A stretch of DNA of 64,000 nucleotides from a virus (IMGVR_UViG_3300037466_000352); one strand, 5' to 3'; numbered from the stretch's first letter, positions 1 to 64,000 are shown. Numbers and translations are program-made. Notes: generated by a model not told the origin, from the sequence alone.

Positions 1-260
1 AAGTTGACGGCGAAGATGCGTGGTGCGTCAAGATCAGGGTCGGTGAGTACGCAGACGTGGTGTACAAGTACAACCATGTCCGTGTCATCGAGCCTGATAC
101 TCAAGACGGCTACGCTACGCTGAAGTACAACTATGAAGTTCTGTACCACGCAGAACTACCCGAAGAGAAGTTTGCAAAGAACAGTGCGTTCGAAACTCTG
201 ATCGGGGACATTCTTTATGATTTGATTATGTCCTTCGAAGAGAAGCAAGACAACGAGTAA
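1..260 (+). CDS. C-terminal part of a gene that begins upstream of the window (hypothetical protein)
   Basis: Open frame runs from position 3 with no stop until 258-260; the track ORF 57..260 is its tail. Confidence 0.4.
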   Translation, partial: VDGEDAWCVKIRVGEYADVVYKYNHVRVIEPDTQDGYATLKYNYEVLYHAELPEEKFAKNSAFETLIGDILYDLIMSFEEKQDNE

Positions 261-262
261 CA

Positions 263-1675
263 ATGGAACGCATAGAAAAGACTATCCTGCAAAGTCTGAT
301 CTATAACGAAGCGTACATGCGGAAGGTCTTCCCCTTCCTCAAGTCCGAATACTTCACAGATCAGATCGATGCCAAGATGTTCAGTACGATTGCCAAGTTC
401 ATCGCCACGTATAATTCGTGCCCGTCGAAAGAAGCAATCGAAATCTCTCTTCAGAACGACAGCACTGTTGGTGAAGACACGTACGAACAGTGCATCAACG
501 AACTGCGTGAGTATTCGGCATCCGAATCGGTAGATCAATTCCTGATCGACGAGACGGAGAAGTTCTGTAAAGACAAAGCCGTGTTCAACGCCATCACGCG
601 GGCCATCAAGGTCATGGATGGCAAGGACAAGGAAGTCTCAAAAGACGGGTTGCCGCAACTGTTGCAAGATGCCCTGGCTGTCGGGTTCAATACGAACGTC
701 GGCCACGATTACTTCGAGGACGCAGAATCGCGCTTCGAGTTCTACAACAAGGAAGAAGAGCGTATCCCTTTCCACCTTGAATTACTGAACAAGGTGACGA
801 AAGGTGGACCACCAAAGAAAACCCTGACGTGCGTGCTTGCGCCGACAGGTGCAGGCAAGTCGTTGTTCATGACCGATTGGGCTTCGTACCTTGTCAGTAT
901 CGGCTACAACGTCCTGTACATCACGGCGGAAATGGCAGAAGAGCGCATCGCAGAACGTAACGATGCGAACCTGTTAGATGTGCCCCTTGACCAACTGAAG
1001 AAGATGGACAAGGACGCGTTCCTTGGTCGCATGGGTAAGATTCGTGCGAAGACCCAAGGCAGGATGTTCATCAAAGAGTATCCGACATCAAGCGCACATG
1101 TGGGCCACTTCAAGGCGCTACTGAACGAACTGAAGATCAAGCAACGGTTCGTCCCAGACATCATCTTCGTGGACTACATCAACATCTGCCTGTCGCAGCG
1201 GTATCGCGCTGGTGGTAATGCGAACAGCTACACGATCATCAAGGCAACCGCAGAAGAACTTCGCGGTATGGCGGTCGAATACAACGTCCCGGTCGTCACG
1301 GCCACGCAGGTAAATCGTGATGGTATGGACAACAGTGACATCGACATGACCAACACATCGGAATCTATGGGCTTGCCTATGTCTCTTGATATATTTTTTG
1401 CACTGATCCCTTCAGAAGAGTTGGAGAAGATGAACCAGATCATGATTAAGCAGTTGAAGAATCGGTTCGGTGACATCAACTACTACAAGCGCTTCGTCGT
1501 TGGTATTGATCGAAGTAAGATGCGTCTGTACGACGTAGAGACATCGGCGCAAGACAACATCGTGGACGCAACGAAAGAGAAGGAACGATCAGCGTACGAA
1601 TCCGAGAACTTCAAGGCAGCGATGGTTGCAGCTAAACCGAAGACTGGATTCGACTTTGGATCGATCAAGTTCTGA
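263..1675 (+). CDS. Replicative DNA helicase, DnaB family (T4 gp41-like)
   Basis: 470 aa. Walker A APTGAGKS, and DnaB-type motifs (ITAEM, VDYINI, QVNRDG). Confidence 0.9.
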   Translation: MERIEKTILQSLIYNEAYMRKVFPFLKSEYFTDQIDAKMFSTIAKFIATYNSCPSKEAIEISLQNDSTVGEDTYEQCINELREYSASESVDQFLIDETEKFCKDKAVFNAITRAIKVMDGKDKEVSKDGLPQLLQDALAVGFNTNVGHDYFEDAESRFEFYNKEEERIPFHLELLNKVTKGGPPKKTLTCVLAPTGAGKSLFMTDWASYLVSIGYNVLYITAEMAEERIAERNDANLLDVPLDQLKKMDKDAFLGRMGKIRAKTQGRMFIKEYPTSSAHVGHFKALLNELKIKQRFVPDIIFVDYINICLSQRYRAGGNANSYTIIKATAEELRGMAVEYNVPVVTATQVNRDGMDNSDIDMTNTSESMGLPMSLDIFFALIPSEELEKMNQIMIKQLKNRFGDINYYKRFVVGIDRSKMRLYDVETSAQDNIVDATKEKERSAYESENFKAAMVAAKPKTGFDFGSIKF

Positions 1676-1720
1676 CCTCGAAGTCCTAAATATTCCGTCA
1701 ACAACTTCGGGAGTTGCGGA

Positions 1721-2395
1721 ATGTTTCTGGCACCAAAAATCAACAAGTGTGTCGCGCAACTACATCATGAGTTGTCCACCCGATCTGTGATCGGACACGA
1801 CGAACTTCGTCAGGTCTTCTATGATGCAATCAAGCCACTAGGTGTTCGTGTGGCACTCATCAAAGATGATCTGCCGAAGAATGCTTTTGCGATGGGCGGT
1901 TTCTTCGAGATTGATAGGAAACGTCAACCGATTTGTGTCGAACTATTCGTTTCGAAGAAATCTGATTCGCTTCGGATTACCAAGAAATGGGTAGCTAACA
2001 CGATGTTCGTGTTGTACCAGACCCTTAGTCACGAACTGATTCATAAGCAGCAGTATTGCCATCGCAAACCCGATTCCGTGGTTTGGTTGATCCCGTTAGG
2101 GGATGGCGCAGAGATGGACGAACAGCAAGCCTATCTGGCCGAACTGGACGAGATTGATGCCTATGCGCACGACATCGCCCTGGAACTGGTCTTCTACCAT
2201 CCCGACGATCACATGGAAGTTCTCAGAACCATGCGGTCGCCCAAGATTTCGTCATGGTTGCTGTATCTAACAACCTTCGAAGGAACAGAGTGGACAGAGA
2301 TTCATCACCGCCTGTTGAAGAAGGTATTCGAACATCTCACCCGGATACGGGATAACGGAGAACAATACGCATGTACGAAAACGTCTTCTCGTTGA
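1721..2395 (+). CDS. Hypothetical protein with an HExxH motif (putative zinc metallopeptidase-like)
   Basis: 224 aa. LSHELIHKQ (HExxH). RBS gggag at 1709; CTAAATA motif about 30 nt upstream. Confidence 0.55.
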   Translation: MFLAPKINKCVAQLHHELSTRSVIGHDELRQVFYDAIKPLGVRVALIKDDLPKNAFAMGGFFEIDRKRQPICVELFVSKKSDSLRITKKWVANTMFVLYQTLSHELIHKQQYCHRKPDSVVWLIPLGDGAEMDEQQAYLAELDEIDAYAHDIALELVFYHPDDHMEVLRTMRSPKISSWLLYLTTFEGTEWTEIHHRLLKKVFEHLTRIRDNGEQYACTKTSSR

Positions 2396-2602
2396 TGGAC
2401 CTCATACAAATCGTCAGCATTGTGTTTGTGTGCTGGTTCTGTTACCGTACCGGCGTACAGAACGGAGCACGCGCAGTCTTGTTGAAGCTTGAGGAAGCTG
2501 GTGTTGTGAAGATACAACGACCGGAAGATTCTGAAGAAAGTGATTGACCAAGGTTGGGAATACGTGTACAATGTAGTTTCAGTAGTTGATTGTTAGAGAA
2601 AC

Positions 2603-2675
2603 GGGTTGATAGTTTATCTGGCTAAAACACCGGACTCCAAACCCGGAGTGCAAGGTTCAAGTCCTTGTCGGCCCG
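2603..2675 (+). tRNA. tRNA-Trp (anticodon CCA); a genomic CCA follows at 2676-2678
   Basis: Hand-folded cloverleaf. Acceptor GGGTTGA/TCGGCCC with two G-U pairs; D-stem GTTT/AAAC; T-arm CAAGG-TTCAAGT-CCTTG; anticodon loop CTCCAAA. The anticodon stem has one A:C mismatch. Confidence 0.65.
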
Positions 2676-2923
2676 CCAAGATCATTCACAACTGCCGCTT
2701 GATGGCTAAGGAACTATCGTGTAACACGATCTGTATCACCATAGACATTTGAGAACACAGAACAGCAGTACCATTTCCCGTTGGTGGTCGGGATATAGTA
2801 ACCGCCTTCGCCCTGCAACCTTAACGGGTCGCGAGAGAACACCACACGGAGAGACGCAAAAGTTCGTCGATAGTCCGTGCAGCACGCAGGCAACCTTGAT
2901 AAACCTGAAGAGAAGTAGAGAAG

Positions 2924-3184
2924 ATGACGAAACAAGTTGCACCCCTGTCGCAAAAGGCACAAATCGAAAAGCTGCTTCGCCGTGGTCGTGTCCTGACCGC
3001 AGCGCAACTGCGTGAACTCGGTGTCACCAAGCCGAGCGCCCGCATCTGCAATCTGCGCAACGATGGCCTGAAGATCGTCAGCACGACGAACCGTCAAGGC
3101 ACCCCGGCATGGAAGCTGGACAAGTCCCTGTCGGTCGCGAAGACTGCATACGCAGCACCGCGCGCATTCGGTTTCAGCTACTAA
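2924..3184 (+). CDS. Small putative winged-helix DNA-binding protein
   Basis: 86 aa, basic. LTAAQLRELGVTKPSARICNLRNDGLKI resembles an HTH plus wing. GC-rich region with overlapping spurious ORFs on both strands. Confidence 0.4.
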   Translation: MTKQVAPLSQKAQIEKLLRRGRVLTAAQLRELGVTKPSARICNLRNDGLKIVSTTNRQGTPAWKLDKSLSVAKTAYAAPRAFGFSY

Positions 3185-3250
3185 GCTAACACCAACCGAT
3201 CAAACATCCGTGGGCTTCGGCCCACTTGAGAACTGTCTAAGACATCCTAC

Positions 3251-3724
3251 ATGCACGCAGACAACCTGAAAGCCCTTCTTTTCGCACAACTTGACGCATG
3301 CGAAGACGCCACAACCCTTCGCACGCTAGTAAAGATCGCTGACGAAGTGATCGAGCATCAAGGCAACGAACTCGATGCCACACGCGAAGTTCTTTATATC
3401 CTGCACGCACAGGCTGTAGAAAGTGATATCGATGCAGACCGCTATCGCCTTCTGAAGCTGATTCTGCCGTCGATGCTCGAAGTCGCCGCGTTCACTGGCG
3501 CACAGGCTGGTGACAAAGCAGTCAACCTGTTCTCGATCCTCGATCCGATGAAGTTGGACGAAGTTCTTGACGCACAACTGGCCGCAGGCGCACTCGAAGA
3601 ACTTGAAGCTAAGATCGAAGAACAAGCGCTGGCAGCACAGGCCGAAGACGATCAACAATCTGCGTACGGCGCACCTTTCCGCGAAGAATGTTTGCCTCAA
3701 GGCGTCTTGTCGGACGAGTACTGA
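3251..3724 (+). CDS. Hypothetical acidic protein
   Basis: 157 aa, D/E-rich, coding-like periodicity. Confidence 0.5.
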   Translation: MHADNLKALLFAQLDACEDATTLRTLVKIADEVIEHQGNELDATREVLYILHAQAVESDIDADRYRLLKLILPSMLEVAAFTGAQAGDKAVNLFSILDPMKLDEVLDAQLAAGALEELEAKIEEQALAAQAEDDQQSAYGAPFREECLPQGVLSDEY

Positions 3725-3815
3725 TTCACGCGTGACGTGTAGGTAGGGAAAGAAAACGGAGCATGGGAAGCGAAAAGGAACTGAAGCCCTAGTAGCGGAT
3801 ACCGCACCGGCCTAT

Positions 3816-3877
3816 ACAAGCCCAACGTTGGACATCTGAAAAAGGTGTTGACAACGTTGGGCTTTTTCGTTTATGAT
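3816..3877 (+). promoter_or_regulatory. Hairpin (AAGCCCAACGTTG...CAACGTTGGGCTT + T-run) acting as a terminator, overlapping a TTGACA-N18-TATGAT promoter for the 3911 gene
   Basis: 13-bp inverted repeat with TTGACA (3848-3853) in its loop. -10 TATGAT about 3872. Contains the CCAACGTTGG palindrome twice. Confidence 0.5.
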
Positions 3878-3910
3878 TCACGCATTGGTTCACGAAACGG
3901 AGTGTCGGAC

Positions 3911-5125
3911 ATGAAGATTGCTCAATACCGCGTCGAAGAATTCCTGAAGAAGATCGCTACGTTCAACCGCAAGGCGGTGAAGCTGGGTCTACCGGAAGTC
4001 AAGGCCGTCAAGATCGGTTCCGAACTGAAGGAAATAAAGGATAAGGACGATGCGGGCAATCATGTCACGTACTACATCGAAATCGAAGAGTACGACATTC
4101 AGGGTGAAATCCCGCGCATCGGCGGTTGGGCTATTCACTCGAAGGTCGAACCCGCCATCGAAGGCCAAGGAAACTTCGTCTACACGAACAAGGGTTTTAA
4201 GCCAGTCGAACGTCTGCGTACGACGAAGCTGATCTGCGAACATTGCAATATGGCACGTGCCCGTTCGCTGGTGTACTTGCTTCAGAACATGGAGACGGGC
4301 GAACAAAAGCTGGTCGGTAAGTCGTGCCTGAAGGACTTCTTGCCGAACCTGAACGTCACAGAAGTGCTTGGCTATCTGGAATCGCTGGAAAAGCTGAACG
4401 CACCGTACAGCCACTACGACGAAGACGGTGAGTACATCGAAGGTTCGAATCTTCCCCGCGCTGCATGGGTGTACCCGGTGTCGATGTTGGTTGCTGAATC
4501 GCTGATTCTGATTCGCAAGTACGGCTACGTTTCGCAAAAGGCCGCTCGCGAATACTTCGAGAAGTCGGCTGGTGAAGGCGAACTGTGCCCTACCTCTTCT
4601 CTGTTGGCAAACACGTCGCGTCAACGCGAAAAGCTGTACAGCAAGGAAGAAATCGCCGAAGTGTTTGGCGATGGCAAGGTTGACGCCTGTATCGATTGGA
4701 TCAAGGCACAACCGGCCAAGACGGACTTCTTCTACAATCTGCAACTGGCTATCGGTCAACAGGGCGCACCGTGGAAGATGTTCTCGTTCGTTGCAGCCGG
4801 TGTCAACATGTGGCTGCGTGCCGTCGAAGGCGAAGTCGCCAAGAAGCTGACGAAGGCTGACAAGAAGAACGAGTACATCGGTGAAGTCGGCCAACGACTG
4901 GTGTTCAACGACCTGATTATCACCCGCGAGTATGTGAGCGAAGGCCAATGGGGTTCGACGTTCATCACAACGTTGGAAGATTCTGAAGGTCGGTCGCTGG
5001 TCTGGTTTGCCTCGAAGCGTGTCGGTGACATCGGTGCGAAGGTCAGCATCAAGGCCACGGTCAAGGAACACAAGCAGTACAACGACCTGAAGCAAACGGT
5101 CATTACGCGCGGCGCGAAGATTTAA
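3911..5125 (+). CDS. Hypothetical protein (about 404 aa)
   Basis: The track ORF 3845..5125 is trimmed to the internal ATG (MKIAQY...) with RBS ggag. No family recognised. Confidence 0.55.
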   Translation: MKIAQYRVEEFLKKIATFNRKAVKLGLPEVKAVKIGSELKEIKDKDDAGNHVTYYIEIEEYDIQGEIPRIGGWAIHSKVEPAIEGQGNFVYTNKGFKPVERLRTTKLICEHCNMARARSLVYLLQNMETGEQKLVGKSCLKDFLPNLNVTEVLGYLESLEKLNAPYSHYDEDGEYIEGSNLPRAAWVYPVSMLVAESLILIRKYGYVSQKAAREYFEKSAGEGELCPTSSLLANTSRQREKLYSKEEIAEVFGDGKVDACIDWIKAQPAKTDFFYNLQLAIGQQGAPWKMFSFVAAGVNMWLRAVEGEVAKKLTKADKKNEYIGEVGQRLVFNDLIITREYVSEGQWGSTFITTLEDSEGRSLVWFASKRVGDIGAKVSIKATVKEHKQYNDLKQTVITRGAKI

Positions 5126-5147
5126 CGGGGGTAGTGCAGGGAGGTTT

Positions 5148-5175
5148 AGGGGGACTTCGGTCCCCTCTTTTTTTG
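5148..5175 (+). terminator. Rho-independent terminator
   Basis: AGGGGGACTTCGGTCCCCT stem-loop followed by a T7 run. Confidence 0.8.
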
Positions 5176-5460
5176 ATAGGGGTGAAAGATGCTGAGAAAG
5201 GTGAAGATCGAGTGCGAGAACTGGTACTGGAACCGAAAGTTGCAGCTACGCCTGTTCGAACTCGGAGTGGCGTGGCCGATGGGTACAGATCGATGTCAGA
5301 CGGTCTGGAACAGTCGGAGAAGGGGCAAGTACCTCTTCCTACAACAGAACCCTCAGAACGGCTCATTTTGGCTTGGATGGGGTTCAGAACGTGACTTCCA
5401 AGACTGCCCGTTTGAAGCGGTGACGGCCAAGGGATTTCTGAACGAACTGACGGAGAAACA

Positions 5461-5871
5461 ATGATCGTCAAAGCAGTGGATCGTGCATACCGGGTGATGC
5501 ACGAACGGGGCTATAACCGCGTGTATTGGGCTATAGACCTTCACGGGGTATGCCTGCATTCAAACTACGAGACAGGCGGTTACGCGTGGATTAACGAAGA
5601 CGCACCGCGTGTCCTGAAGCTTATCTCGGATCGACCGGAATCCGTCATCATCCTATGGTCATCGGTACATGATCGCGAGAAGTCCGACATCATGCAGTTC
5701 TTTGGGAAACATGGGATTGCCGTTCACGGCATCAACGCGAACCCATATGAAGGTAATGATGTCGTGTGCGTTGAAGAGAAGTTCTACTTCTCGATCCTGT
5801 TGGACGACAAGGCAGGGTTCGATCCGAAAACTGACTGGAAGTCCATCGAAGACTACCTGAAGTGGGTGTGA
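5461..5871 (+). CDS. Hypothetical protein
   Basis: 136 aa. RBS ggag 8 nt upstream. Confidence 0.55.
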   Translation: MIVKAVDRAYRVMHERGYNRVYWAIDLHGVCLHSNYETGGYAWINEDAPRVLKLISDRPESVIILWSSVHDREKSDIMQFFGKHGIAVHGINANPYEGNDVVCVEEKFYFSILLDDKAGFDPKTDWKSIEDYLKWV

Positions 5872-5877
5872 AGACGA

Positions 5878-5913
5878 GGGAACGCTAAATAGTAGGACAT
5901 CCTATGCGTTCCC
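5878..5913 (+). promoter_or_regulatory. Inverted repeat GGGAACGC/GCGTTCCC enclosing a CTAAATAG late-promoter-like motif
   Basis: 8-bp arms flank a 20-nt loop that contains CTAAATA (5885-5891) and a nested AGGACATCCT palindrome. Confidence 0.4.
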
Positions 5914-6056
5914 GTTGTTGACTTTGAGTTACGGGACACCGGGTGTTGTTGTACATAGTTGTTTCATATGTCTGCGCTGCGCGCATCTCGCTTCGCGAGA
6001 ACAACTTGTTCGTGGATTAGTAAATAACCATGAACCCCGAAAACCATTATACCAAG

Positions 6057-6084
6057 CTCCCAAAGTTGTGTCAAGCTAAATATT
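6057..6084 (+). promoter_or_regulatory. CTCCCAAAGTTGT box followed by AGCTAAATATT (putative late promoter of the 6114 gene)
   Basis: AGCTAAATATT is identical to the 11-mer upstream of the endolysin gene (52573). It lies about 31 nt upstream of the ATG. Confidence 0.5.
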
Positions 6085-6113
6085 GACACTAACACACTCA
6101 AGGATTCCCAACA

Positions 6114-6635
6114 ATGTCAAATTGGTCCCTCAAGAACCCACCTTCGTACCGCACCGATGCTGTTGCTGGTCCCGAGGGCTGGAAAGACCCGGTAACGGGT
6201 GAAGTGCTGGTCGCAATCGGTGGTCTGACGACCAAGCAAGTTCCGTTGGCAAGCTGGCCTACATTCACGCTGGCAGTCCCCGCAAACGGCACGTATCCGG
6301 CTGGTACACAACTGACCTTCACAGTCACTGCATCGGCGGCTGTAGCTGTGGCTGGTACTCCGTCTATCGACGTGACGTTCGGCACCACGGTTCGCCAAGC
6401 ACAGTTCACCGGTATTGACGTGACGAACAAGATTCTCACGTTCGAATACACGACTGTTGCTGGCGACGACGCACCTAGCGGTATCGTGGTCAACAACACC
6501 ATCGATCTGAACACAACTGGTAAGGGCAAATCTCGCGTCGTAGACGAATTGTCGCTGAACAGCGGTGAAACGATCCCTGGTGCTTCCCTGACGTTCACGG
6601 TTCCGGCTACGACTGGCATCATCACTACGGGCTAA
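6114..6635 (+). CDS. Putative virion/structural protein, beta-rich and Thr/Val/Gly-rich (Ig-like)
   Basis: 173 aa. Strong RBS aagga. Low-complexity beta-strand-like composition. Late-type motif upstream. Confidence 0.55.
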   Translation: MSNWSLKNPPSYRTDAVAGPEGWKDPVTGEVLVAIGGLTTKQVPLASWPTFTLAVPANGTYPAGTQLTFTVTASAAVAVAGTPSIDVTFGTTVRQAQFTGIDVTNKILTFEYTTVAGDDAPSGIVVNNTIDLNTTGKGKSRVVDELSLNSGETIPGASLTFTVPATTGIITTG

Positions 6636-6642
6636 TTGAACG

Positions 6643-7077
6643 ATGGATCAGAAAGTTAGCGGGCTTCCTCAAGCCACGTCAGTGATGGCGGCTGACAGCC
6701 TGATCCTGAACCAGAATGGAGTTACCAAGCGTATCGCCATTTCTGATTTCTATGGATCAGGAATCCCGGTCACAATCAACGCAAAAGGCGCTGTTCTCTT
6801 GGGTTCGACACCCGAGAACGTGTCTACTGGCGCTGTCTCACTGGCTGTTCTCCGAACGCACATCGATCTAACAGGCTCGCAAGCTATCACGATCCCAAAC
6901 GGCACTGATGGTCAAATAAAGGTCATCATCGCTGCAACGGGTACGGGTGGCGTCACGACCCTGACCGGTTCTTTGTACGCAAACACAATTCAGTTCTCCA
7001 AGGTTGGCGATACCGCAATGCTGCTATTCACTGGTGGTAAATGGGCGCTGATTGGCGGAACTGCTGCATCACTGTAA
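6643..7077 (+). CDS. Putative structural protein (beta-rich)
   Basis: 144 aa, immediately downstream of 6114..6635. Similar composition. Confidence 0.5.
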   Translation: MDQKVSGLPQATSVMAADSLILNQNGVTKRIAISDFYGSGIPVTINAKGAVLLGSTPENVSTGAVSLAVLRTHIDLTGSQAITIPNGTDGQIKVIIAATGTGGVTTLTGSLYANTIQFSKVGDTAMLLFTGGKWALIGGTAASL

Positions 7078-7080
7078 AGA

Positions 7081-7485
7081 ATGATTAAAGTCGATTTGAC
7101 CGAAGACAACTTCGAGTATTTCGCGATCAGGCACTACGATGACCCGAATTGTCAAGGACTGCAAGAATTCCGTGAGGATATGCAGCGGTTCAAGTACCTG
7201 AATCGACTCTTGAACAAGTACGAAGAGTGCGGCGAGATGCGTACCAACCTTGTGTTGAACCATATCGTCGTTCTCTACAATATCTTCAACGAGGCGGCAA
7301 CTAACATGCTGTTCTACCGCGTCGCTGAAAAACATTGGCCGATCTTGGTCCCATTCTTGATCTATATCAACCGACTTCCTTCAGACATCTATCTGTCGTC
7401 GAAGCGCTCGATCAAGGACAGTGATATTCCCATCGACATGCAAGTGGTCAAGATTCTCCGCGAATTCAACCGGCAAGGTTGCTAG
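7081..7485 (+). CDS. Hypothetical protein
   Basis: 134 aa ORF. Confidence 0.5.
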   Translation: MIKVDLTEDNFEYFAIRHYDDPNCQGLQEFREDMQRFKYLNRLLNKYEECGEMRTNLVLNHIVVLYNIFNEAATNMLFYRVAEKHWPILVPFLIYINRLPSDIYLSSKRSIKDSDIPIDMQVVKILREFNRQGC

Positions 7486-7492
7486 GATAACC

Positions 7493-8035
7493 ATGCAAGA
7501 TGCAATTGACACCGCGATCACGTATCGCATACTGCGGATTCTCACGAAACCGTGGACTGAACAAGACGCGTACAAGATGGGGATTGTCGATGCACACGGA
7601 AATCCTCTGCGTAAATACTCAGACCTGACACAAACTGAAAAGAATTGTTACACGATTCTTGTCCGACTGGTATTTCGTCTTAAACGATTGATCGAAAAGA
7701 TTCCGGTCGGCAACAAACAGTTGTTGTCGTATGCGGCGGCACTCGCACTTATCAAAGAGTGTCGCGACCTCGATCATGAACCGGTGGACCTCGAAGGCAT
7801 CTTCTACGAGGTTCGCGAGATGGAAGGACTGGACGTAAAGCTGGTCGAAGCATTCCTGAACGATGATCTGCCGATGAAGAACTTTAAACAGTTCTGTGAG
7901 GACGGTGGTGTGGCTGGTGCTGCACCTGTCGCCGCAAATAGTACTGGCCCCGCTGTCGCTGGCACTGGTGATGACAAGCAGACAGTGGTGGTCAAGAAGA
8001 AACCGAAGATCATCACAAGGAACATGCCGAAATGA
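7493..8035 (+). CDS. Hypothetical protein
   Basis: The track ORF 7421..8035 is trimmed to ATG 7493 (MQDAIDT...) with RBS agga, which removes the overlap with the upstream gene. Confidence 0.5.
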   Translation: MQDAIDTAITYRILRILTKPWTEQDAYKMGIVDAHGNPLRKYSDLTQTEKNCYTILVRLVFRLKRLIEKIPVGNKQLLSYAAALALIKECRDLDHEPVDLEGIFYEVREMEGLDVKLVEAFLNDDLPMKNFKQFCEDGGVAGAAPVAANSTGPAVAGTGDDKQTVVVKKKPKIITRNMPK

Positions 8036-8301
8036 AACTGATCCACAAGATCAAAGAATGGTTTAAGCGGTCACACAATGCAGACACCAAATCTGAACTG
8101 AAAGAAATCGAGAAGTATGAGACTGAAGTTACTCTTGATGTCACACCAGTTCCGAAGCCTGCGCCGAAATCGAAGTCAAATCGCAAGCCGGGTCCAAAGA
8201 AGCAAGTTCCCGGTCAGCCCTCAGTGAAACCAAGTACGCGCAAATCAACGCAAGCAGGAAAACCGAGGACCTATAACAAACCAAAGCCAAAGAAGGTGTG
8301 A
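8032..8301 (+). CDS. Hypothetical basic Pro/Lys-rich protein
   Basis: 89 aa. ATGA overlap with the upstream gene. Confidence 0.5.
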   Translation: MKLIHKIKEWFKRSHNADTKSELKEIEKYETEVTLDVTPVPKPAPKSKSNRKPGPKKQVPGQPSVKPSTRKSTQAGKPRTYNKPKPKKV

Positions 8302-8302
8302 G

Positions 8303-8809
8303 ATGCCCGAGAACGATGACGTAACGATTGCGCTTCTTCAACGGGACTACCAACAGACGGCCCAAATCGTGTCCAAGATGGACACTGCTATCGAGAAACT
8401 AACCGATCTTGGGACCGACATGAAGCAGATGTTGGCTCTTCACGATCAGCGAATTAACCGGCTTGAACAGATCGACAACGAAATTCATGGACTTGTTGAA
8501 AAACGTCGAACGGAACTACAAGACGACATCAAGGACTTGGATGGCAAATTGGCCTCAACTATCAAGGAAATCATCGGCGATCTTGCGAACGTCGAAACGC
8601 GAATCATGAAGGCGATTAGCGATGTGAAAGACGAAATCAAGAGCGACATCAAGACGGACAACGAAGAGCGCAACAAATCACACAACGATCTTGTCAAGCG
8701 GGTAGAGACGTTGGAGAAGTGGCGCTGGATGATGCTTGGTGGCGGCTTCGTCGTGGGCTTCATCATCGAGAAGGTCCTACCCCTCATCTTGCACGTGGCA
8801 ACAGGCTAA
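8303..8809 (+). CDS. Coiled-coil protein with a C-terminal transmembrane helix
   Basis: 168 aa. Heptad-rich, then WRWMMLGGGFVVGFIIEKVLPLIL. Confidence 0.55.
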   Translation: MPENDDVTIALLQRDYQQTAQIVSKMDTAIEKLTDLGTDMKQMLALHDQRINRLEQIDNEIHGLVEKRRTELQDDIKDLDGKLASTIKEIIGDLANVETRIMKAISDVKDEIKSDIKTDNEERNKSHNDLVKRVETLEKWRWMMLGGGFVVGFIIEKVLPLILHVATG

Positions 8810-8831
8810 CCCTATGTTGGGAAAACGCAAC

Positions 8832-8860
8832 AGGCGACTTCGGTCGCCTTTGTCGTTTCT
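8832..8860 (+). terminator. Rho-independent terminator
   Basis: AGGCGAC-TTCG-GTCGCCT followed by a T-rich tail. Confidence 0.7.
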
Positions 8861-8865
8861 AGGGC

Positions 8866-8894
8866 TTGCAAAATTCCCAAGGTTGTGAGATAAT
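8866..8894 (+). promoter_or_regulatory. Sigma70-type promoter (TTGCAA-N17-GATAAT) with an ATTCCCA spacer box
   Basis: TTGCAAAATTCCCAAGGTTGTGAGATAAT. Confidence 0.6.
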
Positions 8895-8920
8895 GCCGTT
8901 ACTGACCTAGCTCGACCCGC

Positions 8921-9256
8921 ATGAAAGTACATTCCATCTACCGCATCCTGAACCTTGTGAACGGGAAGTCGTACATTGGCTACACCAGTAAGCCGCCGAT
9001 CAAGCGGTGGTGGGACCATAAGGCGCAGATTCAGATAAACACCAAACAACGTCTGTACGCTGCTATACGTAAGTATGGCATAGACAACTTCCGCTTCGAT
9101 GTCCTGTATCAGTCGCTCGATGAATACCATGCACATCGTGTCATGGAACCCCACTTCATCCGAGAGTATGACACTTTCGGTAATAACGGGTACACACATT
9201 ACTACATCTGCGCACGTTTGAAAGACGGCAAAGACCAGAACATCTTTTATGTCTAG
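8921..9256 (+). CDS. GIY-YIG nuclease-domain protein (free-standing homing-endonuclease-like, catalytic domain only)
   Basis: 111 aa. SIYRILNLVNGKSYIGYT...RWWDH...E...N matches the GIY-YIG core. Confidence 0.6.
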   Translation: MKVHSIYRILNLVNGKSYIGYTSKPPIKRWWDHKAQIQINTKQRLYAAIRKYGIDNFRFDVLYQSLDEYHAHRVMEPHFIREYDTFGNNGYTHYYICARLKDGKDQNIFYV

Positions 9257-10313
9257 TTTGTACATTGACGTGAAGTACGTTAGCTTCATCGCTTCACGTC
9301 TTCAGAATTTCAAGAAGAAGGACGCTAATCTCTGGAATTGTCGCTGTCCAATTTGCCTCGATTCGAAGACAAACAAAACGAAGGCGCGTGGTTACATATA
9401 CATGCGCGAACAGCGATTGTTCTATCTCTGTCACAATTGTGGCGCATCGATGTCCTTTGGCAACTTCCTCGAATCAGTCGATCCGGTTCTTTATGGTGAG
9501 TACCGACTGGAAGTGTGGCGCGAGAAGAACCAGACGCGCGTTGATCGATCACCTGCCAAGCCACAGGAAGAAAAGGAACCGGACGTAGACCTCTTCAAAA
9601 CGTCTACAGCAACCCGGCTGAAGGCGAAGGTGTCGATCCCTCAACCGACTCTTCTGGACAGCTTGATGGACCGGCTAGACACACTGCCGTTCGATCATGA
9701 AGCTGTGGTCTATGCGATGAATCGGAAGATACCAGAAGACCAGTTGCACAAGATGTATTTCATCCCGAACATGCTGAACATCGTTCAGTTGAACAAGGAC
9801 AAGTACAAAGACCGTATCAAGACTAACGAACCGCGCATCGTCATGCCGTTCTATGACCTCAAAGGACAACTGACCGGCGTCACATGTCGGGCGATCCGTG
9901 GCGAGAAGTTGCGGTACGTGGTCGTCAAGGTGAAGGACGATGCGCCCTTGATCTTTGGTATCAACGACATCGACCGTACGAAGAAGGTGTATGTGGTCGA
10001 AGGTCCGATTGATTCGATGTTCGTTCCAAACTGTATCGCTGTTGGTGGCACGTCGATGGGTAAAATTCGATCCCTTGGTCTGAAGGACACAACCATCGTG
10101 TTCGATAATCAGCCGCGCAACAAGGACGTGTGTCGGATTCAGGAACAGGCGATCAACAGCGGATCAAACGTGGTCATATGGAATCCACGGATCGCACAGA
10201 AGGACATCAACGACATGGCGATGGCTGGTATCGACTACATGAAGGAAATCGATACACGGACCTTCTCTGGGCTACAAGCAAAATTAGAATTCAATGAATG
10301 GAAGAAATGCTGA
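9249..10313 (+). CDS. DNA primase (T4 gp61 / DnaG-like; zinc-binding domain plus TOPRIM)
   Basis: 354 aa. CRCPICLDS...CHNCG zinc ribbon. TOPRIM YVVEGPIDSMF and DNQPRNKD. Confidence 0.8.
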   Translation: MSSLYIDVKYVSFIASRLQNFKKKDANLWNCRCPICLDSKTNKTKARGYIYMREQRLFYLCHNCGASMSFGNFLESVDPVLYGEYRLEVWREKNQTRVDRSPAKPQEEKEPDVDLFKTSTATRLKAKVSIPQPTLLDSLMDRLDTLPFDHEAVVYAMNRKIPEDQLHKMYFIPNMLNIVQLNKDKYKDRIKTNEPRIVMPFYDLKGQLTGVTCRAIRGEKLRYVVVKVKDDAPLIFGINDIDRTKKVYVVEGPIDSMFVPNCIAVGGTSMGKIRSLGLKDTTIVFDNQPRNKDVCRIQEQAINSGSNVVIWNPRIAQKDINDMAMAGIDYMKEIDTRTFSGLQAKLEFNEWKKC

Positions 10314-10510
10314 ATCATAAGCATATAGAAATCCGTCACATCACGACAGAAGAAGATGGTGACGAGTATAACAGCATCGAAATCTACATCGATGGTATGT
10401 TGGCGCAGACGTTCAACCGAGACGCAAGAGTTGACATCGATGCAGAATCAGAAGCTTGGCTTAGTGCGGTATGTTACCTGTGTCCAGGTATTACGTGGGA
10501 ATACACATGA
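10298..10510 (+). CDS. Hypothetical small protein
   Basis: 70 aa ORF overlapping the primase 3' end. Confidence 0.4.
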   Translation: MEEMLNHKHIEIRHITTEEDGDEYNSIEIYIDGMLAQTFNRDARVDIDAESEAWLSAVCYLCPGITWEYT

Positions 10511-10692
10511 ACCTGTGCGCATGTATGGGACCGATCAAGGGCGAACCATATTGTCCTTGTAAGATGCAGACTCTAGGTCTTCGAATAGCCGAGGACTACG
10601 AATGGTCTGCCGAAGAAAAGGAAGCGTTCACCAAGGCGCTTGAACAATACGGCTGGAAAACAGATGCAAGCACGAATCATCAAACACTTTGA
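10507..10692 (+). CDS. Hypothetical small Cys-rich protein
   Basis: Trimmed to ATG 10507 (MNLCACMGPIKGEPYCPCK). ATGA overlap with the previous ORF. Confidence 0.35.
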   Translation: MNLCACMGPIKGEPYCPCKMQTLGLRIAEDYEWSAEEKEAFTKALEQYGWKTDASTNHQTL

Positions 10693-10912
10693 ACGCGACG
10701 AAGAAAGTGGCCGTCTTCTCACCGATAGTGACTACCACTATGTCACGGTAGAGATTCACGGCCACAAGGTCAAGAACTACGGCGACTACTACCACGAAAA
10801 AGGCTTCGAGCGAGCACAGGCATTCATCGAAGGCTACGCACACGCCATCGGAATGACCAAAGGCGTCAGCATCATGTATAGCGAAGCGGAAGTTGAGTAT
10901 GGGCACGCCTGA
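10664..10912 (+). CDS. Hypothetical protein
   Basis: Trimmed to the internal ATG (MQARIIKHF...). Confidence 0.4.
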   Translation: MQARIIKHFERDEESGRLLTDSDYHYVTVEIHGHKVKNYGDYYHEKGFERAQAFIEGYAHAIGMTKGVSIMYSEAEVEYGHA

Positions 10913-10923
10913 ATCTGAAAACA

Positions 10924-11277
10924 ATGATCTACTTGCCTCGCTATTCACCGAAGACGATGCAGTTAAGAAGATCAGGGCTATTCTGCCAGAAAAAATGCCG
11001 TCTCCACGTCAGATACATCGTCCCCACTATGGAATGGCGCATGTATTCTGACGTGGATGGCGCAAAAGAAGATTTCCGTCGATACATCAAGACATCGATG
11101 GCAACCTCTATGGGTCATTTGATTCTCGATGAAAAGCCAGACGCCTTCACGGAAAGTTTTGATTTCGATGTCGGCCAAAGATTTGATGGCGAGGCAATCG
11201 TGTTCAGCCCCAAAGAGTGGCGCGAGTTTCAAAACAAGCTGGCCGAAATAATCACTAACACAAGATATAAGTTCTGA
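10924..11277 (+). CDS. Hypothetical protein
   Basis: 117 aa ORF. Confidence 0.5.
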   Translation: MIYLPRYSPKTMQLRRSGLFCQKKCRLHVRYIVPTMEWRMYSDVDGAKEDFRRYIKTSMATSMGHLILDEKPDAFTESFDFDVGQRFDGEAIVFSPKEWREFQNKLAEIITNTRYKF

Positions 11278-12114
11278 ATGACAATTGAAGCAAAAGTAGT
11301 GGCCGACTCGGTATACATGCACCAAGGCAAGCCGCAACGCATCACCACGCTACAACTGCGATATCCCCGCTTCATCCACGCAGAATTCATGACACATCGA
11401 GTATTCTCGCGCAACGCATCATCGTCGCGTGCGATTCCTGTCATGAAGATTCTCGCGTCGATCTGGAAAGACCCGGCGATGCCGATCCATTGGGGCGCAA
11501 ACCAAGCCGGTATGCAAGCCAAGGCCGAACTGTCGGACTTCAAGGCATACGTCGCTGAAAAGCTGTGGCGTGGTGCTGGCAAGCTGGCCTGTGTGTTCGC
11601 CTATGGTATGACCAAGCTTGGTCTACACAAGCAGGTAGCGAACCGCATCACGGAACCGTGGCAGCATATCTCGGTCATCGTCACGGCGACTGAATGGAAG
11701 AACTTCTTCGACCTTCGCGATCACCCGGACGCACAACCCGAGATTCGTGAACTCGCGACGCAGATCAAGATCGCGATGGAAGAGTCCGAACCGGTCGAAC
11801 TTAGTTACGGACAGTGGCACTTGCCATATGTGACTGATGATGAACTATGCACGTATGACTTGCCGACTTTGAAGAAGATTTCGGCGGCACGCTGTGCCCG
11901 CGTCTCATACTTGACGCATGACGGACTGACGCCAGATGTCGAAAAGGACATCGCCCTTCATGACCGTCTTGTTGGTTCGGTTCCGATTCATGCAAGCCCG
12001 GTCGAGCACCAAGCCACACCAACGAAATCCAACAAGTTCTACAAGAATTTCCGTGGTTGGATGCAGTACCGATTCGAAGTTGAAGCACAACAAAACAGCA
12101 AGAAAACACGATGA
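11278..12114 (+). CDS. thyX: Flavin-dependent thymidylate synthase ThyX
   Basis: 278 aa. ThyX signature RHRVFSRNASSSRA (RHRX7-8S). Confidence 0.85.
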   Translation: MTIEAKVVADSVYMHQGKPQRITTLQLRYPRFIHAEFMTHRVFSRNASSSRAIPVMKILASIWKDPAMPIHWGANQAGMQAKAELSDFKAYVAEKLWRGAGKLACVFAYGMTKLGLHKQVANRITEPWQHISVIVTATEWKNFFDLRDHPDAQPEIRELATQIKIAMEESEPVELSYGQWHLPYVTDDELCTYDLPTLKKISAARCARVSYLTHDGLTPDVEKDIALHDRLVGSVPIHASPVEHQATPTKSNKFYKNFRGWMQYRFEVEAQQNSKKTR

Positions 12115-12335
12115 ACGAACAGCTAGAAGAACTCATTCGACTTTCGGCAAAACGTGACCCGGATCATCCAGGGTACAAGTTTTGTGGCGAAGGTATTCGT
12201 ACCCAATACGAAGCTGCACGCAAAGAGGCTATCGAAAAAGGTTTGCCTGGGTTCACCATCTTCTTTATGCACGAAGAGTTGATTTCGAAGAATCATATAG
12301 AAATTTCAATTAAGAAGGCAGTATTCTCAGTATGA
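12111..12335 (+). CDS. Hypothetical protein
   Basis: 74 aa. ATGA overlap with thyX. Confidence 0.45.
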   Translation: MNEQLEELIRLSAKRDPDHPGYKFCGEGIRTQYEAARKEAIEKGLPGFTIFFMHEELISKNHIEISIKKAVFSV

Positions 12336-12688
12336 CAACACGAACAAAAGAAGACCTCGAAGCAGCCGTGAATTCCGCCCGCAACGCACTCGCGTTTGCC
12401 GAGAAAGAACTACTGGAATTCGAACGCAGTCCCAATAACTTCCGATTCGACAACCTTGACGACGCATTCGAACTCGAATGGGAACTACGCGACCGCGCAA
12501 GCGAAGACTGCGAAGGTTCATACAACGTAGGTGATGACGAGTATCGCCAAGAGTTCTATATCGACGATAAGAAGTACACAGCAGTTCTATTCAACATCGA
12601 ATACAACCGCCACGACAAACGATACTACTACGTCGATTACGCGAAGTTCCGTATCGAAGACGAAGATGGCATCATTCACACTCCGTAA
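12332..12688 (+). CDS. Hypothetical protein
   Basis: 118 aa ORF. Confidence 0.5.
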   Translation: MTTRTKEDLEAAVNSARNALAFAEKELLEFERSPNNFRFDNLDDAFELEWELRDRASEDCEGSYNVGDDEYRQEFYIDDKKYTAVLFNIEYNRHDKRYYYVDYAKFRIEDEDGIIHTP

Positions 12689-12944
12689 CGTTCCGACTAT
12701 TGAAGCGTGCCAATTTAGCGACACTACTGAGTTCTATGAATGGGCGCAGGATTGGGGCTTCGATTTCGAAGTCGTGTTTGACCGCGATGATGTTATGAAC
12801 ATCCGGTTTCGTGTCAAACAAACGATGGCCGCTGAAGAGTGGGCTACAGCGAAACCGGGCGATTGGATCATCCACGGTGTGTTCGACTGCTACGTGATGG
12901 ACGATAAGTCGTTTCGTAGCTACTACAAAGCAATAGACAAATAA
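12666..12944 (+). CDS. Hypothetical protein
   Basis: The track ORF 12531..12944 is trimmed to ATG 12666 (MASFTLRN...). Confidence 0.45.
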   Translation: MASFTLRNVPTIEACQFSDTTEFYEWAQDWGFDFEVVFDRDDVMNIRFRVKQTMAAEEWATAKPGDWIIHGVFDCYVMDDKSFRSYYKAIDK

Positions 12945-12945
12945 C

Positions 12946-13383
12946 ATGGCATACGACGAAAGAAAAGAAGTCAGAGCCAAAATCAACAAAATCATTAAAG
13001 AGTACAGAATGAATCAAGCAATCATCGCCGCTGGCAACCTTATCACCAAAGTGTCGCACGACGCATCGCTGGCCGCTGGCTGGTGGCATGACCTGAAGAC
13101 TGGCGAATTGATCGAACCGAATATCGGCGAGAAGTTGTGTCTGGTCCACTCGGAAATCAGCGAAGCGATGGAAGGCGCTCGCAAGAACCTGATGGACGAC
13201 AAGTTGCCGCATCGCAAGATGATCGAAGTCGAACTTGCCGATGCAGTGATTCGTATCGGTGATCTGTGTGGCCGTTTGGGCTTGGACCTCGGTGGTGCAA
13301 TCGCAGAGAAGCTTGAATACAACGCAAATCGTCCTGACCACAAGAAGGAAAACCGTCTCAAGGAAGATGGTAAGAAGTTCTAA
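12946..13383 (+). CDS. mazG: MazG-like nucleoside triphosphate pyrophosphohydrolase
   Basis: 145 aa. LVHSEISEAMEGAR / ELADAVIRIGDL / EKLEYNANR motifs typical of phage MazG. Confidence 0.75.
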   Translation: MAYDERKEVRAKINKIIKEYRMNQAIIAAGNLITKVSHDASLAAGWWHDLKTGELIEPNIGEKLCLVHSEISEAMEGARKNLMDDKLPHRKMIEVELADAVIRIGDLCGRLGLDLGGAIAEKLEYNANRPDHKKENRLKEDGKKF

Positions 13384-13389
13384 TCGGTC

Positions 13390-13396
13390 CTAAATA
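13390..13396 (+). promoter_or_regulatory. CTAAATAG late-promoter-like motif upstream of the spanin genes
   Basis: CCTAAATAGTC. It is followed by a perfect 11-bp stem hairpin (13411-13437). Confidence 0.4.
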
Positions 13397-13410
13397 GTCT
13401 TCCCAATAAA

Positions 13411-13440
13411 GTCAAAGAAAACAGCCTTTTCTTTGACTTT
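13411..13440 (+). terminator. Hairpin (GTCAAAGAAAA-CAGCC-TTTTCTTTGAC), a terminator or 5' leader structure
   Basis: Perfect 11-bp stem, but only a short TTT tail. Confidence 0.5.
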
Positions 13441-13469
13441 ATGAAGATTTTGAACAAACATCATAGACC

Positions 13470-13853
13470 ATGTTCACACTCTCTGAAATCAAATTTGTCG
13501 TTGTGTCGGCTGCACTGATTGGCGCTATCGGCGGTTCGTTCTTCTACGGTCAGCATACGCAGAAGGAATTCGACGGGCTTCTGGAAGCGAAGCAACAGCA
13601 AATCATGCAGACCAAGATCGACGCCGAGACGGATCGCAGGAACCAGATTGCGAATGCTTTCGAAGACAAGCTGGACAACCTGCACATCGTCAACACGACG
13701 ATCAATCGCACGGTGAAGACCGAACTTCAGAAGCAAATCTACACGGACTGCAAACTGCCGGATTCCGGCGTTGCACTTATCAACAATAATGCTGACCTGT
13801 TGAACGCATCACGTCACGGATCGGCATCTGCACCTGTAGCTGCATCCCAATGA
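13470..13853 (+). CDS. i-spanin (Rz-like; N-terminal TM plus periplasmic coiled coil)
   Basis: 127 aa. N-terminal TM (VVVSAALIGAIGGSFFYG), coiled-coil remainder, directly upstream of a lipoprotein gene. Confidence 0.6.
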   Translation: MFTLSEIKFVVVSAALIGAIGGSFFYGQHTQKEFDGLLEAKQQQIMQTKIDAETDRRNQIANAFEDKLDNLHIVNTTINRTVKTELQKQIYTDCKLPDSGVALINNNADLLNASRHGSASAPVAASQ

Positions 13854-14125
13854 AAAAGCTGATCGCATCCCTTGCGATTTGTGCGGCACTGGCCGCGTGC
13901 GGTACTCAACCGCCAAAGCCAGAACTCGCACCTATCGCGACCCCGGCTGATCTGTCGCGTCAGTGCCCGGACCTTCAACACATCGATCCACAAGCAACAC
14001 TTGGCACGGCGATGACGTACATCACAGACCTTCAAAATCAGTACACGGTCTGTGCTACTCGCAATGACTCCCTTCGTGAAGTGACAACCCCCGCGCAACA
14101 ACCGTCAACTTCACAAGGCAAGTGA
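13850..14125 (+). CDS. o-spanin (Rz1-like outer-membrane lipoprotein)
   Basis: 91 aa. Lipobox LAAC-G after the signal peptide. Pro-rich. Overlaps the i-spanin stop (ATGA). Confidence 0.65.
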   Translation: MKKLIASLAICAALAACGTQPPKPELAPIATPADLSRQCPDLQHIDPQATLGTAMTYITDLQNQYTVCATRNDSLREVTTPAQQPSTSQGK

Positions 14126-15132
14126 TGGCAACACCGAACATTCAAAAGAAGACAGAAAGTCTCATTACGCAGTACCCAGAAGTCGAAGCCTTCACTAAGA
14201 AGCAACTCTCGATCTTCTGGCTTCCCGATGAAGTGAAGGCCGAGAAGGACGTTCAAGATGTCCTGGTCAACATGACCGAATCAGAGAAGCATGGCGTCAC
14301 TACAACCCTCAAGCTATTCACGAAGTACGAACTGAAGGCTGGTGCTGACTACTGGACCGGACGGTTCAAACGCCGTTTCCCGCGTCCCGAGTTTCAGGAG
14401 ATGGCCGCGACCTTTGGTATGTTTGAATTGGCGGTTCATAAGCGGTTCTACCAGAAGATCAACGAACTCACGTTCCTACACACGGACGAGTTCTACAACA
14501 GCTATACCGAAGACCCAACTCTCGCAGCACGGATGCAGTTCATTGATGACATCATCTCCGATAAGGACGATCTGGTGTCGCTGGCAGGATTCTCGCTGAT
14601 CGAAGGCGCGATCCTCTATTCATCGTTCGCATTCCTGAAGCACTTTCAGCAGCAAGGCAAGAACAAGCTTCTGAACGTCGTTCGTGGTATCAACTTCAGT
14701 GTTCGTGATGAAAACTTGCACTCCCTGGCTGGTGCATGGGTCTTCACTAAACTACTCGAAGAACTGAACCCGGATGACGGCTATCGTATCGACCTCGAAG
14801 CGAAGGTTCGCGAGATGGCACGTGCTCTGTACGAACACGAATGCCGCATCGTTGACATGATCTTCGAGAAGGGAAACATCCCCGGTATCACAGCACACCA
14901 GTTGAAGAACTTTGTGATGTCTCGCCTGAACGAATGTCTGAAGAACCTTGGCTACGAAAAGCTTGAGAAGGTCGAGTACAACCCGATTGCAGAGTGGTTC
15001 TACAAGGCGATCAACTCGTACACCTTCAACGACTTCTTTAGCGGTATGGGTTCACAATATCACCGCGACTGGAACGAAGACGCCTTCATCTGGAAAACAA
15101 AAGCACAACGAGAAGCAGAGCAAACAGTATGA
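14125..15132 (+). CDS. nrdB: Ribonucleotide reductase class I beta subunit NrdB
   Basis: Ferritin-like R2 (FAFLKH, NFSVRDENLH, EGAILYSS...). Start taken at ATG 14125 (TGATG overlap); the track gives GTG 14122. Confidence 0.85.
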   Translation: MATPNIQKKTESLITQYPEVEAFTKKQLSIFWLPDEVKAEKDVQDVLVNMTESEKHGVTTTLKLFTKYELKAGADYWTGRFKRRFPRPEFQEMAATFGMFELAVHKRFYQKINELTFLHTDEFYNSYTEDPTLAARMQFIDDIISDKDDLVSLAGFSLIEGAILYSSFAFLKHFQQQGKNKLLNVVRGINFSVRDENLHSLAGAWVFTKLLEELNPDDGYRIDLEAKVREMARALYEHECRIVDMIFEKGNIPGITAHQLKNFVMSRLNECLKNLGYEKLEKVEYNPIAEWFYKAINSYTFNDFFSGMGSQYHRDWNEDAFIWKTKAQREAEQTV

Positions 15133-16826
15133 GCCAGAACATCTATGAACAACTAAGCGAAGAACGCAAGCAACTTCAAACAGAAGGTCTTGTTCCAGAA
15201 TGGTACACGACCGCCGGTTGGCAGATGTTCAAAGACAAGTACATGTACGACACCACGCATGTACGCGGACAATTCGAACGCATCGCCAACACGGCTGCGT
15301 CACATCTTCCGACACACATGGTTAGTGAAGGCCGTGAGTGGTTCTTCAAACTGTTGTGGAATGGTTGGTTGTCACCATCGACACCAGTCCTTGCCAACAC
15401 TGGCACGAATCGAGGCATGTCCGTTTCGTGTTCGGGTGGAAAGATCGGAGACAGCGTGTACGACTTCTACAAGCACAAGCTTGAAGTTGCGATGTTGACG
15501 AAGAACGGTTTTGGCACGTCGGGCTACCTTGGTGGCATCCGCCCGCGTGGTTCGAAGATCAGCACGGGCGGAAAAGCGTCTGGTGTCCTCGATGTCTTCA
15601 CTGGCATCATTGACGACATGCGCAAGATCGCACAAGGTACGGCACGTCGCGGCGCATACGCGGGCTACCTTGAAGCCGATCACGGCGACTTTGATGAAGT
15701 GTGCGACTTCATCTATAACAACCCAGACGATGCGAATATCGGCTGGGTCATCACGGACGAATTCGTTGCACGTCTGGAAGATGGTGACGTAGATACGCAC
15801 CGTCGCTTCCGCAAGATGCTGAAGCTGAAGATGGTGCATGGCAAGGGATACTTCTTCTTCGTGGACAAGGCCAATCGCCATCGTCCCGAGATGTACAAGC
15901 ACTACAACCTGTTCATCAACAACAGCAACTTGTGTAGCGAAATCATGCTGTTCAATGATGAAGACCACACGTTCACATGCGTGTTGTCGTCGATGAACGT
16001 GGCGAAGTTTGACGAGTGGAAAGGTACGGACGCGGTGTATTGGGCGACGATCTTCCTCGATTGCATCGCAGAGGACTTCATCAAGAAGGCCCGTAACGTT
16101 CCCGGCCTCGAAGCTGCTGTTCGCTTCACCGAGAAAGGTCGTGCGCTTGGTCTAGGTCAGTGTGGCTTCCACACGTACCTGCAACAGAACATGATTGCGT
16201 ACGAGTCATTCGAAGCGCACATGAAGAACCTCGAAATTGCGAAGCACATCTGGGACGAAAGTCTGCGTGCTTCGCAATTCATGGCAGTCGAACTTGGCGA
16301 ACCGGAATGGTGTAAGGGATACGGCGTTCGCAACACACACCGCATTGCAATCGCGCCTACGAAGTCTACGGCGAACCTGATGGGCGGTGTGAGTGAAGGT
16401 ATCAACCCGGACCCGGCGTTCGTTTATACGGCCTCTGGTGCAGCCGGTGAGATGGATCGTATCAACCCGATCCTTCTGAATCTGATGAAGGAACGTGGTG
16501 TCTACACCAAGAAGGTCGTTGCAGACATCTCAGACAAACAGGGTTCAGTGCAACACGTCACGTGGTTGAGTGAAGAAGAGAAGGCCGTGTTCAAGACGGC
16601 ATTCGAAATCAACATGAAGGCACACGTGCGGATGTGTTCTACCCGTGGCCGATACGTTGACCAATGGCAAAGCGTGAACATGTTCTTTGCAGCCGAAGAA
16701 GACGAAGAGTGGATTGCAGAAGTCCATCAAGACATCTTCCTTGACGAGAACATGTTGGCGTCCTACTACATCTACACCCAAGCAGGCGTTCAAGCTGCGA
16801 AAGGTGAATGCGAAGCGTGTCAGTAA
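15129..16826 (+). CDS. nrdA: Ribonucleotide reductase class I alpha subunit NrdA (short form without ATP cone)
   Basis: 565 aa. Active-site NSNLCSEI, radical-site and C-terminal CEACQ motifs. Confidence 0.9.
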   Translation: MSQNIYEQLSEERKQLQTEGLVPEWYTTAGWQMFKDKYMYDTTHVRGQFERIANTAASHLPTHMVSEGREWFFKLLWNGWLSPSTPVLANTGTNRGMSVSCSGGKIGDSVYDFYKHKLEVAMLTKNGFGTSGYLGGIRPRGSKISTGGKASGVLDVFTGIIDDMRKIAQGTARRGAYAGYLEADHGDFDEVCDFIYNNPDDANIGWVITDEFVARLEDGDVDTHRRFRKMLKLKMVHGKGYFFFVDKANRHRPEMYKHYNLFINNSNLCSEIMLFNDEDHTFTCVLSSMNVAKFDEWKGTDAVYWATIFLDCIAEDFIKKARNVPGLEAAVRFTEKGRALGLGQCGFHTYLQQNMIAYESFEAHMKNLEIAKHIWDESLRASQFMAVELGEPEWCKGYGVRNTHRIAIAPTKSTANLMGGVSEGINPDPAFVYTASGAAGEMDRINPILLNLMKERGVYTKKVVADISDKQGSVQHVTWLSEEEKAVFKTAFEINMKAHVRMCSTRGRYVDQWQSVNMFFAAEEDEEWIAEVHQDIFLDENMLASYYIYTQAGVQAAKGECEACQ

Positions 16827-16827
16827 C

Positions 16828-17214
16828 ATGATCCTTACCCCAGAAAAGTTGATCTGGGTGAAAGCGCCATTCTCGAAAGAGCGTGGCGCTTTTTCGCTTG
16901 CATCGGCGCAACTTGGCGTGCATGTGGATCATCTGGAACACCAGTACGACGATGCTTCACTTCGACCCCTCACCGATATGATATGGCGTCGCCTAGAGAA
17001 CACGAAGTCTTGGACCGTGCGACGCCCGAATGACACCAAACTGGACCTCTCGTCGATGATCGACACCTTCAATGGCGGTCGCATCCCGGCCCCGGTGGTG
17101 ATTGAGTATGTGCGGGACCGGTACTGGATGGTTGCTGGCGAGCAACAGTTGCAGGTTTCCCGAGTATCCGGCATCACTCCCAAAGTTGTTTTTGTTCGCA
17201 CGAACTACCGATAG
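16828..17214 (+). CDS. Hypothetical protein
   Basis: The track ORF 16687 overlaps nrdA, so it is trimmed to ATG 16828 (MILTPEK...). Confidence 0.5.
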   Translation: MILTPEKLIWVKAPFSKERGAFSLASAQLGVHVDHLEHQYDDASLRPLTDMIWRRLENTKSWTVRRPNDTKLDLSSMIDTFNGGRIPAPVVIEYVRDRYWMVAGEQQLQVSRVSGITPKVVFVRTNYR

Positions 17215-17225
17215 TGTGGTATAAT
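17177..17225 (+). promoter_or_regulatory. CTCCCAAAGTTGT box plus an extended -10 promoter (TGG-TATAAT)
   Basis: TGGTATAAT at 17217-17225. Weak -35. The 13-mer CTCCCAAAGTTGT also occurs at 6057 and 41740. Confidence 0.45.
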
Positions 17226-17261
17226 GCGACATCACAACAACGTAGATGATTCGGAAGTACA

Positions 17262-17810
17262 GTGAAATATACGCAATACATCAACCTTGACATGGACGGC
17301 GTTCTCGTCGATTTCGATACGCACTTCCATGCGCTGCATTGCCGTTGGCCGCGCGAAGTAGGCGAAGAGAACTTCTGGAAAGTCTTCGACACCAAGCGTG
17401 ACGGATTCTTCCGCGACTGCCAACCGTTCGAAGGACATCTCGAATTCGTTCAAGCCGTCGAAGAAGTCGCAGAGATGAAGGGCTACGGTGTCCGTATCCT
17501 GACCGCCCTACCACGTCGATCCACGCATCCTCTCGCCGCGCAAGAGAAGCAGGACTGGTGCAACATGCACGGTCTTGGTCACATCGAGATGTGTACCGGC
17601 CCCTATGCCATCGACAAACAGAAATGGGTCGAGCACCCGCACGACATCCTGATCGATGACAAGCTACTGAACATCCAACAGTGGCGAGCTAAGGGCGCTG
17701 TCGGTATCCACCACGAACCGGGCGACTTCATCACGTCGATTCAAAAGCTGCACCAGTTCTCAAGCTTCAAGGATTGCCCGCTGGTCGGTCAGCACGTCCG
17801 TTTTCCGTGA
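17262..17810 (+). CDS. HAD-superfamily 5'(3')-deoxyribonucleotidase-like
   Basis: 182 aa. N-terminal DMDGVLVDF (DxDxV). GTG start with RBS ggaag. Confidence 0.6.
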   Translation: MKYTQYINLDMDGVLVDFDTHFHALHCRWPREVGEENFWKVFDTKRDGFFRDCQPFEGHLEFVQAVEEVAEMKGYGVRILTALPRRSTHPLAAQEKQDWCNMHGLGHIEMCTGPYAIDKQKWVEHPHDILIDDKLLNIQQWRAKGAVGIHHEPGDFITSIQKLHQFSSFKDCPLVGQHVRFP

Positions 17811-18052
17811 AAACCCTAATCTCATACAACGACGAAGGGACACTTGTCCTCTACAACGAGGAAGGTCTGATCGCGGTCATCAAGAAGTGCCCGTGGCAAG
17901 TGGCCCATCTGATCGGTGATGGGATGAAGGAAGCCTACAACATCACCAGGATGAACACGGACAAGTCTCTGTCCGAGATTCTTTCTCACATCAATAATGT
18001 CCCAACTGATTTTCGAGAATGGGCCGACCAACACCCCGGCCAAACTCCCTAA
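17807..18052 (+). CDS. Hypothetical protein (uncertain)
   Basis: Track ORF 17774..18052. Possible GTG start. Overlaps the next gene. Confidence 0.25.
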   Translation: MKTLISYNDEGTLVLYNEEGLIAVIKKCPWQVAHLIGDGMKEAYNITRMNTDKSLSEILSHINNVPTDFREWADQHPGQTP

Positions 18053-18527
18053 TATCGTCTTCCTAGATATTGACGGCGTTCTGTGCAATCCACGTGCTTG
18101 TATAGCGATGGGTGACATAGGCGGCGTATTTTCGTATCTCGATCCGGTTGCCTGTATGTTGGTTCGACGTATCTGCGAAGAGAAAGACGCCAAACTGGTT
18201 ATCTCTTCGTCCTGGCGTATTTTATACGACCGGTTCTCGATTCAGGCGATTCTAAATGCCGCTTGTCCGAAACTAGGTCGATACATGTTCATGGACGAAC
18301 GCTGGTGTACGCCATCTCATAATGGTGGTGACGGGTTTGAGTTCGGACGTGGCCGAGAAATACAGTCATGGATTCGCAACTATTCCGCAGAGTTCAACCG
18401 GTTCGTGATTCTGGACGACGATTCTGATATGGACCCGTATATGGATTCGCTGGTCAAGTGTGACACATACAACGGCATCGGATTTCATGAGTATCAGTCC
18501 GCATGCAAAATTCTGAAAGAAGAATGA
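17997..18527 (+). CDS. HAD-superfamily hydrolase (phosphatase/nucleotidase)
   Basis: 176 aa. VFLDIDGVL motif I. Confidence 0.6.
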   Translation: MSQLIFENGPTNTPAKLPNIVFLDIDGVLCNPRACIAMGDIGGVFSYLDPVACMLVRRICEEKDAKLVISSSWRILYDRFSIQAILNAACPKLGRYMFMDERWCTPSHNGGDGFEFGRGREIQSWIRNYSAEFNRFVILDDDSDMDPYMDSLVKCDTYNGIGFHEYQSACKILKEE

Positions 18528-19000
18528 AACAGAAAATGATCGAAGCGCATATGGATTGCGCTGAACGCTACGCGCGTCTTTCTACGGCACGTCGGCTGAA
18601 GGTCGGTGCTCTTGTGGTGAAGGACGATAGGGTTATCTCCATCGGTTACAATGGAACCGCACCGGGTGCAGACAACAACTGTGAAATCGAACCCGAGAAT
18701 TGGGACGGTGACATCCGCACGCTACGAACAAAGCCCAACGTGATTCATGCGGAATGTAATGCACTGGCGAAGCTGGTACATCAAACCGCTCGGATTGATG
18801 GCAACTACGCAGTAAGCGTGACTACCGTCAACGAAGCTGAAGGTGCTGACCTGTTCTGTAACTTCGCGTGCTGCAAGCCCTGTGCTGAAGCAATGATCGC
18901 GCACGGCATCAAACGGTTCTTCTACCGGTATGCCTATCGAGATACCGAAGGGCTTGACTACCTAGAACAAAACGGCGTAGAAGTCAAACAGATCGTGTGA
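18524..19000 (+). CDS. dCMP deaminase
   Basis: HAECNAL and CCKPCAEAM zinc-binding motifs. Trimmed to ATG 18524 (ATGA overlap). Confidence 0.8.
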   Translation: MKQKMIEAHMDCAERYARLSTARRLKVGALVVKDDRVISIGYNGTAPGADNNCEIEPENWDGDIRTLRTKPNVIHAECNALAKLVHQTARIDGNYAVSVTTVNEAEGADLFCNFACCKPCAEAMIAHGIKRFFYRYAYRDTEGLDYLEQNGVEVKQIV

Positions 19001-19051
19001 CAGCCATAAATATCGTGAAGATGAACCAATGAATAAGGAGAACATCTTCAT

Positions 19052-19207
19052 ATGGCAACCACACATTACGAGTGCAATGAATGCGAGGCAGTATTCGCAG
19101 TCAAGCACACCCTGGACAAGAACTACTATCGTGTCCTCAATTGCCCCTTTTGTGGGTCAGAATTAGACAACGAAGAATACGATGTAGATGACGAAGTAGA
19201 CGAATGA
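19052..19207 (+). CDS. Small zinc-ribbon protein (51 aa), below the track's 60-aa cutoff
   Basis: ATG 19052 with RBS aaggag. CNECE...CPFCG. ATAAATA motif about 40 nt upstream. ATGA overlap with the next gene. Confidence 0.5.
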   Translation: MATTHYECNECEAVFAVKHTLDKNYYRVLNCPFCGSELDNEEYDVDDEVDE

Positions 19208-19425
19208 AACAAATCAAGAAAGTCGTCGTGTACTACACAGACGGAACATACGAAGAAATAGAGTCTGCTAAAGGTGGCGGTGTAGGAACACCAACACCGT
19301 TCAAACCGACTAAAGAATCACCAACGACTCCCGTCATCCCAGACAATCCGTGGCCGTGGGGTATTCCTGGGGAAGCCGGAAAATGGCCGTACTACCCTGG
19401 TCGTCAACCGTCGATTGTTGACTGA
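19204..19425 (+). CDS. Hypothetical Pro/Trp-rich protein
   Basis: 73 aa ORF. Confidence 0.5.
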   Translation: MKQIKKVVVYYTDGTYEEIESAKGGGVGTPTPFKPTKESPTTPVIPDNPWPWGIPGEAGKWPYYPGRQPSIVD

Positions 19426-19440
19426 AACTACGAAGCATAA

Positions 19441-19476
19441 ATACCCGTACACTCACAATGTACGGGTATTTTCTTA
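19441..19476 (+). terminator. Rho-independent terminator
   Basis: ATACCCGTACA-CTCACAA-TGTACGGGTAT followed by TTTCTT. Confidence 0.7.
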
Positions 19477-19523
19477 TGTGGCTTTATCAAGGACAGGAAC
19501 AAACCGAGATTCCTGAAGGTATG

Positions 19524-19877
19524 GTCGGATTCGTCTATCTGATTACCGATCACGCGAACAACAAGTTGTATATCGGCAAGAAGCTTTACCACTTCCAGAA
19601 ACAGAAGCAAGTCAAAGGTAAAAAGAAGAAGATCAAGGTCGAGTCGGACTGGAAGGAATACTACGGTTCCAATGACGCACTGAAGGCCGAAGTCGAGAAG
19701 CATGGCCCCGAGAAGTTCACACGGGAAATCCTGCACCAATGCCAAGGCAAGGGCGAGATGGGCTATTGGGAAGCCTACGAGCAATTTTCGCGCCATGTCC
19801 TACTGTCTGACGAATACTACAACGGCTGGATCAGCGCAAAAATTACCAAGGCACATGTTGCCAAGTTGCGCAAGTAG
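19524..19877 (+). CDS. GIY-YIG nuclease-domain protein (free-standing homing-endonuclease-like)
   Basis: Trimmed to MVGFVYLITDHANNKLYIGKK (GIY-YIG). Lys-rich linker. Confidence 0.6.
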   Translation, partial: VGFVYLITDHANNKLYIGKKLYHFQKQKQVKGKKKKIKVESDWKEYYGSNDALKAEVEKHGPEKFTREILHQCQGKGEMGYWEAYEQFSRHVLLSDEYYNGWISAKITKAHVAKLRK

Positions 19878-19882
19878 TATGT

Positions 19883-19935
19883 AGAATCCCTCTCACGTCG
19901 TGCTGTGGCGACGGAACCCCACTAGAGAGGGAGTA
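19883..19935 (+). promoter_or_regulatory. Structured 5' leader with nested inverted repeats (CCCTCTC...GAGAGGG)
   Basis: 7-8-bp outer arms with an inner CGTCG/CGACG repeat, just upstream of the RBS ggagt of the 19940 gene. Confidence 0.4.
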
Positions 19936-19939
19936 AAAC

Positions 19940-20461
19940 ATGCAAGTCGTATCAATGCAAAGTCCGATGCAGGCCGCGTTCGCATCTTGGAACGTGGTCG
20001 AGAAGTGGTTGAAGGAAGCCCTATCCCACAAACTTCCCATATCAATCAATGGGTTATATGGATTGGATGAAGTCAAGAAGGTGTGTCGGGACTCCCAACA
20101 AATTCGCGACATCGTGAAAACTTTCATCACGAAAGGGATGGCTACCCAACATGACCTTCCAACCGAGATGCGAACCGGGAACAAACGGGACCGCATAGGG
20201 TTCATGTGGAACCCCGAGTACAAGGGCGAGTCCTACCGGCCATCTGCCCGTGTCATCACCCAGCGGGAACGTCGGGCGAGCAAAGTCACCAAATCCGCTG
20301 CACCCAAAGGACTCACCCAAGTCATCCGATCTGACAAGGCAGTACTGACCGAACTACCAAAGGCCGTCGAACTGGTCTTCCAAGGAATGATGATTACCGT
20401 CAGCCGCAATCCCGAGAACGGAAGTATGAGGCTGGTCATCGATACTACCGACACGATGTAA
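19940..20461 (+). CDS. Hypothetical protein
   Basis: 173 aa ORF. Confidence 0.55.
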   Translation: MQVVSMQSPMQAAFASWNVVEKWLKEALSHKLPISINGLYGLDEVKKVCRDSQQIRDIVKTFITKGMATQHDLPTEMRTGNKRDRIGFMWNPEYKGESYRPSARVITQRERRASKVTKSAAPKGLTQVIRSDKAVLTELPKAVELVFQGMMITVSRNPENGSMRLVIDTTDTM

Positions 20462-20490
20462 CCCATGAGTTACATCACACATCAATAAAC

Positions 20491-20533
20491 AAACGCCCGT
20501 GATCGTTGAAACGATCACGGGCGTTTGTTTTTG
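20491..20533 (+). terminator. Rho-independent terminator
   Basis: 17-bp stem AAACGCCCGTGATCGTT / ACGATCACGGGCGTTT followed by GTTTTTG. Confidence 0.85.
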
Positions 20534-20591
20534 TTGACAAACTCACATCTGGTCCGTAAAATCATTCCCAACTTTGGTAGGAGATTATTTC

Positions 20592-20993
20592 ATGGAAATG
20601 TTTCGCATCTGCATCGTCGGATCGTTCGGCAGTCACATCGAAGAAGTTCCATTCAAGGATCGAGATGAAGCCAGAACGTATGCAAAAACAACAGCAAAAG
20701 AGATGCAGGGCGTCTCGTATGGCTTGGTCAGTCTAGGCGAGGCCGTGTTGATGAAGGTCGAAGTCACTGACACGTTTGGTGGCGAAGCAAACTATTCATG
20801 GGTCGAACGGTACGAGCAGTGGATACCACGTAAGCTGACATCTCGCGCAAAGATTCGCACAGCGAAGCGCTTGGCTGGGTGGACGGGAATGCACTGCCAG
20901 AAGGACGACTTCGGCGATGCCTACACGCTTCATCCGCGCGGAATCTGTCAGGTCATGTTTGTGAATTTCGATTACGACCACGAAAACGGTTGA
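20592..20993 (+). CDS. Hypothetical protein
   Basis: Trimmed to ATG 20592 (MEMFRI...). Confidence 0.5.
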   Translation: MEMFRICIVGSFGSHIEEVPFKDRDEARTYAKTTAKEMQGVSYGLVSLGEAVLMKVEVTDTFGGEANYSWVERYEQWIPRKLTSRAKIRTAKRLAGWTGMHCQKDDFGDAYTLHPRGICQVMFVNFDYDHENG

Positions 20994-21018
20994 CAAGAAT
21001 TCCCAGACCTGTTAGTAT
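20990..21018 (+). promoter_or_regulatory. Conserved promoter TTGACA-N17-TAGTAT with an ATTCCCA box
   Basis: TTGACAAGAATTCCCAGACCTGTTAGTAT. Confidence 0.6.
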
Positions 21019-21045
21019 TCTGCTATCGACACCACGGAGGTTTCT

Positions 21046-21279
21046 ATGATTCTGACCCAAGCCCAAGCCGATGCAGTGTACCGCGCGATGGTTTCTTTGA
21101 ACAACGTGAGCGGCATCGTCGATATTCGTATCCCATGTGGCAACGGACGTTATGCCGTAGTGAAGGAAGAAATCATGTCCGATGACATTATTGTTCAGCT
21201 TCATTGGGGCGGCGCGATGCGCGATTCCGAACGCTACTACAATCAGGTGGCGTTCGCACAAGCGTACGGCGTGGAATAA
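21046..21279 (+). CDS. Hypothetical protein
   Basis: 77 aa. RBS ggagg. Confidence 0.5.
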   Translation: MILTQAQADAVYRAMVSLNNVSGIVDIRIPCGNGRYAVVKEEIMSDDIIVQLHWGGAMRDSERYYNQVAFAQAYGVE

Positions 21280-21313
21280 TAGGTACACCTACAACCTCAA
21301 GACGGAGAACAAA

Positions 21314-21511
21314 ATGTCACTCACACGCTCGGAAAGAGAACTGATGGAAGCCCGTGAAGGCGAACTGAACGATGCCGAACGTGGCGTCATCAACGCGACA
21401 TTCGACGCACTATACGACGCTGCATCGGAACGCGGCGTTAAACTCGCAAAGGATGATCGTGCGGCGGCGCTCGAAGCCGCTCTGGTACGATTCATTCTCG
21501 CGTCTCGATAA
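21314..21511 (+). CDS. Hypothetical protein
   Basis: Trimmed to ATG 21314 (MSLTRSE...) with RBS gagaac. Confidence 0.45.
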   Translation: MSLTRSERELMEAREGELNDAERGVINATFDALYDAASERGVKLAKDDRAAALEAALVRFILASR

Positions 21512-21547
21512 CCCGGCCATAGGCCACAACAACCAAGTGAGGATGAA

Positions 21548-21853
21548 ATGATCCAAGGATTCGTGAGACTCGTCAATTTCGTGTTCTGGTCAATCGTCGC
21601 GATAGTCGCGGCGTGGGCTGGCCTGATGTGGTATCTGGACCACAAGCAGAAGCAGGAACACCCGTTCGCCTACTATCAGGACCATCCGACCGAACGAGCC
21701 AAGGACGGCTATACGCCTACCGATGCCGAACTGGACAAGGAACTCGGTCCCAAGACCGAAGTGACCGAGGACGGGCGCTGGTGCGTATCCGGTCGTTGTC
21801 CGGGCGGATATGCTACCAAGGCGGATTACCTGAAGGCGCACCCCAACAACTGA
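21548..21853 (+). CDS. Hypothetical membrane protein (N-terminal TM)
   Basis: 101 aa. VNFVFWSIVAIVAAWAGLMWYL. Confidence 0.5.
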   Translation: MIQGFVRLVNFVFWSIVAIVAAWAGLMWYLDHKQKQEHPFAYYQDHPTERAKDGYTPTDAELDKELGPKTEVTEDGRWCVSGRCPGGYATKADYLKAHPNN

Positions 21854-21862
21854 GGGCAGACC

Positions 21863-22024
21863 ATGAAAGCGACGAGAAACGTTTTCGACATCGTGCGACA
21901 CATGGTTCGCATCGGTGAACATCCCGAACACAAGGCATTGCGTGAACGCAACGAAGCCCGTCTCGCCGAACTCAAACGATCCAAATCCCTCTACGAGACG
22001 CAAAGGCGACCGAATGTGCGCTGA
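21863..22024 (+). CDS. Hypothetical small protein (53 aa), not in the track
   Basis: ATG 21863 with RBS gaggg. Followed by a terminator. Confidence 0.35.
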   Translation: MKATRNVFDIVRHMVRIGEHPEHKALRERNEARLAELKRSKSLYETQRRPNVR

Positions 22025-22030
22025 CCTCTA

Positions 22031-22066
22031 GCCGATGTTGTGACGATTTCACAACATCGGCTTTCC
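22031..22066 (+). terminator. Rho-independent terminator
   Basis: GCCGATGTTGTGA...TCACAACATCGGC followed by TTTCC. Confidence 0.7.
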
Positions 22067-22067
22067 G

Positions 22068-22096
22068 TTGCACAATTCCCAAGGTTGGTGTATAAT
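22068..22096 (+). promoter_or_regulatory. Conserved promoter TTGCAC-N17-TATAAT with an ATTCCCA box
   Basis: TTGCACAATTCCCAAGGTTGGTGTATAAT. Confidence 0.6.
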
Positions 22097-22159
22097 ACGC
22101 AGTACAGTTGAGCAGTATCTACATGATGACCGAACAACCACAAACATCATGTAACAAGA

Positions 22160-23110
22160 ATGATCGTAGTAGATTACTCTGGCGTCTCGATCACGCAGAT
22201 CATGGGCGCTTTGCAGGGCGACAATACGGCAGTGATTGAACCTGACGCCTTCAGGCATCTCTTCCTCTTCAACCTGCTGGAATACAAGAAGAAGTACGGT
22301 CAGCGCTTTGGCGAAATCGTCTTTGCCGTTGACAACAAGCAATACTGGCGTAAGGCCATGTACCCCTGGTACAAGTGCTATCGCAAGAAGCAGAAGGAAG
22401 ATCAGGGCTTCGATTGGGACATGATTCATCACTGCATGGACGTGGTGAAGGCGGAACTGACTGAGTTCTTTCCGTATCCCGTGATCGACGCACCATTCGC
22501 CGAGGCAGATGACGTGATCGGTACGTTGGCAGAATACAGCCAGACGAGCGACGTGAAGGAAGATATGTTCGGCCAAAGTGAACCCAAGCCGTTCCTTATC
22601 ATTGCGTCCGACACCGACTTGGCGCAGTGTCAGCAGTATCCGAACGTCAAGCAGATTAGCCCGTACACCAAGGAACAAGTCGTTCCGAAGCTTGAGAAGA
22701 GTGGCGAGAAGGTGAAGGTGTCACTCGAAGAGTACGTACTTGACCACTTGCTGACGGGCGATGCCGGTGACTCTATCCCGAACATCCTCACTGAAGACGA
22801 CTTCTTTCAGAAGAAGCTGGACAATCCAGATACGAAGGTTCGTCAGAAGTCGGTCACGGCGAAGGTGAAGGAATTTTATCTGCCGCAGTGGATCGAACAC
22901 GGCGAGATTCGAGAGTTCCGTAACGAGGCCGAAGAGAAGGCATTCAAGCGGAACTTCAAGCTGATCCACTTCGATTCGATCCCTCAACGCGTGAAGGACA
23001 ATGTGATCCGCACGTACGAAGGTCAGCTTGGTAAGGACCGGTCACAACTTCTCGATTATTTCGTGAAGAACCGGTTGAAGAACTTGATGGATGAAATAGA
23101 GAACTTCTGA
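22160..23110 (+). CDS. rnh: RNase H / 5'-3' flap endonuclease (T4 rnh homologue)
   Basis: 316 aa. Matches T4 RNase H: QYPNVKQISP, LIIASDTD, C-terminal IENF. Confidence 0.85.
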   Translation: MIVVDYSGVSITQIMGALQGDNTAVIEPDAFRHLFLFNLLEYKKKYGQRFGEIVFAVDNKQYWRKAMYPWYKCYRKKQKEDQGFDWDMIHHCMDVVKAELTEFFPYPVIDAPFAEADDVIGTLAEYSQTSDVKEDMFGQSEPKPFLIIASDTDLAQCQQYPNVKQISPYTKEQVVPKLEKSGEKVKVSLEEYVLDHLLTGDAGDSIPNILTEDDFFQKKLDNPDTKVRQKSVTAKVKEFYLPQWIEHGEIREFRNEAEEKAFKRNFKLIHFDSIPQRVKDNVIRTYEGQLGKDRSQLLDYFVKNRLKNLMDEIENF

Positions 23111-23112
23111 CC

Positions 23113-23499
23113 ATGAAGACACCCGGAATCCGATACGGCCACGACCGCGATGGCACCGAGATTTACCCAAAGGACGGCGAACGCATTCTCGATGAAGGCG
23201 AACCTCTTCCTGAATTCTATCGACCGTGGCTGAACGGAACGGGCTGGATGGGAGTAAGTAGGCTACATACACATCCGGGTGCAAATCAGACAGCACGCGT
23301 ATTTGGGAATTATTGGGCGTATGCGGTTCCGGCGCGTCAACCTGTGCGTGAGGCTGTCGAATTGGTCGAGAAGCCAACAGAACCGATTCTGGTGGTTCCT
23401 GAAGCCATTCCGCAATCGGAACCCGAACCGGTCACGATCAAAGCGAAGAAGCGCAAGCAGTCGCCCGTGACCAATGCACTTATTTTTGACGAAGAATGA
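23113..23499 (+). CDS. Hypothetical protein
   Basis: 128 aa ORF. Confidence 0.5.
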   Translation: MKTPGIRYGHDRDGTEIYPKDGERILDEGEPLPEFYRPWLNGTGWMGVSRLHTHPGANQTARVFGNYWAYAVPARQPVREAVELVEKPTEPILVVPEAIPQSEPEPVTIKAKKRKQSPVTNALIFDEE

Positions 23500-23699
23500 A
23501 TCGAAAGTACAGAATCGTTCAACGCGGAAACAACCGTTTCTATGCACAAGAGAAGCGGTTCTTTTTCTTCTGGCGCGATGCGTCATGGTCCTCGCCGTCG
23601 CTGTTTCAAACTGGTCCCATGAATGATATCGAAAGACGCATCGACGAAGACAACCGAATCCTCAATTTCAAGACTATCAAGAAGGTAATTCCTGTCTGA
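23496..23699 (+). CDS. Hypothetical protein
   Basis: 67 aa. ATGA overlap. Confidence 0.4.
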   Translation: MNRKYRIVQRGNNRFYAQEKRFFFFWRDASWSSPSLFQTGPMNDIERRIDEDNRILNFKTIKKVIPV

Positions 23700-23802
23700 T
23701 GGATATTCACATTCCTACATGGTTTCTGTGGTTCGCAATGTTCATCTTCGGACATATTACCGGACTTGCGCACGCAGCACTTAACAAAGCAACCAACAAC
23801 TG

Positions 23803-24375
23803 ATGTCAACACAATTCCTCGCAGCCGATTTGCATCTCGGCCACAAGGGTGTCACAACGTTCCTCGCGCCGAATGGCGTAGACAAGCTTCGTCCGTGGGA
23901 TGATCCCGAAGTCATGGATGAAGCATTGATCGAGAACTGGAATAGCGTCGTGCGCCCGACCGACAAGGTGTATGTCCTCGGCGATGTAGTCCTGAACAAG
24001 AAGCATCTTCACAAGGTTGGACGCCTTAACGGTAAGAAGCATCTTATCAAGGGCAACCACGACATCTGCAAGCTGAAAGAATACGAACCGTACTTCTACG
24101 AAGTGTCGGCATGCCGTGCGTTGAAGGATATGATCTTGACGCACATCCCCGTTCACCCGGCCAACATCGGGCGATTCGGTGTGAATGTCCACGGCCATCT
24201 TCACGCACACAAGGTTCGTCTCCCGAACGGCGAAATCGATCCTCGATACCTGTGCGTTTCGATGGAACAGATTGCCTATCATCCGATCACGCTCGAAGAA
24301 GTACGCGAGCAATGCGACCGTCGTCGTCAAGCATTCCCCGAGATGTTCGGTGTGAATGAATGGCATGACGCATAA
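23803..24375 (+). CDS. Calcineurin-like metallophosphoesterase (Ser/Thr phosphatase family)
   Basis: DLHLGH, GDVV, GNHD and GHLH motifs. Confidence 0.75.
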   Translation: MSTQFLAADLHLGHKGVTTFLAPNGVDKLRPWDDPEVMDEALIENWNSVVRPTDKVYVLGDVVLNKKHLHKVGRLNGKKHLIKGNHDICKLKEYEPYFYEVSACRALKDMILTHIPVHPANIGRFGVNVHGHLHAHKVRLPNGEIDPRYLCVSMEQIAYHPITLEEVREQCDRRRQAFPEMFGVNEWHDA

Positions 24376-24409
24376 ATAGGGAATACATTCATTCCCGCAC
24401 ACGAAATAC

Positions 24410-25126
24410 ATGCGACTTCACATTCCAGAAATCCTTGATCTGGTGTCAAAAGCACAACGACACGAAGACAAGGTGCGCTTGCTGCGCGAACACCAATCCC
24501 TTCCGCTTGAACAGGTTCTTCAGTACAACTTCCACCCGGACATAGAAATGAATCTACCCGAGGGAGAAGCGCCGTACAAGAAGGACACGGGCATTCCTCT
24601 TGGCAAGTCGGAAACGAACCTCTACCGCGAAGGCCGTCGTCTCTACGTATTCCTAAAGGGCCAAGCACCGAACCTGAAGCCGTTCAAACGCGAACAATTG
24701 TTCATCGAACTGCTTGAGGGCATCCACTGGTCCGAGGCAGATATTCTTGTCGCAGTTAAGGACAAGCGGCTAACCGATCTGTATCCCGGCGTGACGTACG
24801 AAGCGGCCCGTGATGCGTTTGATCGACTGCTTCCGGCAGAACCGCCAAAGCCTATCGTCAAGGCCGTCAAGCTTGCGATTCCTGATCTGGAAGCATCGCT
24901 CGCTCGCGCTGGCATTGCCGAAAAGGAACAAGGTGAGCGCCCTTTGGCCCGACCGGCTTCTTCTACGAAGACGACAGTGGATTCAGCTTCGGAACAACCG
25001 AAAGAGAAGAAGCCGATGTCAGAAGCACGACGTGCCGGTCTACTGAAGGCGCAAGCCGCACGACGCGCAAGCGCAGCCGCCAAGAAAGCAGCGAAGGAAG
25101 CCGAACAAGCTTCACAAGCCGAGTGA
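24410..25126 (+). CDS. Hypothetical protein with a basic Ala/Lys-rich C-terminus
   Basis: 238 aa. ATAAATA motif about 31 nt upstream. Confidence 0.55.
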   Translation: MRLHIPEILDLVSKAQRHEDKVRLLREHQSLPLEQVLQYNFHPDIEMNLPEGEAPYKKDTGIPLGKSETNLYREGRRLYVFLKGQAPNLKPFKREQLFIELLEGIHWSEADILVAVKDKRLTDLYPGVTYEAARDAFDRLLPAEPPKPIVKAVKLAIPDLEASLARAGIAEKEQGERPLARPASSTKTTVDSASEQPKEKKPMSEARRAGLLKAQAARRASAAAKKAAKEAEQASQAE

Positions 25127-25247
25127 CCGACTGGTTTCTCGAAAAACTGAATTCGTTATTTGGACGGGACGACTGGACAACGGTCGATCCCAATGAAGAA
25201 CTTAAAGAATGGCTTGATAGAAAACATGACAACATCCAAGGCATTGA

Positions 25248-26783
25248 ATGACAACATGTCCACACTGCGACAGCGCACAAGTGCAAAGTCGCGGGACCAA
25301 AACGAATCAAGCGGGGATTACACGTAAGCGGTATCAGTGTATGGACTGCACCAAGTGGTTCAGCCATACCGTCGAACCAGTTGTACAGACGCAATCGAAG
25401 CATGACCGGTTTTCTTCAAAGATGCCGGATGACTTCAAGCGGTACAACAAGTTCGTGATTAGCGCCGTGCAGAACGACACACCTGTGAACGACGAATTCT
25501 TGTTCACGCTTCAATCGTACTGCCGAATGAATCACGCCAAGTTGATCCTGGTCCCGATCAAGTACAAGTACACGCAAGAATCGACGTTTGATGTTGATGA
25601 AGAATTGTTGTACACACGTGATGTTCTGATTGCCAACAAGCTTCGGTTGTTGGCGAACGTGCAGATCACTCCGACCATCGAAACACCACTTGCAGGACTT
25701 GATTATCTGTCGAAGGGAAACAGTCTGATTATCGCGCACCCACAGGTGCAGATGCGGACTATCGCGACGCTAGACAATCACCCGGCGCAACTTCATACCA
25801 CTGGCGCTATCACTTATGCCAACTACGCAGAAACCAAGACAGGCGAAAAGGCTCGGTTCAACCATTCACTCTCTGCACTTGTCGTTGAAAAAGACGGCGA
25901 TCAGTTCTACACTCGCCTTCTCAATTGCGACGACAGCAACGGATTTTACGACATCGACGGCTACTACATGGCCGACGCATTTCGTCCCGGTGCAGAAGTC
26001 GAAGCCCTGATTACAGGCGACGAACACGCTATGTTCGTCGATCCGAAGGTGAAGGCAGCGACGTACACAAGTGACGATTCTATCGTCAATGTACTTCGAC
26101 CAAAGAAGATTGTTCGTCATGACGTGCTGGACTTCTTCAGCGGTTCGCACCATCACCAGAACAGCTTCTTGCTTCAGTATGCCAAGCACAAGACGGCGAC
26201 GAACGATGTCGAGCGTGAACTAGACATCACGATTGAACACATCGCAAACACGACGCCGTTTGGTGTAGAGAACATCATGGTTGCTTCGAATCACGTCGAG
26301 CACATGAATAAGTGGCTGGACTCGATTGATCCGAAGCAAGAGGTATGGAATGCGAAGCTGTACTACCGCATGATGTACTTGATGCTGGAACACATCGACA
26401 AGCATGGCGTCGATATTCCGAACGCGTTCCAGTTGTGGGTCGAGAATACCGAACACTACTTCGATGCACCGATGCCGAAACTTCACTGGCTTGGTCGCAA
26501 CGAATCGTACAAGATTCAAGGTATCGAACTATCGAACCACGGTGACATGGGTTCTAATGGCGCACGTGGTAGTCCCACACAGTTCAGCCGGTTGCCAGAC
26601 AAGATGGTTGTTGGTCACTCGCACTCGCCGTCGATCATGAAGGGCTGCTACACGGTCGGTACATCGACTGGTCGTCTGGAATACACGCGCGGTCCTTCAT
26701 CATGGGCGAACACGCACTGCGTGATCTATGCGAACGGCAAGCGCCAGATGATTACAATTATCAACGGTCGTTGGAAACGGTGA
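25248..26783 (+). CDS. Hypothetical 511-aa protein with an N-terminal IS1/IS1595-type C4 zinc ribbon
   Basis: CPHCDS...QCMDC in the first 40 aa. No DDE motif recognised in the rest. Confidence 0.6.
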   Translation: MTTCPHCDSAQVQSRGTKTNQAGITRKRYQCMDCTKWFSHTVEPVVQTQSKHDRFSSKMPDDFKRYNKFVISAVQNDTPVNDEFLFTLQSYCRMNHAKLILVPIKYKYTQESTFDVDEELLYTRDVLIANKLRLLANVQITPTIETPLAGLDYLSKGNSLIIAHPQVQMRTIATLDNHPAQLHTTGAITYANYAETKTGEKARFNHSLSALVVEKDGDQFYTRLLNCDDSNGFYDIDGYYMADAFRPGAEVEALITGDEHAMFVDPKVKAATYTSDDSIVNVLRPKKIVRHDVLDFFSGSHHHQNSFLLQYAKHKTATNDVERELDITIEHIANTTPFGVENIMVASNHVEHMNKWLDSIDPKQEVWNAKLYYRMMYLMLEHIDKHGVDIPNAFQLWVENTEHYFDAPMPKLHWLGRNESYKIQGIELSNHGDMGSNGARGSPTQFSRLPDKMVVGHSHSPSIMKGCYTVGTSTGRLEYTRGPSSWANTHCVIYANGKRQMITIINGRWKR

Positions 26784-26968
26784 ATCTGACAACAGAAGAA
26801 AAGGCGATCATCGAAAAGCTGGCGGATGCGTTCAACTACTTCGTAGAGTTGGAGAACAAACATCCGTCAGATGTAGGCGAATTCGCACACCACATCCACA
26901 TCCTTCAGCGGCATGTAATGGCACGTCTTGCACGACGCTGTAACCCAGACATATTTCCGCCAAGATGA
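26780..26968 (+). CDS. Hypothetical small protein (uncertain start)
   Basis: Track ORF 26702..26968. A GTG start overlapping the stop is possible. Confidence 0.3.
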   Translation: MNLTTEEKAIIEKLADAFNYFVELENKHPSDVGEFAHHIHILQRHVMARLARRCNPDIFPPR

Positions 26969-27696
26969 CGATCCTATCCCTCAAAGAGTTCAAGACCGGC
27001 CTCGAATACCACGACACGTTGAACCCGGCGCTTTGGAACGGCGACGAACTGAAGCCCGAAGTCTATGCGAAGTTGATGAACGTCGCGAACGACTTCATCG
27101 CTTTCTGTGGCATCGATCCGACCAAGGTGTCAGACATCGTAATGACAGGTAGTAGTGCGAACTACAACTACAGCCCGCAGTCCGACATCGACCTACATGT
27201 GATCGCGGTGTATGAACCCGATCACATGAACGAAGCGGGTATCAGTGTGCAGAATGCGTTCAATGCGTTCAAGACGCTGTACAACGAGTCGAGGCATATC
27301 TCGATCTATGGTTTCCCGTTGGAACTGTACGTGCAACCGACGAGCGAACACTTCACGTCCAACGCGGGCGTGTATTCACTAGAGAAAGAGTCATGGGTTC
27401 AGAGGCCAGTTAAGCAGCACGTCGATCTTGATGATCGAGAGATTGAACTGAAGGCCCAGGCAGTCATACACGAAATCAAACAGATCGTGCATGGCAAGAT
27501 GGCTGGCGTACTCGCAAGGCCAAGGATCGATGCTGTGAAAGCAAAGATTCGGCAATTGCGAGCGGCAGGATTGGAAGCCGGTGGTGAGTTCGGAATCGAG
27601 AACCTTGCGTTCAAGGCAATCCGAAATTCCGGCTATCTGGACAAGCTATCGAAATATGCGAGCGCAGTAAAGGATTCTACGCTGTCGCTTTCATGA
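26965..27696 (+). CDS. Pol-beta-superfamily nucleotidyltransferase-fold protein
   Basis: 243 aa. TGSSANYNYSPQSDIDLHVI (GS-x10-SDID) motif. Confidence 0.6.
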   Translation: MTILSLKEFKTGLEYHDTLNPALWNGDELKPEVYAKLMNVANDFIAFCGIDPTKVSDIVMTGSSANYNYSPQSDIDLHVIAVYEPDHMNEAGISVQNAFNAFKTLYNESRHISIYGFPLELYVQPTSEHFTSNAGVYSLEKESWVQRPVKQHVDLDDREIELKAQAVIHEIKQIVHGKMAGVLARPRIDAVKAKIRQLRAAGLEAGGEFGIENLAFKAIRNSGYLDKLSKYASAVKDSTLSLS

Positions 27697-28189
27697 GTTC
27701 ACTACGTTTTCCTTCGTAGTGAACAGGAACGTCATGGTGGTTCAACACAACTGCCATGCCTCTATTGACGTATCCGCTGTACCCATGATCGACCACGGCG
27801 CGTTCGAATGCGTTGCCGTGGTCTTCTCCGTTGTAGACGTGCTTCGCAGCCGTCTCACGAACTTCTTTGGCATGTTCCTGTGAAGCAGTATCCGGGTTGT
27901 ACATGTTGTGCAGCTTCGCGCTGTACGTGTGTTGCCCAAGTCCCGATTCGTGGACCTTCGATACCTTTTCGCCTTCGTTGGCGTGGTAGAAGTAGACACG
28001 ACTCTTGATGCGTGCGTCCTTCGTCTCCGACAGGCGTTTCGCTTCAGCACCCTTGATTCCCGTCCCATAAATCCGACCGTCGAGACTGGTCAACCCTTCC
28101 TTGTGCGAATAGTGCAGGCCGTGGATCGTCTCGCCCTTGACCGGCGCTGCGACCTCGCGCTCGGTGATGAACTGTTTGAATGATTGCAT
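27677..28189 (-). CDS. Hypothetical protein on the minus strand (putative late gene)
   Basis: 170 aa. Convergent with the NTase gene, overlapping it by about 20 nt. On the minus strand CTAAATAAT lies about 28 nt upstream of its ATG. Confidence 0.55.
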   Translation of the reverse strand: MQSFKQFITEREVAAPVKGETIHGLHYSHKEGLTSLDGRIYGTGIKGAEAKRLSETKDARIKSRVYFYHANEGEKVSKVHESGLGQHTYSAKLHNMYNPDTASQEHAKEVRETAAKHVYNGEDHGNAFERAVVDHGYSGYVNRGMAVVLNHHDVPVHYEGKRSELMKATA

Positions 28190-28227
28190 TGACTGTTCCC
28201 AATGTTGATGGTATTATTTAGACTCAT
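28189..28227. promoter_or_regulatory. Divergent promoter region: + strand TTGACT-N17-TATTAT, and minus-strand CTAAATAAT late-type motif on the same AT tract
   Basis: TTGACTGTTCCCAATGTTGATGGTATTATTTAGAC. Its reverse complement contains CTAAATAATA. Confidence 0.5.
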
Positions 28228-28248
28228 CAACGGTTACGGGAGTGTTCT

Positions 28249-28524
28249 ATGCACCGACAATTCATTCTTTCCGATGTGGGTTCCGACGCACTTGGTAATA
28301 CCAAGACGTGGGTCACGGTCGAAGACACGCTTCGTCCTCTTGGCGGCGTGTGTGTGACTATTTCGACGACCTACAACAAGGCGCGAAAGCCCGAACAACA
28401 CGTGTCCAAGCTGCGTCTGGTCATCGAAGATCGGGCCAAGCTGGCGGAACTCGCGGCCTTCCTGCTGGGTTGCGCCGTATCGACCGAGGGTGTTCCCATT
28501 GACAACATTCCCAAACTTGGGTAA
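28249..28524 (+). CDS. Hypothetical protein
   Basis: 91 aa ORF downstream of the promoter. Confidence 0.45.
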   Translation: MHRQFILSDVGSDALGNTKTWVTVEDTLRPLGGVCVTISTTYNKARKPEQHVSKLRLVIEDRAKLAELAAFLLGCAVSTEGVPIDNIPKLG

Positions 28525-28527
28525 TAT
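28499..28527 (+). promoter_or_regulatory. Conserved promoter TTGACA-N17-TAATAT with an ATTCCCA box
   Basis: TTGACAACATTCCCAAACTTGGGTAATAT. Confidence 0.6.
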
Positions 28528-28554
28528 ACGCATTCCACCAACTTTGGAATCGTC

Positions 28555-28776
28555 ATGAGAACAGAAGACATGCTGGACCTGCGCGAAGGTATGAAGGTGA
28601 TCGTCTCGCCCGCTGCTGGTCTGGCAACTCGCCCGATCCGGGCGCAAGTACGCGGCATTGCGACATCGCCACTACCGGTGATCGGTCGAAACGTCATCGT
28701 CGAACCGGAAGTCAAGATTGGCGGCTTTTCGTGTCATCCGGCCTTCGAAATCCATCTCGCACCGGTCAACGAATGA
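28555..28776 (+). CDS. Hypothetical protein
   Basis: 73 aa ORF. Confidence 0.45.
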   Translation: MRTEDMLDLREGMKVIVSPAAGLATRPIRAQVRGIATSPLPVIGRNVIVEPEVKIGGFSCHPAFEIHLAPVNE

Positions 28777-29291
28777 ACTCAGTTGTTTGTATGCCGCCAC
28801 TGCGCCGATGGAAGAAGGCTGGTGTAGTTGAACGTTCGGTGTTCCTGGCGGGGACTATCGAGATGGGGCAGTCGTGGGACTGGCAATCAGAGATGATCGA
28901 GACGATCAAGGATCGAGCGTCAGTCATCTACAACCCTCGGCGAGCGGAATGGGACGCCACGTGGGAACAGTCGATGATGTCGGTGCCGTTCAATAACCAA
29001 GTGAATTGGGAATTGGACTTCATCGAGTACGCTGACCGGGTGTTGATGTACCTTGACCCCAATTCCAAGTCACCCATTTCTTTGCTGGAATTGGGGTTTC
29101 TTGCTGGCGCTGCACCTGATAAGCTATGGGTGTGCTGTCCCGATGGCTTCTGGCGAAAGGGCAACGTGGAAGTCGTTTGTAATCGCTACGACATCCCGTT
29201 GTATGAATCATTCAAGGTCTTCAAGGAAGCGGCCCGCTGCGACCTGGAACGAGCCTACGACATCTACAAGACCAAAAAGGTGACAGAATGA
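28773..29291 (+). CDS. Nucleoside 2-deoxyribosyltransferase-like protein
   Basis: Trimmed to ATG 28773. VFLAGTIEMG...LELGFLAG motifs. Confidence 0.65.
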   Translation: MNSVVCMPPLRRWKKAGVVERSVFLAGTIEMGQSWDWQSEMIETIKDRASVIYNPRRAEWDATWEQSMMSVPFNNQVNWELDFIEYADRVLMYLDPNSKSPISLLELGFLAGAAPDKLWVCCPDGFWRKGNVEVVCNRYDIPLYESFKVFKEAARCDLERAYDIYKTKKVTE

Positions 29292-29755
29292 AGAAAGGCG
29301 AAGCACTATCAAAAATGCTCAAAATCTGCGTCGAGAAGTTCGATGGGATTTTCGACAAGTCGGGCCAACCGTATATCCTTCATCTTCTGAAGGTGATGCA
29401 CTACTGCAAGACGGATGACGAAGAGATTCAGTGCATCGCCATCGGCCACGACTTCATCGAGGACATCTTCGCAGATGACCACATTGCCGGTTACGCGTAC
29501 CTTCGTCGAGAGGGTTTCTCGGAACGCATCATCAACGGCATCCGCAACATGACCAAGGTTCCGGGCGAAGACGAGAACGATTACATCATCCGCGTGTCGT
29601 CATCCAAGGATTCGACCATCGTCAAGCTGGCTGACCTTCGTCACAATTCCGACATCCGCCGTCTGAAGGGACTTCGCGAGAAGGACTTCGAGCGTATGCA
29701 GAAGTACCATCGCATGTACCTTCGTCTGACACAGGCATTGGAGATGTACCGGTGA
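29288..29755 (+). CDS. HD-domain phosphohydrolase
   Basis: 155 aa. H..H...HD.IED pattern (LHLLKVMHY...IGHDFIEDI). Confidence 0.65.
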   Translation: MKKGEALSKMLKICVEKFDGIFDKSGQPYILHLLKVMHYCKTDDEEIQCIAIGHDFIEDIFADDHIAGYAYLRREGFSERIINGIRNMTKVPGEDENDYIIRVSSSKDSTIVKLADLRHNSDIRRLKGLREKDFERMQKYHRMYLRLTQALEMYR

Positions 29756-29970
29756 AGTACTTATTCGGCTTCTGGGTGTCAGTATGCGTGCTGATTATTG
29801 CGTTCGCGATCTATGAAAAGGTCGAGCACCAACGATTCCTTGAACAACACGGATGCCAGATGTACTTTGACGCTTACACCGGTCACGACTATATTTCAGG
29901 AAAAGTCGTCTATCACGAACACGTCCGTGTCTACGAATGTGCCGATGGTCGTCGGACAGAACTGCAATAG
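29752..29970 (+). CDS. Hypothetical small membrane protein
   Basis: 72 aa. N-terminal TM. Confidence 0.4.
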   Translation: MKYLFGFWVSVCVLIIAFAIYEKVEHQRFLEQHGCQMYFDAYTGHDYISGKVVYHEHVRVYECADGRRTELQ

Positions 29971-29973
29971 GAC

Positions 29974-30002
29974 TTGACTGAATTTCCATGATTGGGTATG
30001 AT
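29974..30002 (+). promoter_or_regulatory. Promoter TTGACT-N17-TATGAT
   Basis: TTGACTGAATTTCCATGATTGGGTATGAT. Confidence 0.45.
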
Positions 30003-30032
30003 TCGTCATGTCAACAACACCGGGAGTCAATC

Positions 30033-30419
30033 ATGGGTCTGACAGCTTCGATCTACGCGAACAAGGAACCTGGATACGAGAATTGCAGCAACAACGGCAT
30101 TTCGTCATTCTTCAATCAGGTGTGCATCATGAACGCGGAAGGTCCGTCTTCGCCGCGTTCAGGGTGTCCTGCCGTAATCATCCAGTCTCATGTTCCTGGC
30201 ATCGTACGAGCGGTCCCGGCTGAACTGAAGGATGGTGAATGGGTCGAGTTCAAGTTCGAACACTGCGTTGGACCGATGTCTGGCGGTGCTTTCATCCACA
30301 CATCGGACAGTCGTTTCGGAGAATTGATCGAGAAGTTGACTGGCGCTCGCTTCTATGGCGCTGTCGCACTCCATGACCGATACGAGTCCACCGAGGACTA
30401 CGAGCGTCTTTCGCGATAA
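30033..30419 (+). CDS. Hypothetical protein
   Basis: Trimmed to ATG 30033 with RBS CACCGGGAGT. Confidence 0.5.
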   Translation: MGLTASIYANKEPGYENCSNNGISSFFNQVCIMNAEGPSSPRSGCPAVIIQSHVPGIVRAVPAELKDGEWVEFKFEHCVGPMSGGAFIHTSDSRFGELIEKLTGARFYGAVALHDRYESTEDYERLSR

Positions 30420-30424
30420 ATCAG

Positions 30425-30473
30425 TTGACAAGTAACCAACGTTGGGATAGTATAACACCTGTCCCAACGTTGG
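30425..30473 (+). promoter_or_regulatory. Promoter TTGACA-N17-TAGTAT flanked by two CCCAACGTTGGG palindromes
   Basis: CCAACGTTGGGA at 30435 and CCCAACGTTGGG at 30461 flank the -10. The same palindrome occurs twice at 3820-3863. Confidence 0.55.
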
Positions 30474-30497
30474 GACTCACTTACAGGAGAGCATCAC

Positions 30498-30809
30498 ATG
30501 GGTACGATCACGCTTCCGAAGTACGCGCTGGACATCTACACGAACAAGAACGTAGGCGGTAAGTGGACCAAGGTCAAGGTCGCCGACTGCTTGTCGTGGG
30601 ACATCAAGCAGTACGGTCGGCCAAACGAAGCGAACCTCGAAAAGTACGTACTCGCGTTCGGTAAGTCGCTCGAATCTGGTGGCACGAATGCCCACCTGTC
30701 GGAGTCCTTCGGTTTCATACCCTATCCGACGAAGGCCGTGATTCGTTACAACCACTCGCACGGCGAGGCAGTAGCAACGTGGGACGCCCCTACCTTCATG
30801 GCTTGGTAA
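30498..30809 (+). CDS. Hypothetical protein
   Basis: 103 aa. RBS aggaga. Confidence 0.5.
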   Translation: MGTITLPKYALDIYTNKNVGGKWTKVKVADCLSWDIKQYGRPNEANLEKYVLAFGKSLESGGTNAHLSESFGFIPYPTKAVIRYNHSHGEAVATWDAPTFMAW

Positions 30810-30819
30810 GGGGACAACC

Positions 30820-31035
30820 ATGAGTGCTCGTAAGGACATTCATCGCAAGGCCCGTGAGAAGGCGAAGAAGCTGGCTGAAGAGAACGACATCCAGATCGAG
30901 AAGACTGACGGCGGGTTCAGTGTGTATCCGCCGTCGCACTGGCAAGGTGATGATCCACACGAAGGACATCGCCATTGCAACGATTGGGAAGAAGTTCTGG
31001 TGATGGTGCAGGAATATTCGAGGGAACTGTCATGA
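30820..31035 (+). CDS. Hypothetical protein
   Basis: 71 aa ORF. Confidence 0.45.
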   Translation: MSARKDIHRKAREKAKKLAEENDIQIEKTDGGFSVYPPSHWQGDDPHEGHRHCNDWEEVLVMVQEYSRELS

Positions 31036-31265
31036 CCTTTCATTATTCGTGTTTGAAGATGCGCCGCATCCTGAAGAAGCACGGGACGCTGAATATCGTC
31101 ACTGGCGATATGAAGATGGAAGGCGAAGAGTGGGTCACAGAGAAATGTGGCATACCGCTCTTCGACGAGAAAGAGCGGACAAGCGGTATTTGTCGATCCT
31201 GCGCCATCGGATGGACTCACCCAAACAACTTCCCGGTCGAAGACGATGATGAACAACAAGCGTGA
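31032..31265 (+). CDS. Hypothetical protein
   Basis: Trimmed to ATG 31032 (ATGA overlap). Confidence 0.4.
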   Translation: MTFHYSCLKMRRILKKHGTLNIVTGDMKMEGEEWVTEKCGIPLFDEKERTSGICRSCAIGWTHPNNFPVEDDDEQQA

Positions 31266-31512
31266 ATATGCAACAAGAACCATTGGCCCGCTGGAACAAC
31301 TTCCCGATAACACGCGAGTCCGTGTCGGAACCAAGATCGGGACAGTCGTGAAATCGAAGATCGTGCCTGCGATCCCTAGCGGGAATATCGTGGTGCATAC
31401 GGTCGCTTTCACGCACAGGATCACACGATGGCCGTCGAAGCGCATAGTGCCTCTCGATAAGACCATCCGATATGATGTCAACTATTCAGGTATCAACGTT
31501 TTCGAGGACTGA
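31246..31512 (+). CDS. Hypothetical protein
   Basis: Trimmed to the internal ATG (MMNNKREY...). Confidence 0.4.
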   Translation: MMNNKREYATRTIGPLEQLPDNTRVRVGTKIGTVVKSKIVPAIPSGNIVVHTVAFTHRITRWPSKRIVPLDKTIRYDVNYSGINVFED

Positions 31513-31524
31513 CCAGAAGGAACC

Positions 31525-31716
31525 ATGCTGCTACGGGTGATTTTGCTTTTCATGCTGTTTGCTGGCGGGTGCTGGGTGTTTCTATCGACATTCCGACACA
31601 TCACCGGCAAACAGTGGTTAAAGGTCGGTGCGATCTTAACCAAGCTTGCGATTTGCGCGATATTCGCGGCTACAGCTATGACAACCATCGCGCTTCTACA
31701 ACACGCAACAAACTGA
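31525..31716 (+). CDS. Small membrane protein (two TM segments)
   Basis: 63 aa, hydrophobic. Confidence 0.4.
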   Translation: MLLRVILLFMLFAGGCWVFLSTFRHITGKQWLKVGAILTKLAICAIFAATAMTTIALLQHATN

Positions 31717-31730
31717 GGAATACCAACAAC

Positions 31731-32528
31731 ATGAAATATCTGAAGACTCTGTTTTTCGTCATGATGATCGCCGCTCTGTCCGCATGCGGACGAATCGACA
31801 CAGGTCATACGGGTGTCCGCACGCATTGGGACAAGACGGTCGATACGCAAGTCGTGCGTCCTGGCCCGTACATCGCAGTCACGGACTCGGTGCAACAGTA
31901 CGTCACCAACGAAGTGACGTTCGAAGTGAAGAACCTTCAACCGCAAACGCTGGACAAGTCGTACTTGAAGGACCTGGACTTCTCGTACACCTACAAGGTC
32001 GATGCGCCCGATCTGCCGAATCTCGTTACACAGTTCAAGAACCGAACACTCGTCATCAATGACGACGATTACCCGATGGGCTTATACGTCGATACGATGA
32101 TCCGTGCAGCCGCGTTCACGGCAGTCTCGAAGTTCAACGCGATGGATGCCAACCCGCACCGCGCAGACATCGAGAAAGACATCAAACAGACCGTACAGGC
32201 CAAGTTCGCCGAAGAACATTTGGACAATGTGATCCGCGTGTCTCAGGTGACGATCCGCAACATCGAAGTCGATCCACAGCTACAAGCCGCAGTGGTTCGC
32301 AAGTTGAACGCCCAGACCGACAACCAGACCAAAGACATCGAAATCGATACGGCACAGAAAGAAGCCAAGCGTATGCAGATGTTGACGGAAAACAGCGGTG
32401 GTCAGACGTACATCAACCTTCTGAACGCACAAGCGAACATGAAGATCGCCGAAGGCATCTCGAACGGTCGTGTGAACACCATCGTCGTACCGACCGACTT
32501 CAAGGGCATCGTCAACACGGCGCACTGA
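31731..32528 (+). CDS. SPFH/Band-7-like lipoprotein
   Basis: Trimmed to ATG 31731 (MKYLKTLFFVMMIAALSACG lipobox). The C-terminal region resembles prohibitin/HflC (AEG...NTIVVPTD). Confidence 0.55.
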   Translation: MKYLKTLFFVMMIAALSACGRIDTGHTGVRTHWDKTVDTQVVRPGPYIAVTDSVQQYVTNEVTFEVKNLQPQTLDKSYLKDLDFSYTYKVDAPDLPNLVTQFKNRTLVINDDDYPMGLYVDTMIRAAAFTAVSKFNAMDANPHRADIEKDIKQTVQAKFAEEHLDNVIRVSQVTIRNIEVDPQLQAAVVRKLNAQTDNQTKDIEIDTAQKEAKRMQMLTENSGGQTYINLLNAQANMKIAEGISNGRVNTIVVPTDFKGIVNTAH

Positions 32529-32529
32529 C

Positions 32530-32808
32530 ATGGGTTATTTCGAACGGTTCGGAACCGACATCACGGACTTCTGGCCGGATGATGACGAAACAACGCTGTA
32601 CTTATCATCCGGCCAACTAACGATGGCTGACCTGATCCAACACGCCAAGGAACACTTTGGCGACGATGTAAAGATCGAAGACATCGAAGTATCGGCAGAG
32701 AAGATTCACACGCATTGCATCTATTATGATCTGTACGATGCCAGCGACTATACCGACTTCGTTGTTCTAACACACAAGAAACAAAATCCCATCGTTGGGA
32801 ATGCTTGA
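32530..32808 (+). CDS. Hypothetical protein
   Basis: 92 aa ORF. Confidence 0.5.
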   Translation: MGYFERFGTDITDFWPDDDETTLYLSSGQLTMADLIQHAKEHFGDDVKIEDIEVSAEKIHTHCIYYDLYDASDYTDFVVLTHKKQNPIVGNA

Positions 32809-32859
32809 CAGAACTCCCGGTTGCGAGTATGATTCAGTTCATACCAACGCACCGGGAGT
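32805..32859 (+). promoter_or_regulatory. Promoter TTGACA-N17-TATGAT whose spacer and leader form an inverted repeat sequestering the SD (AACTCCCGGTTGCG / CGCACCGGGAGTT)
   Basis: The 5' arm lies in the spacer (32812-32825). The 3' arm (32846-32859) contains the SD GGGAG of the 32866 gene. The predicted TSS falls between the arms. Confidence 0.5.
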
Positions 32860-32865
32860 TTTCAC

Positions 32866-33270
32866 ATGAACGCAAACATTCGCAAGATCGTAGATGTCCG
32901 TGTCGAGTCCGACCTGTACGTTGCTGGTCGCGATCCCGAAGAGGGCTACGTTATTCACGGCGAATCTTTCAAGGTCGTGGCAGAGTTCGAAGGCGGCGAA
33001 GCCTATGCACACGAACATCACTTCCGCAACAAATCCTTCGTCGATGTGTGGGCTGACGACCTGAACGAGATGGTTCGCATGTGGGAAGATTCCACTGACG
33101 AATGCGTGGCCCGCGCAGCACGACTCTGTGATCGTGTCAAGGCCCACATCGAGAAAGGTGGTAATCTTGACATGGCACATTGGCACTTTCATCGGACGAT
33201 TTATGGTTCAGCCGCATACCTCGAAGAAGTTGCCTCGATGACACCGGCCCAGCGTGCCGGAGAAGAATAA
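32866..33270 (+). CDS. Hypothetical protein
   Basis: 134 aa ORF. Confidence 0.55.
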   Translation: MNANIRKIVDVRVESDLYVAGRDPEEGYVIHGESFKVVAEFEGGEAYAHEHHFRNKSFVDVWADDLNEMVRMWEDSTDECVARAARLCDRVKAHIEKGGNLDMAHWHFHRTIYGSAAYLEEVASMTPAQRAGEE

Positions 33271-33296
33271 CCCTACCACACTACGGAGTGAAGACC

Positions 33297-33500
33297 ATGA
33301 CATCACACAAAATCACCATCGAAATCGAAACCGGTAACGATGCGTTCAGAGAAAACGGCGAAACGTACGAAATCGGTCGCATCCTGACGGAGTTCGGTAA
33401 GCGCCTACATGACGGTGGGATGAACATTTACACCATGTCATCCAAACTGTACGACATCAACGGCAACGCAGTTGGCATCGTCAAGGTCGAGCCATGTTGA
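33297..33500 (+). CDS. Hypothetical protein
   Basis: Trimmed to the internal ATG (MTSHKITIE...) with RBS ggagtg. Confidence 0.45.
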   Translation: MTSHKITIEIETGNDAFRENGETYEIGRILTEFGKRLHDGGMNIYTMSSKLYDINGNAVGIVKVEPC

Positions 33501-33745
33501 CCTTCGATCAGTGGGGCCAACAGGTCCGAGAACTGTTACCTGACTTCGGGACGGTAGCAGTCAAACATAGCCTATTCCTCAACACAGAGGCCGCAGAACG
33601 GCTTCTCGATGTTGGAGAATATCTCACCGTGTTCGCGATGCTACAAGGCTTCTGTGAGGGATTACAGATCGACCCTAGCGCAGCATTAGAACACGCACAG
33701 CTTTGCGACATCCTCAAGTCATACCCACATGAAGAATCGCACTGA
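33494..33745 (+). CDS. Hypothetical protein
   Basis: 83 aa ORF. Confidence 0.45.
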   Translation: MLTFDQWGQQVRELLPDFGTVAVKHSLFLNTEAAERLLDVGEYLTVFAMLQGFCEGLQIDPSAALEHAQLCDILKSYPHEESH

Positions 33746-34049
33746 CACCAAGTATTTTCAGATCAGACACGAAGCTGGACTCTATGAGTATCGCGGGTTC
33801 CTGATCTGGAAAAACGATGCCCTGAAGAAGTGGGTGATTGATGACAATCGGGGCGAACATTTCAACAAACTTACAACTGCGAAGTCGTATGTGGACGCCA
33901 TCATCGAGCGTCCTCACCTTCGCAACAAGCCTTTACCCAAAGAACAAAAGTGTCAAAGACCAAACTCGGATTCGTCCATCTCAAAGCCAGTGAAGTTGTC
34001 GAACGCGCTGAAGGCGCTCTTAAACGCATCGCAGACAAACGCGAAGTAA
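33729..34049 (+). CDS. Hypothetical protein
   Basis: 106 aa ORF. Confidence 0.45.
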   Translation: MKNRTDTKYFQIRHEAGLYEYRGFLIWKNDALKKWVIDDNRGEHFNKLTTAKSYVDAIIERPHLRNKPLPKEQKCQRPNSDSSISKPVKLSNALKALLNASQTNAK

Positions 34050-34318
34050 GGCGCAAAGAATTCCTCTCTGATTACGTCAATCAGCCTGTCTGCTGGCTCT
34101 TCCGTCTGTTCGGCAAGAAACCCCTCACCGAAGAACAAGCCATCAAAGCCATCGAAGAAGACATGTGGCTTGGTCATCACTATTACTACCTCACTCCCGA
34201 CTTCGAAAGCCCGTGGCAAGAAGGACTTCGGTCGCTCGTCAAGGTTGGGAATGGGTTGCTTGAGAGTGGTGAAACAGAGATGGAAGTTTCCATTGAATAC
34301 GCAGACTTGTTGTTCTGA
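33950..34318 (+). CDS. Hypothetical protein
   Basis: 122 aa. Overlaps the previous ORF in another frame, so its start is uncertain. Confidence 0.4.
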   Translation: MSKTKLGFVHLKASEVVERAEGALKRIADKREVRRKEFLSDYVNQPVCWLFRLFGKKPLTEEQAIKAIEEDMWLGHHYYYLTPDFESPWQEGLRSLVKVGNGLLESGETEMEVSIEYADLLF

Positions 34319-34348
34319 TACAACATCAAACAAAAGTGTCAGAACCTG

Positions 34349-34376
34349 TTGACAAACGCACACACGTCTGTATAAT
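34349..34376 (+). promoter_or_regulatory. Promoter TTGACA-N16-TATAAT with a roughly 100-nt leader
   Basis: TTGACAAACGCACACACGTCTGTATAAT. The leader contains a direct repeat ATGTAGATTTCT / ATGTAGTTTCT. Confidence 0.55.
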
Positions 34377-34483
34377 TCGTTCTCAGGTTGTGACGCGAAA
34401 CGAAAAGCAAACGACCTGAACTTTAACCAACCATGTAGATTTCTACTCTATGTAGTTTCTGCACTTTGAAGAGGACCTTCATC

Positions 34484-34987
34484 ATGAAAAAGACCATCAT
34501 CGCACTCGCACTCGCACTCGCAATCTCGGCAACGGCTGCTTTCGCAGGCAACGGTAACGGCAACCAGGGCAACGGTGTCGGCAATCAAGGCGCTGCGATC
34601 AGCGGTTCGGCCTCGGCCTACCAAGGCACGGTCGTCGGCTCGGTTGGCAGCGTGTCGCAAGGCAACGCCGTGACCTCGGCGGAAGTCGTCGGCAACGGTG
34701 CTTCGTATCAGACGGCACAAAACGTGACGGGTGGCACGGCCACGGTCGGCGGTTCGATCAGCGCAAACGGCGCAACGGTCGGCACGCAGACGACGCAATA
34801 CAGCAACTCGGTCGTGACCGGCAAGACGGTCGGAAACGCACCTGCCATGAACGGCAACAGCATCGTCAACGGCGGCAGCGCGTTCGGCCAGACGCAGACC
34901 TCGGCCACGGGCACGGCGACGTTCGGTTCGGGCGCAATCGGCGGCACGCTGTCGATCCAAGGCATCGGCGCAATCGGCGCTCTGTAA
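34484..34987 (+). CDS. Secreted Gly/Asn/Ser/Thr-rich repetitive protein (Sec signal peptide); GC-rich gene
   Basis: Signal peptide MKKTIIALALALAISATAAFA. Low-complexity G/N/Q/S/T/V repeats. Local GC is much higher than the surrounding phage sequence. Confidence 0.55.
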   Translation: MKKTIIALALALAISATAAFAGNGNGNQGNGVGNQGAAISGSASAYQGTVVGSVGSVSQGNAVTSAEVVGNGASYQTAQNVTGGTATVGGSISANGATVGTQTTQYSNSVVTGKTVGNAPAMNGNSIVNGGSAFGQTQTSATGTATFGSGAIGGTLSIQGIGAIGAL

Positions 34988-35081
34988 TCTGATCGCCGAT
35001 TGAGTCTGGGGTCTGTCGGTCGTCAAATACGGTTGGCAGACCCTTGAGTATCCACTACATGAACTACCGGAGTATCAACAC

Positions 35082-35612
35082 ATGAAGAAAATCCTCGCCG
35101 CAGTCCTGTTCACATTCGCAACCGCATCTGCCTTCGCGCAAAGTAGCGCATCCACGAACACGACGACGAATTCGACATCCGGCGCATTGAACCAGGGCGT
35201 CAGTCAAGGCATCACGTTCAACAGTCCGCCCGAAGTTCACTACAGCGGCAGCTACACGGTACGTTCGACAGGCAACGCCTCGATCAGCGGATTTGCCGGT
35301 TCGTTCTCGTCCGATTACTGTGGCGGCACGGCTGGTGTCGCGGTCGGCGGTCCTGGCTTCGCAGTGAGTGGCGGTGCGCCCAAGATCGATCACGGTTGTA
35401 CGATGTTGCGTGCGTTCGAACGCATCCAACAAGCAGCGGCAGCGGACCCCGCACATGCCACGCAGTTGCGTGCAGCAGCGCTCGATGTTCTGGCCGACAT
35501 CGACCCCGCAGTCAAGGCAGCGCTTGTCAGCCACGGCCTGATCGAGAAGCCCAATGATAAGGTGACGACCAATGAACAAGGCCAGAAGGTGTACGTCACG
35601 GCGCAACCCTGA
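35082..35612 (+). CDS. Secreted Ser/Thr/Gly-rich protein (Sec signal peptide); GC-rich gene
   Basis: Signal peptide MKKILAAVLFTFATASAFAQ, two Cys. GC-rich. Confidence 0.55.
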   Translation: MKKILAAVLFTFATASAFAQSSASTNTTTNSTSGALNQGVSQGITFNSPPEVHYSGSYTVRSTGNASISGFAGSFSSDYCGGTAGVAVGGPGFAVSGGAPKIDHGCTMLRAFERIQQAAAADPAHATQLRAAALDVLADIDPAVKAALVSHGLIEKPNDKVTTNEQGQKVYVTAQP

Positions 35613-35617
35613 TTCGG

Positions 35618-35666
35618 TTGACACAAATTCCCAGACTTGATATAATGTGCGAATTCAAGTCTGGGA
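35618..35666 (+). promoter_or_regulatory. Conserved promoter TTGACA-N17-TATAAT with an 11-bp inverted repeat (CCCAGACTTGA / TCAAGTCTGGG) flanking the -10 and sequestering the SD
   Basis: TTGACACAAATTCCCAGACTTGATATAATGTGCGAATTCAAGTCTGGGAG. The 3' arm overlaps the SD GGGAG of the 35674 gene. Confidence 0.6.
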
Positions 35667-35673
35667 GTCAACG

Positions 35674-35841
35674 ATGAAGAAGAGCAAGAAAAAGAAGAAC
35701 TTCAATAATCACAAAAGCAACACAATTGTGATCGAGTTCGATTCTCCGAAGCCACGCATTGGTGTGATCTTCACCAAGGTCGTGTCTAACAAGAACCTGA
35801 AGAAGCACAAGATCAAGCACAAACACAAGGTTGTAGATTGA
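35674..35841 (+). CDS. Small Lys-rich basic protein (55 aa)
   Basis: ATG 35674 with RBS gggag. The track used the upstream GTG. Confidence 0.5.
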   Translation: MKKSKKKKNFNNHKSNTIVIEFDSPKPRIGVIFTKVVSNKNLKKHKIKHKHKVVD

Positions 35842-36209
35842 AACCTCTGATTCACGCAAAGATTTCGGTGAAGACCTATGGCGGCAAAGTCGAAGATTAT
35901 CTGCCTATTCATAACTTCATCGATAGCAGTAAGTCTGCTCACCCAGACATCCGCCATCGGGCAATTCTGCATTCAGCTTTTGGGTGCTTTATCGTCGAGC
36001 ATGTATTCGGGACCTACCTGACTAACAGCGATGGCAAAGATGTATCCGTTCGCGACATCGCGGAAGAACACATCATACAAGACCTCGGGTTTATCCCGAC
36101 GATGGAACAGTACTTAAACAACATGCAGATTCAACCGTGGATGTCTGGTACTGAAAAGAGAAACAATAAAAGCGAACGGAAGTTCATTTCACTCGAAGAT
36201 GCTGACTAA
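35838..36209 (+). CDS. Hypothetical protein
   Basis: 123 aa ORF. Confidence 0.5.
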   Translation: MKPLIHAKISVKTYGGKVEDYLPIHNFIDSSKSAHPDIRHRAILHSAFGCFIVEHVFGTYLTNSDGKDVSVRDIAEEHIIQDLGFIPTMEQYLNNMQIQPWMSGTEKRNNKSERKFISLEDAD

Positions 36210-36477
36210 AGAGCAATGTGACGTATGGGCGAAGCCCCGTGGCTATTCGCTGCATATGCGTAGTGGCAGCGATACGCTGACCTACAACAAAAGTTTCGAC
36301 AAGTATTTCCTCGCACTGACGTTTGATTTGGTGCGTAAGGAAATGGTTCTTCAAGCTTTCCCTGGATTTTTCACGCTGTCGTCTGGTAAGATGCAGGCGA
36401 TGCACCCCAACTTCGATGAATTGTTCGAAGCGCGCATGGTGCGCATGATGAACGCCATCGAGAACTATAACCAATAA
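36199..36477 (+). CDS. Hypothetical protein
   Basis: 92 aa ORF. Confidence 0.45.
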   Translation: MLTKEQCDVWAKPRGYSLHMRSGSDTLTYNKSFDKYFLALTFDLVRKEMVLQAFPGFFTLSSGKMQAMHPNFDELFEARMVRMMNAIENYNQ

Positions 36478-36941
36478 TGGCAAAGAAAAGCAACATCGAA
36501 AATCTGATTGCATCATTTCAAGAACAGCAAACGAAGTTCCGTGAAATGATGCAAAAGGAATTCAAGAAGACCTTCTCGGAGTTCTTCAAAGAAGTCCCCG
36601 AATGCACGGCAGTGATTTGGACACAGTATTCGCCGTATTTCAATGACGGTGAAGAATGTGTATTCCGTGTTTATTCTTCTACATTCACTAACTGTCCGGT
36701 CGATCAACTCGAATACATCGGTTGCGGCGAGTATGTTGGTGAAGAAGAGAACATCTGGACATATGGTGACGACAGCTATGGCGACGGACCACAACACAAC
36801 ATTCGTCCTGCAATGGATGCACTGGACCGGTTGATTCATTGCCGCGAAATGAGCGGCATCCTTCAAGCTATGTTCGGAAACCACGTCGAAGTCACTGCGA
36901 CGGCAGAAGGCTTTGACATCGACGATTACGATCACGATTAA
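36477..36941 (+). CDS. Hypothetical acidic protein
   Basis: 154 aa ORF. Confidence 0.5.
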   Translation: MAKKSNIENLIASFQEQQTKFREMMQKEFKKTFSEFFKEVPECTAVIWTQYSPYFNDGEECVFRVYSSTFTNCPVDQLEYIGCGEYVGEEENIWTYGDDSYGDGPQHNIRPAMDALDRLIHCREMSGILQAMFGNHVEVTATAEGFDIDDYDHD

Positions 36942-36952
36942 CTGAGACGATT

Positions 36953-37327
36953 ATGAGTGCGGAAGAAGAGAAGAAAGTCAGCAACACGAAGCTGGTAGTC
37001 ATTGACACCAAGACTCTCGTCGCTAAGTCGTTCGAAGGAAATTTCCCATGTGGCGAAGCCCACTTGCCGAACCCGAACGGCGAAGACGAGTACACGGCTG
37101 TCGAAATCACGGAACAGTTGAACGACTTCCTGAAAGCTGCTGACGGCGCTCGATACCGCGCTATTGCCGAAGCCGACAAGAAGGCCGCAATCGGAAAGAA
37201 GCTGGTTGAACTGACCAACGAATACGAAGGTTGGTTTGATCGTCTGGTTCCCGAAGAAGAATTCGATTCGTTCGGTTTTTTGAAAGCAACAAAACAGGTA
37301 GATAGTGAAGATGTCAAAACAATATGA
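36953..37327 (+). CDS. Hypothetical protein
   Basis: 124 aa ORF. Confidence 0.5.
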   Translation: MSAEEEKKVSNTKLVVIDTKTLVAKSFEGNFPCGEAHLPNPNGEDEYTAVEITEQLNDFLKAADGARYRAIAEADKKAAIGKKLVELTNEYEGWFDRLVPEEEFDSFGFLKATKQVDSEDVKTI

Positions 37328-38402
37328 TGTGGTGGTGTATCGCGGTCGGTTCCAAGGTTTCCATAACGCGCACCTTCAAACGATCCTCATGGGACTGAAG
37401 CTGGCGAAGAAAGTCATCATTGTGATTGGTAGTGCGAACGAACCGCGCACCTACTATCGCAATCCGTTCTTTGAGAACGAACGAATCGAGATGATTCGTG
37501 GCGCACTCGAAGAGCACTTCCGTCATGAAGACGTTTCGTTCGTATCTGTCGAAGATCACCCCGACGACGAACATTGGGCGTTCATGGTTCGCAAGGCAGT
37601 TCACGATCACATTCGACATGTATTGGATATCAAAGACCCATACGTGGCGCAGATCGGTTACAAGAAGGACGAGAATTGCGTACGCGATGTTTCACTCTTT
37701 CCGACGTGGGAATACGTCAATACGCCTCAATTCGAACCGCTCGACGCGACACAAGTCCGCGACATCTTCTTCAGCAAGCGTCCGTTGGGATTCCTTCGTG
37801 GCGTGTGTCCTGAATCTGTCATCCAATACCTGAAGGGTTTCCGCACAACGGAAGACTTCGCGAACATGATGGCTGAAAAGGAATACTGCGACAAATACAA
37901 GAAGCAGTTCGAACATCTCGAATATGCTCCCACGTTTGTCACTGGCGACAATATCGCATTCCAAGACGATACGGTGTTGCTGGTCAAGCGCAAGAACTTT
38001 CCCGGTAAGGGTCTGTGGGCGTGGCCTGCTGGCTTCTTCAATGCCGCTGATCGGGTGTCGAAAAGTGGTGAAATCGTGAAGGCCGACAAGTCTGTTTTCG
38101 ATTGCGCAGTTCGCGAACTCAGTGAAGAGACTAATGCCGGTGTCACGAAGGAACAGCTTCAAGAAGCACTGGTCGGCGAACAAATATTTGACGCAGAAGG
38201 CCGCGATCCGCGTGGACGAATCGTCACACATGCGTTCGTCTATAACTTCGACGACCAAGAAGTGTTCGCAGTCGAAGCCGCCGACGACGCGGAAGAAGTT
38301 CGACGCTTCCATATCTCGGAAGTGAATCGCCGCATGATGTACGCCGATCACTACAACATGTTCCTGCTGGCGCTCGATGCGTACTGCGACTCCAAGTTTT
38401 AA
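37305..38402 (+). CDS. nadM: Bifunctional NMN adenylyltransferase / Nudix ADP-ribose pyrophosphatase (NadM-Nudix)
   Basis: N-terminal GRFQGFHNAH (HxGH). C-terminal Nudix box REL-EETNAG. Confidence 0.85.
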   Translation: MKMSKQYDVVVYRGRFQGFHNAHLQTILMGLKLAKKVIIVIGSANEPRTYYRNPFFENERIEMIRGALEEHFRHEDVSFVSVEDHPDDEHWAFMVRKAVHDHIRHVLDIKDPYVAQIGYKKDENCVRDVSLFPTWEYVNTPQFEPLDATQVRDIFFSKRPLGFLRGVCPESVIQYLKGFRTTEDFANMMAEKEYCDKYKKQFEHLEYAPTFVTGDNIAFQDDTVLLVKRKNFPGKGLWAWPAGFFNAADRVSKSGEIVKADKSVFDCAVRELSEETNAGVTKEQLQEALVGEQIFDAEGRDPRGRIVTHAFVYNFDDQEVFAVEAADDAEEVRRFHISEVNRRMMYADHYNMFLLALDAYCDSKF

Positions 38403-38414
38403 GCCAACCACTAC

Positions 38415-39785
38415 ATGATGAACAACATAAACATCAACATTGCACTAGAACAAAACTTCATCCTCGAATCTGACTCGTACAAGTTCAGCCACATTCCCGA
38501 AATCTACCCCGAAGGCGCTGAAGCCCTGCACTCGTATCTGTCGGCCCGCGTGAAGGGTCAACGTGTGGTCCAGTTCGGCCTTCAGATGTGGATCAAGAAG
38601 AAGCTGTTGGCCCCGATCACCCGCGAGATGGTGGACGAAGCTGAAGACTTCATCAACAAGCACATCGGCCCGAACGCGTTCAACCGTCCTTTCTGGGAAC
38701 ACATCCTGAAGAAGTATGGCGGGTTCATTCCGCTGACTATCCGTGGTCTTCCCGAAGGCACGGTCACGAACAGCTACGACACGCTGATTACGGTCGAATG
38801 CGATGACCCGGTGGTGTTTCCGCTGGCGCAACACATCGAAGCTTCGCTGCAATCGGACATGTGGTACAGCACGACCATTGCGACCAACGACCTCGAAAAC
38901 TATGAAGTCGCCAAATCGCACTTCGACCTGTATTCGGACCAACCGTTCCTTCTGCCGTTCATGCTTCACGACTTCGGCGCACGTGGTGTGACCTGTGAAG
39001 AACAACGCCAGATTGGCGGTGCTGCGCACTTGCTGTTCTTCCAAGGTTCGGACACGATCAGCGGCATCCGTGCAGCGAATCTGTTCTATGGTTGCGAAAT
39101 GGCCGCGTATTCGGTTCGTGCCACGGAACATAGCATCCAGTGCGCCTACGGCCCGGAAGCCCAAGAAGCGTACATCTCGCGCGTTCTGACCGCACATGCG
39201 AAACCGGGCAACATCGTGTCGCTGGTGCTGGACGGATACAACGTCTGGCGCGAGTCAGAATTGCTGTGTACGAAGTTCAAGCAACAGATCATCGACAGTG
39301 GTGCGAAGATCGTATTCCGACCTGACTCGGGTGACATGTTCGAAGTGATTCCGCGTCTGCTGGAAATGCAAGCTAACGCGTTCGGCTTCACGGTCAACTC
39401 GAAGGGCAAGAAGGTCATCAACAACGTCGGCGTGATCCAAGGGGACGGTATCGATAAGACGACCTTCATGCTGCTGATGCAAAAGGTCGTGGCCCTCGGC
39501 TATGCCCCAGAATGCGTCGTGATGGGTTCCGGTGGCGGTCTTTTGCAGAAGTGCAACCGCGATACCCTGAAGTTCGCACAGAAGGCCGCAGCGGTCAAGA
39601 TCAACGGTCAGTGGGTTTCGATCTTCAAAGACCCGATCACCGATCCGGGTAAGAAGTCGAAGACCGGCATCCAAGATGATCCGCGATTCATCACGTTCTA
39701 CAACGTCGATGATGGTCTGCTGGTGGACGAATCGTTCGACGTGATCCGCGAACGTGCGTTGGCTGGCGCAGTGATCCGCAAATAA
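38415..39785 (+). CDS. nadV: Nicotinamide phosphoribosyltransferase (NAMPT/NadV)
   Basis: 456 aa. N-terminal DSYKFSH. Typical NAMPT length and motifs. Confidence 0.9.
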   Translation: MMNNININIALEQNFILESDSYKFSHIPEIYPEGAEALHSYLSARVKGQRVVQFGLQMWIKKKLLAPITREMVDEAEDFINKHIGPNAFNRPFWEHILKKYGGFIPLTIRGLPEGTVTNSYDTLITVECDDPVVFPLAQHIEASLQSDMWYSTTIATNDLENYEVAKSHFDLYSDQPFLLPFMLHDFGARGVTCEEQRQIGGAAHLLFFQGSDTISGIRAANLFYGCEMAAYSVRATEHSIQCAYGPEAQEAYISRVLTAHAKPGNIVSLVLDGYNVWRESELLCTKFKQQIIDSGAKIVFRPDSGDMFEVIPRLLEMQANAFGFTVNSKGKKVINNVGVIQGDGIDKTTFMLLMQKVVALGYAPECVVMGSGGGLLQKCNRDTLKFAQKAAAVKINGQWVSIFKDPITDPGKKSKTGIQDDPRFITFYNVDDGLLVDESFDVIRERALAGAVIRK

Positions 39786-39840
39786 ACCCAAGATTGGGTT
39801 GACGTAGCAAGAACCGACAGGTATGATAGTTGCCTGTCGG
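39785..39840 (+). promoter_or_regulatory. Hairpin AACCCAAGATTGGGTT plus promoter TTGACG-N17-TATGAT with inverted repeat CCGACAGG/CCTGTCGG around the -10
   Basis: TTGACG 39799-39804. The -10 TATGAT (39822-39827) sits in the loop of the 8-bp inverted repeat. Confidence 0.5.
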
Positions 39841-39887
39841 TCACTAGGACCGAAGTTCATGATCCACCATATTCGAGTTTCCGATAC

Positions 39888-40241
39888 ATGAAGAATCAGC
39901 TTACACAAGAAGGCATCCAAGAAGCGCGGCGCATCATATCGGAAATCCTTTCCGCATACGAAAACCGCACTAACGAATCTGAGTTTGTCTGCATCAACCT
40001 GATGAACTACGATATGGGTGTACCACTTAGCGGACTCACGTATCAGACGTGCTGGACGATCCGACAGCGGATTCGTCAGTACATCCGGCAGTTTGGTTGC
40101 GTCGAAGAACTTCTGGCAGCGGATATGAAGGGCGTCCAGTCGGCAGACGACCTTGAATGGGACGACCACGATGTTGATCCCGAAGATGCACATTCGTTCC
40201 GAATCGTCATGTTGAAAGATTTTCTGAAGGAACTCGAATAA
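39888..40241 (+). CDS. Hypothetical protein
   Basis: 117 aa ORF. Confidence 0.5.
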   Translation: MKNQLTQEGIQEARRIISEILSAYENRTNESEFVCINLMNYDMGVPLSGLTYQTCWTIRQRIRQYIRQFGCVEELLAADMKGVQSADDLEWDDHDVDPEDAHSFRIVMLKDFLKELE

Positions 40242-40245
40242 GCAG

Positions 40246-40274
40246 TTGACACGAATTCCCAAGATCGGTATAAT
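40246..40274 (+). promoter_or_regulatory. Conserved promoter TTGACA-N17-TATAAT with an ATTCCCA box
   Basis: TTGACACGAATTCCCAAGATCGGTATAAT. Confidence 0.65.
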
Positions 40275-40309
40275 TCTATTGATCGGTTGGACATCACTAG
40301 GAGCGAAAC

Positions 40310-40555
40310 ATGACCAAGTTTGCTGAATGGTTCAAGACCTTCAACGAAGAAAAGGGTATCGACCCGGAAACGGCCATCGAAGTCGAGGGTCCGAGTGGCA
40401 CGAACTTCATGACGCTTCAGAACGTGTTTGACGCAATCTTGTCCACGTCCGAAGCCGAACAGGGCGCGATCAAGGCGATGATCGTTAAGATCGACTTCCG
40501 CAATGGCGACGTGGTTGACTACTACAAGCATCTGGCAAAGGCCATCGCACAATAA
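40310..40555 (+). CDS. Hypothetical protein
   Basis: 81 aa. RBS aggag. Confidence 0.5.
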   Translation: MTKFAEWFKTFNEEKGIDPETAIEVEGPSGTNFMTLQNVFDAILSTSEAEQGAIKAMIVKIDFRNGDVVDYYKHLAKAIAQ

Positions 40556-40666
40556 AGAAGGCAGCGGGTACAACCAGTGAAGTCTGGTCGGGTATGCCGT
40601 GAACAGGGCTACCCGCTACACCCATCATTAACTCAAACCTGAAGTAGAAACTAGAGGAAGTAGAGA

Positions 40667-41728
40667 ATGAAAAAGTGGCTTATTGGTTTCCTGATGGCCT
40701 TCGTCTGGTCCATCGCATTTGCATTGCCCTCGCCTCACCAGATCGAAGACGCTATTGCATCGCAGCACTACAGCGATGCCCGCTCGATGGTTCAACAAGT
40801 CCTCGAAGAAAAGCCGGATTCGGCACGGGCGCACCTGTTGGACGCGTTCATCCTGATCCACGTCGATCACAACAAACAGGCCGCATCGCAAGAACTCGAT
40901 AACGCCCGTCGTCTCGATCAACGTGGCGATGTGAAGAACAGTCCGCTATTTGGCCGCACTGCCGCCGAAATCGACATGACCAAGGTCACGCGACAACCCA
41001 GCTATTCGGCACAGCCAACACCACAAGTTCAGCAGAATGTCGATATCGCGACCGTTCCACAAGAGCCGAAGCATGAAGGTCATCCGTTCCTGATCTTCTT
41101 TATCTTCCTGTTGGTATTCGGCGTCATCGGGTACACGATCTACCGGTATCTGAAGCGTCATCGACAAGTAGTCGAAACGCGTCTGGTGCATACGCCCTAC
41201 ACGGACAGCATCATGCACACGCCGTATGTCGCCCCAAATCGTCTGGTCCAGAACCCGCAAGATGCAGTCACAAAGCACTATGTGGATGCGTCACGTTCGG
41301 GCCTCTCGGTTCAGCAAGCCCCAGTCGTGCATCCGTCGTCGCCAGTCATCATCAACAATAGTGGCGGTGGTTACGGGTACGGTCGTGGTGATGGATTCGT
41401 CGAAGGCATGTTGATCGGTGAGATGATCGAAAACAATCGCGAGACACGCCGCGAACTCGCCGAAGATCGATACGAACGTCGCAACAGCTACAGTTCATCG
41501 AGCTACGATTCGTCACCTTCCTCGTCGGAACCGGTAACGTCGTACGCAAGTGATCGTCAGTCGTTCTCGTCCGGTTCGGATGATAGCTGGTCGAGCCGAA
41601 GCAGTTCGTCGGATTACTCGTCGTCTTCCAGTTCTTCATCGTCGTGGGATTCTGGTTCGTCGTCCTCGTCATGGGACTCGGGCAGTAGTTCGTTCGACAG
41701 CGGATCGTCGTCGGGTAGCGACTGGTAA
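40667..41728 (+). CDS. Membrane protein with N-terminal signal/TM, a central TM helix and an extreme Ser/Asp-rich C-terminal tail
   Basis: 353 aa. TM FLIFFIFLLVFGVIGYTIY. Final 80 aa are more than 50% Ser. Confidence 0.55.
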   Translation: MKKWLIGFLMAFVWSIAFALPSPHQIEDAIASQHYSDARSMVQQVLEEKPDSARAHLLDAFILIHVDHNKQAASQELDNARRLDQRGDVKNSPLFGRTAAEIDMTKVTRQPSYSAQPTPQVQQNVDIATVPQEPKHEGHPFLIFFIFLLVFGVIGYTIYRYLKRHRQVVETRLVHTPYTDSIMHTPYVAPNRLVQNPQDAVTKHYVDASRSGLSVQQAPVVHPSSPVIINNSGGGYGYGRGDGFVEGMLIGEMIENNRETRRELAEDRYERRNSYSSSSYDSSPSSSEPVTSYASDRQSFSSGSDDSWSSRSSSSDYSSSSSSSSSWDSGSSSSSWDSGSSSFDSGSSSGSDW

Positions 41729-41739
41729 ATTCGTACCAG

Positions 41740-41792
41740 ATTCCCAAAGTTGTAAAGCAAGTTGTTGACGTAAATCTGACATCGTTGTATAA
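41740..41792 (+). promoter_or_regulatory. TTCCCAAAGTTGT box followed by promoter TTGACG-N17-TATAAT
   Basis: GATTCCCAAAGTTGTAAAGC...TTGACGTAAATCTGACATCGTTGTATAAT. Confidence 0.55.
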
Positions 41793-41849
41793 TGTTTCAT
41801 AGTTGTACAGCGTTGTCAGTGCAGTAGCTAACACTTCTCGGAGAACATC

Positions 41850-42098
41850 ATGCAATTTCGGTGTAATGACGTTCAAGGCGTCATCGAATACGACTATTCC
41901 TACGGGGCTGGGTGGTCGGAGAAGGTCAAGAACTACTACAACAAAGATGAAATCATCGACGTAGATTTCGATGTGGTCATCGAGAGCTACTTCACGGTTG
42001 ACTTCCTCAACGGGAAGTTCATTCCGGTCGATCAAGAAGCCCAAGATTGGGCGAAAACGCTCCAAGAGTTCATGCAGACGGAAGAGGCTATCGCGTAA
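41850..42098 (+). CDS. Hypothetical protein
   Basis: 82 aa ORF. Confidence 0.5.
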   Translation: MQFRCNDVQGVIEYDYSYGAGWSEKVKNYYNKDEIIDVDFDVVIESYFTVDFLNGKFIPVDQEAQDWAKTLQEFMQTEEAIA

Positions 42099-42153
42099 TC
42101 CCGGTGTGGTTCAGTTGTACAAACGACCCTAAAATTCTCACCGAGACTAAGCA

Positions 42154-42408
42154 ATGATCCTGAACGACTATACCAACGATGAACTTATCGCAGAACTCAA
42201 GGACCGGGGTTTTGTGATCCAAACGAAAGAAGTAGCAGACGAAGTAGAAGATTGTGTCGATTCCGGTATCGCACTTTGCAACCTGATCGACGCGATGAAG
42301 ACCGCAATCGTTCAAGGCAATATCCGGCTTCAACAAAAGATCGTCAGTGCGATGATTTTCGCTGCGACCGGAGACGAGTTCCAGTTCGAAGAACAGGTTG
42401 CGGCATAA
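42154..42408 (+). CDS. Hypothetical protein
   Basis: 84 aa ORF. Confidence 0.5.
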   Translation: MILNDYTNDELIAELKDRGFVIQTKEVADEVEDCVDSGIALCNLIDAMKTAIVQGNIRLQQKIVSAMIFAATGDEFQFEEQVAA

Positions 42409-42739
42409 TTCCTCAACCCGCAGTTTAGAAGCAATGTCAAGCGCAATCCTTACTACACCTGAAGCAAAGCGCCGGATCAACGGCGCATTCCGTGACATCT
42501 CGGACGTTCTCATTAAGATCGAGGCCGGTCGAGATACGATTAAGCAAATCATCGCGGACTTCAGCGAAGAGTTTCAGATCGACAAAAAGCAGTTTCGCAA
42601 GATGGCAATGACCTACCACAAGGGCAACTTCGGCGAAGCAACGAAGCAAAACGAAGAGTTCGAAATCATGTACGAAACGCTCACGGGCGAACGTGCTGGT
42701 GATCCGGGCGATTCAAACAACGGTGAAGACGACGAATGA
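42398..42739 (+). CDS. Hypothetical protein
   Basis: 113 aa. The start may be the internal ATG at about 42434. Confidence 0.45.
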   Translation: MRHNSSTRSLEAMSSAILTTPEAKRRINGAFRDISDVLIKIEAGRDTIKQIIADFSEEFQIDKKQFRKMAMTYHKGNFGEATKQNEEFEIMYETLTGERAGDPGDSNNGEDDE

Positions 42740-42885
42740 AAGTCGAAACAAGTTTTGGCCTCGGTTCAGTAATCGCAGTCGTGATGTCGTGGTCGTGGAA
42801 CCATAGCGTAGCATGGGCCATTCTCCACGCCTTCTTTGGTTGGTTTTACGTGCTGTATGCACTCTTTGCGCATCACATCTTGTAA
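42736..42885 (+). CDS. Small membrane peptide (49 aa), not in the track
   Basis: ATGA overlap with the upstream stop. Hydrophobic, Trp-rich. TAATG overlap with the next gene. Confidence 0.3.
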   Translation: MKVETSFGLGSVIAVVMSWSWNHSVAWAILHAFFGWFYVLYALFAHHIL

Positions 42886-43115
42886 TGAATCGAGAAGAAG
42901 CAACCAAAGCAATTGCGGCCCTCACGGCGGCTGCATACGAGAAGCTTAAAGAGGCAGCAGACCTCGCAGAAGAGCATCAAATCCGTTTTTATTTCGAACC
43001 CGAATACGGGATGGGTGGGACCTATATTCCTGCCTCGGAATACAATGACAACTATCATCCATTTCGCGATGACACAACGCGCGGTGGTTGGTATCCGTCA
43101 TCACAGAGTTGTTAA
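42885..43115 (+). CDS. GW-SSxC tail family paralogue 1 (small helical protein ending ...GGWYPSSQSC)
   Basis: The track ORF 42813 is trimmed to ATG 42885. Shares an N-terminal helical segment and the C-terminal motif with four neighbours. Confidence 0.5.
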   Translation: MNREEATKAIAALTAAAYEKLKEAADLAEEHQIRFYFEPEYGMGGTYIPASEYNDNYHPFRDDTTRGGWYPSSQSC

Positions 43116-43144
43116 GCATTAACCCGCAATCGAGTACTATCTGA

Positions 43145-43513
43145 ATGACGACGAACGGAACTGGCATCACCCGTGAAGAAGCCGAAACCATTTTCAACAT
43201 GGTGAAGCTTTCGAAAGAACACAATGACGGAACAATCGCTGTATTGAAGAAGCTTCAGACTGCGTATCCAGATTTGCTTCACGGTACAGATTTTCCAAGG
43301 CTGATTAGAGAGTATGACGCGCGAATTCGCGTCAACAAGCAAGAAGCCAAGAAGAAGATTGACGCTCTTCTCGAAGAAGCGAAGAAAGCCGTACAAGAAG
43401 CGACTAAGATTGCGAGTGCATCAAAGGTCAGCTTCGAACTTTATGTTGGTGATCCCGACATTAGTCAGTATTACGATGCAGATTACGGTGGTTGGAACTC
43501 GTCCAACTGCTGA
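43145..43513 (+). CDS. GW-SSxC tail family paralogue 2 (...YGGWNSSNC)
   Basis: 122 aa. Helical KKIDALLEEAKKAVQEATKI, then VSFELYVGD...GGWNSSNC. Confidence 0.5.
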   Translation: MTTNGTGITREEAETIFNMVKLSKEHNDGTIAVLKKLQTAYPDLLHGTDFPRLIREYDARIRVNKQEAKKKIDALLEEAKKAVQEATKIASASKVSFELYVGDPDISQYYDADYGGWNSSNC

Positions 43514-43545
43514 ACCCTCAACACGAAGAAGACAAGTAGACAAAC

Positions 43546-43767
43546 ATGACGCAAATCACACAAGAAGAACACAAATCGGCCCTGGCCCGCATCTCGGAAC
43601 AACTCGATGTTGCCCGCGCTGCACTGAAGGCCGCTGAAGCCATCTCCATCGAAACTGGTGTCGGCTTTAGCTTCGAAATCGGCGATGGCTACGGGTATTT
43701 CGAGACGTACGAGTACGACGGCAAGAACGTTGGTTATTGGGACGGTTGGCAAGGATCGTCCTGCTAA
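43546..43767 (+). CDS. GW-SSxC tail family paralogue 3 (...WDGWQGSSC)
   Basis: 73 aa. FSFEIGDGYGYFETYEYDG...GWQGSSC. Confidence 0.5.
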   Translation: MTQITQEEHKSALARISEQLDVARAALKAAEAISIETGVGFSFEIGDGYGYFETYEYDGKNVGYWDGWQGSSC

Positions 43768-43768
43768 G

Positions 43769-44098
43769 ATGGACAAGCAATTCCTGAAGGACCGTCAACT
43801 GGCGGTCAAGACAATCGCGGGTCTGCAAGACAAGATCAAGAGCGCGATTGCAGACATCGAAGAACTGGCTGACAAGTACGGCATTCGCGTCGAAATCGAC
43901 GGCCTTCCGCAAACCGGTTACAACGGTGACGCATGGTACGTGCCGCATCCGCCCGAACAGATGCGCGAAGGTACGGAAGACGAGAACTTCGATCCGGCTG
44001 GAACCGATTGGATGTGGGAGCAATCGGCAACGGAACACATCTACGACCCATACGATGATGGTCCGTTCGGCTGGAAGAACAGTTCTTCAAGCTGCTGA
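43769..44098 (+). CDS. GW-SSxC tail family paralogue 4 (...GPFGWKNSSSSC)
   Basis: The track ORF 43658 is trimmed to ATG 43769 (MDKQFLKD...). Confidence 0.5.
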   Translation: MDKQFLKDRQLAVKTIAGLQDKIKSAIADIEELADKYGIRVEIDGLPQTGYNGDAWYVPHPPEQMREGTEDENFDPAGTDWMWEQSATEHIYDPYDDGPFGWKNSSSSC

Positions 44099-44289
44099 TG
44101 AAAATTAATCTGTCACCTGAACAGATGGAACTGATTCGGAGATGTTCACCGGCATCAATTGCGCAAGAACTGGTTGATGTTCAGCCAATGGACCCGAATC
44201 TGTTCCGCGAACTTCGCGACGATCCACTTGCTAACGCATTGGCAAATAGGTTTGTCGATAGTGCAAAAGGCAACACCAACCCTGAGTAA
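44098..44289 (+). CDS. Hypothetical protein
   Basis: 63 aa ORF within the paralogue block. Confidence 0.45.
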   Translation: MKINLSPEQMELIRRCSPASIAQELVDVQPMDPNLFRELRDDPLANALANRFVDSAKGNTNPE

Positions 44290-44296
44290 TAATTAA

Positions 44297-45223
44297 ATGA
44301 TCGTAATCGGAAGCGAAGCAATTAGGAAGCACGGCGTTCTCGTTGAGCGTCGAAAGCTTGACATCGACGTGGTTGGTGAATACGACGAAATTGTTGAATT
44401 TGCCAAGCAGTGCGGAAACATCAAGGCTTGCTATCCCATCGACGATGGCAAGAAGTTGGTCGTCAAGACGGACAGAATCATCGTCGAAGGCGAAATCACT
44501 TGGGAAGATTCGAACGCGGCACAACTGCGTGATCTTATCCTGAATGATCCGTACACAACCTACGAGAAGCGCCCCAACGGATTCGTGATCCCATCACTTA
44601 ATCTGTTGTACATGCTGAAGATGTCGCATCGCTATCTTCGCAACAGTCCGCATTTTCTCAAGACGATGCGCGACATCCAAATGCTTCGGGCACGTGGCGC
44701 GAAGATCGAAAAGTCACACGAAGAGTTCTATCAAGAGCGCATGCGTGTGACTTACGATTACGGTCATCCGAAACTCGATCAGTCGAAGAAGGACTTCTTC
44801 AGCGACGACGGTATCAAGTACGTGTACGATCACGACTCGATTCACGAAGCGATGAAACATCTTGAAAAGCCCGCGTACAACTACTACAAGCCCGACGAGA
44901 ACGAAGTGTTCTGTTCGAAGGACCTGTTCTTCGCTGCGCCCGAGATGGTTCGCCTTCTCGGTGGTCTTGAAGAATCCTACGTGTTGGCGCTGGAACGGTC
45001 GCAAATTCCATTCATCGGTCGGTGGACGCCGCGTAGGTCCTTCGAATTTGCACTGATGAAGGTCTGCACGTCGATCACGTCGGGCTGGTTCCGCGAGTAC
45101 TGCTGGGAAAACTACGACAAGATTCTTGACCTCTATGACGATGGCTACGTTGACCGATTCTGGCGCGCAGTCGAAGCCGGTGAAGTCAAGCATTTCGACG
45201 TTCAACAACGAGTTTATGGCTAA
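44297..45223 (+). CDS. Pol-beta-superfamily nucleotidyltransferase-fold protein (308 aa)
   Basis: N-terminal VIGSEAIRKHGVLVERRKLDIDVV (GS-x12-DID). Confidence 0.55.
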   Translation: MIVIGSEAIRKHGVLVERRKLDIDVVGEYDEIVEFAKQCGNIKACYPIDDGKKLVVKTDRIIVEGEITWEDSNAAQLRDLILNDPYTTYEKRPNGFVIPSLNLLYMLKMSHRYLRNSPHFLKTMRDIQMLRARGAKIEKSHEEFYQERMRVTYDYGHPKLDQSKKDFFSDDGIKYVYDHDSIHEAMKHLEKPAYNYYKPDENEVFCSKDLFFAAPEMVRLLGGLEESYVLALERSQIPFIGRWTPRRSFEFALMKVCTSITSGWFREYCWENYDKILDLYDDGYVDRFWRAVEAGEVKHFDVQQRVYG

Positions 45224-45505
45224 ATGAACCATCGCGAAAAAGAAGAAGCCGTCAAGATCATCGATTCCAAGCTTCAGGAAGCCTGGAAACTGGTTCAGGA
45301 CTGCGTGAAGCTGGCTGACCATAGTGGTTGCTGCTTCACTCTTCCGTGGGGCGGTGAAGGTGAACATACGCGCGGCATGGGTGCATCGTATGTGCCGGTC
45401 AAAGCAACGCAGACCGACAAACAGTGCTTCATGAATGACCGATGTGGCTATAACGACTACAGCGATGATTACTGTGGTTGGCAACCTTCTGCCGGAACAT
45501 GTTGA
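45224..45505 (+). CDS. GW-SSxC tail family paralogue 5 (...DYCGWQPSAGTC)
   Basis: 93 aa. Helical N-terminus, FTLPWGGEGE...YVP...CGWQPSAGTC. Confidence 0.5.
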   Translation: MNHREKEEAVKIIDSKLQEAWKLVQDCVKLADHSGCCFTLPWGGEGEHTRGMGASYVPVKATQTDKQCFMNDRCGYNDYSDDYCGWQPSAGTC

Positions 45506-45511
45506 CGTGAT

Positions 45512-45832
45512 ATGAAGACAAATAAAGAAGCGAATGTGGTGACGGGTCCACCATCTTTTTACGAAGATTATGGTCTGGTCCGAGACAAATACACGACACA
45601 TCTATCTCTGAAATGCGCTGCGTGTGGTCATGAAAATACGCATCAAAGCAACGTAATCGACACCGAAGACGGAATTCGACTCCCATACACATGTGAAGCA
45701 TGTGATGCTGTCTCTTTTCTCGACATCGTTCAACATAAGGGATGGACAGAACTTTCGGTTGGCGTATTGCCAAATGCAAAGAGAATTGATGGTAGACTTG
45801 ATTGGCTGTACGCGCAAGCAACGAAGAAGTAA
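45512..45832 (+). CDS. Zinc-ribbon protein
   Basis: 106 aa. CAACGH...CEAC. Confidence 0.5.
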   Translation: MKTNKEANVVTGPPSFYEDYGLVRDKYTTHLSLKCAACGHENTHQSNVIDTEDGIRLPYTCEACDAVSFLDIVQHKGWTELSVGVLPNAKRIDGRLDWLYAQATKK

Positions 45833-45833
45833 G

Positions 45834-46178
45834 ATGAATACTACCGAAAGTCGCGATGAAGCTATCGCTAGATCGGCGGTCGGTGCTGGTGAAGTATGGA
45901 TGAATGATGCGTTCGAAATGATGCACCGTTACGCGAGCGAACATCATGAATTCATGACCGAAGATGTGAGGAAGTTCTCCCTCGAATCAGGTCTTCCCGC
46001 ACCAAAAGATAATCGCGCATGGGGTGCAGTTACCATGCGCGCTATCAAGGCCGGTCTTATTCAGAAGAACGGGTTTGGTGTAACGAAGGTTTCGAGTAAT
46101 GCCAGACACATGTTGCAGTGGAAAAGTCTGATTTGTGGTGCGCCGCCGCGCATCAATATCGAAGACCTTTTCAGTTGA
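45834..46178 (+). CDS. Hypothetical protein
   Basis: The track ORF 45693 overlaps the upstream gene, so it is trimmed to ATG 45834 (MNTTESR...). Confidence 0.5.
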   Translation: MNTTESRDEAIARSAVGAGEVWMNDAFEMMHRYASEHHEFMTEDVRKFSLESGLPAPKDNRAWGAVTMRAIKAGLIQKNGFGVTKVSSNARHMLQWKSLICGAPPRINIEDLFS

Positions 46179-46255
46179 CAAAGATGGGAGTCCGTGATAG
46201 GATTCCCATTGTCGTTTATGGGTTAAATAGTTGATCCACATTAACGCATACAAAC

Positions 46256-47134
46256 ATGAAAACATTCCACGAACTTCGGCGCTATCTGAACGATCTGCCG
46301 CTGATTAGCGAAGAGCTTCACCAATCGATCCAGAACGTCCTGAACGCGGATCACATCGAGCCACAGTACAAGCTTCATCATATCACGACTGCGATCCGTG
46401 GCGCGATCAAGCGTGGCGAGGACACTGGCCTCGAAGACGCGAAACCCAAGAAGGGTTCGTCTCGCGCCGTGTTCTTTCCAAAGGAACCGACGAAGCTGAA
46501 GATCGATGGTCATGACACGCAGATGCACACGGCCCTGAAGGTAGCGTTCCCCGGTCAACTGGACAAGTATCGGCACAGTGACGAACCGCTTCTCGGCGAG
46601 GAACAGAACCGCGTGGAAGGCGATCACTGGACCAACAGCCAATACGGCGTCCTGCGCCAAGGTGATCGACACGACGAGTACCATACGAACGAACACGGGT
46701 TCCTTGCGCCGATGCTGCATGCCCACGACGAGGGACACTATGTTCACTTCGGGAAGATCGAACCTGTCAAGGCTGGCGATTTCAAGGCGCACACAAAGGC
46801 ACCTGGATTCGAGAAGGGAATTTCGCACGACGAGATGTTCGATTACCTGAACCATCACTACAGCGAAGCGCACGGCCAGAAGCACTACGGCAAGACAAGC
46901 CCGGAACGTATCGAGCAACTTGAACAGCACCCGATGCTGGAACGTATGCACGATTGGATGCTGAACACGGGCGCGCACCCGGCTGACCTGAACAAGCGCA
47001 ACATGGGTGTCTGGACTCACCCGGTGACTCAGAAGAAGCACATCGTGGTCAGCGACTACGGATTCACTGGCGACGTTGCAAAGATGTACGGCGAGCGCCG
47101 GAAGCGTTCGTTCCAAGCAAACCGAGGTTACTAA
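46256..47134 (+). CDS. His-rich hypothetical protein (paralogue-like to 53133..54410)
   Basis: 292 aa, about 10% His with many HxxH / H-G-H patterns. TTAAATAG motif about 30 nt upstream. Confidence 0.55.
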   Translation: MKTFHELRRYLNDLPLISEELHQSIQNVLNADHIEPQYKLHHITTAIRGAIKRGEDTGLEDAKPKKGSSRAVFFPKEPTKLKIDGHDTQMHTALKVAFPGQLDKYRHSDEPLLGEEQNRVEGDHWTNSQYGVLRQGDRHDEYHTNEHGFLAPMLHAHDEGHYVHFGKIEPVKAGDFKAHTKAPGFEKGISHDEMFDYLNHHYSEAHGQKHYGKTSPERIEQLEQHPMLERMHDWMLNTGAHPADLNKRNMGVWTHPVTQKKHIVVSDYGFTGDVAKMYGERRKRSFQANRGY

Positions 47135-47180
47135 TGGAAGGTTGGGACCTGTAAAAATTTTAGTTGGTGGTAAGTGGGTT

Positions 47181-47210
47181 AGGCCGGTCAAAAAGATCGG
47201 CCTTTTTTTA
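47181..47210 (+). terminator. Rho-independent terminator
   Basis: GGCCGGTC-AAAAA-GATCGGCC followed by a T7 run. Confidence 0.8.
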
Positions 47211-47218
47211 TTTTGCGC

Positions 47219-47271
47219 TTGACAAACATTCCCAGACATGTATAATCCATTCCGTCAACAACGCATCTGGG
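47219..47271 (+). promoter_or_regulatory. Conserved promoter TTGACA-N16-TATAAT with an inverted repeat (CCCAGACATG / CATCTGGG) flanking the -10 and covering the SD
   Basis: TTGACAAACATTCCCAGACATGTATAAT. The 3' arm overlaps the SD GGGAG of the 47282 gene. Confidence 0.6.
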
Positions 47272-47281
47272 AGAGATTCAC

Positions 47282-47497
47282 ATGACGACCAACCTTCTTG
47301 ACACGGCCATCGAAGCAGTACGCGAAGTTCTTGATTGTGACCGCCGTGGCGCACTGGAACACTTGTCGAACCAAATTGACCGCAAGGGCGCATACACCGT
47401 CGCCAAGCTACATGAAGTTCTCGTCAACAACTCGGCAGAGGAATTCATGATCGAGTTCATGACGGCCTACAACAACGAAGTCGGTCACAAGTACTGA
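47282..47497 (+). CDS. Hypothetical protein
   Basis: 71 aa ORF. Confidence 0.55.
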   Translation: MTTNLLDTAIEAVREVLDCDRRGALEHLSNQIDRKGAYTVAKLHEVLVNNSAEEFMIEFMTAYNNEVGHKY

Positions 47498-47589
47498 AAT
47501 GCACGCGATCTTCGAAGGATTCTGCATCGGCGTCGGGTCGGTGCTGTTTCTTCTTGTGCTGCTGATTATGTTGTTTGGGAGGTAACAAA

Positions 47590-47856
47590 ATGAAAACCGT
47601 CTACATCGTTCCCGCATTCTCCGACCAAGCCGGTCAGTGCCGCATCGTTGCCACGGTGACTGGACAGAGGCTTCAAAACGTCTCGCGCGACTATAACCAT
47701 TACCCGGACAAGTGGCGCGAAGTCGGCATCATGAACTCTCAAGGCAAGCTGGTCTGCTATGACGGAAAGTCAGAAGAGTTTGTAGAAATCAAGGCGTGCG
47801 AACCACTCGCCGCTGGTCTGGTCTTCGAGTTCGAAGGCATTCATCATTGGGCTTGA
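47590..47856 (+). CDS. Hypothetical protein
   Basis: Trimmed to ATG 47590 with RBS gggagg. Confidence 0.5.
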   Translation: MKTVYIVPAFSDQAGQCRIVATVTGQRLQNVSRDYNHYPDKWREVGIMNSQGKLVCYDGKSEEFVEIKACEPLAAGLVFEFEGIHHWA

Positions 47857-47881
47857 CAAGTATTCCCAGGGTTGGTAAGAT
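47853..47881 (+). promoter_or_regulatory. Conserved promoter TTGACA-N17-TAAGAT with an ATTCCCA box, followed by the conserved leader CATCGACAACAACTTTGGGGAGTG
   Basis: GCTTGACAAGTATTCCCAGGGTTGGTAAGAT. The leader is nearly identical to the one at 63872-63896. Confidence 0.65.
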
Positions 47882-47916
47882 TCACACATCGACAACAACT
47901 TTGGGGAGTGCAAGAC

Positions 47917-48117
47917 ATGGCAAACTACATCGTCCATCTTCAAAATGAATTGAAGGACGCGAACGCCAAGCTGGCCGCGATGCAGGAAGAGATTCAGAAC
48001 TTCCGCCGTCACCTTCAGTCGTCCAAGTTCCAGAACGTCGAAGGCCAAGACCGCAACGATTGGATCGCGGTGGCTGACGTGCAACGCTGGTTGGATAACA
48101 TCGTCAACGCGGAGTGA
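47917..48117 (+). CDS. Hypothetical coiled-coil protein
   Basis: Trimmed to ATG 47917 (MANYIVHL...). Confidence 0.5.
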   Translation: MANYIVHLQNELKDANAKLAAMQEEIQNFRRHLQSSKFQNVEGQDRNDWIAVADVQRWLDNIVNAE

Positions 48118-48122
48118 TAGAC

Positions 48123-48281
48123 ATGAGAAACGATAAGTTCCCCTTGTGGCAAGTGCAGGAGATGGGTGATGACGAAGATTACCCGGTGTTCACCGGCACG
48201 GAAGCAGAGTGCGAAGACTACTGCAAGCGTCGTGGTCTAAAGTTCACCCGATGGATCAGCCATCACATTCTGATGGTGTAA
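48123..48281 (+). CDS. Hypothetical small protein (52 aa), not in the track
   Basis: ATG 48123. Acidic. Ends just before the next promoter. Confidence 0.35.
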   Translation: MRNDKFPLWQVQEMGDDEDYPVFTGTEAECEDYCKRRGLKFTRWISHHILMV

Positions 48282-48298
48282 AAAAAGATGTGGGATGC

Positions 48299-48327
48299 TT
48301 GACAAGTATTCCCACACTTGGTAATAT
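48299..48327 (+). promoter_or_regulatory. Conserved promoter TTGACA-N17-TAATAT with an ATTCCCA box
   Basis: GCTTGACAAGTATTCCCACACTTGGTAATAT. Confidence 0.65.
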
Positions 48328-48360
48328 CCTTCCATCGACAGCAAAACCGGAGTGCAGAAC

Positions 48361-48678
48361 ATGACCAAGACCGCAAACAAGATCGTTGAGCAAAACTTCC
48401 CGAAACAAGCACTGGCCGACAAGGCATGGGACCGTTCAGTGCTGAACGACTGTGACTGCGATCCGCAGACGCGAGCAAAATCGGCACTGAAGATCGTGGA
48501 AGAAGAGTTCCGTCTTCGTTACTGCTTCGCCAAGGAAAACGGCGATCAAGTCCACATGGAACGCGCCCAGAAGAAGCTGTTGGAAATCCGTGCGGCGCTC
48601 GCTATCATCGAATACGGCCTGAACGATGGCGATTATCCTGTTGGTAAGGCAACGCCTTCGAAGATCGTCATCGAATGA
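48361..48678 (+). CDS. Hypothetical protein
   Basis: Trimmed to ATG 48361 (MTKTANK...) with RBS ccggagtg. Confidence 0.55.
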   Translation: MTKTANKIVEQNFPKQALADKAWDRSVLNDCDCDPQTRAKSALKIVEEEFRLRYCFAKENGDQVHMERAQKKLLEIRAALAIIEYGLNDGDYPVGKATPSKIVIE

Positions 48679-48679
48679 C

Positions 48680-48708
48680 TTGACAAACATTCCCAACTCT
48701 GGGATAAT
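48680..48708 (+). promoter_or_regulatory. Conserved promoter TTGACA-N17-GATAAT with an ATTCCCA box
   Basis: CTTGACAAACATTCCCAACTCTGGGATAAT. Confidence 0.65.
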
Positions 48709-48739
48709 AGTCACACGTTCAACGCACCGGGAGTCCACT

Positions 48740-49258
48740 ATGAGCCAACGTTTCCACCTGATCGACTCGAACAAGGCATACGACCAACTGCTGGCCGAAA
48801 TCGGACGCCGTAAGGCCCGTCTCATGGTTCTGAAGTTGGTCCTCGAATCCCTGAAGGGAATGGAAGGCAAACCTCTCACGTGGCACGTTGCGAAGGCTCT
48901 GTCGAAGAAGCATCCGCACCAGAAGTTCGAATTCGACAAAACGTATTCGTGGTACAGCCTCACCATCACTGGCGAAGGTATGTCTGGTCTGTCTCTGAAC
49001 CTCGGCTACAAGGGTTCGGTGCAAGGTGTGACGTACCAGACCATCGTGGACAACAATCAAGCGTATCTTCTCGACGAGGAACGCATCCCGCGCATGCAAA
49101 GCGAATTGAAGAACATCGAAGAACGCGTGAATCGCTACAACGCGGCCCTGATCGAATTGAAACGGGCACGCGAAGAACTCGGCGAAGGAAGCTACGCATT
49201 CACCGAAGACACGTCGATCAGCCTCGAAGATGCGAACGGACGGTGGTACAGCGAATGA
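48740..49258 (+). CDS. Hypothetical coiled-coil protein
   Basis: Trimmed to ATG 48740 (MSQRFHL...) with RBS CACCGGGAGT. Confidence 0.55.
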   Translation: MSQRFHLIDSNKAYDQLLAEIGRRKARLMVLKLVLESLKGMEGKPLTWHVAKALSKKHPHQKFEFDKTYSWYSLTITGEGMSGLSLNLGYKGSVQGVTYQTIVDNNQAYLLDEERIPRMQSELKNIEERVNRYNAALIELKRAREELGEGSYAFTEDTSISLEDANGRWYSE

Positions 49259-49476
49259 ACCCGACAACAATCCAGTACGTACGCTTTCGAAACGGCGAGT
49301 GGCAATACCTGTTTGAGTCGAATTTCAAACAGGGTGTCACTCTTGTTCCGGTAGTTGGGACCGTCGTCGCCATCCCCTCGATGACTAATGACTTCGTAGT
49401 GACGCGCGTGCGTTTCGACATCTTACACGGTAACGTGGAAATCGAAGTCAGCGAACTCTATGGGACGGCAGCATGA
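49255..49476 (+). CDS. Hypothetical protein
   Basis: Trimmed to ATG 49255 (ATGA overlap), 73 aa. Confidence 0.45.
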   Translation: MNPTTIQYVRFRNGEWQYLFESNFKQGVTLVPVVGTVVAIPSMTNDFVVTRVRFDILHGNVEIEVSELYGTAA

Positions 49477-49667
49477 GAATTTCCAAGATAATTTACGTCG
49501 GCGATCCCGGCGTTATCCGAGAAACCTACTACGATCATCGCTGGGATGTGATTCCGCGAGTTGGGGAATTCGTGAAGTTTCCCCACAAAGGGATGATGCT
49601 GGTTGAAGCCGTGTCGTACAACGTTTCGACGGAGACAGTCACGGTCAATCTTTCTCTCAACATATGA
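49473..49667 (+). CDS. Hypothetical protein
   Basis: 64 aa. ATGA overlap. Confidence 0.45.
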   Translation: MRISKIIYVGDPGVIRETYYDHRWDVIPRVGEFVKFPHKGMMLVEAVSYNVSTETVTVNLSLNI

Positions 49668-49906
49668 AGAAACTGGTATTTCTGCTGCTCTTCGTGTCGC
49701 TCGCCGCATGTCAACGAGAGACGCAACAAGAGCACTTGGCCCGTCAACAAGACGTTAAAAACAAACTAAAAGCACAAGAGAAGTGGATGCACGCGTGCGA
49801 CAACAATGGAGGTGTCGCTGACATCGCCTACAGTCGTTACGACAGCACGCTTGTCTGTGCCAACCATCTCGAAGCGTCACTCTCGACATTTCTGAATAAC
49901 CAATAA
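49664..49906 (+). CDS. Small lipoprotein
   Basis: Signal peptide plus lipobox LAAC-Q. 80 aa. Confidence 0.5.
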   Translation: MKKLVFLLLFVSLAACQRETQQEHLARQQDVKNKLKAQEKWMHACDNNGGVADIAYSRYDSTLVCANHLEASLSTFLNNQ

Positions 49907-49913
49907 CATTCTG

Positions 49914-51290
49914 ATGTCCATCCTTGCAATTCTGAATCGGGTCGCACAAACGACCAAGAAAACAGAGAAAGAAGCGATCCTCAAGGAAAACGCAGGCAAC
50001 GAAACCCTGCAACGCGTCTTCTATCTCGCATACCAACCGACCATCAACTTCTTCATCAAGAAGATTCCGCCCGTCATGCCGAAGTCTGGCGCTGGGTCGA
50101 TCTTTGATGAAGAGGAATTCACGCTCGACCACGCCCTTCAAAATCTCGTCGAAGTCATCTCGAAGCGCAAGCTGACCGGCCATGCGGCGCAGCAGTACGT
50201 CGGCAACCTTCTCGGACAATTGTCGGCAGACGACGCCGAAGTCCTGCAACGCGTCATCGGTCGCGATCTTCGCGTCGATTGTGGCGCAAGCACGGCAAAC
50301 AAGGTCTGGAAGGGGCTGATTCTCGATGTCCCATACATGCGGTGCAGTCTACCCAAGGAAGTCAACCTGAAGGCGTTTCCGTGGGCGCAAGGGCTATTCT
50401 CGCAACTGAAGTCGGACGGTTCGTTCACGAACGTCAACTACTTCGCCGATGGCGGTGTCGAATTCATGACCCGCAACGGCAACGTCTACCCGAATGACGA
50501 GTTCGGTGAAGTGATCGAAGCCGTTCAGCGAGTCCCGGCACAAGCACACCAGTTCCACGGCGAATTACTGGTCCTCGGCCCGGATGGAAACATTCTGGAA
50601 CGTGCTGAAGGCAACGGCATCCTGAACAAGTTGGCGAAGGGCGGCAAGCTTCCTGAAGGCCATAAGATCAAGTTCGTGGCATGGGACATGATTCCTCTCG
50701 ATCAAGCCGTTCCGAAGGGCAAATACGAAGTTCCCTACCGGGTCCGTCTCGCGACCCTCGAAAACCTCGGCCTGACTGGCGCAATCGAAGTAGTTGAAAC
50801 CCGTGTCGTTCATTCGATCCGCGAAGCCTACGAGCACTACCAAGAGATGTTGGCGCTTGGCCTCGAAGGCACGATCCTGAAGCACCCTGACGCGATCTGG
50901 GAAGATACGACCTCGAAGAAACAGGTCAAATTCAAGCTGGACGTTGACCTCGATCTGGAATGTGTCGGCTTCACTGAAGGCAATGGTCGTCGTGCAGAGA
51001 CGTTCGGTGCAATGAAGTTGCGTTCCTCTGATGGCTTGCTGACGGTGAACTGTTCGGGCTTCAAGAAAGACGACCTCGCACGCATCAACGAGAACCGCGA
51101 GGACTACATCGGACGCATCATGACGATCCGTTCGAACGCAATGACTAAGGTCCGCAAGGACGGTACGCGTAGCTTGTTCTTGCCGCGATTCATCGAAGAA
51201 CGCAACGACAAGATGGACGCTGACTCACTCGAAAAAGTCATGCTTCAGTTCGAAAGCGCCGTGACCGATCTGGAAGCACTGTTGGCATGA
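49914..51290 (+). CDS. ATP-dependent DNA ligase
   Basis: 458 aa. Adenylation motif LKSDGS (KxDG). OB-domain region follows. Confidence 0.8.
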   Translation: MSILAILNRVAQTTKKTEKEAILKENAGNETLQRVFYLAYQPTINFFIKKIPPVMPKSGAGSIFDEEEFTLDHALQNLVEVISKRKLTGHAAQQYVGNLLGQLSADDAEVLQRVIGRDLRVDCGASTANKVWKGLILDVPYMRCSLPKEVNLKAFPWAQGLFSQLKSDGSFTNVNYFADGGVEFMTRNGNVYPNDEFGEVIEAVQRVPAQAHQFHGELLVLGPDGNILERAEGNGILNKLAKGGKLPEGHKIKFVAWDMIPLDQAVPKGKYEVPYRVRLATLENLGLTGAIEVVETRVVHSIREAYEHYQEMLALGLEGTILKHPDAIWEDTTSKKQVKFKLDVDLDLECVGFTEGNGRRAETFGAMKLRSSDGLLTVNCSGFKKDDLARINENREDYIGRIMTIRSNAMTKVRKDGTRSLFLPRFIEERNDKMDADSLEKVMLQFESAVTDLEALLA

Positions 51291-51412
51291 TGAACTGGCC
51301 TCTCGTCATCGGTGTAGGAACCATCGTCTTCGGGTTTCTCTTCATCTGCCGGATTGATAACTGGCAGCTTCGATCCCTTGAACGGAATGGCGGCGTAATC
51401 GACCGCTGGTAA
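51287..51412 (+). CDS. Small membrane peptide (41 aa), not in the track
   Basis: ATGA overlap with the ligase stop. One TM. Confidence 0.3.
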   Translation: MMNWPLVIGVGTIVFGFLFICRIDNWQLRSLERNGGVIDRW

Positions 51413-51420
51413 CTATGACA

Positions 51421-51457
51421 GGAAGTGCTAAATAATTTTGTGATGTTTAGCACTTCC
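51421..51457 (+). promoter_or_regulatory. 12-bp perfect-stem hairpin (GGAAGTGCTAAA...TTTAGCACTTCC) containing a GCTAAATAAT late-type motif
   Basis: No T-run follows. The motif lies about 40 nt upstream of the FmdB ATG. Confidence 0.45.
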
Positions 51458-51470
51458 ACCATTCAACCCA

Positions 51471-51731
51471 ATGCCTCTCTACGATTACCAGTGCAAAGAA
51501 TGTGGTCACACATTCGAACGCACACTCCGAATTGCAGACATGAAGCTTCCAGAAAGCGAAACATGTCCTTCCTGTAACAAATCAGACACCGTTCAAAAAA
51601 CTCTTGCCGGTGCGCCGCCGATTGGCGATCCGGTTCGTTTGGGCGTCCGCAAACTTCCAGGTGATTTCAAAGAAGTCCTACAAAAAATACATGAAAGGAA
51701 CTACAGAAGTAACCTAAACCAGAAGTGGTAA
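51471..51731 (+). CDS. FmdB-family zinc-ribbon protein
   Basis: N-terminal MPLYDYQCKECGHTFE...CPSC. Confidence 0.7.
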   Translation: MPLYDYQCKECGHTFERTLRIADMKLPESETCPSCNKSDTVQKTLAGAPPIGDPVRLGVRKLPGDFKEVLQKIHERNYRSNLNQKW

Positions 51732-51773
51732 AGGTTTCGATCATCCAATCTCCCTAAGAAGGAGCAAAGTAGC

Positions 51774-52553
51774 ATGGCAAAGAAGAACAGGACGCAACAA
51801 CGTCCTTCCGCCGTGAATGCAGCACAAGCACAACAAAGTGTTCAACGTCAGTACACCGATAACCCGTCGAACCGCTTGAGGCTGAGAATTGATGATCTGC
51901 ATACCTTCGATCCGTTGACCCAAAATCAACGTGTGTTCTTCGAAGAGTACCATGATGAACAGAACATGGCCTTCGTGCTGCATGGTGTAGCCGGGTCAGG
52001 AAAATCGTTCATCGCCTTGTACAAGGCACTCGAAACCGTTATGGACCCAAGCCAACCGTTTGACGGTGTGGTGATTGTCCGTAGCGCCGTTGCTGGCCGT
52101 GACATCGGTCACTTACCCGGAACGGAAGATGAAAAACTGGCTGTGTACGAGCAACCGTACATCGGAATCTGTACCGACCTATTCGGTCGTCGCGATGCTT
52201 ACCAACGACTGAAGGAACAAGGTGTCATCGACTTTATGTCGTCGTCCTTCATCCGGGGCACTACGCTCGACAACAAGATCGTAATCGTTGACGAGATGCA
52301 GAACTACAGTTGGGAAGAACTCTACACAATCGCCACACGTGTTGGTCATCGCACTCGCATCATCTTTGCTGGCGACTTGCGTCAAACCGATCTTCGTAAG
52401 CGCGGTGATCCTTCTGGATTGGTGAAGTTCCTCGACATCATGGGCACACTGAACAATATCGCAATGGTCGAATTTGGTGTTTCCGACATCGTTCGATCTG
52501 CCTTCGTGAAGGCCGTCATCGTTGCAACAATGGCGTACGACGACGCGCATTAA
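51774..52553 (+). CDS. phoH: PhoH-like ATPase
   Basis: Walker A HGVAGSGKSF. The rest is PhoH-like. Confidence 0.8.
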   Translation: MAKKNRTQQRPSAVNAAQAQQSVQRQYTDNPSNRLRLRIDDLHTFDPLTQNQRVFFEEYHDEQNMAFVLHGVAGSGKSFIALYKALETVMDPSQPFDGVVIVRSAVAGRDIGHLPGTEDEKLAVYEQPYIGICTDLFGRRDAYQRLKEQGVIDFMSSSFIRGTTLDNKIVIVDEMQNYSWEELYTIATRVGHRTRIIFAGDLRQTDLRKRGDPSGLVKFLDIMGTLNNIAMVEFGVSDIVRSAFVKAVIVATMAYDDAH

Positions 52554-52560
52554 AACCTCA

Positions 52561-52607
52561 AGGGTTCCTTGCAGCTAAATATTCATTATTGGCTATGAGG
52601 AACCCAA
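52561..52607 (+). promoter_or_regulatory. SD-sequestering hairpin (AGGGTTCCT / AGGAACCC) with AGCTAAATATT late-type promoter in its loop, upstream of the endolysin
   Basis: The 3' arm includes the endolysin SD GAGGA. The loop carries CTAAATAT (52575-52582). The arrangement matches T4 gene e early/late translational control. Confidence 0.6.
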
Positions 52608-53120
52608 ATGTCCTACTCCCTTTCACAAGCTGGCGCACAACTGATCGGTCAGTTCGAAGGTCTTCGGTTGACCGCGTACTATGACTCGGTAGGCGTCCTC
52701 ACCATTGGCTACGGCACGACGAATGCGGTTCTTCCGCAGTCGATGAAGTTCGGCCCCGGCACGACAATCACACAAGCCCAAGCAGTAGAGTACCTTATGT
52801 ACGGCGTGAACAATGTGTTCGCACCGAAGGTAAATGCTTTGGTCAAAGTGCCTCTCACGCAAAACGAATTCGATTCGCTGGTGTCCTTCGCGTATAACGT
52901 TGGTTCTGGCAATCTCGCATCCTCAACTTTGCTTCGTCTGTTGAACGCGGGCCAGTACGGCGCTGCGCAGAAGCAATTCCTTGTCTGGAACAAGGCCGGT
53001 GGTGTCGCGATGCGTGGATTGACGAACCGTCGCCTCGGAGAAGCCGCGAACTTCGGTCCCCTAACACGTCAGCAACTAATCGACCAGTGCTTGAACGGCG
53101 TCGATCCCGCAAACCCATAA
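52608..53120 (+). CDS. Endolysin, GH24 (T4 lysozyme-like) muramidase
   Basis: 170 aa. EGLRLTAYYDSVGVLTIGYGTT (catalytic E, D, T region). Confidence 0.85.
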   Translation: MSYSLSQAGAQLIGQFEGLRLTAYYDSVGVLTIGYGTTNAVLPQSMKFGPGTTITQAQAVEYLMYGVNNVFAPKVNALVKVPLTQNEFDSLVSFAYNVGSGNLASSTLLRLLNAGQYGAAQKQFLVWNKAGGVAMRGLTNRRLGEAANFGPLTRQQLIDQCLNGVDPANP

Positions 53121-53132
53121 CGAGAACAACAC

Positions 53133-54410
53133 ATGTCAAAGAATTTTTGGCAGATGCGTTCGCAGCTTGACGCCCTGAAGCTGGTCACTGAGGCATTGAC
53201 CTCGGTCGATAAGGGCGATCATCTCGAAATCACGCCGTCACACATGAAGAAGCCGATGTACAAGGGCACGGCTATCGAGCATCGCAACAACCCGGAACAC
53301 TACGGCGCAGATGGTCATGCTGCACTCGATGCACATGTACGCGAAGTCGTGAAGAATCCCGAAAAGAACCAAGCGTTCAAATCGGCAGACAGCTACACGA
53401 AGGAAAACCTCGGCCACGGATACGAGTTCCATGACGACAAGCCGAAGTCATCGCTGCGCAAACAGTATGTGATCGGCAAGACATACGACCTCGCTACGCA
53501 GAATCACCCTGCATACAAGAAGGCCGTCTTTGAGGGCTATGCGAAGCATCGTCCTGACATCGTGAAGCAGACCAAGGCAACGGATTACGACTCATTGGTA
53601 CAGGGTTCGTACAAGCACGTCGCCAAGGAAACCAACAAACAGTTCGAACATCTGCCGGTCAAGACGCAGTTCCACGACGGCCACATGGGCTATCACAACA
53701 GCGGCGAGATGATGCGTGACATTCATGGTCACAATAACCTCACGGTCTATCGTGGTGGAGAAGAGCACGAATTCCTGCATCACAAGGACAAGACCGGTCT
53801 GAATGAGAACGAGAAGTTCCGTGCAGTCCACGACTACTATGGTCACGCGATCCACGGCAACCAGTTCGGCCCGAAGGGCGAAGAAGTGGCGTGGCATTCG
53901 CACCGCAAGATGTTCTCGCATGGTGCAGCAGTTGCAATGACATCCGAGACACGCGGCCAAAACAGCTACGTGAACTACACGCACGCGAACCTCGGCACCC
54001 AGAAAGAGATGGAAACGCATCGTGCAGCCAAGCGTGCATCGCTGAATGCGGGCGATCATGAAGGTGCAGCGAAGGCCGATGAACACCTTCGTGAAGCTGG
54101 TGGCAAGTGGAACTATGCGAAGCAAGCTTCGGTCGCACTGCCACACGAAATGCTGCATCCTCACTTCGACGGTCACGCACCATCGAGCATTGCACACATG
54201 CTGCACGATCCGGCTGCGAAAGAGAATCCGACATATGATGCACACAAGGATCATCTCGGCCTCGTAGACCTCGCACGTCACCACAACACGTCCTCACACA
54301 CGCACATGGGCGGTGGTGTTCTTGACCGCGAGAATGCACATGCGGACCTGAAGCACATTGCCGGTGTCCACGGATACACGAAACTCTCTCACAACCCCTT
54401 CAAGGGATAA
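53133..54410 (+). CDS. His-rich hypothetical protein (425 aa)
   Basis: About 11% His. Repetitive HxxH/HGH segments similar in style to 46256..47134. Confidence 0.55.
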   Translation: MSKNFWQMRSQLDALKLVTEALTSVDKGDHLEITPSHMKKPMYKGTAIEHRNNPEHYGADGHAALDAHVREVVKNPEKNQAFKSADSYTKENLGHGYEFHDDKPKSSLRKQYVIGKTYDLATQNHPAYKKAVFEGYAKHRPDIVKQTKATDYDSLVQGSYKHVAKETNKQFEHLPVKTQFHDGHMGYHNSGEMMRDIHGHNNLTVYRGGEEHEFLHHKDKTGLNENEKFRAVHDYYGHAIHGNQFGPKGEEVAWHSHRKMFSHGAAVAMTSETRGQNSYVNYTHANLGTQKEMETHRAAKRASLNAGDHEGAAKADEHLREAGGKWNYAKQASVALPHEMLHPHFDGHAPSSIAHMLHDPAAKENPTYDAHKDHLGLVDLARHHNTSSHTHMGGGVLDRENAHADLKHIAGVHGYTKLSHNPFKG

Positions 54411-54448
54411 TTGACAAAGCTGGTCGTCTGTGTTACGTTCGGACGACC
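54411..54448 (+). promoter_or_regulatory. Possible promoter TTGACA-N17-TACGTT with inverted repeat GGTCGTC/GACGACC around the -10
   Basis: TTGACAAAGCTGGTCGTCTGTGTTACGTTCGGACGACC. Confidence 0.35.
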
Positions 54449-54473
54449 TAAACCCTTGCAAGGACTCACGAAC

Positions 54474-54650
54474 ATGACAAACAGTACCAACGTTACCCCG
54501 AAGGCGAAGAAGATTCTCGACGACATCCTCGAAGAACTGAAGGATTCGGATGAACCAACAGAATCGCATCTTCCGCAAGAAATTTTCGACCTCGATAAAG
54601 CAACACTGTTGGCAATTGTCTACAGGTTGGTTGCGCGAGTTCGCGATTGA
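54474..54650 (+). CDS. Hypothetical small acidic protein (58 aa)
   Basis: Trimmed to ATG 54474 (MTNSTNV...) with RBS aagga. Confidence 0.4.
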   Translation: MTNSTNVTPKAKKILDDILEELKDSDEPTESHLPQEIFDLDKATLLAIVYRLVARVRD

Positions 54651-54677
54651 TGGTATGATCGCGTTTGTCGATCCGAG

Positions 54678-54706
54678 AAAGGGGGCTTCGGCCCCCTTTT
54701 CTTTTC
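54678..54706 (+). terminator. Rho-independent terminator
   Basis: AAGGGGGC-TTCG-GCCCCCTT followed by TTCTTTT. Confidence 0.85.
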
Positions 54707-54729
54707 CAAGTCTGTAAAATCAAAGAGGA

Positions 54730-55233
54730 TTGATTACGATGAAATCACTACTTGCAGCAATCTTGATGGCCCTGTCGATTCACATCGCAGTGCCGAAAGA
54801 CAACCCGCCACAGCTTCAACCAACGGTTCAGCACGACATCAACTGTCTGGCAGAGAACGTCTACTATGAAGCCCGTGGCGAACCCGAGGCTGGTCAAGTC
54901 GCGGTCGCTGATGTGACCCTGAACCGCACACAGGCCAATGGTTTTCCTAAGACGGTATGCGGCGTGGTTCACGAACAACGTGACCACAAGTGCCAATTCT
55001 CGTGGGTATGCTGGCGCAAGCGTCCGCCTATCGATAAGAATTCCCAACAGTGGGTCAAGGCGAGCAATATTGCCATCACTGTCTTGCTTTTCCGTTCAGG
55101 ATCGGATACAATGTTAAAACAGTCGGCGCTGTTCTATCACGCCAACTACGTTCACCCCGTCTGGGCGAAGAAAATGAAGTTCATCAAGAAGATTGGTGGA
55201 CACCTGTTCTACACGAAGCAAACGAACATCTGA
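54730..55233 (+). CDS. SleB-like cell-wall hydrolase with a signal peptide
   Basis: 167 aa. Signal peptide, then SleB-domain motifs (VADVTLNR, PKTVCGVV, QFSW). Confidence 0.7.
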   Translation: MITMKSLLAAILMALSIHIAVPKDNPPQLQPTVQHDINCLAENVYYEARGEPEAGQVAVADVTLNRTQANGFPKTVCGVVHEQRDHKCQFSWVCWRKRPPIDKNSQQWVKASNIAITVLLFRSGSDTMLKQSALFYHANYVHPVWAKKMKFIKKIGGHLFYTKQTNI

Positions 55234-55907
55234 TGATTTTTCAAAGTGAGATTCAACATCGCGGTACTTTCCCTTGTGAGTACCCCGATAGCGTAGTGAA
55301 GAACGAAACCATGTTCTTCAACTGCGACCTAGATTATGCGTACAAGCACGGGCACGACATCACACGTCACTTCCTCGATGGTCTTCCCGAAGACTGGAAA
55401 TTGGATGATGTCGTGCTCGACAGCCGGGTACATATGCTGATGCCGGGTTGGTATCCGTGCATTCCTGGCTGGCACCATGACGATGTGCCGCGCAGCACGC
55501 CTACCGGCCAACCGAACTACGAGAACCCCGAATATCACGCCGAACACCTGATCGGACTGGTGAACGGAAGTCTCGCGCCGACAGAATTTGCACTCGGTCG
55601 ATTCGAGATGTCTGAACCCGACATCAATTCAACGATCTATCAGGTATGGCACAAGGAAGTGCAACGTCAGCTTCACGTTGCCATGTGTCTCGATTTTAAC
55701 AATCCGGTCGTCACGCAGAAGTTCGCTGAATCTGGTGAGTACATCCAATTCGACGCACACGCGTTCCATACCGGAACCAAGGCAGTCGGCAACGGCTGGC
55801 GCTGGTTCATCCGTCTGTCACGCAATACCGACCGGGTGAAGTACATCACAAACGAAATCCGTCACCAAGTCCAAGTGTACATGGACGACCCGACCCAAGG
55901 CTGGTAA
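55233..55907 (+). CDS. Putative 2OG-Fe(II) oxygenase-superfamily protein
   Basis: Trimmed to ATG 55233 (TGATG overlap). GWHHDD (HxD) and a distal AFHTG His. Confidence 0.4.
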   Translation: MIFQSEIQHRGTFPCEYPDSVVKNETMFFNCDLDYAYKHGHDITRHFLDGLPEDWKLDDVVLDSRVHMLMPGWYPCIPGWHHDDVPRSTPTGQPNYENPEYHAEHLIGLVNGSLAPTEFALGRFEMSEPDINSTIYQVWHKEVQRQLHVAMCLDFNNPVVTQKFAESGEYIQFDAHAFHTGTKAVGNGWRWFIRLSRNTDRVKYITNEIRHQVQVYMDDPTQGW

Positions 55908-56237
55908 ATGACATATCTGACAAAAGAAGAGATTGTAGACGAACTTTTTGCTGCGTTGACCGAAGAAGACAAGCGCTCGCTGAAGACATATTACAAGTCC
56001 GAAGACGAACTCGGAATCTTGCATCACGGCTACGGCACACACATCCGCAACACATACAAGCTGTGGGAAGCAGCGAATCCGCTGACTCACGACTGGTTCA
56101 AAGACTGCGCGTTCGCTGAACGCGATGGTGTCAAGCACGCCTATATGATTGATGGCGTCGATCATCACCCGCAGCATCCCGATCAGGTGTCATTCGACAT
56201 CATCAAGGCCGTTTGGCACAAGGTAGTCGATGTCTGA
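55908..56237 (+). CDS. Hypothetical protein
   Basis: 109 aa ORF. Confidence 0.5.
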   Translation: MTYLTKEEIVDELFAALTEEDKRSLKTYYKSEDELGILHHGYGTHIRNTYKLWEAANPLTHDWFKDCAFAERDGVKHAYMIDGVDHHPQHPDQVSFDIIKAVWHKVVDV

Positions 56238-56454
56238 AGAGAAGTGGATAGAAGCAGGGCCGTTGCCGAACGGGCACTACCTGTTCTACAAAGAAAACGA
56301 AGTCGGTGGTCGCACCTACATGACCGATGAATGTGGTTGTGGTGTCGTGATCTGGGATACGGCGATCACGGATTATCACACCCTGTTGGCCGCAATTGTT
56401 CATGAAGACCATTTGCGTATCAAAGAGTTTTACGAGAAAGAGCATGCAAGCTGA
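56230..56454 (+). CDS. Hypothetical protein
   Basis: 74 aa ORF. Confidence 0.45.
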   Translation: MSEEKWIEAGPLPNGHYLFYKENEVGGRTYMTDECGCGVVIWDTAITDYHTLLAAIVHEDHLRIKEFYEKEHAS

Positions 56455-56719
56455 AGTACAAGAAGTCCACGCAACAGACGAATTTCTGATTACCAAGGAA
56501 TTCGCATCGGCAGAACAGTTCTCGATGTTCATCGAAGAGACAGCCATCAAAGAAGGTATGGACCTGATCGATGTCATTCTGAATTACTGCGAAGAGAAAG
56601 ACATCGACGTTGACGTTACCGCCAAACTCGTCACCAAGTCACTCAAAGAAAAACTCGCCGTCGAATTCCAAGAACGGAAGATGATGCGCTCCGAATCCGG
56701 CACACTGGAAGACCTGTGA
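56444..56719 (+). CDS. Hypothetical acidic protein
   Basis: Trimmed to ATG 56444 (MQAEVQE...). Confidence 0.45.
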   Translation: MQAEVQEVHATDEFLITKEFASAEQFSMFIEETAIKEGMDLIDVILNYCEEKDIDVDVTAKLVTKSLKEKLAVEFQERKMMRSESGTLEDL

Positions 56720-56849
56720 GTTGGAACAACGTTATACCGTGGTCCTATTTCCACAAGTTGGACCATCTCAAACTTGCACACATATCGTGCGCGTTCGTCA
56801 ATGAAGTTGATATTGGTGAACTTCGAAGCGATTGGTGCAACTTCTACTG

Positions 56850-57344
56850 ATGCTTTCATTCAAAGAATTCCTGCAAGAGAAGTACGGTACGACCGGAACC
56901 TATGCAGCCCTGAAGTTCGATCAACCGTCCACGGATGACATCGAAGCTTATCAGGCACACAACAAGATTCCGAACCCGGTCCCAGCGGACAAGCTACACG
57001 TAACATTGCTGTATTCGCGTAGACACATGGCCGGGTTCAAACCGCGCGGGCGACTAGAATCGCTCATAAAGGCTCGCGTCGCCGGGTTCGATGTCTGGGA
57101 TACCCAAGACGGAAAGAAGGCACTGGTGGCCCGTTTGGACGCCCCGGAACTCGTTGCACGCCATCGCGAACTGATGGACAAGTACAACGGGACTTACGAT
57201 TTCCCAGAATACAAGCCGCACACCACGTTGTCATATGATGTCGGCCCAGATTTCGATCACCAGAACCTTCCTCCATTTGGTCCTGTCCTCACGCTCGACA
57301 ACGAGTTCGGTGAAGACCTCGACCTCGATTGGAAGGCTGATTGA
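56850..57344 (+). CDS. 2H phosphoesterase-superfamily protein (LigT / 2',3'-cyclic phosphodiesterase-like)
   Basis: Two H-x-T-x motifs (HVTLLY and HTTLSY) about 80 aa apart. Confidence 0.65.
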   Translation: MLSFKEFLQEKYGTTGTYAALKFDQPSTDDIEAYQAHNKIPNPVPADKLHVTLLYSRRHMAGFKPRGRLESLIKARVAGFDVWDTQDGKKALVARLDAPELVARHRELMDKYNGTYDFPEYKPHTTLSYDVGPDFDHQNLPPFGPVLTLDNEFGEDLDLDWKAD

Positions 57345-57357
57345 ACAAGAAACACCA

Positions 57358-57750
57358 ATGAAACTCATTGAACAAATTCGCCAAGCAGAACGAACCCTTG
57401 AAACACGTCTCGCACAAGAAAAGCGAGATGCAGAAGAATCCCAGAAGAAGCTTGACGACGAAGACCGTCTCGAAGGTGCGAAGCGGGCCAAGACCGATAT
57501 CAAGGAAATCAGCAACAAGATTCTCTGCGCCGTCGATGACCAGTTAAAGTTCTACGTACATCCGATTGGTCGTGGTCGCGACAAACCGATGACACCATTC
57601 GAAGAAGGGTACTCGAATTATCTGATTCAGCACTACCTCTCTGAAGGTGTTCAAGCTGTGCTGACGAAGACTCCGCTACGTCGCAACACACCGGCTGGTC
57701 CATCGACTTCGCACGACTACAACATCCGTTTCTCATGGGATATCGAGTAG
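57358..57750 (+). CDS. Hypothetical protein
   Basis: Trimmed to ATG 57358 (MKLIEQIRQ...). Confidence 0.5.
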   Translation: MKLIEQIRQAERTLETRLAQEKRDAEESQKKLDDEDRLEGAKRAKTDIKEISNKILCAVDDQLKFYVHPIGRGRDKPMTPFEEGYSNYLIQHYLSEGVQAVLTKTPLRRNTPAGPSTSHDYNIRFSWDIE

Positions 57751-58022
57751 TCAACGTCGCGACGACGAGAGACTATGATGTCTATATCGGTCGCGGAACG
57801 AAGTGGGGCAATCCGTTCATCATTGGACGCGATGGTTCCCGCGATGAAGTGATTGCCAAACACGCCGAGTGGATCGAGTACGGTGAAGGGAGTTATCTCT
57901 TGACGCATCTTCATGAACTGTATGGCAAGACCCTTGGCTGTCACTGCGCACCAAAACCATGTCACGGCTGCACTCTCGCGCGACTGGCTATCAAGTATCA
58001 CATCCCAACCTTTTTCGAATGA
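57735..58022 (+). CDS. DUF4326-like protein
   Basis: RGTKWGNPF...CHCAPKPCHG motif pattern. Confidence 0.5.
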   Translation: MGYRVVNVATTRDYDVYIGRGTKWGNPFIIGRDGSRDEVIAKHAEWIEYGEGSYLLTHLHELYGKTLGCHCAPKPCHGCTLARLAIKYHIPTFFE

Positions 58023-58615
58023 CACCATACCAAGTCGGCAAAGCATACATAGCCCTGAAGGCGCACTTCACCAAGGACTCGTATGACGTAATCAAGTCGA
58101 ATGGACGGATCAACTATCCGCGTGCCAAGTTCGAAGAACGGAAGGACCGCCATCGTTGCGAGAAGATGGCTATCAACATGCGCGACGAAGAGATTGTCAA
58201 GTTCTTCGTCGCCAACTTCTCACGCAAGCCAGACTATAGCGGACTGTTTGATGACCAGTCCGAGACACGCTACAGGGAATGGTGCGGCTACATCGAATCG
58301 CTGTCGTACAACTATGGGAATGAAGTCAAGTCATTGCTACTTGATGCAAAAGATTCCCAGATGTGTTATAATGACGTTTTCGTTGGTGCTGAAGGTCAAC
58401 ATCCTCCCGTTCTCAATGCGTACATGGGGAAGCAAATCTCCATCGAGACGTTCATCATTCTGGACCGCCTAAATAGGTTTACGGACAACATAACAGTCGA
58501 TGTGGTGTCAGAAGACACGCTTCGCATCGCTCGCAAGTACAGTCCCTTCCTGAAGGTCGATCTGGAAACCTATGACAACATCACAAGAACCGTCAGAGAA
58601 CAAGTGTTCGAATGA
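58019..58615 (+). CDS. Helicase loader (T4 gp59 homologue)
   Basis: Trimmed to ATG 58019. Matches T4 gp59 segments (YDVIK..., ISIETFIILDRLNRF vs ISFETFILLDSFLNI). Confidence 0.7.
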   Translation: MTPYQVGKAYIALKAHFTKDSYDVIKSNGRINYPRAKFEERKDRHRCEKMAINMRDEEIVKFFVANFSRKPDYSGLFDDQSETRYREWCGYIESLSYNYGNEVKSLLLDAKDSQMCYNDVFVGAEGQHPPVLNAYMGKQISIETFIILDRLNRFTDNITVDVVSEDTLRIARKYSPFLKVDLETYDNITRTVREQVFE

Positions 58616-58640
58616 GGTAAAAGAACTGCAAGAGGAAGTC

Positions 58641-58772
58641 ATGTACTTGCAGGCAGAGAACGACAAGCTGTGGGCCAAGATCGAAGAGATGGAAGGTAAC
58701 TACGCGTCGCTGTTCGACCGCATCCGGTCATGGCCGTTCATTAAGATCAACGTTCCCGCTTTAGCGCAGTAA
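58641..58772 (+). CDS. Small coiled-coil protein (uncertain start)
   Basis: Track ORF 58572..58772. The first ATG after the gp59 stop is 58641. Confidence 0.3.
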   Translation: MYLQAENDKLWAKIEEMEGNYASLFDRIRSWPFIKINVPALAQ

Positions 58773-58939
58773 TGAGTAAGACAAGGCACTACCGTCCCGA
58801 AGAACGAAGCATTCATCGGGCGAAAATGGTCGCAGATAAGGCGACTAAATATAAGCATGACATCTTCAAAGTCACAGAAGAACCAGACGATGAAGACGAG
58901 TACGTGATGATCGCCGAAGATTTTGGCGACATTGAATAG
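58772..58939 (+). CDS. Hypothetical small protein (55 aa), not in the track
   Basis: ATG 58772 overlapping the upstream stop. Acidic C-terminus. Confidence 0.35.
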   Translation: MSKTRHYRPEERSIHRAKMVADKATKYKHDIFKVTEEPDDEDEYVMIAEDFGDIE

Positions 58940-59036
58940 TAGTACAACTCTTTGAGATTTTCCTTCATGAAGACCATACACGTCGAAACATACGTTTCAC
59001 AAATCAAAACACACGTAGACATAGGTAGAAATACAA

Positions 59037-60029
59037 ATGGCAAAGTCCCTCTCGGAAATGCGCAAGTCGCGCGGCAACTTCGAACAACTTACCAAAGAAA
59101 TCGAGAAGCAAGGTAAGAAGAACTACGACAAAGAAGATGACCGCTTCTGGCAGTGCGCAGTAGACAAAGCTGGCAACGGCCAAGCTGTCGTCCGATTCCT
59201 GCCCGCCCCGCAAGGCGAAGACCTTCCGTTCGTCCGTATGTGGTCGCACGGTTTCCAAGGTCCGACTGGCAAGTGGTATATCGAAAACTCGCGTACCACG
59301 CTTGGTGAAAGCGATCCGGTAACGGAACTGAACAACGAACTCTGGGCCTCGAAGGTCAAAGAGAACGAAGAAATCGCTCGCAAACAAAAGCGCAAGCTGT
59401 CCTACTACAGCAACGTGCTTATCATCTCTGATCCGGCCAACCCGGAAAACGAAGGTCAAGTGAAGATTTTCCGCTACGGCGCGAAGATTTTCGAGAAGCT
59501 TGAAGCAGCAATGAAGCCGGAATTCGATGACGATCCGACCTTCAACCCGTTTGACTTCTGGGACGGTGCGAACTTCCGCCTGAAGATCACGAAGAAAGAT
59601 GGTTTCGCGAACTTCGACAAGTCCTCGCTCGCAGAGTCGAAGCCCCTGTCGGATGACGACGAAGAACTGCAAAAGATTTGGGACAAGTGTCACTCACTTG
59701 CAGCGATTGTCGCACCGGATCAGTTCAAGAGCTACGACGATCTGAAGAAGCGCCTGAACTTCGTCCTCGCAACTGGCGCACCCGGCAAGAATGCCGAACA
59801 GTCGGAAATCGATCAAGACGACGAAGCATTCATCCGTCAGCAATCACGTTCGACCGCTGACCGCCTGAAGAAAGAAACCAAGGACGCACCGAACGCAGAG
59901 CAATTCGATGACGTTCCACCGTTCGATACGGAAAAGCCGAAGACGACCGCTGCGAAGTCCACGGCCAAGAAGGTCGAAGAAGAAGCAGACGACGACCTCG
60001 AATACTTCCGAAAGCTTGCTGGTGAGTAA
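59037..60029 (+). CDS. Single-stranded DNA-binding protein (T4 gp32 homologue)
   Basis: 330 aa. KAGNGQAVVRFLPAP...GKWYIE matches the gp32 core. Acidic C-terminal tail. Confidence 0.9.
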   Translation: MAKSLSEMRKSRGNFEQLTKEIEKQGKKNYDKEDDRFWQCAVDKAGNGQAVVRFLPAPQGEDLPFVRMWSHGFQGPTGKWYIENSRTTLGESDPVTELNNELWASKVKENEEIARKQKRKLSYYSNVLIISDPANPENEGQVKIFRYGAKIFEKLEAAMKPEFDDDPTFNPFDFWDGANFRLKITKKDGFANFDKSSLAESKPLSDDDEELQKIWDKCHSLAAIVAPDQFKSYDDLKKRLNFVLATGAPGKNAEQSEIDQDDEAFIRQQSRSTADRLKKETKDAPNAEQFDDVPPFDTEKPKTTAAKSTAKKVEEEADDDLEYFRKLAGE

Positions 60030-60088
60030 TCAACAGGTACAGCCTACGGGCTGTATTTGACAGATACAAATCATAAGCTGTAAAACAC

Positions 60089-60113
60089 AAAAGCCCGCGA
60101 AAGCGGGCTTTTT
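60089..60113. terminator. Bidirectional Rho-independent terminator between convergent gene 32 and the minus-strand operon
   Basis: AAAAGCCCGC-GAAA-GCGGGCTTTTT with T/A runs on both sides. Confidence 0.85.
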
Positions 60114-60123
60114 CTTTGGTGCT

Positions 60124-62040
60124 TTAGAACAGCACCGTATTCATCATCTGCCTGTCGAAGTAGGATTCGCGGGCGCGTGGTTCGGCTTTCACCGGCACTA
60201 CCTTTGGACCCGATTGTTGTGGCTGTGAGATGTTCTGTTGAACCACAACCTTCGGCGCGTCGTGATTCGCGCTATGGTTCGCAACTTGCTGTACGTCATG
60301 TGTCGGTGCTGGCTTCACATCGACCTTGCCATGTGGGCCGCCCATCCATTCCGGCATCCACGACTTATCGATCTTGTTCCAGTTCTCATAGACACCATCT
60401 GCGGCCCCAGCAATACCGCCCACAGCACCGCCGACCATCGTCCCTACACCCGGAATGAACGAACCGACTGCGGCCCCCGTAGCGCCCCAATCTGCCGCTT
60501 TACGTGCGACATCTGCACCGATGGCTAGTTGGTCATGCCCGGTCTTCTCAAGTTCGTCGTGTGCGTATCCGAGTCCCTTGTCTGCTGCGTATCCAACGAG
60601 CGCCGCTGCACCGCCCTTCAGTAGTCCCTTTCCAAGACCCTTCCCTAACTTCGCAAGCTTCGAAAGTGAACGCACGCCCTTCTTTGCACCAAACAAGGCA
60701 GGCAGAAGGCTTGTCGCATCACCGATTACTTCGGATGTTATCGACGAATCGGAACCTTCTTTTGCTGCTGCGTCACCTTGCGGATTGTCATCGATCTTCA
60801 ACGTAGGATCGGCTGACCGAGGACCCACGTCGTTATCAGGAAGGTCCGACTTCGGCTTGAACGCATCCGTGATAGTTGGCTTCGGTACGAACGTCGGATA
60901 CACATCAACCGCACCACGAACTGCCGATGCAATCGGCGATTCTTGCGTCTTCAGTGGCGCATGTGGATTGCGCGGTTTAACCTTGATCGGCGATTCGACT
61001 TCACGATGTTCAACGTCTTGTACAGCGAGTTCCTTGTGCGCGATCTTCGGTGCAGGAAGAAGATGCGGTTCGTGATACTCAAGCGCCTTCTGGTCAAGCG
61101 GTACGTGTGGCTTTGGATCAACTAGCGCACCTGTCGGGCCATGCGGACCCGGCAACTGTGGATGCAACTCTGCGCCAGACGATGAAGGTCCAGGCAACTC
61201 TGGATTGATCGGAACTGCACTGCGACCTTTCGGACCATCGAGACGATCTTGCATGTATCGCGGCGGCTGTTCGTCTTCGGCCTTCTTGACCATCTTCACG
61301 ATCAAGTTTTCGACATGAAGGTTCTCGATCTTCGATGGGAATCCACCCGAACCCTTTCCTTCACCCGAACCGCCCGCGATCTGTGATGCCATCGCGTTTG
61401 CTTTGTCCTTCTCTGCTTCGCCCGTGATCTGTTCACCCGCCTCTCGAATCAGCTTTTCGGCAGTGCCTTGGTTCTGTAGTTCGTGAAGCGGATTCAGTAC
61501 ACCCGCACCGTTCTTTTCAAGACCCGCCAGCTTTCTGAACAAAGGGCTTTCAAGATCGTCTTGTGTCGGCTTGAAGAACTTGGCTGCACGTTGCGAGAAC
61601 TCTTGACGAAGAACACCGCCTTTCTTCTTTGCATTCGGATCGGTGTGCTTCATTCCGATAGATGCAAGATGTTCCAGTTCTCCCTTGGCAGGATGGTCGC
61701 CATCGATTTCGTTCAGGCGAACGACGGCTGCTTTGAATTCCTTGTGAAGTGCATCAAAGTCCTTGGCGTCGGCGCGACGAAGCTTGTAGAAGTTCTCCGT
61801 GATACCACGGAACACTTCACGTTGTTCATCGGTGGCCGTCTTCATCCATTCTTCTTGATCCTTCACCGAGTCAGTGAATTGACGATACGCTTCGTCGATC
61901 TGCTGAACGAATTTGTCATCCTTGCCGTTATTCTTCGACACCTGATTGCGACGAAGCAACGCTCCGATCTTCCCGATGTAGGCATTCATGTCCTCATTCG
62001 AGATTCGAGATGTCTGTAATGATGGTTGCATCGCCGCCAT
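60124..62040 (-). CDS. Large hypothetical protein (638 aa) with a Pro-rich linker and a C-terminal glycine-zipper segment
   Basis: Long minus-strand ORF. GxxxG repeats in GVGTMVGGAVGGIAGAADG. The N-terminal half is helical. Confidence 0.65.
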   Translation of the reverse strand: MAAMQPSLQTSRISNEDMNAYIGKIGALLRRNQVSKNNGKDDKFVQQIDEAYRQFTDSVKDQEEWMKTATDEQREVFRGITENFYKLRRADAKDFDALHKEFKAAVVRLNEIDGDHPAKGELEHLASIGMKHTDPNAKKKGGVLRQEFSQRAAKFFKPTQDDLESPLFRKLAGLEKNGAGVLNPLHELQNQGTAEKLIREAGEQITGEAEKDKANAMASQIAGGSGEGKGSGGFPSKIENLHVENLIVKMVKKAEDEQPPRYMQDRLDGPKGRSAVPINPELPGPSSSGAELHPQLPGPHGPTGALVDPKPHVPLDQKALEYHEPHLLPAPKIAHKELAVQDVEHREVESPIKVKPRNPHAPLKTQESPIASAVRGAVDVYPTFVPKPTITDAFKPKSDLPDNDVGPRSADPTLKIDDNPQGDAAAKEGSDSSITSEVIGDATSLLPALFGAKKGVRSLSKLAKLGKGLGKGLLKGGAAALVGYAADKGLGYAHDELEKTGHDQLAIGADVARKAADWGATGAAVGSFIPGVGTMVGGAVGGIAGAADGVYENWNKIDKSWMPEWMGGPHGKVDVKPAPTHDVQQVANHSANHDAPKVVVQQNISQPQQSGPKVVPVKAEPRARESYFDRQMMNTVLF

Positions 62041-62051
62041 TTAGATAACCT

Positions 62052-62249
62052 TTATGTGTGTTGCTGTTGCTTACGGAGAAGTTCGTTTCGTTCTGCCTCT
62101 TCTCGAATGTGTTGGACAAGCTGACCGACGTAAATTTCTCGCTCCCACGGCAACATCTCGTCCAATTCGGTCAACGAATATTTATGGAACTGGACGAGAC
62201 TGAAGTTCAACTTGTAGTAGTTGAACAAACTGTCATGTGAGAGCATCAC
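62052..62249 (-). CDS. Hypothetical protein
   Basis: 65 aa. Overlaps the upstream gene's stop (ATGA on the minus strand). Confidence 0.45.
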   Translation of the reverse strand: MMLSHDSLFNYYKLNFSLVQFHKYSLTELDEMLPWEREIYVGQLVQHIREEAERNELLRKQQQHT

Positions 62250-62944
62250 CCGAAAAAAGCTTCGATGCCTTCCAGTGTGTATTGTGTATCTTTCTCACAG
62301 TGCGGGCACTTGTCAGTGAACGTATGCTTCAACACCGGCATAGTTGCGAAGAAGTTCTCGATCTGTTCGAACTGCTGCGATGTTAGTGATTCAAGGAAAG
62401 CCCGAACTTCTTCGAGTGGTTCGTCCTTGGTCGGGTGAACTTCTTCGTCAGTGAAAACAGTCTTGATGCACTTCATGATTGTTTCGTAGACCGTCTCGAC
62501 GCTATAGTTCTTGTTCAGATAATCGAGTTGTTCCGTTGTTGGATATTCCATCTCTACACCGAGATTGTCTGCCAACATGATCTTCGTGCTATGTCCATCT
62601 GTCTTGATAACTTTGACATCGGGAAGCTGAAGTCGATAATCGTGCTGCTGTTCACAGTGCCCACAAGTCAGAACCAAGTCAACCGATTCCCCAACTGATC
62701 GAATGCGAATCTGCATGAACATGTATTCAAGGTCGAAGTTCGGCAAACTCTCGATGTCAAGCTTTCCGAATGAACACGTATCGACCACATTACGGACAGA
62801 CAACAGGATGTCCGCGTCGTTGCTCTGAAGTGCCATCAAGAGCGTCTTCTGTTCTCCGACCAACCAGGGACGACACTTGATCTTTTTCCCGGTGGATGGC
62901 AGTGTCAGTTCAAAGATAGGGTAGTTGTTGCGTGGCAGAGCCAT
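62246..62944 (-). CDS. Hypothetical protein with two CxxC pairs (zinc-ribbon); putative late gene
   Basis: 232 aa. CGHC...CPHC. The minus-strand CTAAATAG motif lies about 27 nt upstream of its ATG. Confidence 0.6.
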   Translation of the reverse strand: MALPRNNYPIFELTLPSTGKKIKCRPWLVGEQKTLLMALQSNDADILLSVRNVVDTCSFGKLDIESLPNFDLEYMFMQIRIRSVGESVDLVLTCGHCEQQHDYRLQLPDVKVIKTDGHSTKIMLADNLGVEMEYPTTEQLDYLNKNYSVETVYETIMKCIKTVFTDEEVHPTKDEPLEEVRAFLESLTSQQFEQIENFFATMPVLKHTFTDKCPHCEKDTQYTLEGIEAFFG

Positions 62945-62964
62945 GAAATAGTCCTCAGTGATGA

Positions 62965-63008
62965 TCGACTATTTAGTTGTTGACACGCATTCCCAACCTT
63001 GGTAATAT
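62965..63008. promoter_or_regulatory. Divergent region: minus-strand CTAAATAG late-type motif (62969-62976) and + strand conserved promoter TTGACA-N17-TAATAT (62980-63008)
   Basis: GTTGACACGCATTCCCAACCTTGGTAATAT, followed by CATCGACA and RBS aggagg. Confidence 0.6.
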
Positions 63009-63036
63009 CTTGTTCATCGACACAGGAGGACGCACC

Positions 63037-63333
63037 ATGAACCATCAACAAGCACTCGATCTGGCAATCGACAACAACATCGAAGTCTCGGTGGATCGCG
63101 AAATGCGCGACTGCACGGCGATGCGCCGCATCCTCTCGACGGAATTCAAGGTTGGCGGCTTCCTTCTTGTCCGGGCACGCGGTCAGAACAAATGGTCTAT
63201 TACGTCACCCACTGGCGGCACGTACTGTCACGTGTCGGGTCCGTTGCAAGGCAAGACGATTCTTCTGCCTCGCGGCGATGCAATGAAGTACGCTATCGAC
63301 CTGATCCTTGAACAACGTGCAGCACAACAGTAA
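63037..63333 (+). CDS. Hypothetical protein
   Basis: Trimmed to ATG 63037 (MNHQQALD...) with RBS aggagg. Confidence 0.55.
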   Translation: MNHQQALDLAIDNNIEVSVDREMRDCTAMRRILSTEFKVGGFLLVRARGQNKWSITSPTGGTYCHVSGPLQGKTILLPRGDAMKYAIDLILEQRAAQQ

Positions 63334-63343
63334 GGGGACCGTC

Positions 63344-63634
63344 ATGGACATCAAGGAACTGAAGGCTGCACTGGCCTCGAAGGGTTGGACTGAAGATGCT
63401 TACGGGCACATGAAGAAGGAACTGAAGGTCCAGACCGCAGAGAAGGACGACATGCGTCTGTATCGCGTCAAGATTCAAAAACTATCGGTGAGATTGGAAC
63501 GCCAGTACACCATCGAAGCGACGCAGTATTCACCCGCACACAAGGAATGGACCAAGGTCGATTCGTGCTACCTGAAGGATATCAAGGTACGCGAAGACGG
63601 CTGCATTTTCATCGGCAAGAAAGGAATCAAATGA
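63344..63634 (+). CDS. Hypothetical protein
   Basis: Trimmed to ATG 63344 (MDIKELKAAL...) with RBS aagggga. Confidence 0.5.
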   Translation: MDIKELKAALASKGWTEDAYGHMKKELKVQTAEKDDMRLYRVKIQKLSVRLERQYTIEATQYSPAHKEWTKVDSCYLKDIKVREDGCIFIGKKGIK

Positions 63635-63843
63635 AGTACGAAAAGCTCGCAACGGACCTGATGTTCAGTAAGGTCGCAACGGCAGAACTAGCACCCGTCT
63701 ATGGACTTCAATTCCGCAAGGGAAAGACGGCCGATGACATCGCCAATGCCATCAAGAAAGCCAAGAAGAACGGCCACGCAAAGGTCGAATTCGAACTCTC
63801 TATGCTCGAAGTCTACCTAAAGAAATTGCTGAAGAAGGCTTGA
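63631..63843 (+). CDS. Hypothetical basic protein
   Basis: Trimmed to ATG 63631 (ATGA overlap), 70 aa. Confidence 0.45.
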   Translation: MKYEKLATDLMFSKVATAELAPVYGLQFRKGKTADDIANAIKKAKKNGHAKVEFELSMLEVYLKKLLKKA

Positions 63844-63869
63844 CGAATCACCTTCCAAGTCTGTATGAT
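63840..63869 (+). promoter_or_regulatory. Promoter TTGACG-N18-TATGAT with a CCTTCCAAGTCTG box and the conserved leader CATCGACAACAACTTTGGGAGTG
   Basis: The leader is identical over about 23 nt to the one at 47885-47908. Confidence 0.55.
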
Positions 63870-63902
63870 CTTGAACATCGACAACAACTTTGGGAGTGAA
63901 AC

Positions 63903-64000
63903 ATGGACTTCAAGACGAACGTGCGGGACTTCATGCCACATCTCGAAACGCAGGTGATCGAGTTCCAATTACACTTCCCGGTGCAGAACTTCGCAAATAT
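63903..64000 (+). CDS. 5' part of a gene that continues beyond the window
   Basis: ATG 63903 after RBS gggagtg. Open to the window end. Confidence 0.4.
   Translation, partial: MDFKTNVRDFMPHLETQVIEFQLHFPVQNFAN

Follow-up and report, generated by a model that had tools for sequence, protein, structure and literature searches.

The minus-strand genes between positions 60,124 and 62,944 of a 64,000-nt stretch of viral DNA (the window), which is part of a 172.8-kb genome, probably belong to an uncultured T4-like phage and make up a late operon for tail assembly, encoding gp26/Gp51_C frameshift chaperones and the tape measure. The operon is an ordinary one.

A minus-strand late operon converges on gene 32

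ORF calling recovered the two minus-strand genes named in the original prediction, 60124-62040 (638 aa) and 62246-62944 (232 aa), together with a frame that the prediction had overlooked (62052-62249, 65 aa), giving the operon three frames rather than two. Codon-usage scoring and the contig gene calls agree with the claim that this is the sole multi-gene minus-strand block in the window. The features of the operon, from its promoter-proximal end, are as follows.

62969..62976, minus strand: CTAAATAG, T4-type late-promoter-like motif heading the operon (read from the sequence)
62952..62956, minus strand: GAGGA Shine-Dalgarno sequence, 7 nt ahead of the gp26 ATG
62246..62944, minus strand: gp26-type baseplate hub protein / short tail assembly chaperone (TAC-N), 232 aa (Pfam, PHROG)
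62258-62252, minus strand: T_TTT_TTC, candidate -1 slippery heptamer in the gp26 frame, 3 nt ahead of the gp26 stop
62052..62249, minus strand: Gp51_C reading frame, 65 aa, -1 relative to gp26 (phrog_634, PF28602)
60124..62040, minus strand: 638-aa protein, candidate tail tape measure / tail-length determinator and functional analogue of gp29 (ORF, position)
60721..61275, minus strand: Pro-rich central third of the 638-aa protein, residues ~256-440, predicted disordered (composition, pLDDT below 50)
60394..60486, minus strand: glycine-zipper / hydrophobic segment FIPGVGTMVGGAVGGIAGAADG, residues 519-549 (hydropathy maximum 1.4)
60127..60183, minus strand: C-terminal motif P-R-x-R-E-S-Y-F-D-R-Q-M-M, residues ~620-638 (conservation)
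60089..60112, both strands: bidirectional intrinsic terminator AAAAGCCCGCGAAAGCGGGCTTTT, with a 10-bp stem (6 G-C pairs), a loop of 4 and T-runs

At its distal end the operon faces gene 32 (59037-60029; Pfam gp32, E 5e-45) in convergent orientation, and the bidirectional terminator proposed between them is present as a symmetric hairpin, flanked by a T-run on either strand. At the other end, CTAAATAG was correctly placed upstream of the 232-aa gene (62976-62969); its distance to the ATG at 62944 is 24 nt, not 27. The window contains 10 copies of the CTAAATA motif where 1.9 would be expected, a count reached in none of 100 shuffles; the motif is found seven times in L003 against 0.54 expected. 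Copies lie ~25-31 nt ahead of several start codons, including that of the lysozyme gene, and a divergent pair stands ahead of the gp48-like and gp2 operons. Since the motif is over-represented and the genes of the block are structural, its description as a late-type operon is consistent with our data. A single further minus-strand gene is found in the window, at 27677-28189, with a CTAAATA motif 25 nt upstream.

The 232-aa protein is a gp26-type tail assembly chaperone

The product of the first gene matches the Pfam family T4_baseplate (PF12322) with an E-value of 1.6e-58 and a score of 198 bits (cut-off 24.5), and phrog_150 with an E-value of 1.3e-65. It can be aligned to T4 gp26 and to the N-terminal 200 residues of T4 gp51; residues 1-201 of T4 gp51 match the T4_baseplate model (E 3.9e-52), as does T4 gp26. 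The protein does contain the two CxxC pairs reported earlier, CGHC and CPHC. By its T4_baseplate match it is a gp26-type short tail assembly chaperone, an identity that the original prediction, with its label of zinc-ribbon protein, had missed.

A conserved slippery heptamer lies between gp26 and a Gp51_C frame

The 65-aa frame matches phrog_634, annotated as baseplate hub assembly catalyst, with an E-value of 1.9e-24, and PF28602 (Gp51_C) had already been recorded for its called product. Its homologue in T4 is the C-terminus of gp51. The T_TTT_TTC heptamer that precedes it is built from codons that are rare here, as GCT accounts for 14% of Ala codons and TTT for 16% of Phe codons, and T-TTT-TTC is found at only 1 of the 23 Phe-Phe pairs in 17 genes. 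We compared eight diverged loci (the window, L007, S-PM2, S-RIM44, HTVC008M, PhiW-14, L009 and L010), among which the gp26 proteins of the cultured phages are 24-43% identical to that of the window. TTTTTTC or TTTTTTT stands 0-3 nt ahead of the gp26 stop in all eight. The wobble base preceding TTT TTY is likewise T in 8/8, while the amino acid encoded there varies (A, S, D or N). In the six loci that have an adjacent next gene, no stop interrupts the -1 frame between the heptamer and that gene, and the -1 peptide FFR(V/I)xLSHDxLxNYY...PWEREIYV is kept in every locus. In HTVC008M, L009 and L010 the N-terminus of this conserved peptide lacks a start codon, and the gene calls of L009 and L010 omit the peptide.

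A -1 slip at the heptamer would yield a gp26-Gp51_C fusion of ~297 aa (TAC-NC) with the predicted junction peptide ...EAFFRVMLSHDSLFNYYK. The predicted fusions of the loci align colinearly with T4 gp51, that of the window over its full length; T4 gp26 terminates at the equivalent FF site. Downstream of the heptamer, RNA folding predicted a weak hairpin in the window (~25 nt past the heptamer, z -1.3) and a strong structure in S-PM2 (z -4.6). The chaperone pair is apparently produced by ribosomal frameshifting, with both isoforms predicted from the sequence, and we infer that slippage does take place at the heptamer. According to PMC10885494 and PMC12846349, which cite Vladimirov, Gautam and Davidson (2022, Virology 566:9-15), short and long forms of the tail assembly chaperone are already known in T4-like phages, and their TAC-N genes contain poly-T slippery sequences.

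Because the 65-aa frame has its own ATG at 62246, which overlaps the gp26 stop (TGATG), Gp51_C in the window could arise by reinitiation without any frameshift. Under this explanation, gp26 and the 65-aa protein would exist only as two polypeptides made by termination-reinitiation, and the T-run would be a by-product of a conserved Phe-Phe. The same overlap of ATG and stop is seen in L007 and PhiW-14, S-PM2 and S-RIM44 have a start codon 2 nt past the gp26 stop, gene callers report a separate 64-aa product, and the RNA structure following the heptamer in the window is weak. Against this, three loci have no start codon with which to begin the conserved peptide, and two of these have no called product; the T ahead of TTT TTY persists despite the varying amino acid; TTT and GCT are rare in the genome of the window; and the predicted fusion matches T4 gp51 across the junction. 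We therefore consider it improbable that reinitiation accounts for the arrangement, and favor frameshifting.

Two known systems resemble this gene pair. In T4, both gp26 and gp51 carry the T4_baseplate domain and the Gp51_C tail distinguishes a long form from a short one, as predicted here; the T4 proteins are encoded by separate, divergently transcribed genes, whereas the window has one gene and a -1 frame with T_TTT_TTC. The lambda G/GT-H arrangement likewise comprises a short chaperone, a -1 extension and a long protein, with the heptamer near the end of the short form. The lambda heptamer is G GGA AAG, compared with U UUU UUC in the window. The phage of the window is a myovirus with a T4-type baseplate, and no sequence relationship to the lambda proteins would be expected.

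Sequence and family of the 638-aa protein

The third gene begins 11 nt past the Gp51_C stop. Helix is predicted at residues 15-255 and 477-552 of its product, so that the helical N-terminal half described earlier corresponds to ~250 N-terminal residues. In an AlphaFold2 model (mean pLDDT 48), only the N-terminal helices are confident, and pLDDT falls below 50 in the Pro-rich residues ~256-440. The proposed Pro-rich spacer is real, but the PxLPGP repeats attributed to it amount to just two copies, PELPGP and PQLPGP. Within this third, the family alignment contains a conserved motif, PIKVKPRNPHAPLKTQESPIASAVRGAV, among insertions of variable length. The Gly-rich segment with GxxxG motifs was also confirmed: GVGTMVGGAVGGIAGAADG, at residues 531-549, coincides with the hydropathy maximum of the protein, and the C-terminal tail is polar, as had been stated.

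We identified 14 full-length homologues, all of them metagenomic, and the family is known from metagenomes only. Its members range from 620 to 750 aa, with the variation falling in the Pro-rich linkers. R622, R624, E625, S626, Y627, F628, D629 and M632 are invariant in 14 sequences. The distant members P0018, P0019, P0021, P0030 and P0034 lack the glycine zipper altogether and retain both the N-terminal domain and the C-terminal motif; the zipper is therefore not the core of the family.

Among 50,697 phage records, there was no match to positions 59000-64000 by megablast or to the 638-aa protein by tblastn. NCBIfam likewise gave no match for the protein. A sequence profile search of the PDB with the family returned only an OmpA glycine zipper at E 0.69, and a Foldseek search of the PDB with the low-confidence AlphaFold2 model found no match below E 0.7. 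The zipper itself matches Pfam Gly-zipper_Omp (PF13488) with an E-value of 0.0021 and 18.4 bits, under the cut-off of 25. The segment also has weak matches to PHROG tape-measure, tail-lysin, endolysin and unnamed families (phrog_23574, E 4.9e-5). The SlyB-like lipoprotein label that JGI attaches to the homologue P0011 is accounted for by the zipper, and we set this identity aside.

The 638-aa protein is most likely the tail tape measure

Relatives out to E 1e-16 preserve the order gp26, gp51-like frame, 638-aa homologue and convergent gp32. In HTVC008M, the slot after the chaperone is occupied by gp020, a 687-aa 'putative tail tape measure' that matches seven PHROG tape-measure families (E 1e-9 to 1e-12). 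In cyanophages it is occupied by tape-measure-like proteins with a PGVGT glycine zipper and a lysozyme-like domain. Among the best 60 outside proteins that carry the glycine-zipper module, the tail-associated lysin family phrog_1047 is matched by 52 and the tape-measure family phrog_794 by 46. At 638 aa, the protein is also close in length to T4 gp29 (590 aa) and to the HTVC008M protein. Collectively, these data make tail tape measure the most likely identity of the 638-aa protein, in which case it would act as the ruler of the tail, with a defined orientation there, and would insert into the host membrane.

The PHROG links are weak evidence of common descent because they pass through a low-complexity Gly-rich segment. 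When the 638-aa family was compared with T4 gp29 alone and with a 16-sequence gp29 profile, hhalign gave probabilities of 0.3-0.6%, with no detectable homology, and the protein has no match to the gp29 families PF25671 and phrog_1283. Pfam tape-measure domains such as PF10145 (PhageMin_Tail) also gave no match at E-values up to 0.1. A published survey reported that the tape measures of pelagimyophages and cyanomyophages were not identifiable by homology (PMC7029224).

These results bear on a different assignment, in which the 638-aa protein would associate with the hub and be ejected to penetrate the membrane or form a channel; its gene would accompany those of the chaperones without encoding the ruler, and the true tape measure would lie elsewhere in the genome. 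The missing homology to gp29 and to tape-measure domains is in line with such a role. So is the composition of the protein, about one third of which is Pro-rich and predicted to be disordered, unlike a helical ruler and atypical of tape measures, which are mostly helical; the zipper module, moreover, is shared with tail-associated lysins and endolysin-annotated families. In the Delftia phage PhiW-14, what comes after the gp26/Gp51_C pair is a terminator and not a tape measure, and adjacency of chaperone and tape measure is thus not universal. However, the proteins in the same slot of HTVC008M and the cyanophages match tape-measure families, the length of the protein is near that of gp29, and the flanking 10 kb to each side, inspected in four contigs, contain no second tape-measure candidate. 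Chaperones are also classically held to adjoin their tape-measure client on its upstream side, as in lambda G/GT-H; Xu, Hendrix and Duda are said to have described in 2004 the lambda G/GT pair, which a -1 frameshift generates and whose genes immediately precede that of the tape measure H. On balance, we regard a channel protein as unlikely. No domain matching a gp27/gp5-type hub or spike protein was found in any library, and that candidate was rejected.

The tape-measure assignment also bears on the proposal that the protein is a virion or ejected, membrane-active protein rather than a replication protein. This pointed in the right direction, since tape measures are virion proteins that are expelled from the tail. 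The accompanying suggestion of a toxin or pore domain fared less well. A toxin or pore-forming effector with a glycine zipper, or an internal head protein that enters the cell along with the DNA, would fit the tandem GxxxG motifs, the Gly-zipper_Omp match and the precomputed PF13488 match of the homologue P0002, and the type VI secretion effector Tde1 translocates across a membrane by means of a glycine zipper (PMC10240207). The Gly-zipper_Omp match is, however, sub-threshold, and the module is shared overwhelmingly with phage tape-measure and tail-lysin families; the same motif has been noted in tape measure proteins (PMC10240207). In addition, no toxin or enzymatic domain was detected in Pfam, PHROGs, NCBIfam or the PDB, five distant homologues lack the zipper, and the gene lies within a baseplate and tail-assembly operon, away from the head genes. 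A toxin or head protein is therefore highly unlikely, the latter being rejected on its gene neighbourhood.

Comparison of the 638-aa protein with characterized and annotated counterparts

T4 gp29, a baseplate hub subunit and tail-length determinator, is also the product of a late gene in a hub/chaperone neighbourhood, and as far as can be read from the sequences, both proteins lead from an N-terminal region through a Pro-rich linker to a hydrophobic segment. They differ in that gp27 and gp28 lie between gene 51 and gene 29 in T4, and in that the Pro-rich part of the 638-aa protein spans ~185 residues and its hydrophobic part is a glycine zipper, not a classical transmembrane helix. HTVC008M gp020 shares with the 638-aa protein its slot after gp26 and Gp51_C and the same heptamer, but an extra 110-aa gene separates Gp51_C from gp020.

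The cyanophage proteins S-PM2 p209 and S-RIM44 gp011 (phrog_5453) likewise follow the same heptamer in the same slot. Profile comparison of the 638-aa family with S-PM2 p209 and with HTVC008M gp020 gave no signal; for S-RIM44, the glycine zipper (PGVGT...GG) alone aligned with the 638-aa protein, with an hhalign probability of 90%. The lysozyme-like domain of the cyanophage proteins is absent from the 638-aa protein. Tandem GxxxG motifs that overlap a hydrophobic segment are also a feature of Tde1 and of the tape measures of Burkholderia prophages (PMC10240207), and the 638-aa protein differs from Tde1 in having no toxin domain.

Proposed role of the operon in tail assembly and infection

We propose that the CTAAATA late promoter would drive a single transcript ending at the hairpin held in common with gene 32. 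Translation of the first cistron would yield the gp26-type short chaperone, and at T_TTT_TTC some ribosomes would move back by a single base and read on in the Gp51_C frame, giving the long chaperone of ~297 aa, which would resemble T4 gp51 in architecture. As in lambda G/GT-H and T4 gp26/gp51-gp29, the chaperones may hold the 638-aa tape measure during polymerisation of the tail tube, while its conserved C-terminal peptide could anchor in the baseplate hub. Upon infection, the 638-aa protein would be expelled, and its glycine zipper may enter the host inner membrane and help to open a path for the DNA; for tape measures, entry of glycine-zipper segments into the host membrane has been suggested (PMC10240207).

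What had appeared to be a toxin/zinc-ribbon oddity in the window would on this assignment become a standard tail-assembly module. T4-like tape measures outside the T4 subfamily routinely go unannotated. The conserved gp26/Gp51_C frameshift cassette could serve as an anchor, providing a practical rule, applicable to myovirus genomes from the sea and from freshwater in their thousands, by which to locate the tape measure and to correct annotations of 'baseplate hub' plus 'hypothetical 60-aa' proteins.

More tentatively, the 638-aa protein may found a tape-measure family of its own, unrelated in sequence to gp29, in a large uncultured lineage of T4-like phages, with about a third of its length Pro-rich and probably extended rather than helical. 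If so, tail length in this lineage would be set by a ruler of mixed helical and polyproline-like geometry, and in the zipper-less L009 and L010, membrane insertion might be provided in trans by a separate small membrane protein, the gene for which lies just upstream.

A minus-strand late operon encodes tail assembly genes

The window matches the 172.8-kb metagenomic contig SRR35106392_106749 and derives from a T4-like phage whose genes lie nearly throughout on the plus strand. Codon-usage scoring and the contig gene calls agree on a sole multi-gene minus-strand unit; the block picked out by the original prediction is therefore real, although that prediction overlooked the second of its three reading frames. 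The following features define the block and its borders:

62944-62246, minus, reading frame 1, 232 aa
62249-62052, minus, reading frame 2, 65 aa
62040-60124, minus, reading frame 3, 638 aa
59037-60029, gene 32 (Pfam gp32, E 5e-45), converging on the block
60089-60112, perfect hairpin AAAAGCCCGCGAAAGCGGGCTTTT with T-runs on both strands, between gene 32 and the block
62976-62969, minus, CTAAATAG motif, ending 24 nt before the ATG of the 232-aa gene

The hairpin and gene 32 bear out the predicted convergence across a bidirectional terminator. The predicted upstream motif is also present, at a measured spacing of 24 nt rather than 27 nt, and a GAGGA Shine-Dalgarno sequence lies between it and the ATG. 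The T4 late-promoter consensus is TATAAATA. CTAAATA is about 5-fold over-represented in the window (10 sites versus 1.9 expected, among them 1686, 6076, 52575 and 62976), and occurs 7 times versus 0.54 expected in L003, a 22-kb locus overlapping the window. It usually lies 25-31 nt 5' of the start codon, as seen at several genes, one of them being the lysozyme gene at 52608. The window also encodes a gp33-type late-transcription co-activator homologue (PF16805). CTAAATA fits a T4-type late promoter and is probably the late-promoter core of this lineage, and the block, correctly spotted as late-type, is an ordinary late structural operon. Two further placements of the motif were found:

L003 1762 (+) and 1786 (-), divergent back-to-back CTAAATA pair lying just beyond the window, with the gp48-like operon on one side and the gp2 operon on the other
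27677-28189, minus, lone 170-aa gene with CTAAATA at 28221-28215, 25 nt upstream of its ATG

The 170-aa gene has good codon usage but no match in Pfam or PHROGs, and has the look of a solitary late gene amid plus-strand early genes.

The first two frames resemble T4 gp26 and gp51

The 232-aa protein matched Pfam T4_baseplate (E 1.6e-58) and phrog_150 (E 1.3e-65), identifying it by profile as a gp26-type baseplate hub protein. Its earlier label, a zinc-ribbon protein, was off the mark. The CGHC and CPHC cysteines are present in the window, T4 gp26 and three compared loci (L007, L009 and L010). As cyanophage and pelagiphage gp26 proteins lack all four, the zinc ribbon is a variable, not a defining, trait of the family. 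The 65-aa frame matched phrog_634, 'baseplate hub assembly catalyst' (E 1.9e-24), and PF28602 Gp51_C, which marks it as homologous to the T4 gp51 C-terminus. In T4 gp51, a T4_baseplate domain (residues 1-201, E 3.9e-52) precedes the same C-terminal tail. We regard the pair as very probably tail assembly chaperones.

A conserved heptamer suggests -1 frameshifting from gp26 into Gp51_C

The window gp26 gene ends ...GCT TTT TTC GGG TGA; read in the gp26 frame, T_TTT_TTC follows the X_XXY_YYZ pattern of canonical -1 slippery heptamers. Gp51_C occupies the -1 frame relative to gp26, which is open from the heptamer onward. We compared eight loci: the window, L007, the metagenomic loci L009 and L010, two cyanophages (S-PM2 and S-RIM44), Delftia phage PhiW-14 and Pelagibacter phage HTVC008M. 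The gp26 proteins of these loci have diverged widely; for the cultured phages, identity to that of the window is 24-43%. In each of the eight, TTTTTTC or TTTTTTT precedes the gp26 stop by 0-3 nt, the wobble position ahead of the heptamer is T although the amino acid there varies (A, S, D, N), and the -1 frame encodes the same peptide, FFR(V/I)xLSHDxLxNYY...LTELxxMxPWEREIYV. HTVC008M, L009 and L010 lack a start codon at the N-terminus of this peptide, and in the latter two it is not called as a gene. Alignment of the predicted fusions (295-316 aa) with T4 gp51 is colinear across the junction, and the equivalent Phe-Phe is exactly where T4 gp26 ends. In this genome TTT accounts for 16% of Phe codons and GCT for 14% of Ala codons; the T-TTT-TTC spelling occurs at one of 23 Phe-Phe pairs in 17 genes, the pair ending gp26. 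In public annotations the Gp51_C frame appears as a product of its own, a 'baseplate hub assembly catalyst' of 45-59 aa:

L005 (HTVC008M) 6753-6890, gp022, whose annotated start drops ~20 conserved residues reachable solely via -1 frameshift
L001 (S-PM2) 6720-6893, 'gp51'
L002 (S-RIM44) 5920-6099, 'gp51'

Every locus except L009 (GGTAGG) has an SD-like GGAAGG, or in several cases GGAGGG, ~9 nt 5' of the heptamer. This element is reminiscent of dnaX; its reading as a frameshift signal is confounded by conserved Leu-Glu-Gly codons. In S-PM2 a strong 14-bp hairpin, GTTCTATAATAAT...ATTATTATAGAAC (L001 6705-6790, z -4.6), starts ~10 nt after the heptamer, a predicted distance right for a frameshift stimulator. 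The window counterpart is weaker, placed differently and built from homologous codons. We consider frameshifting in this particular phage likely rather than certain, because an ATG of the 65-aa frame itself overlaps the gp26 stop in the window. In L010 a GIY-YIG homing-endonuclease-like gene (8650-9222, opposite strand) directly follows the gp26/Gp51_C cassette.

A short/long chaperone pair with a slippery site is already known biology. Two papers citing Vladimirov, Gautam and Davidson 2022 (PMC10885494, PMC12846349) describe short and long forms in T4-like phages, in some as two separate genes, and poly-T slippery sequences in the TAC-N (short-form) genes.

The 638-aa protein is a candidate tail tape measure

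The 638-aa protein had no curated Pfam domain above threshold (Gly-zipper_Omp, 18.4 bits versus a cut-off of 25), no NCBIfam match, no hit in a sequence-profile search of the PDB, and no tblastn hit in 50,697 phage records. Its AlphaFold2 model is confident for the N-terminal helices only, and Foldseek with this model returned no match. Fourteen full-length homologues were found, all metagenomic and several on 168-177 kb contigs; an exhaustive profile search then brought in P0018, P0019, P0021, P0022, P0030 and P0034 as remoter members. The family (620-750 aa, varying in Pro-rich and Lys/Glu-rich linkers) conserves the helical N-terminal ~250 residues, a FPSKIENLHVENLIVK motif, PIKVKPRNPHAPLKTxETPxASAVRGAV within the Pro-rich centre, a PGVGT...GG...GG zipper and an almost invariant C-terminal PRxRESYFDRQMM.

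The classical place for a tape-measure gene is immediately downstream of the genes for its tail assembly chaperone pair, as in lambda G/GT-H. The 638-aa gene starts 11 nt after Gp51_C, and relatives as remote as E 1e-16 still show the order gp26, gp51-like, 638-aa-type protein, convergent gp32. In PhiW-14, however, the chaperone pair has no adjoining tape measure, which counts against arguing from adjacency. In HTVC008M the slot of the 638-aa gene is taken by a 687-aa protein, annotated 'putative tail tape measure' and matching seven PHROG tape-measure families (E 1e-9 to 1e-12). Its counterparts in S-PM2 (1167 aa) and S-RIM44 (855 aa) have a PGVGT Gly zipper, a lysozyme-like domain and partial tape-measure-family matches. 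The zippers of the 638-aa and S-RIM44 proteins align with an hhalign probability of 90%. Among the best 60 zipper-sharing outside proteins, a tail-associated-lysin PHROG is matched by 52 and a tape-measure PHROG by 46. The PHROG links pass through a compositionally biased segment, a point against the assignment. T4 gp29 (590 aa) is of similar length and, as read from its sequence, of similar layout, its N-terminal region being followed by a Pro-rich linker and then a hydrophobic segment. Against this, the Pro-rich, predicted-disordered third of the 638-aa protein is unusual in a ruler, and profile-profile comparison with a 16-sequence gp29 alignment gave a probability <1%. The protein is at best an analogue of gp29, outside the gp29 family. 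A survey of pelagimyophages and cyanomyophages found tape measures not identifiable by homology (PMC7029224), and glycine zippers overlapping transmembrane segments have been noted in tape measure proteins, themselves thought to form or nucleate the DNA channel (PMC10240207).

Position, the same slot in cultured relatives, the shared zipper module, size and layout, and the literature together make a tail tape measure a fairly likely identity for the 638-aa protein. The original lean towards a virion or ejected protein was reasonable, but its toxin framing was off the mark. The novelty is limited to a new, metagenome-only candidate tape measure family for one T4-like lineage.

Late transcription would start at CTAAATA and end at the terminator shared with gene 32. 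The first cistron would yield mostly gp26, with a minor gp26-Gp51_C form arising by -1 slippage at U UUU UUC. These chaperones may coat the 638-aa protein, whose invariant C-terminal peptide would dock in the hub while the tail tube polymerises along it; on infection the protein would exit the tube and its Gly zipper enter the inner membrane.

The zipper is absent from some distant members. Two distant lineages with such zipper-less proteins (L009 and L010, with P0034 and P0019) encode extra hydrophobic proteins between chaperone and big gene:

L009 9697-10008 and L010 9307-9636, 103-109 aa

The pair share 33% identity and show a weak resemblance to GTA_holin_3TM; in these two cases, a small hydrophobic protein could supply the membrane function in trans.

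Other genes nearby

Two further genes were recorded in the neighbourhood:

56850-57344, plus (L003 14697-15191), 164-aa called product with PF23474 Acb1, between the gp33-like co-activator and gp59-like genes
L003 1796-2248 and L007 3603-4058, gene for a Tn7 TnsA-like endonuclease N-domain, heading the late gp2/tail-tube-like operon

PF23474 is an anti-CBASS cyclic-nucleotide phosphodiesterase family. The placement of the TnsA-like gene is kept in these two diverged contigs.
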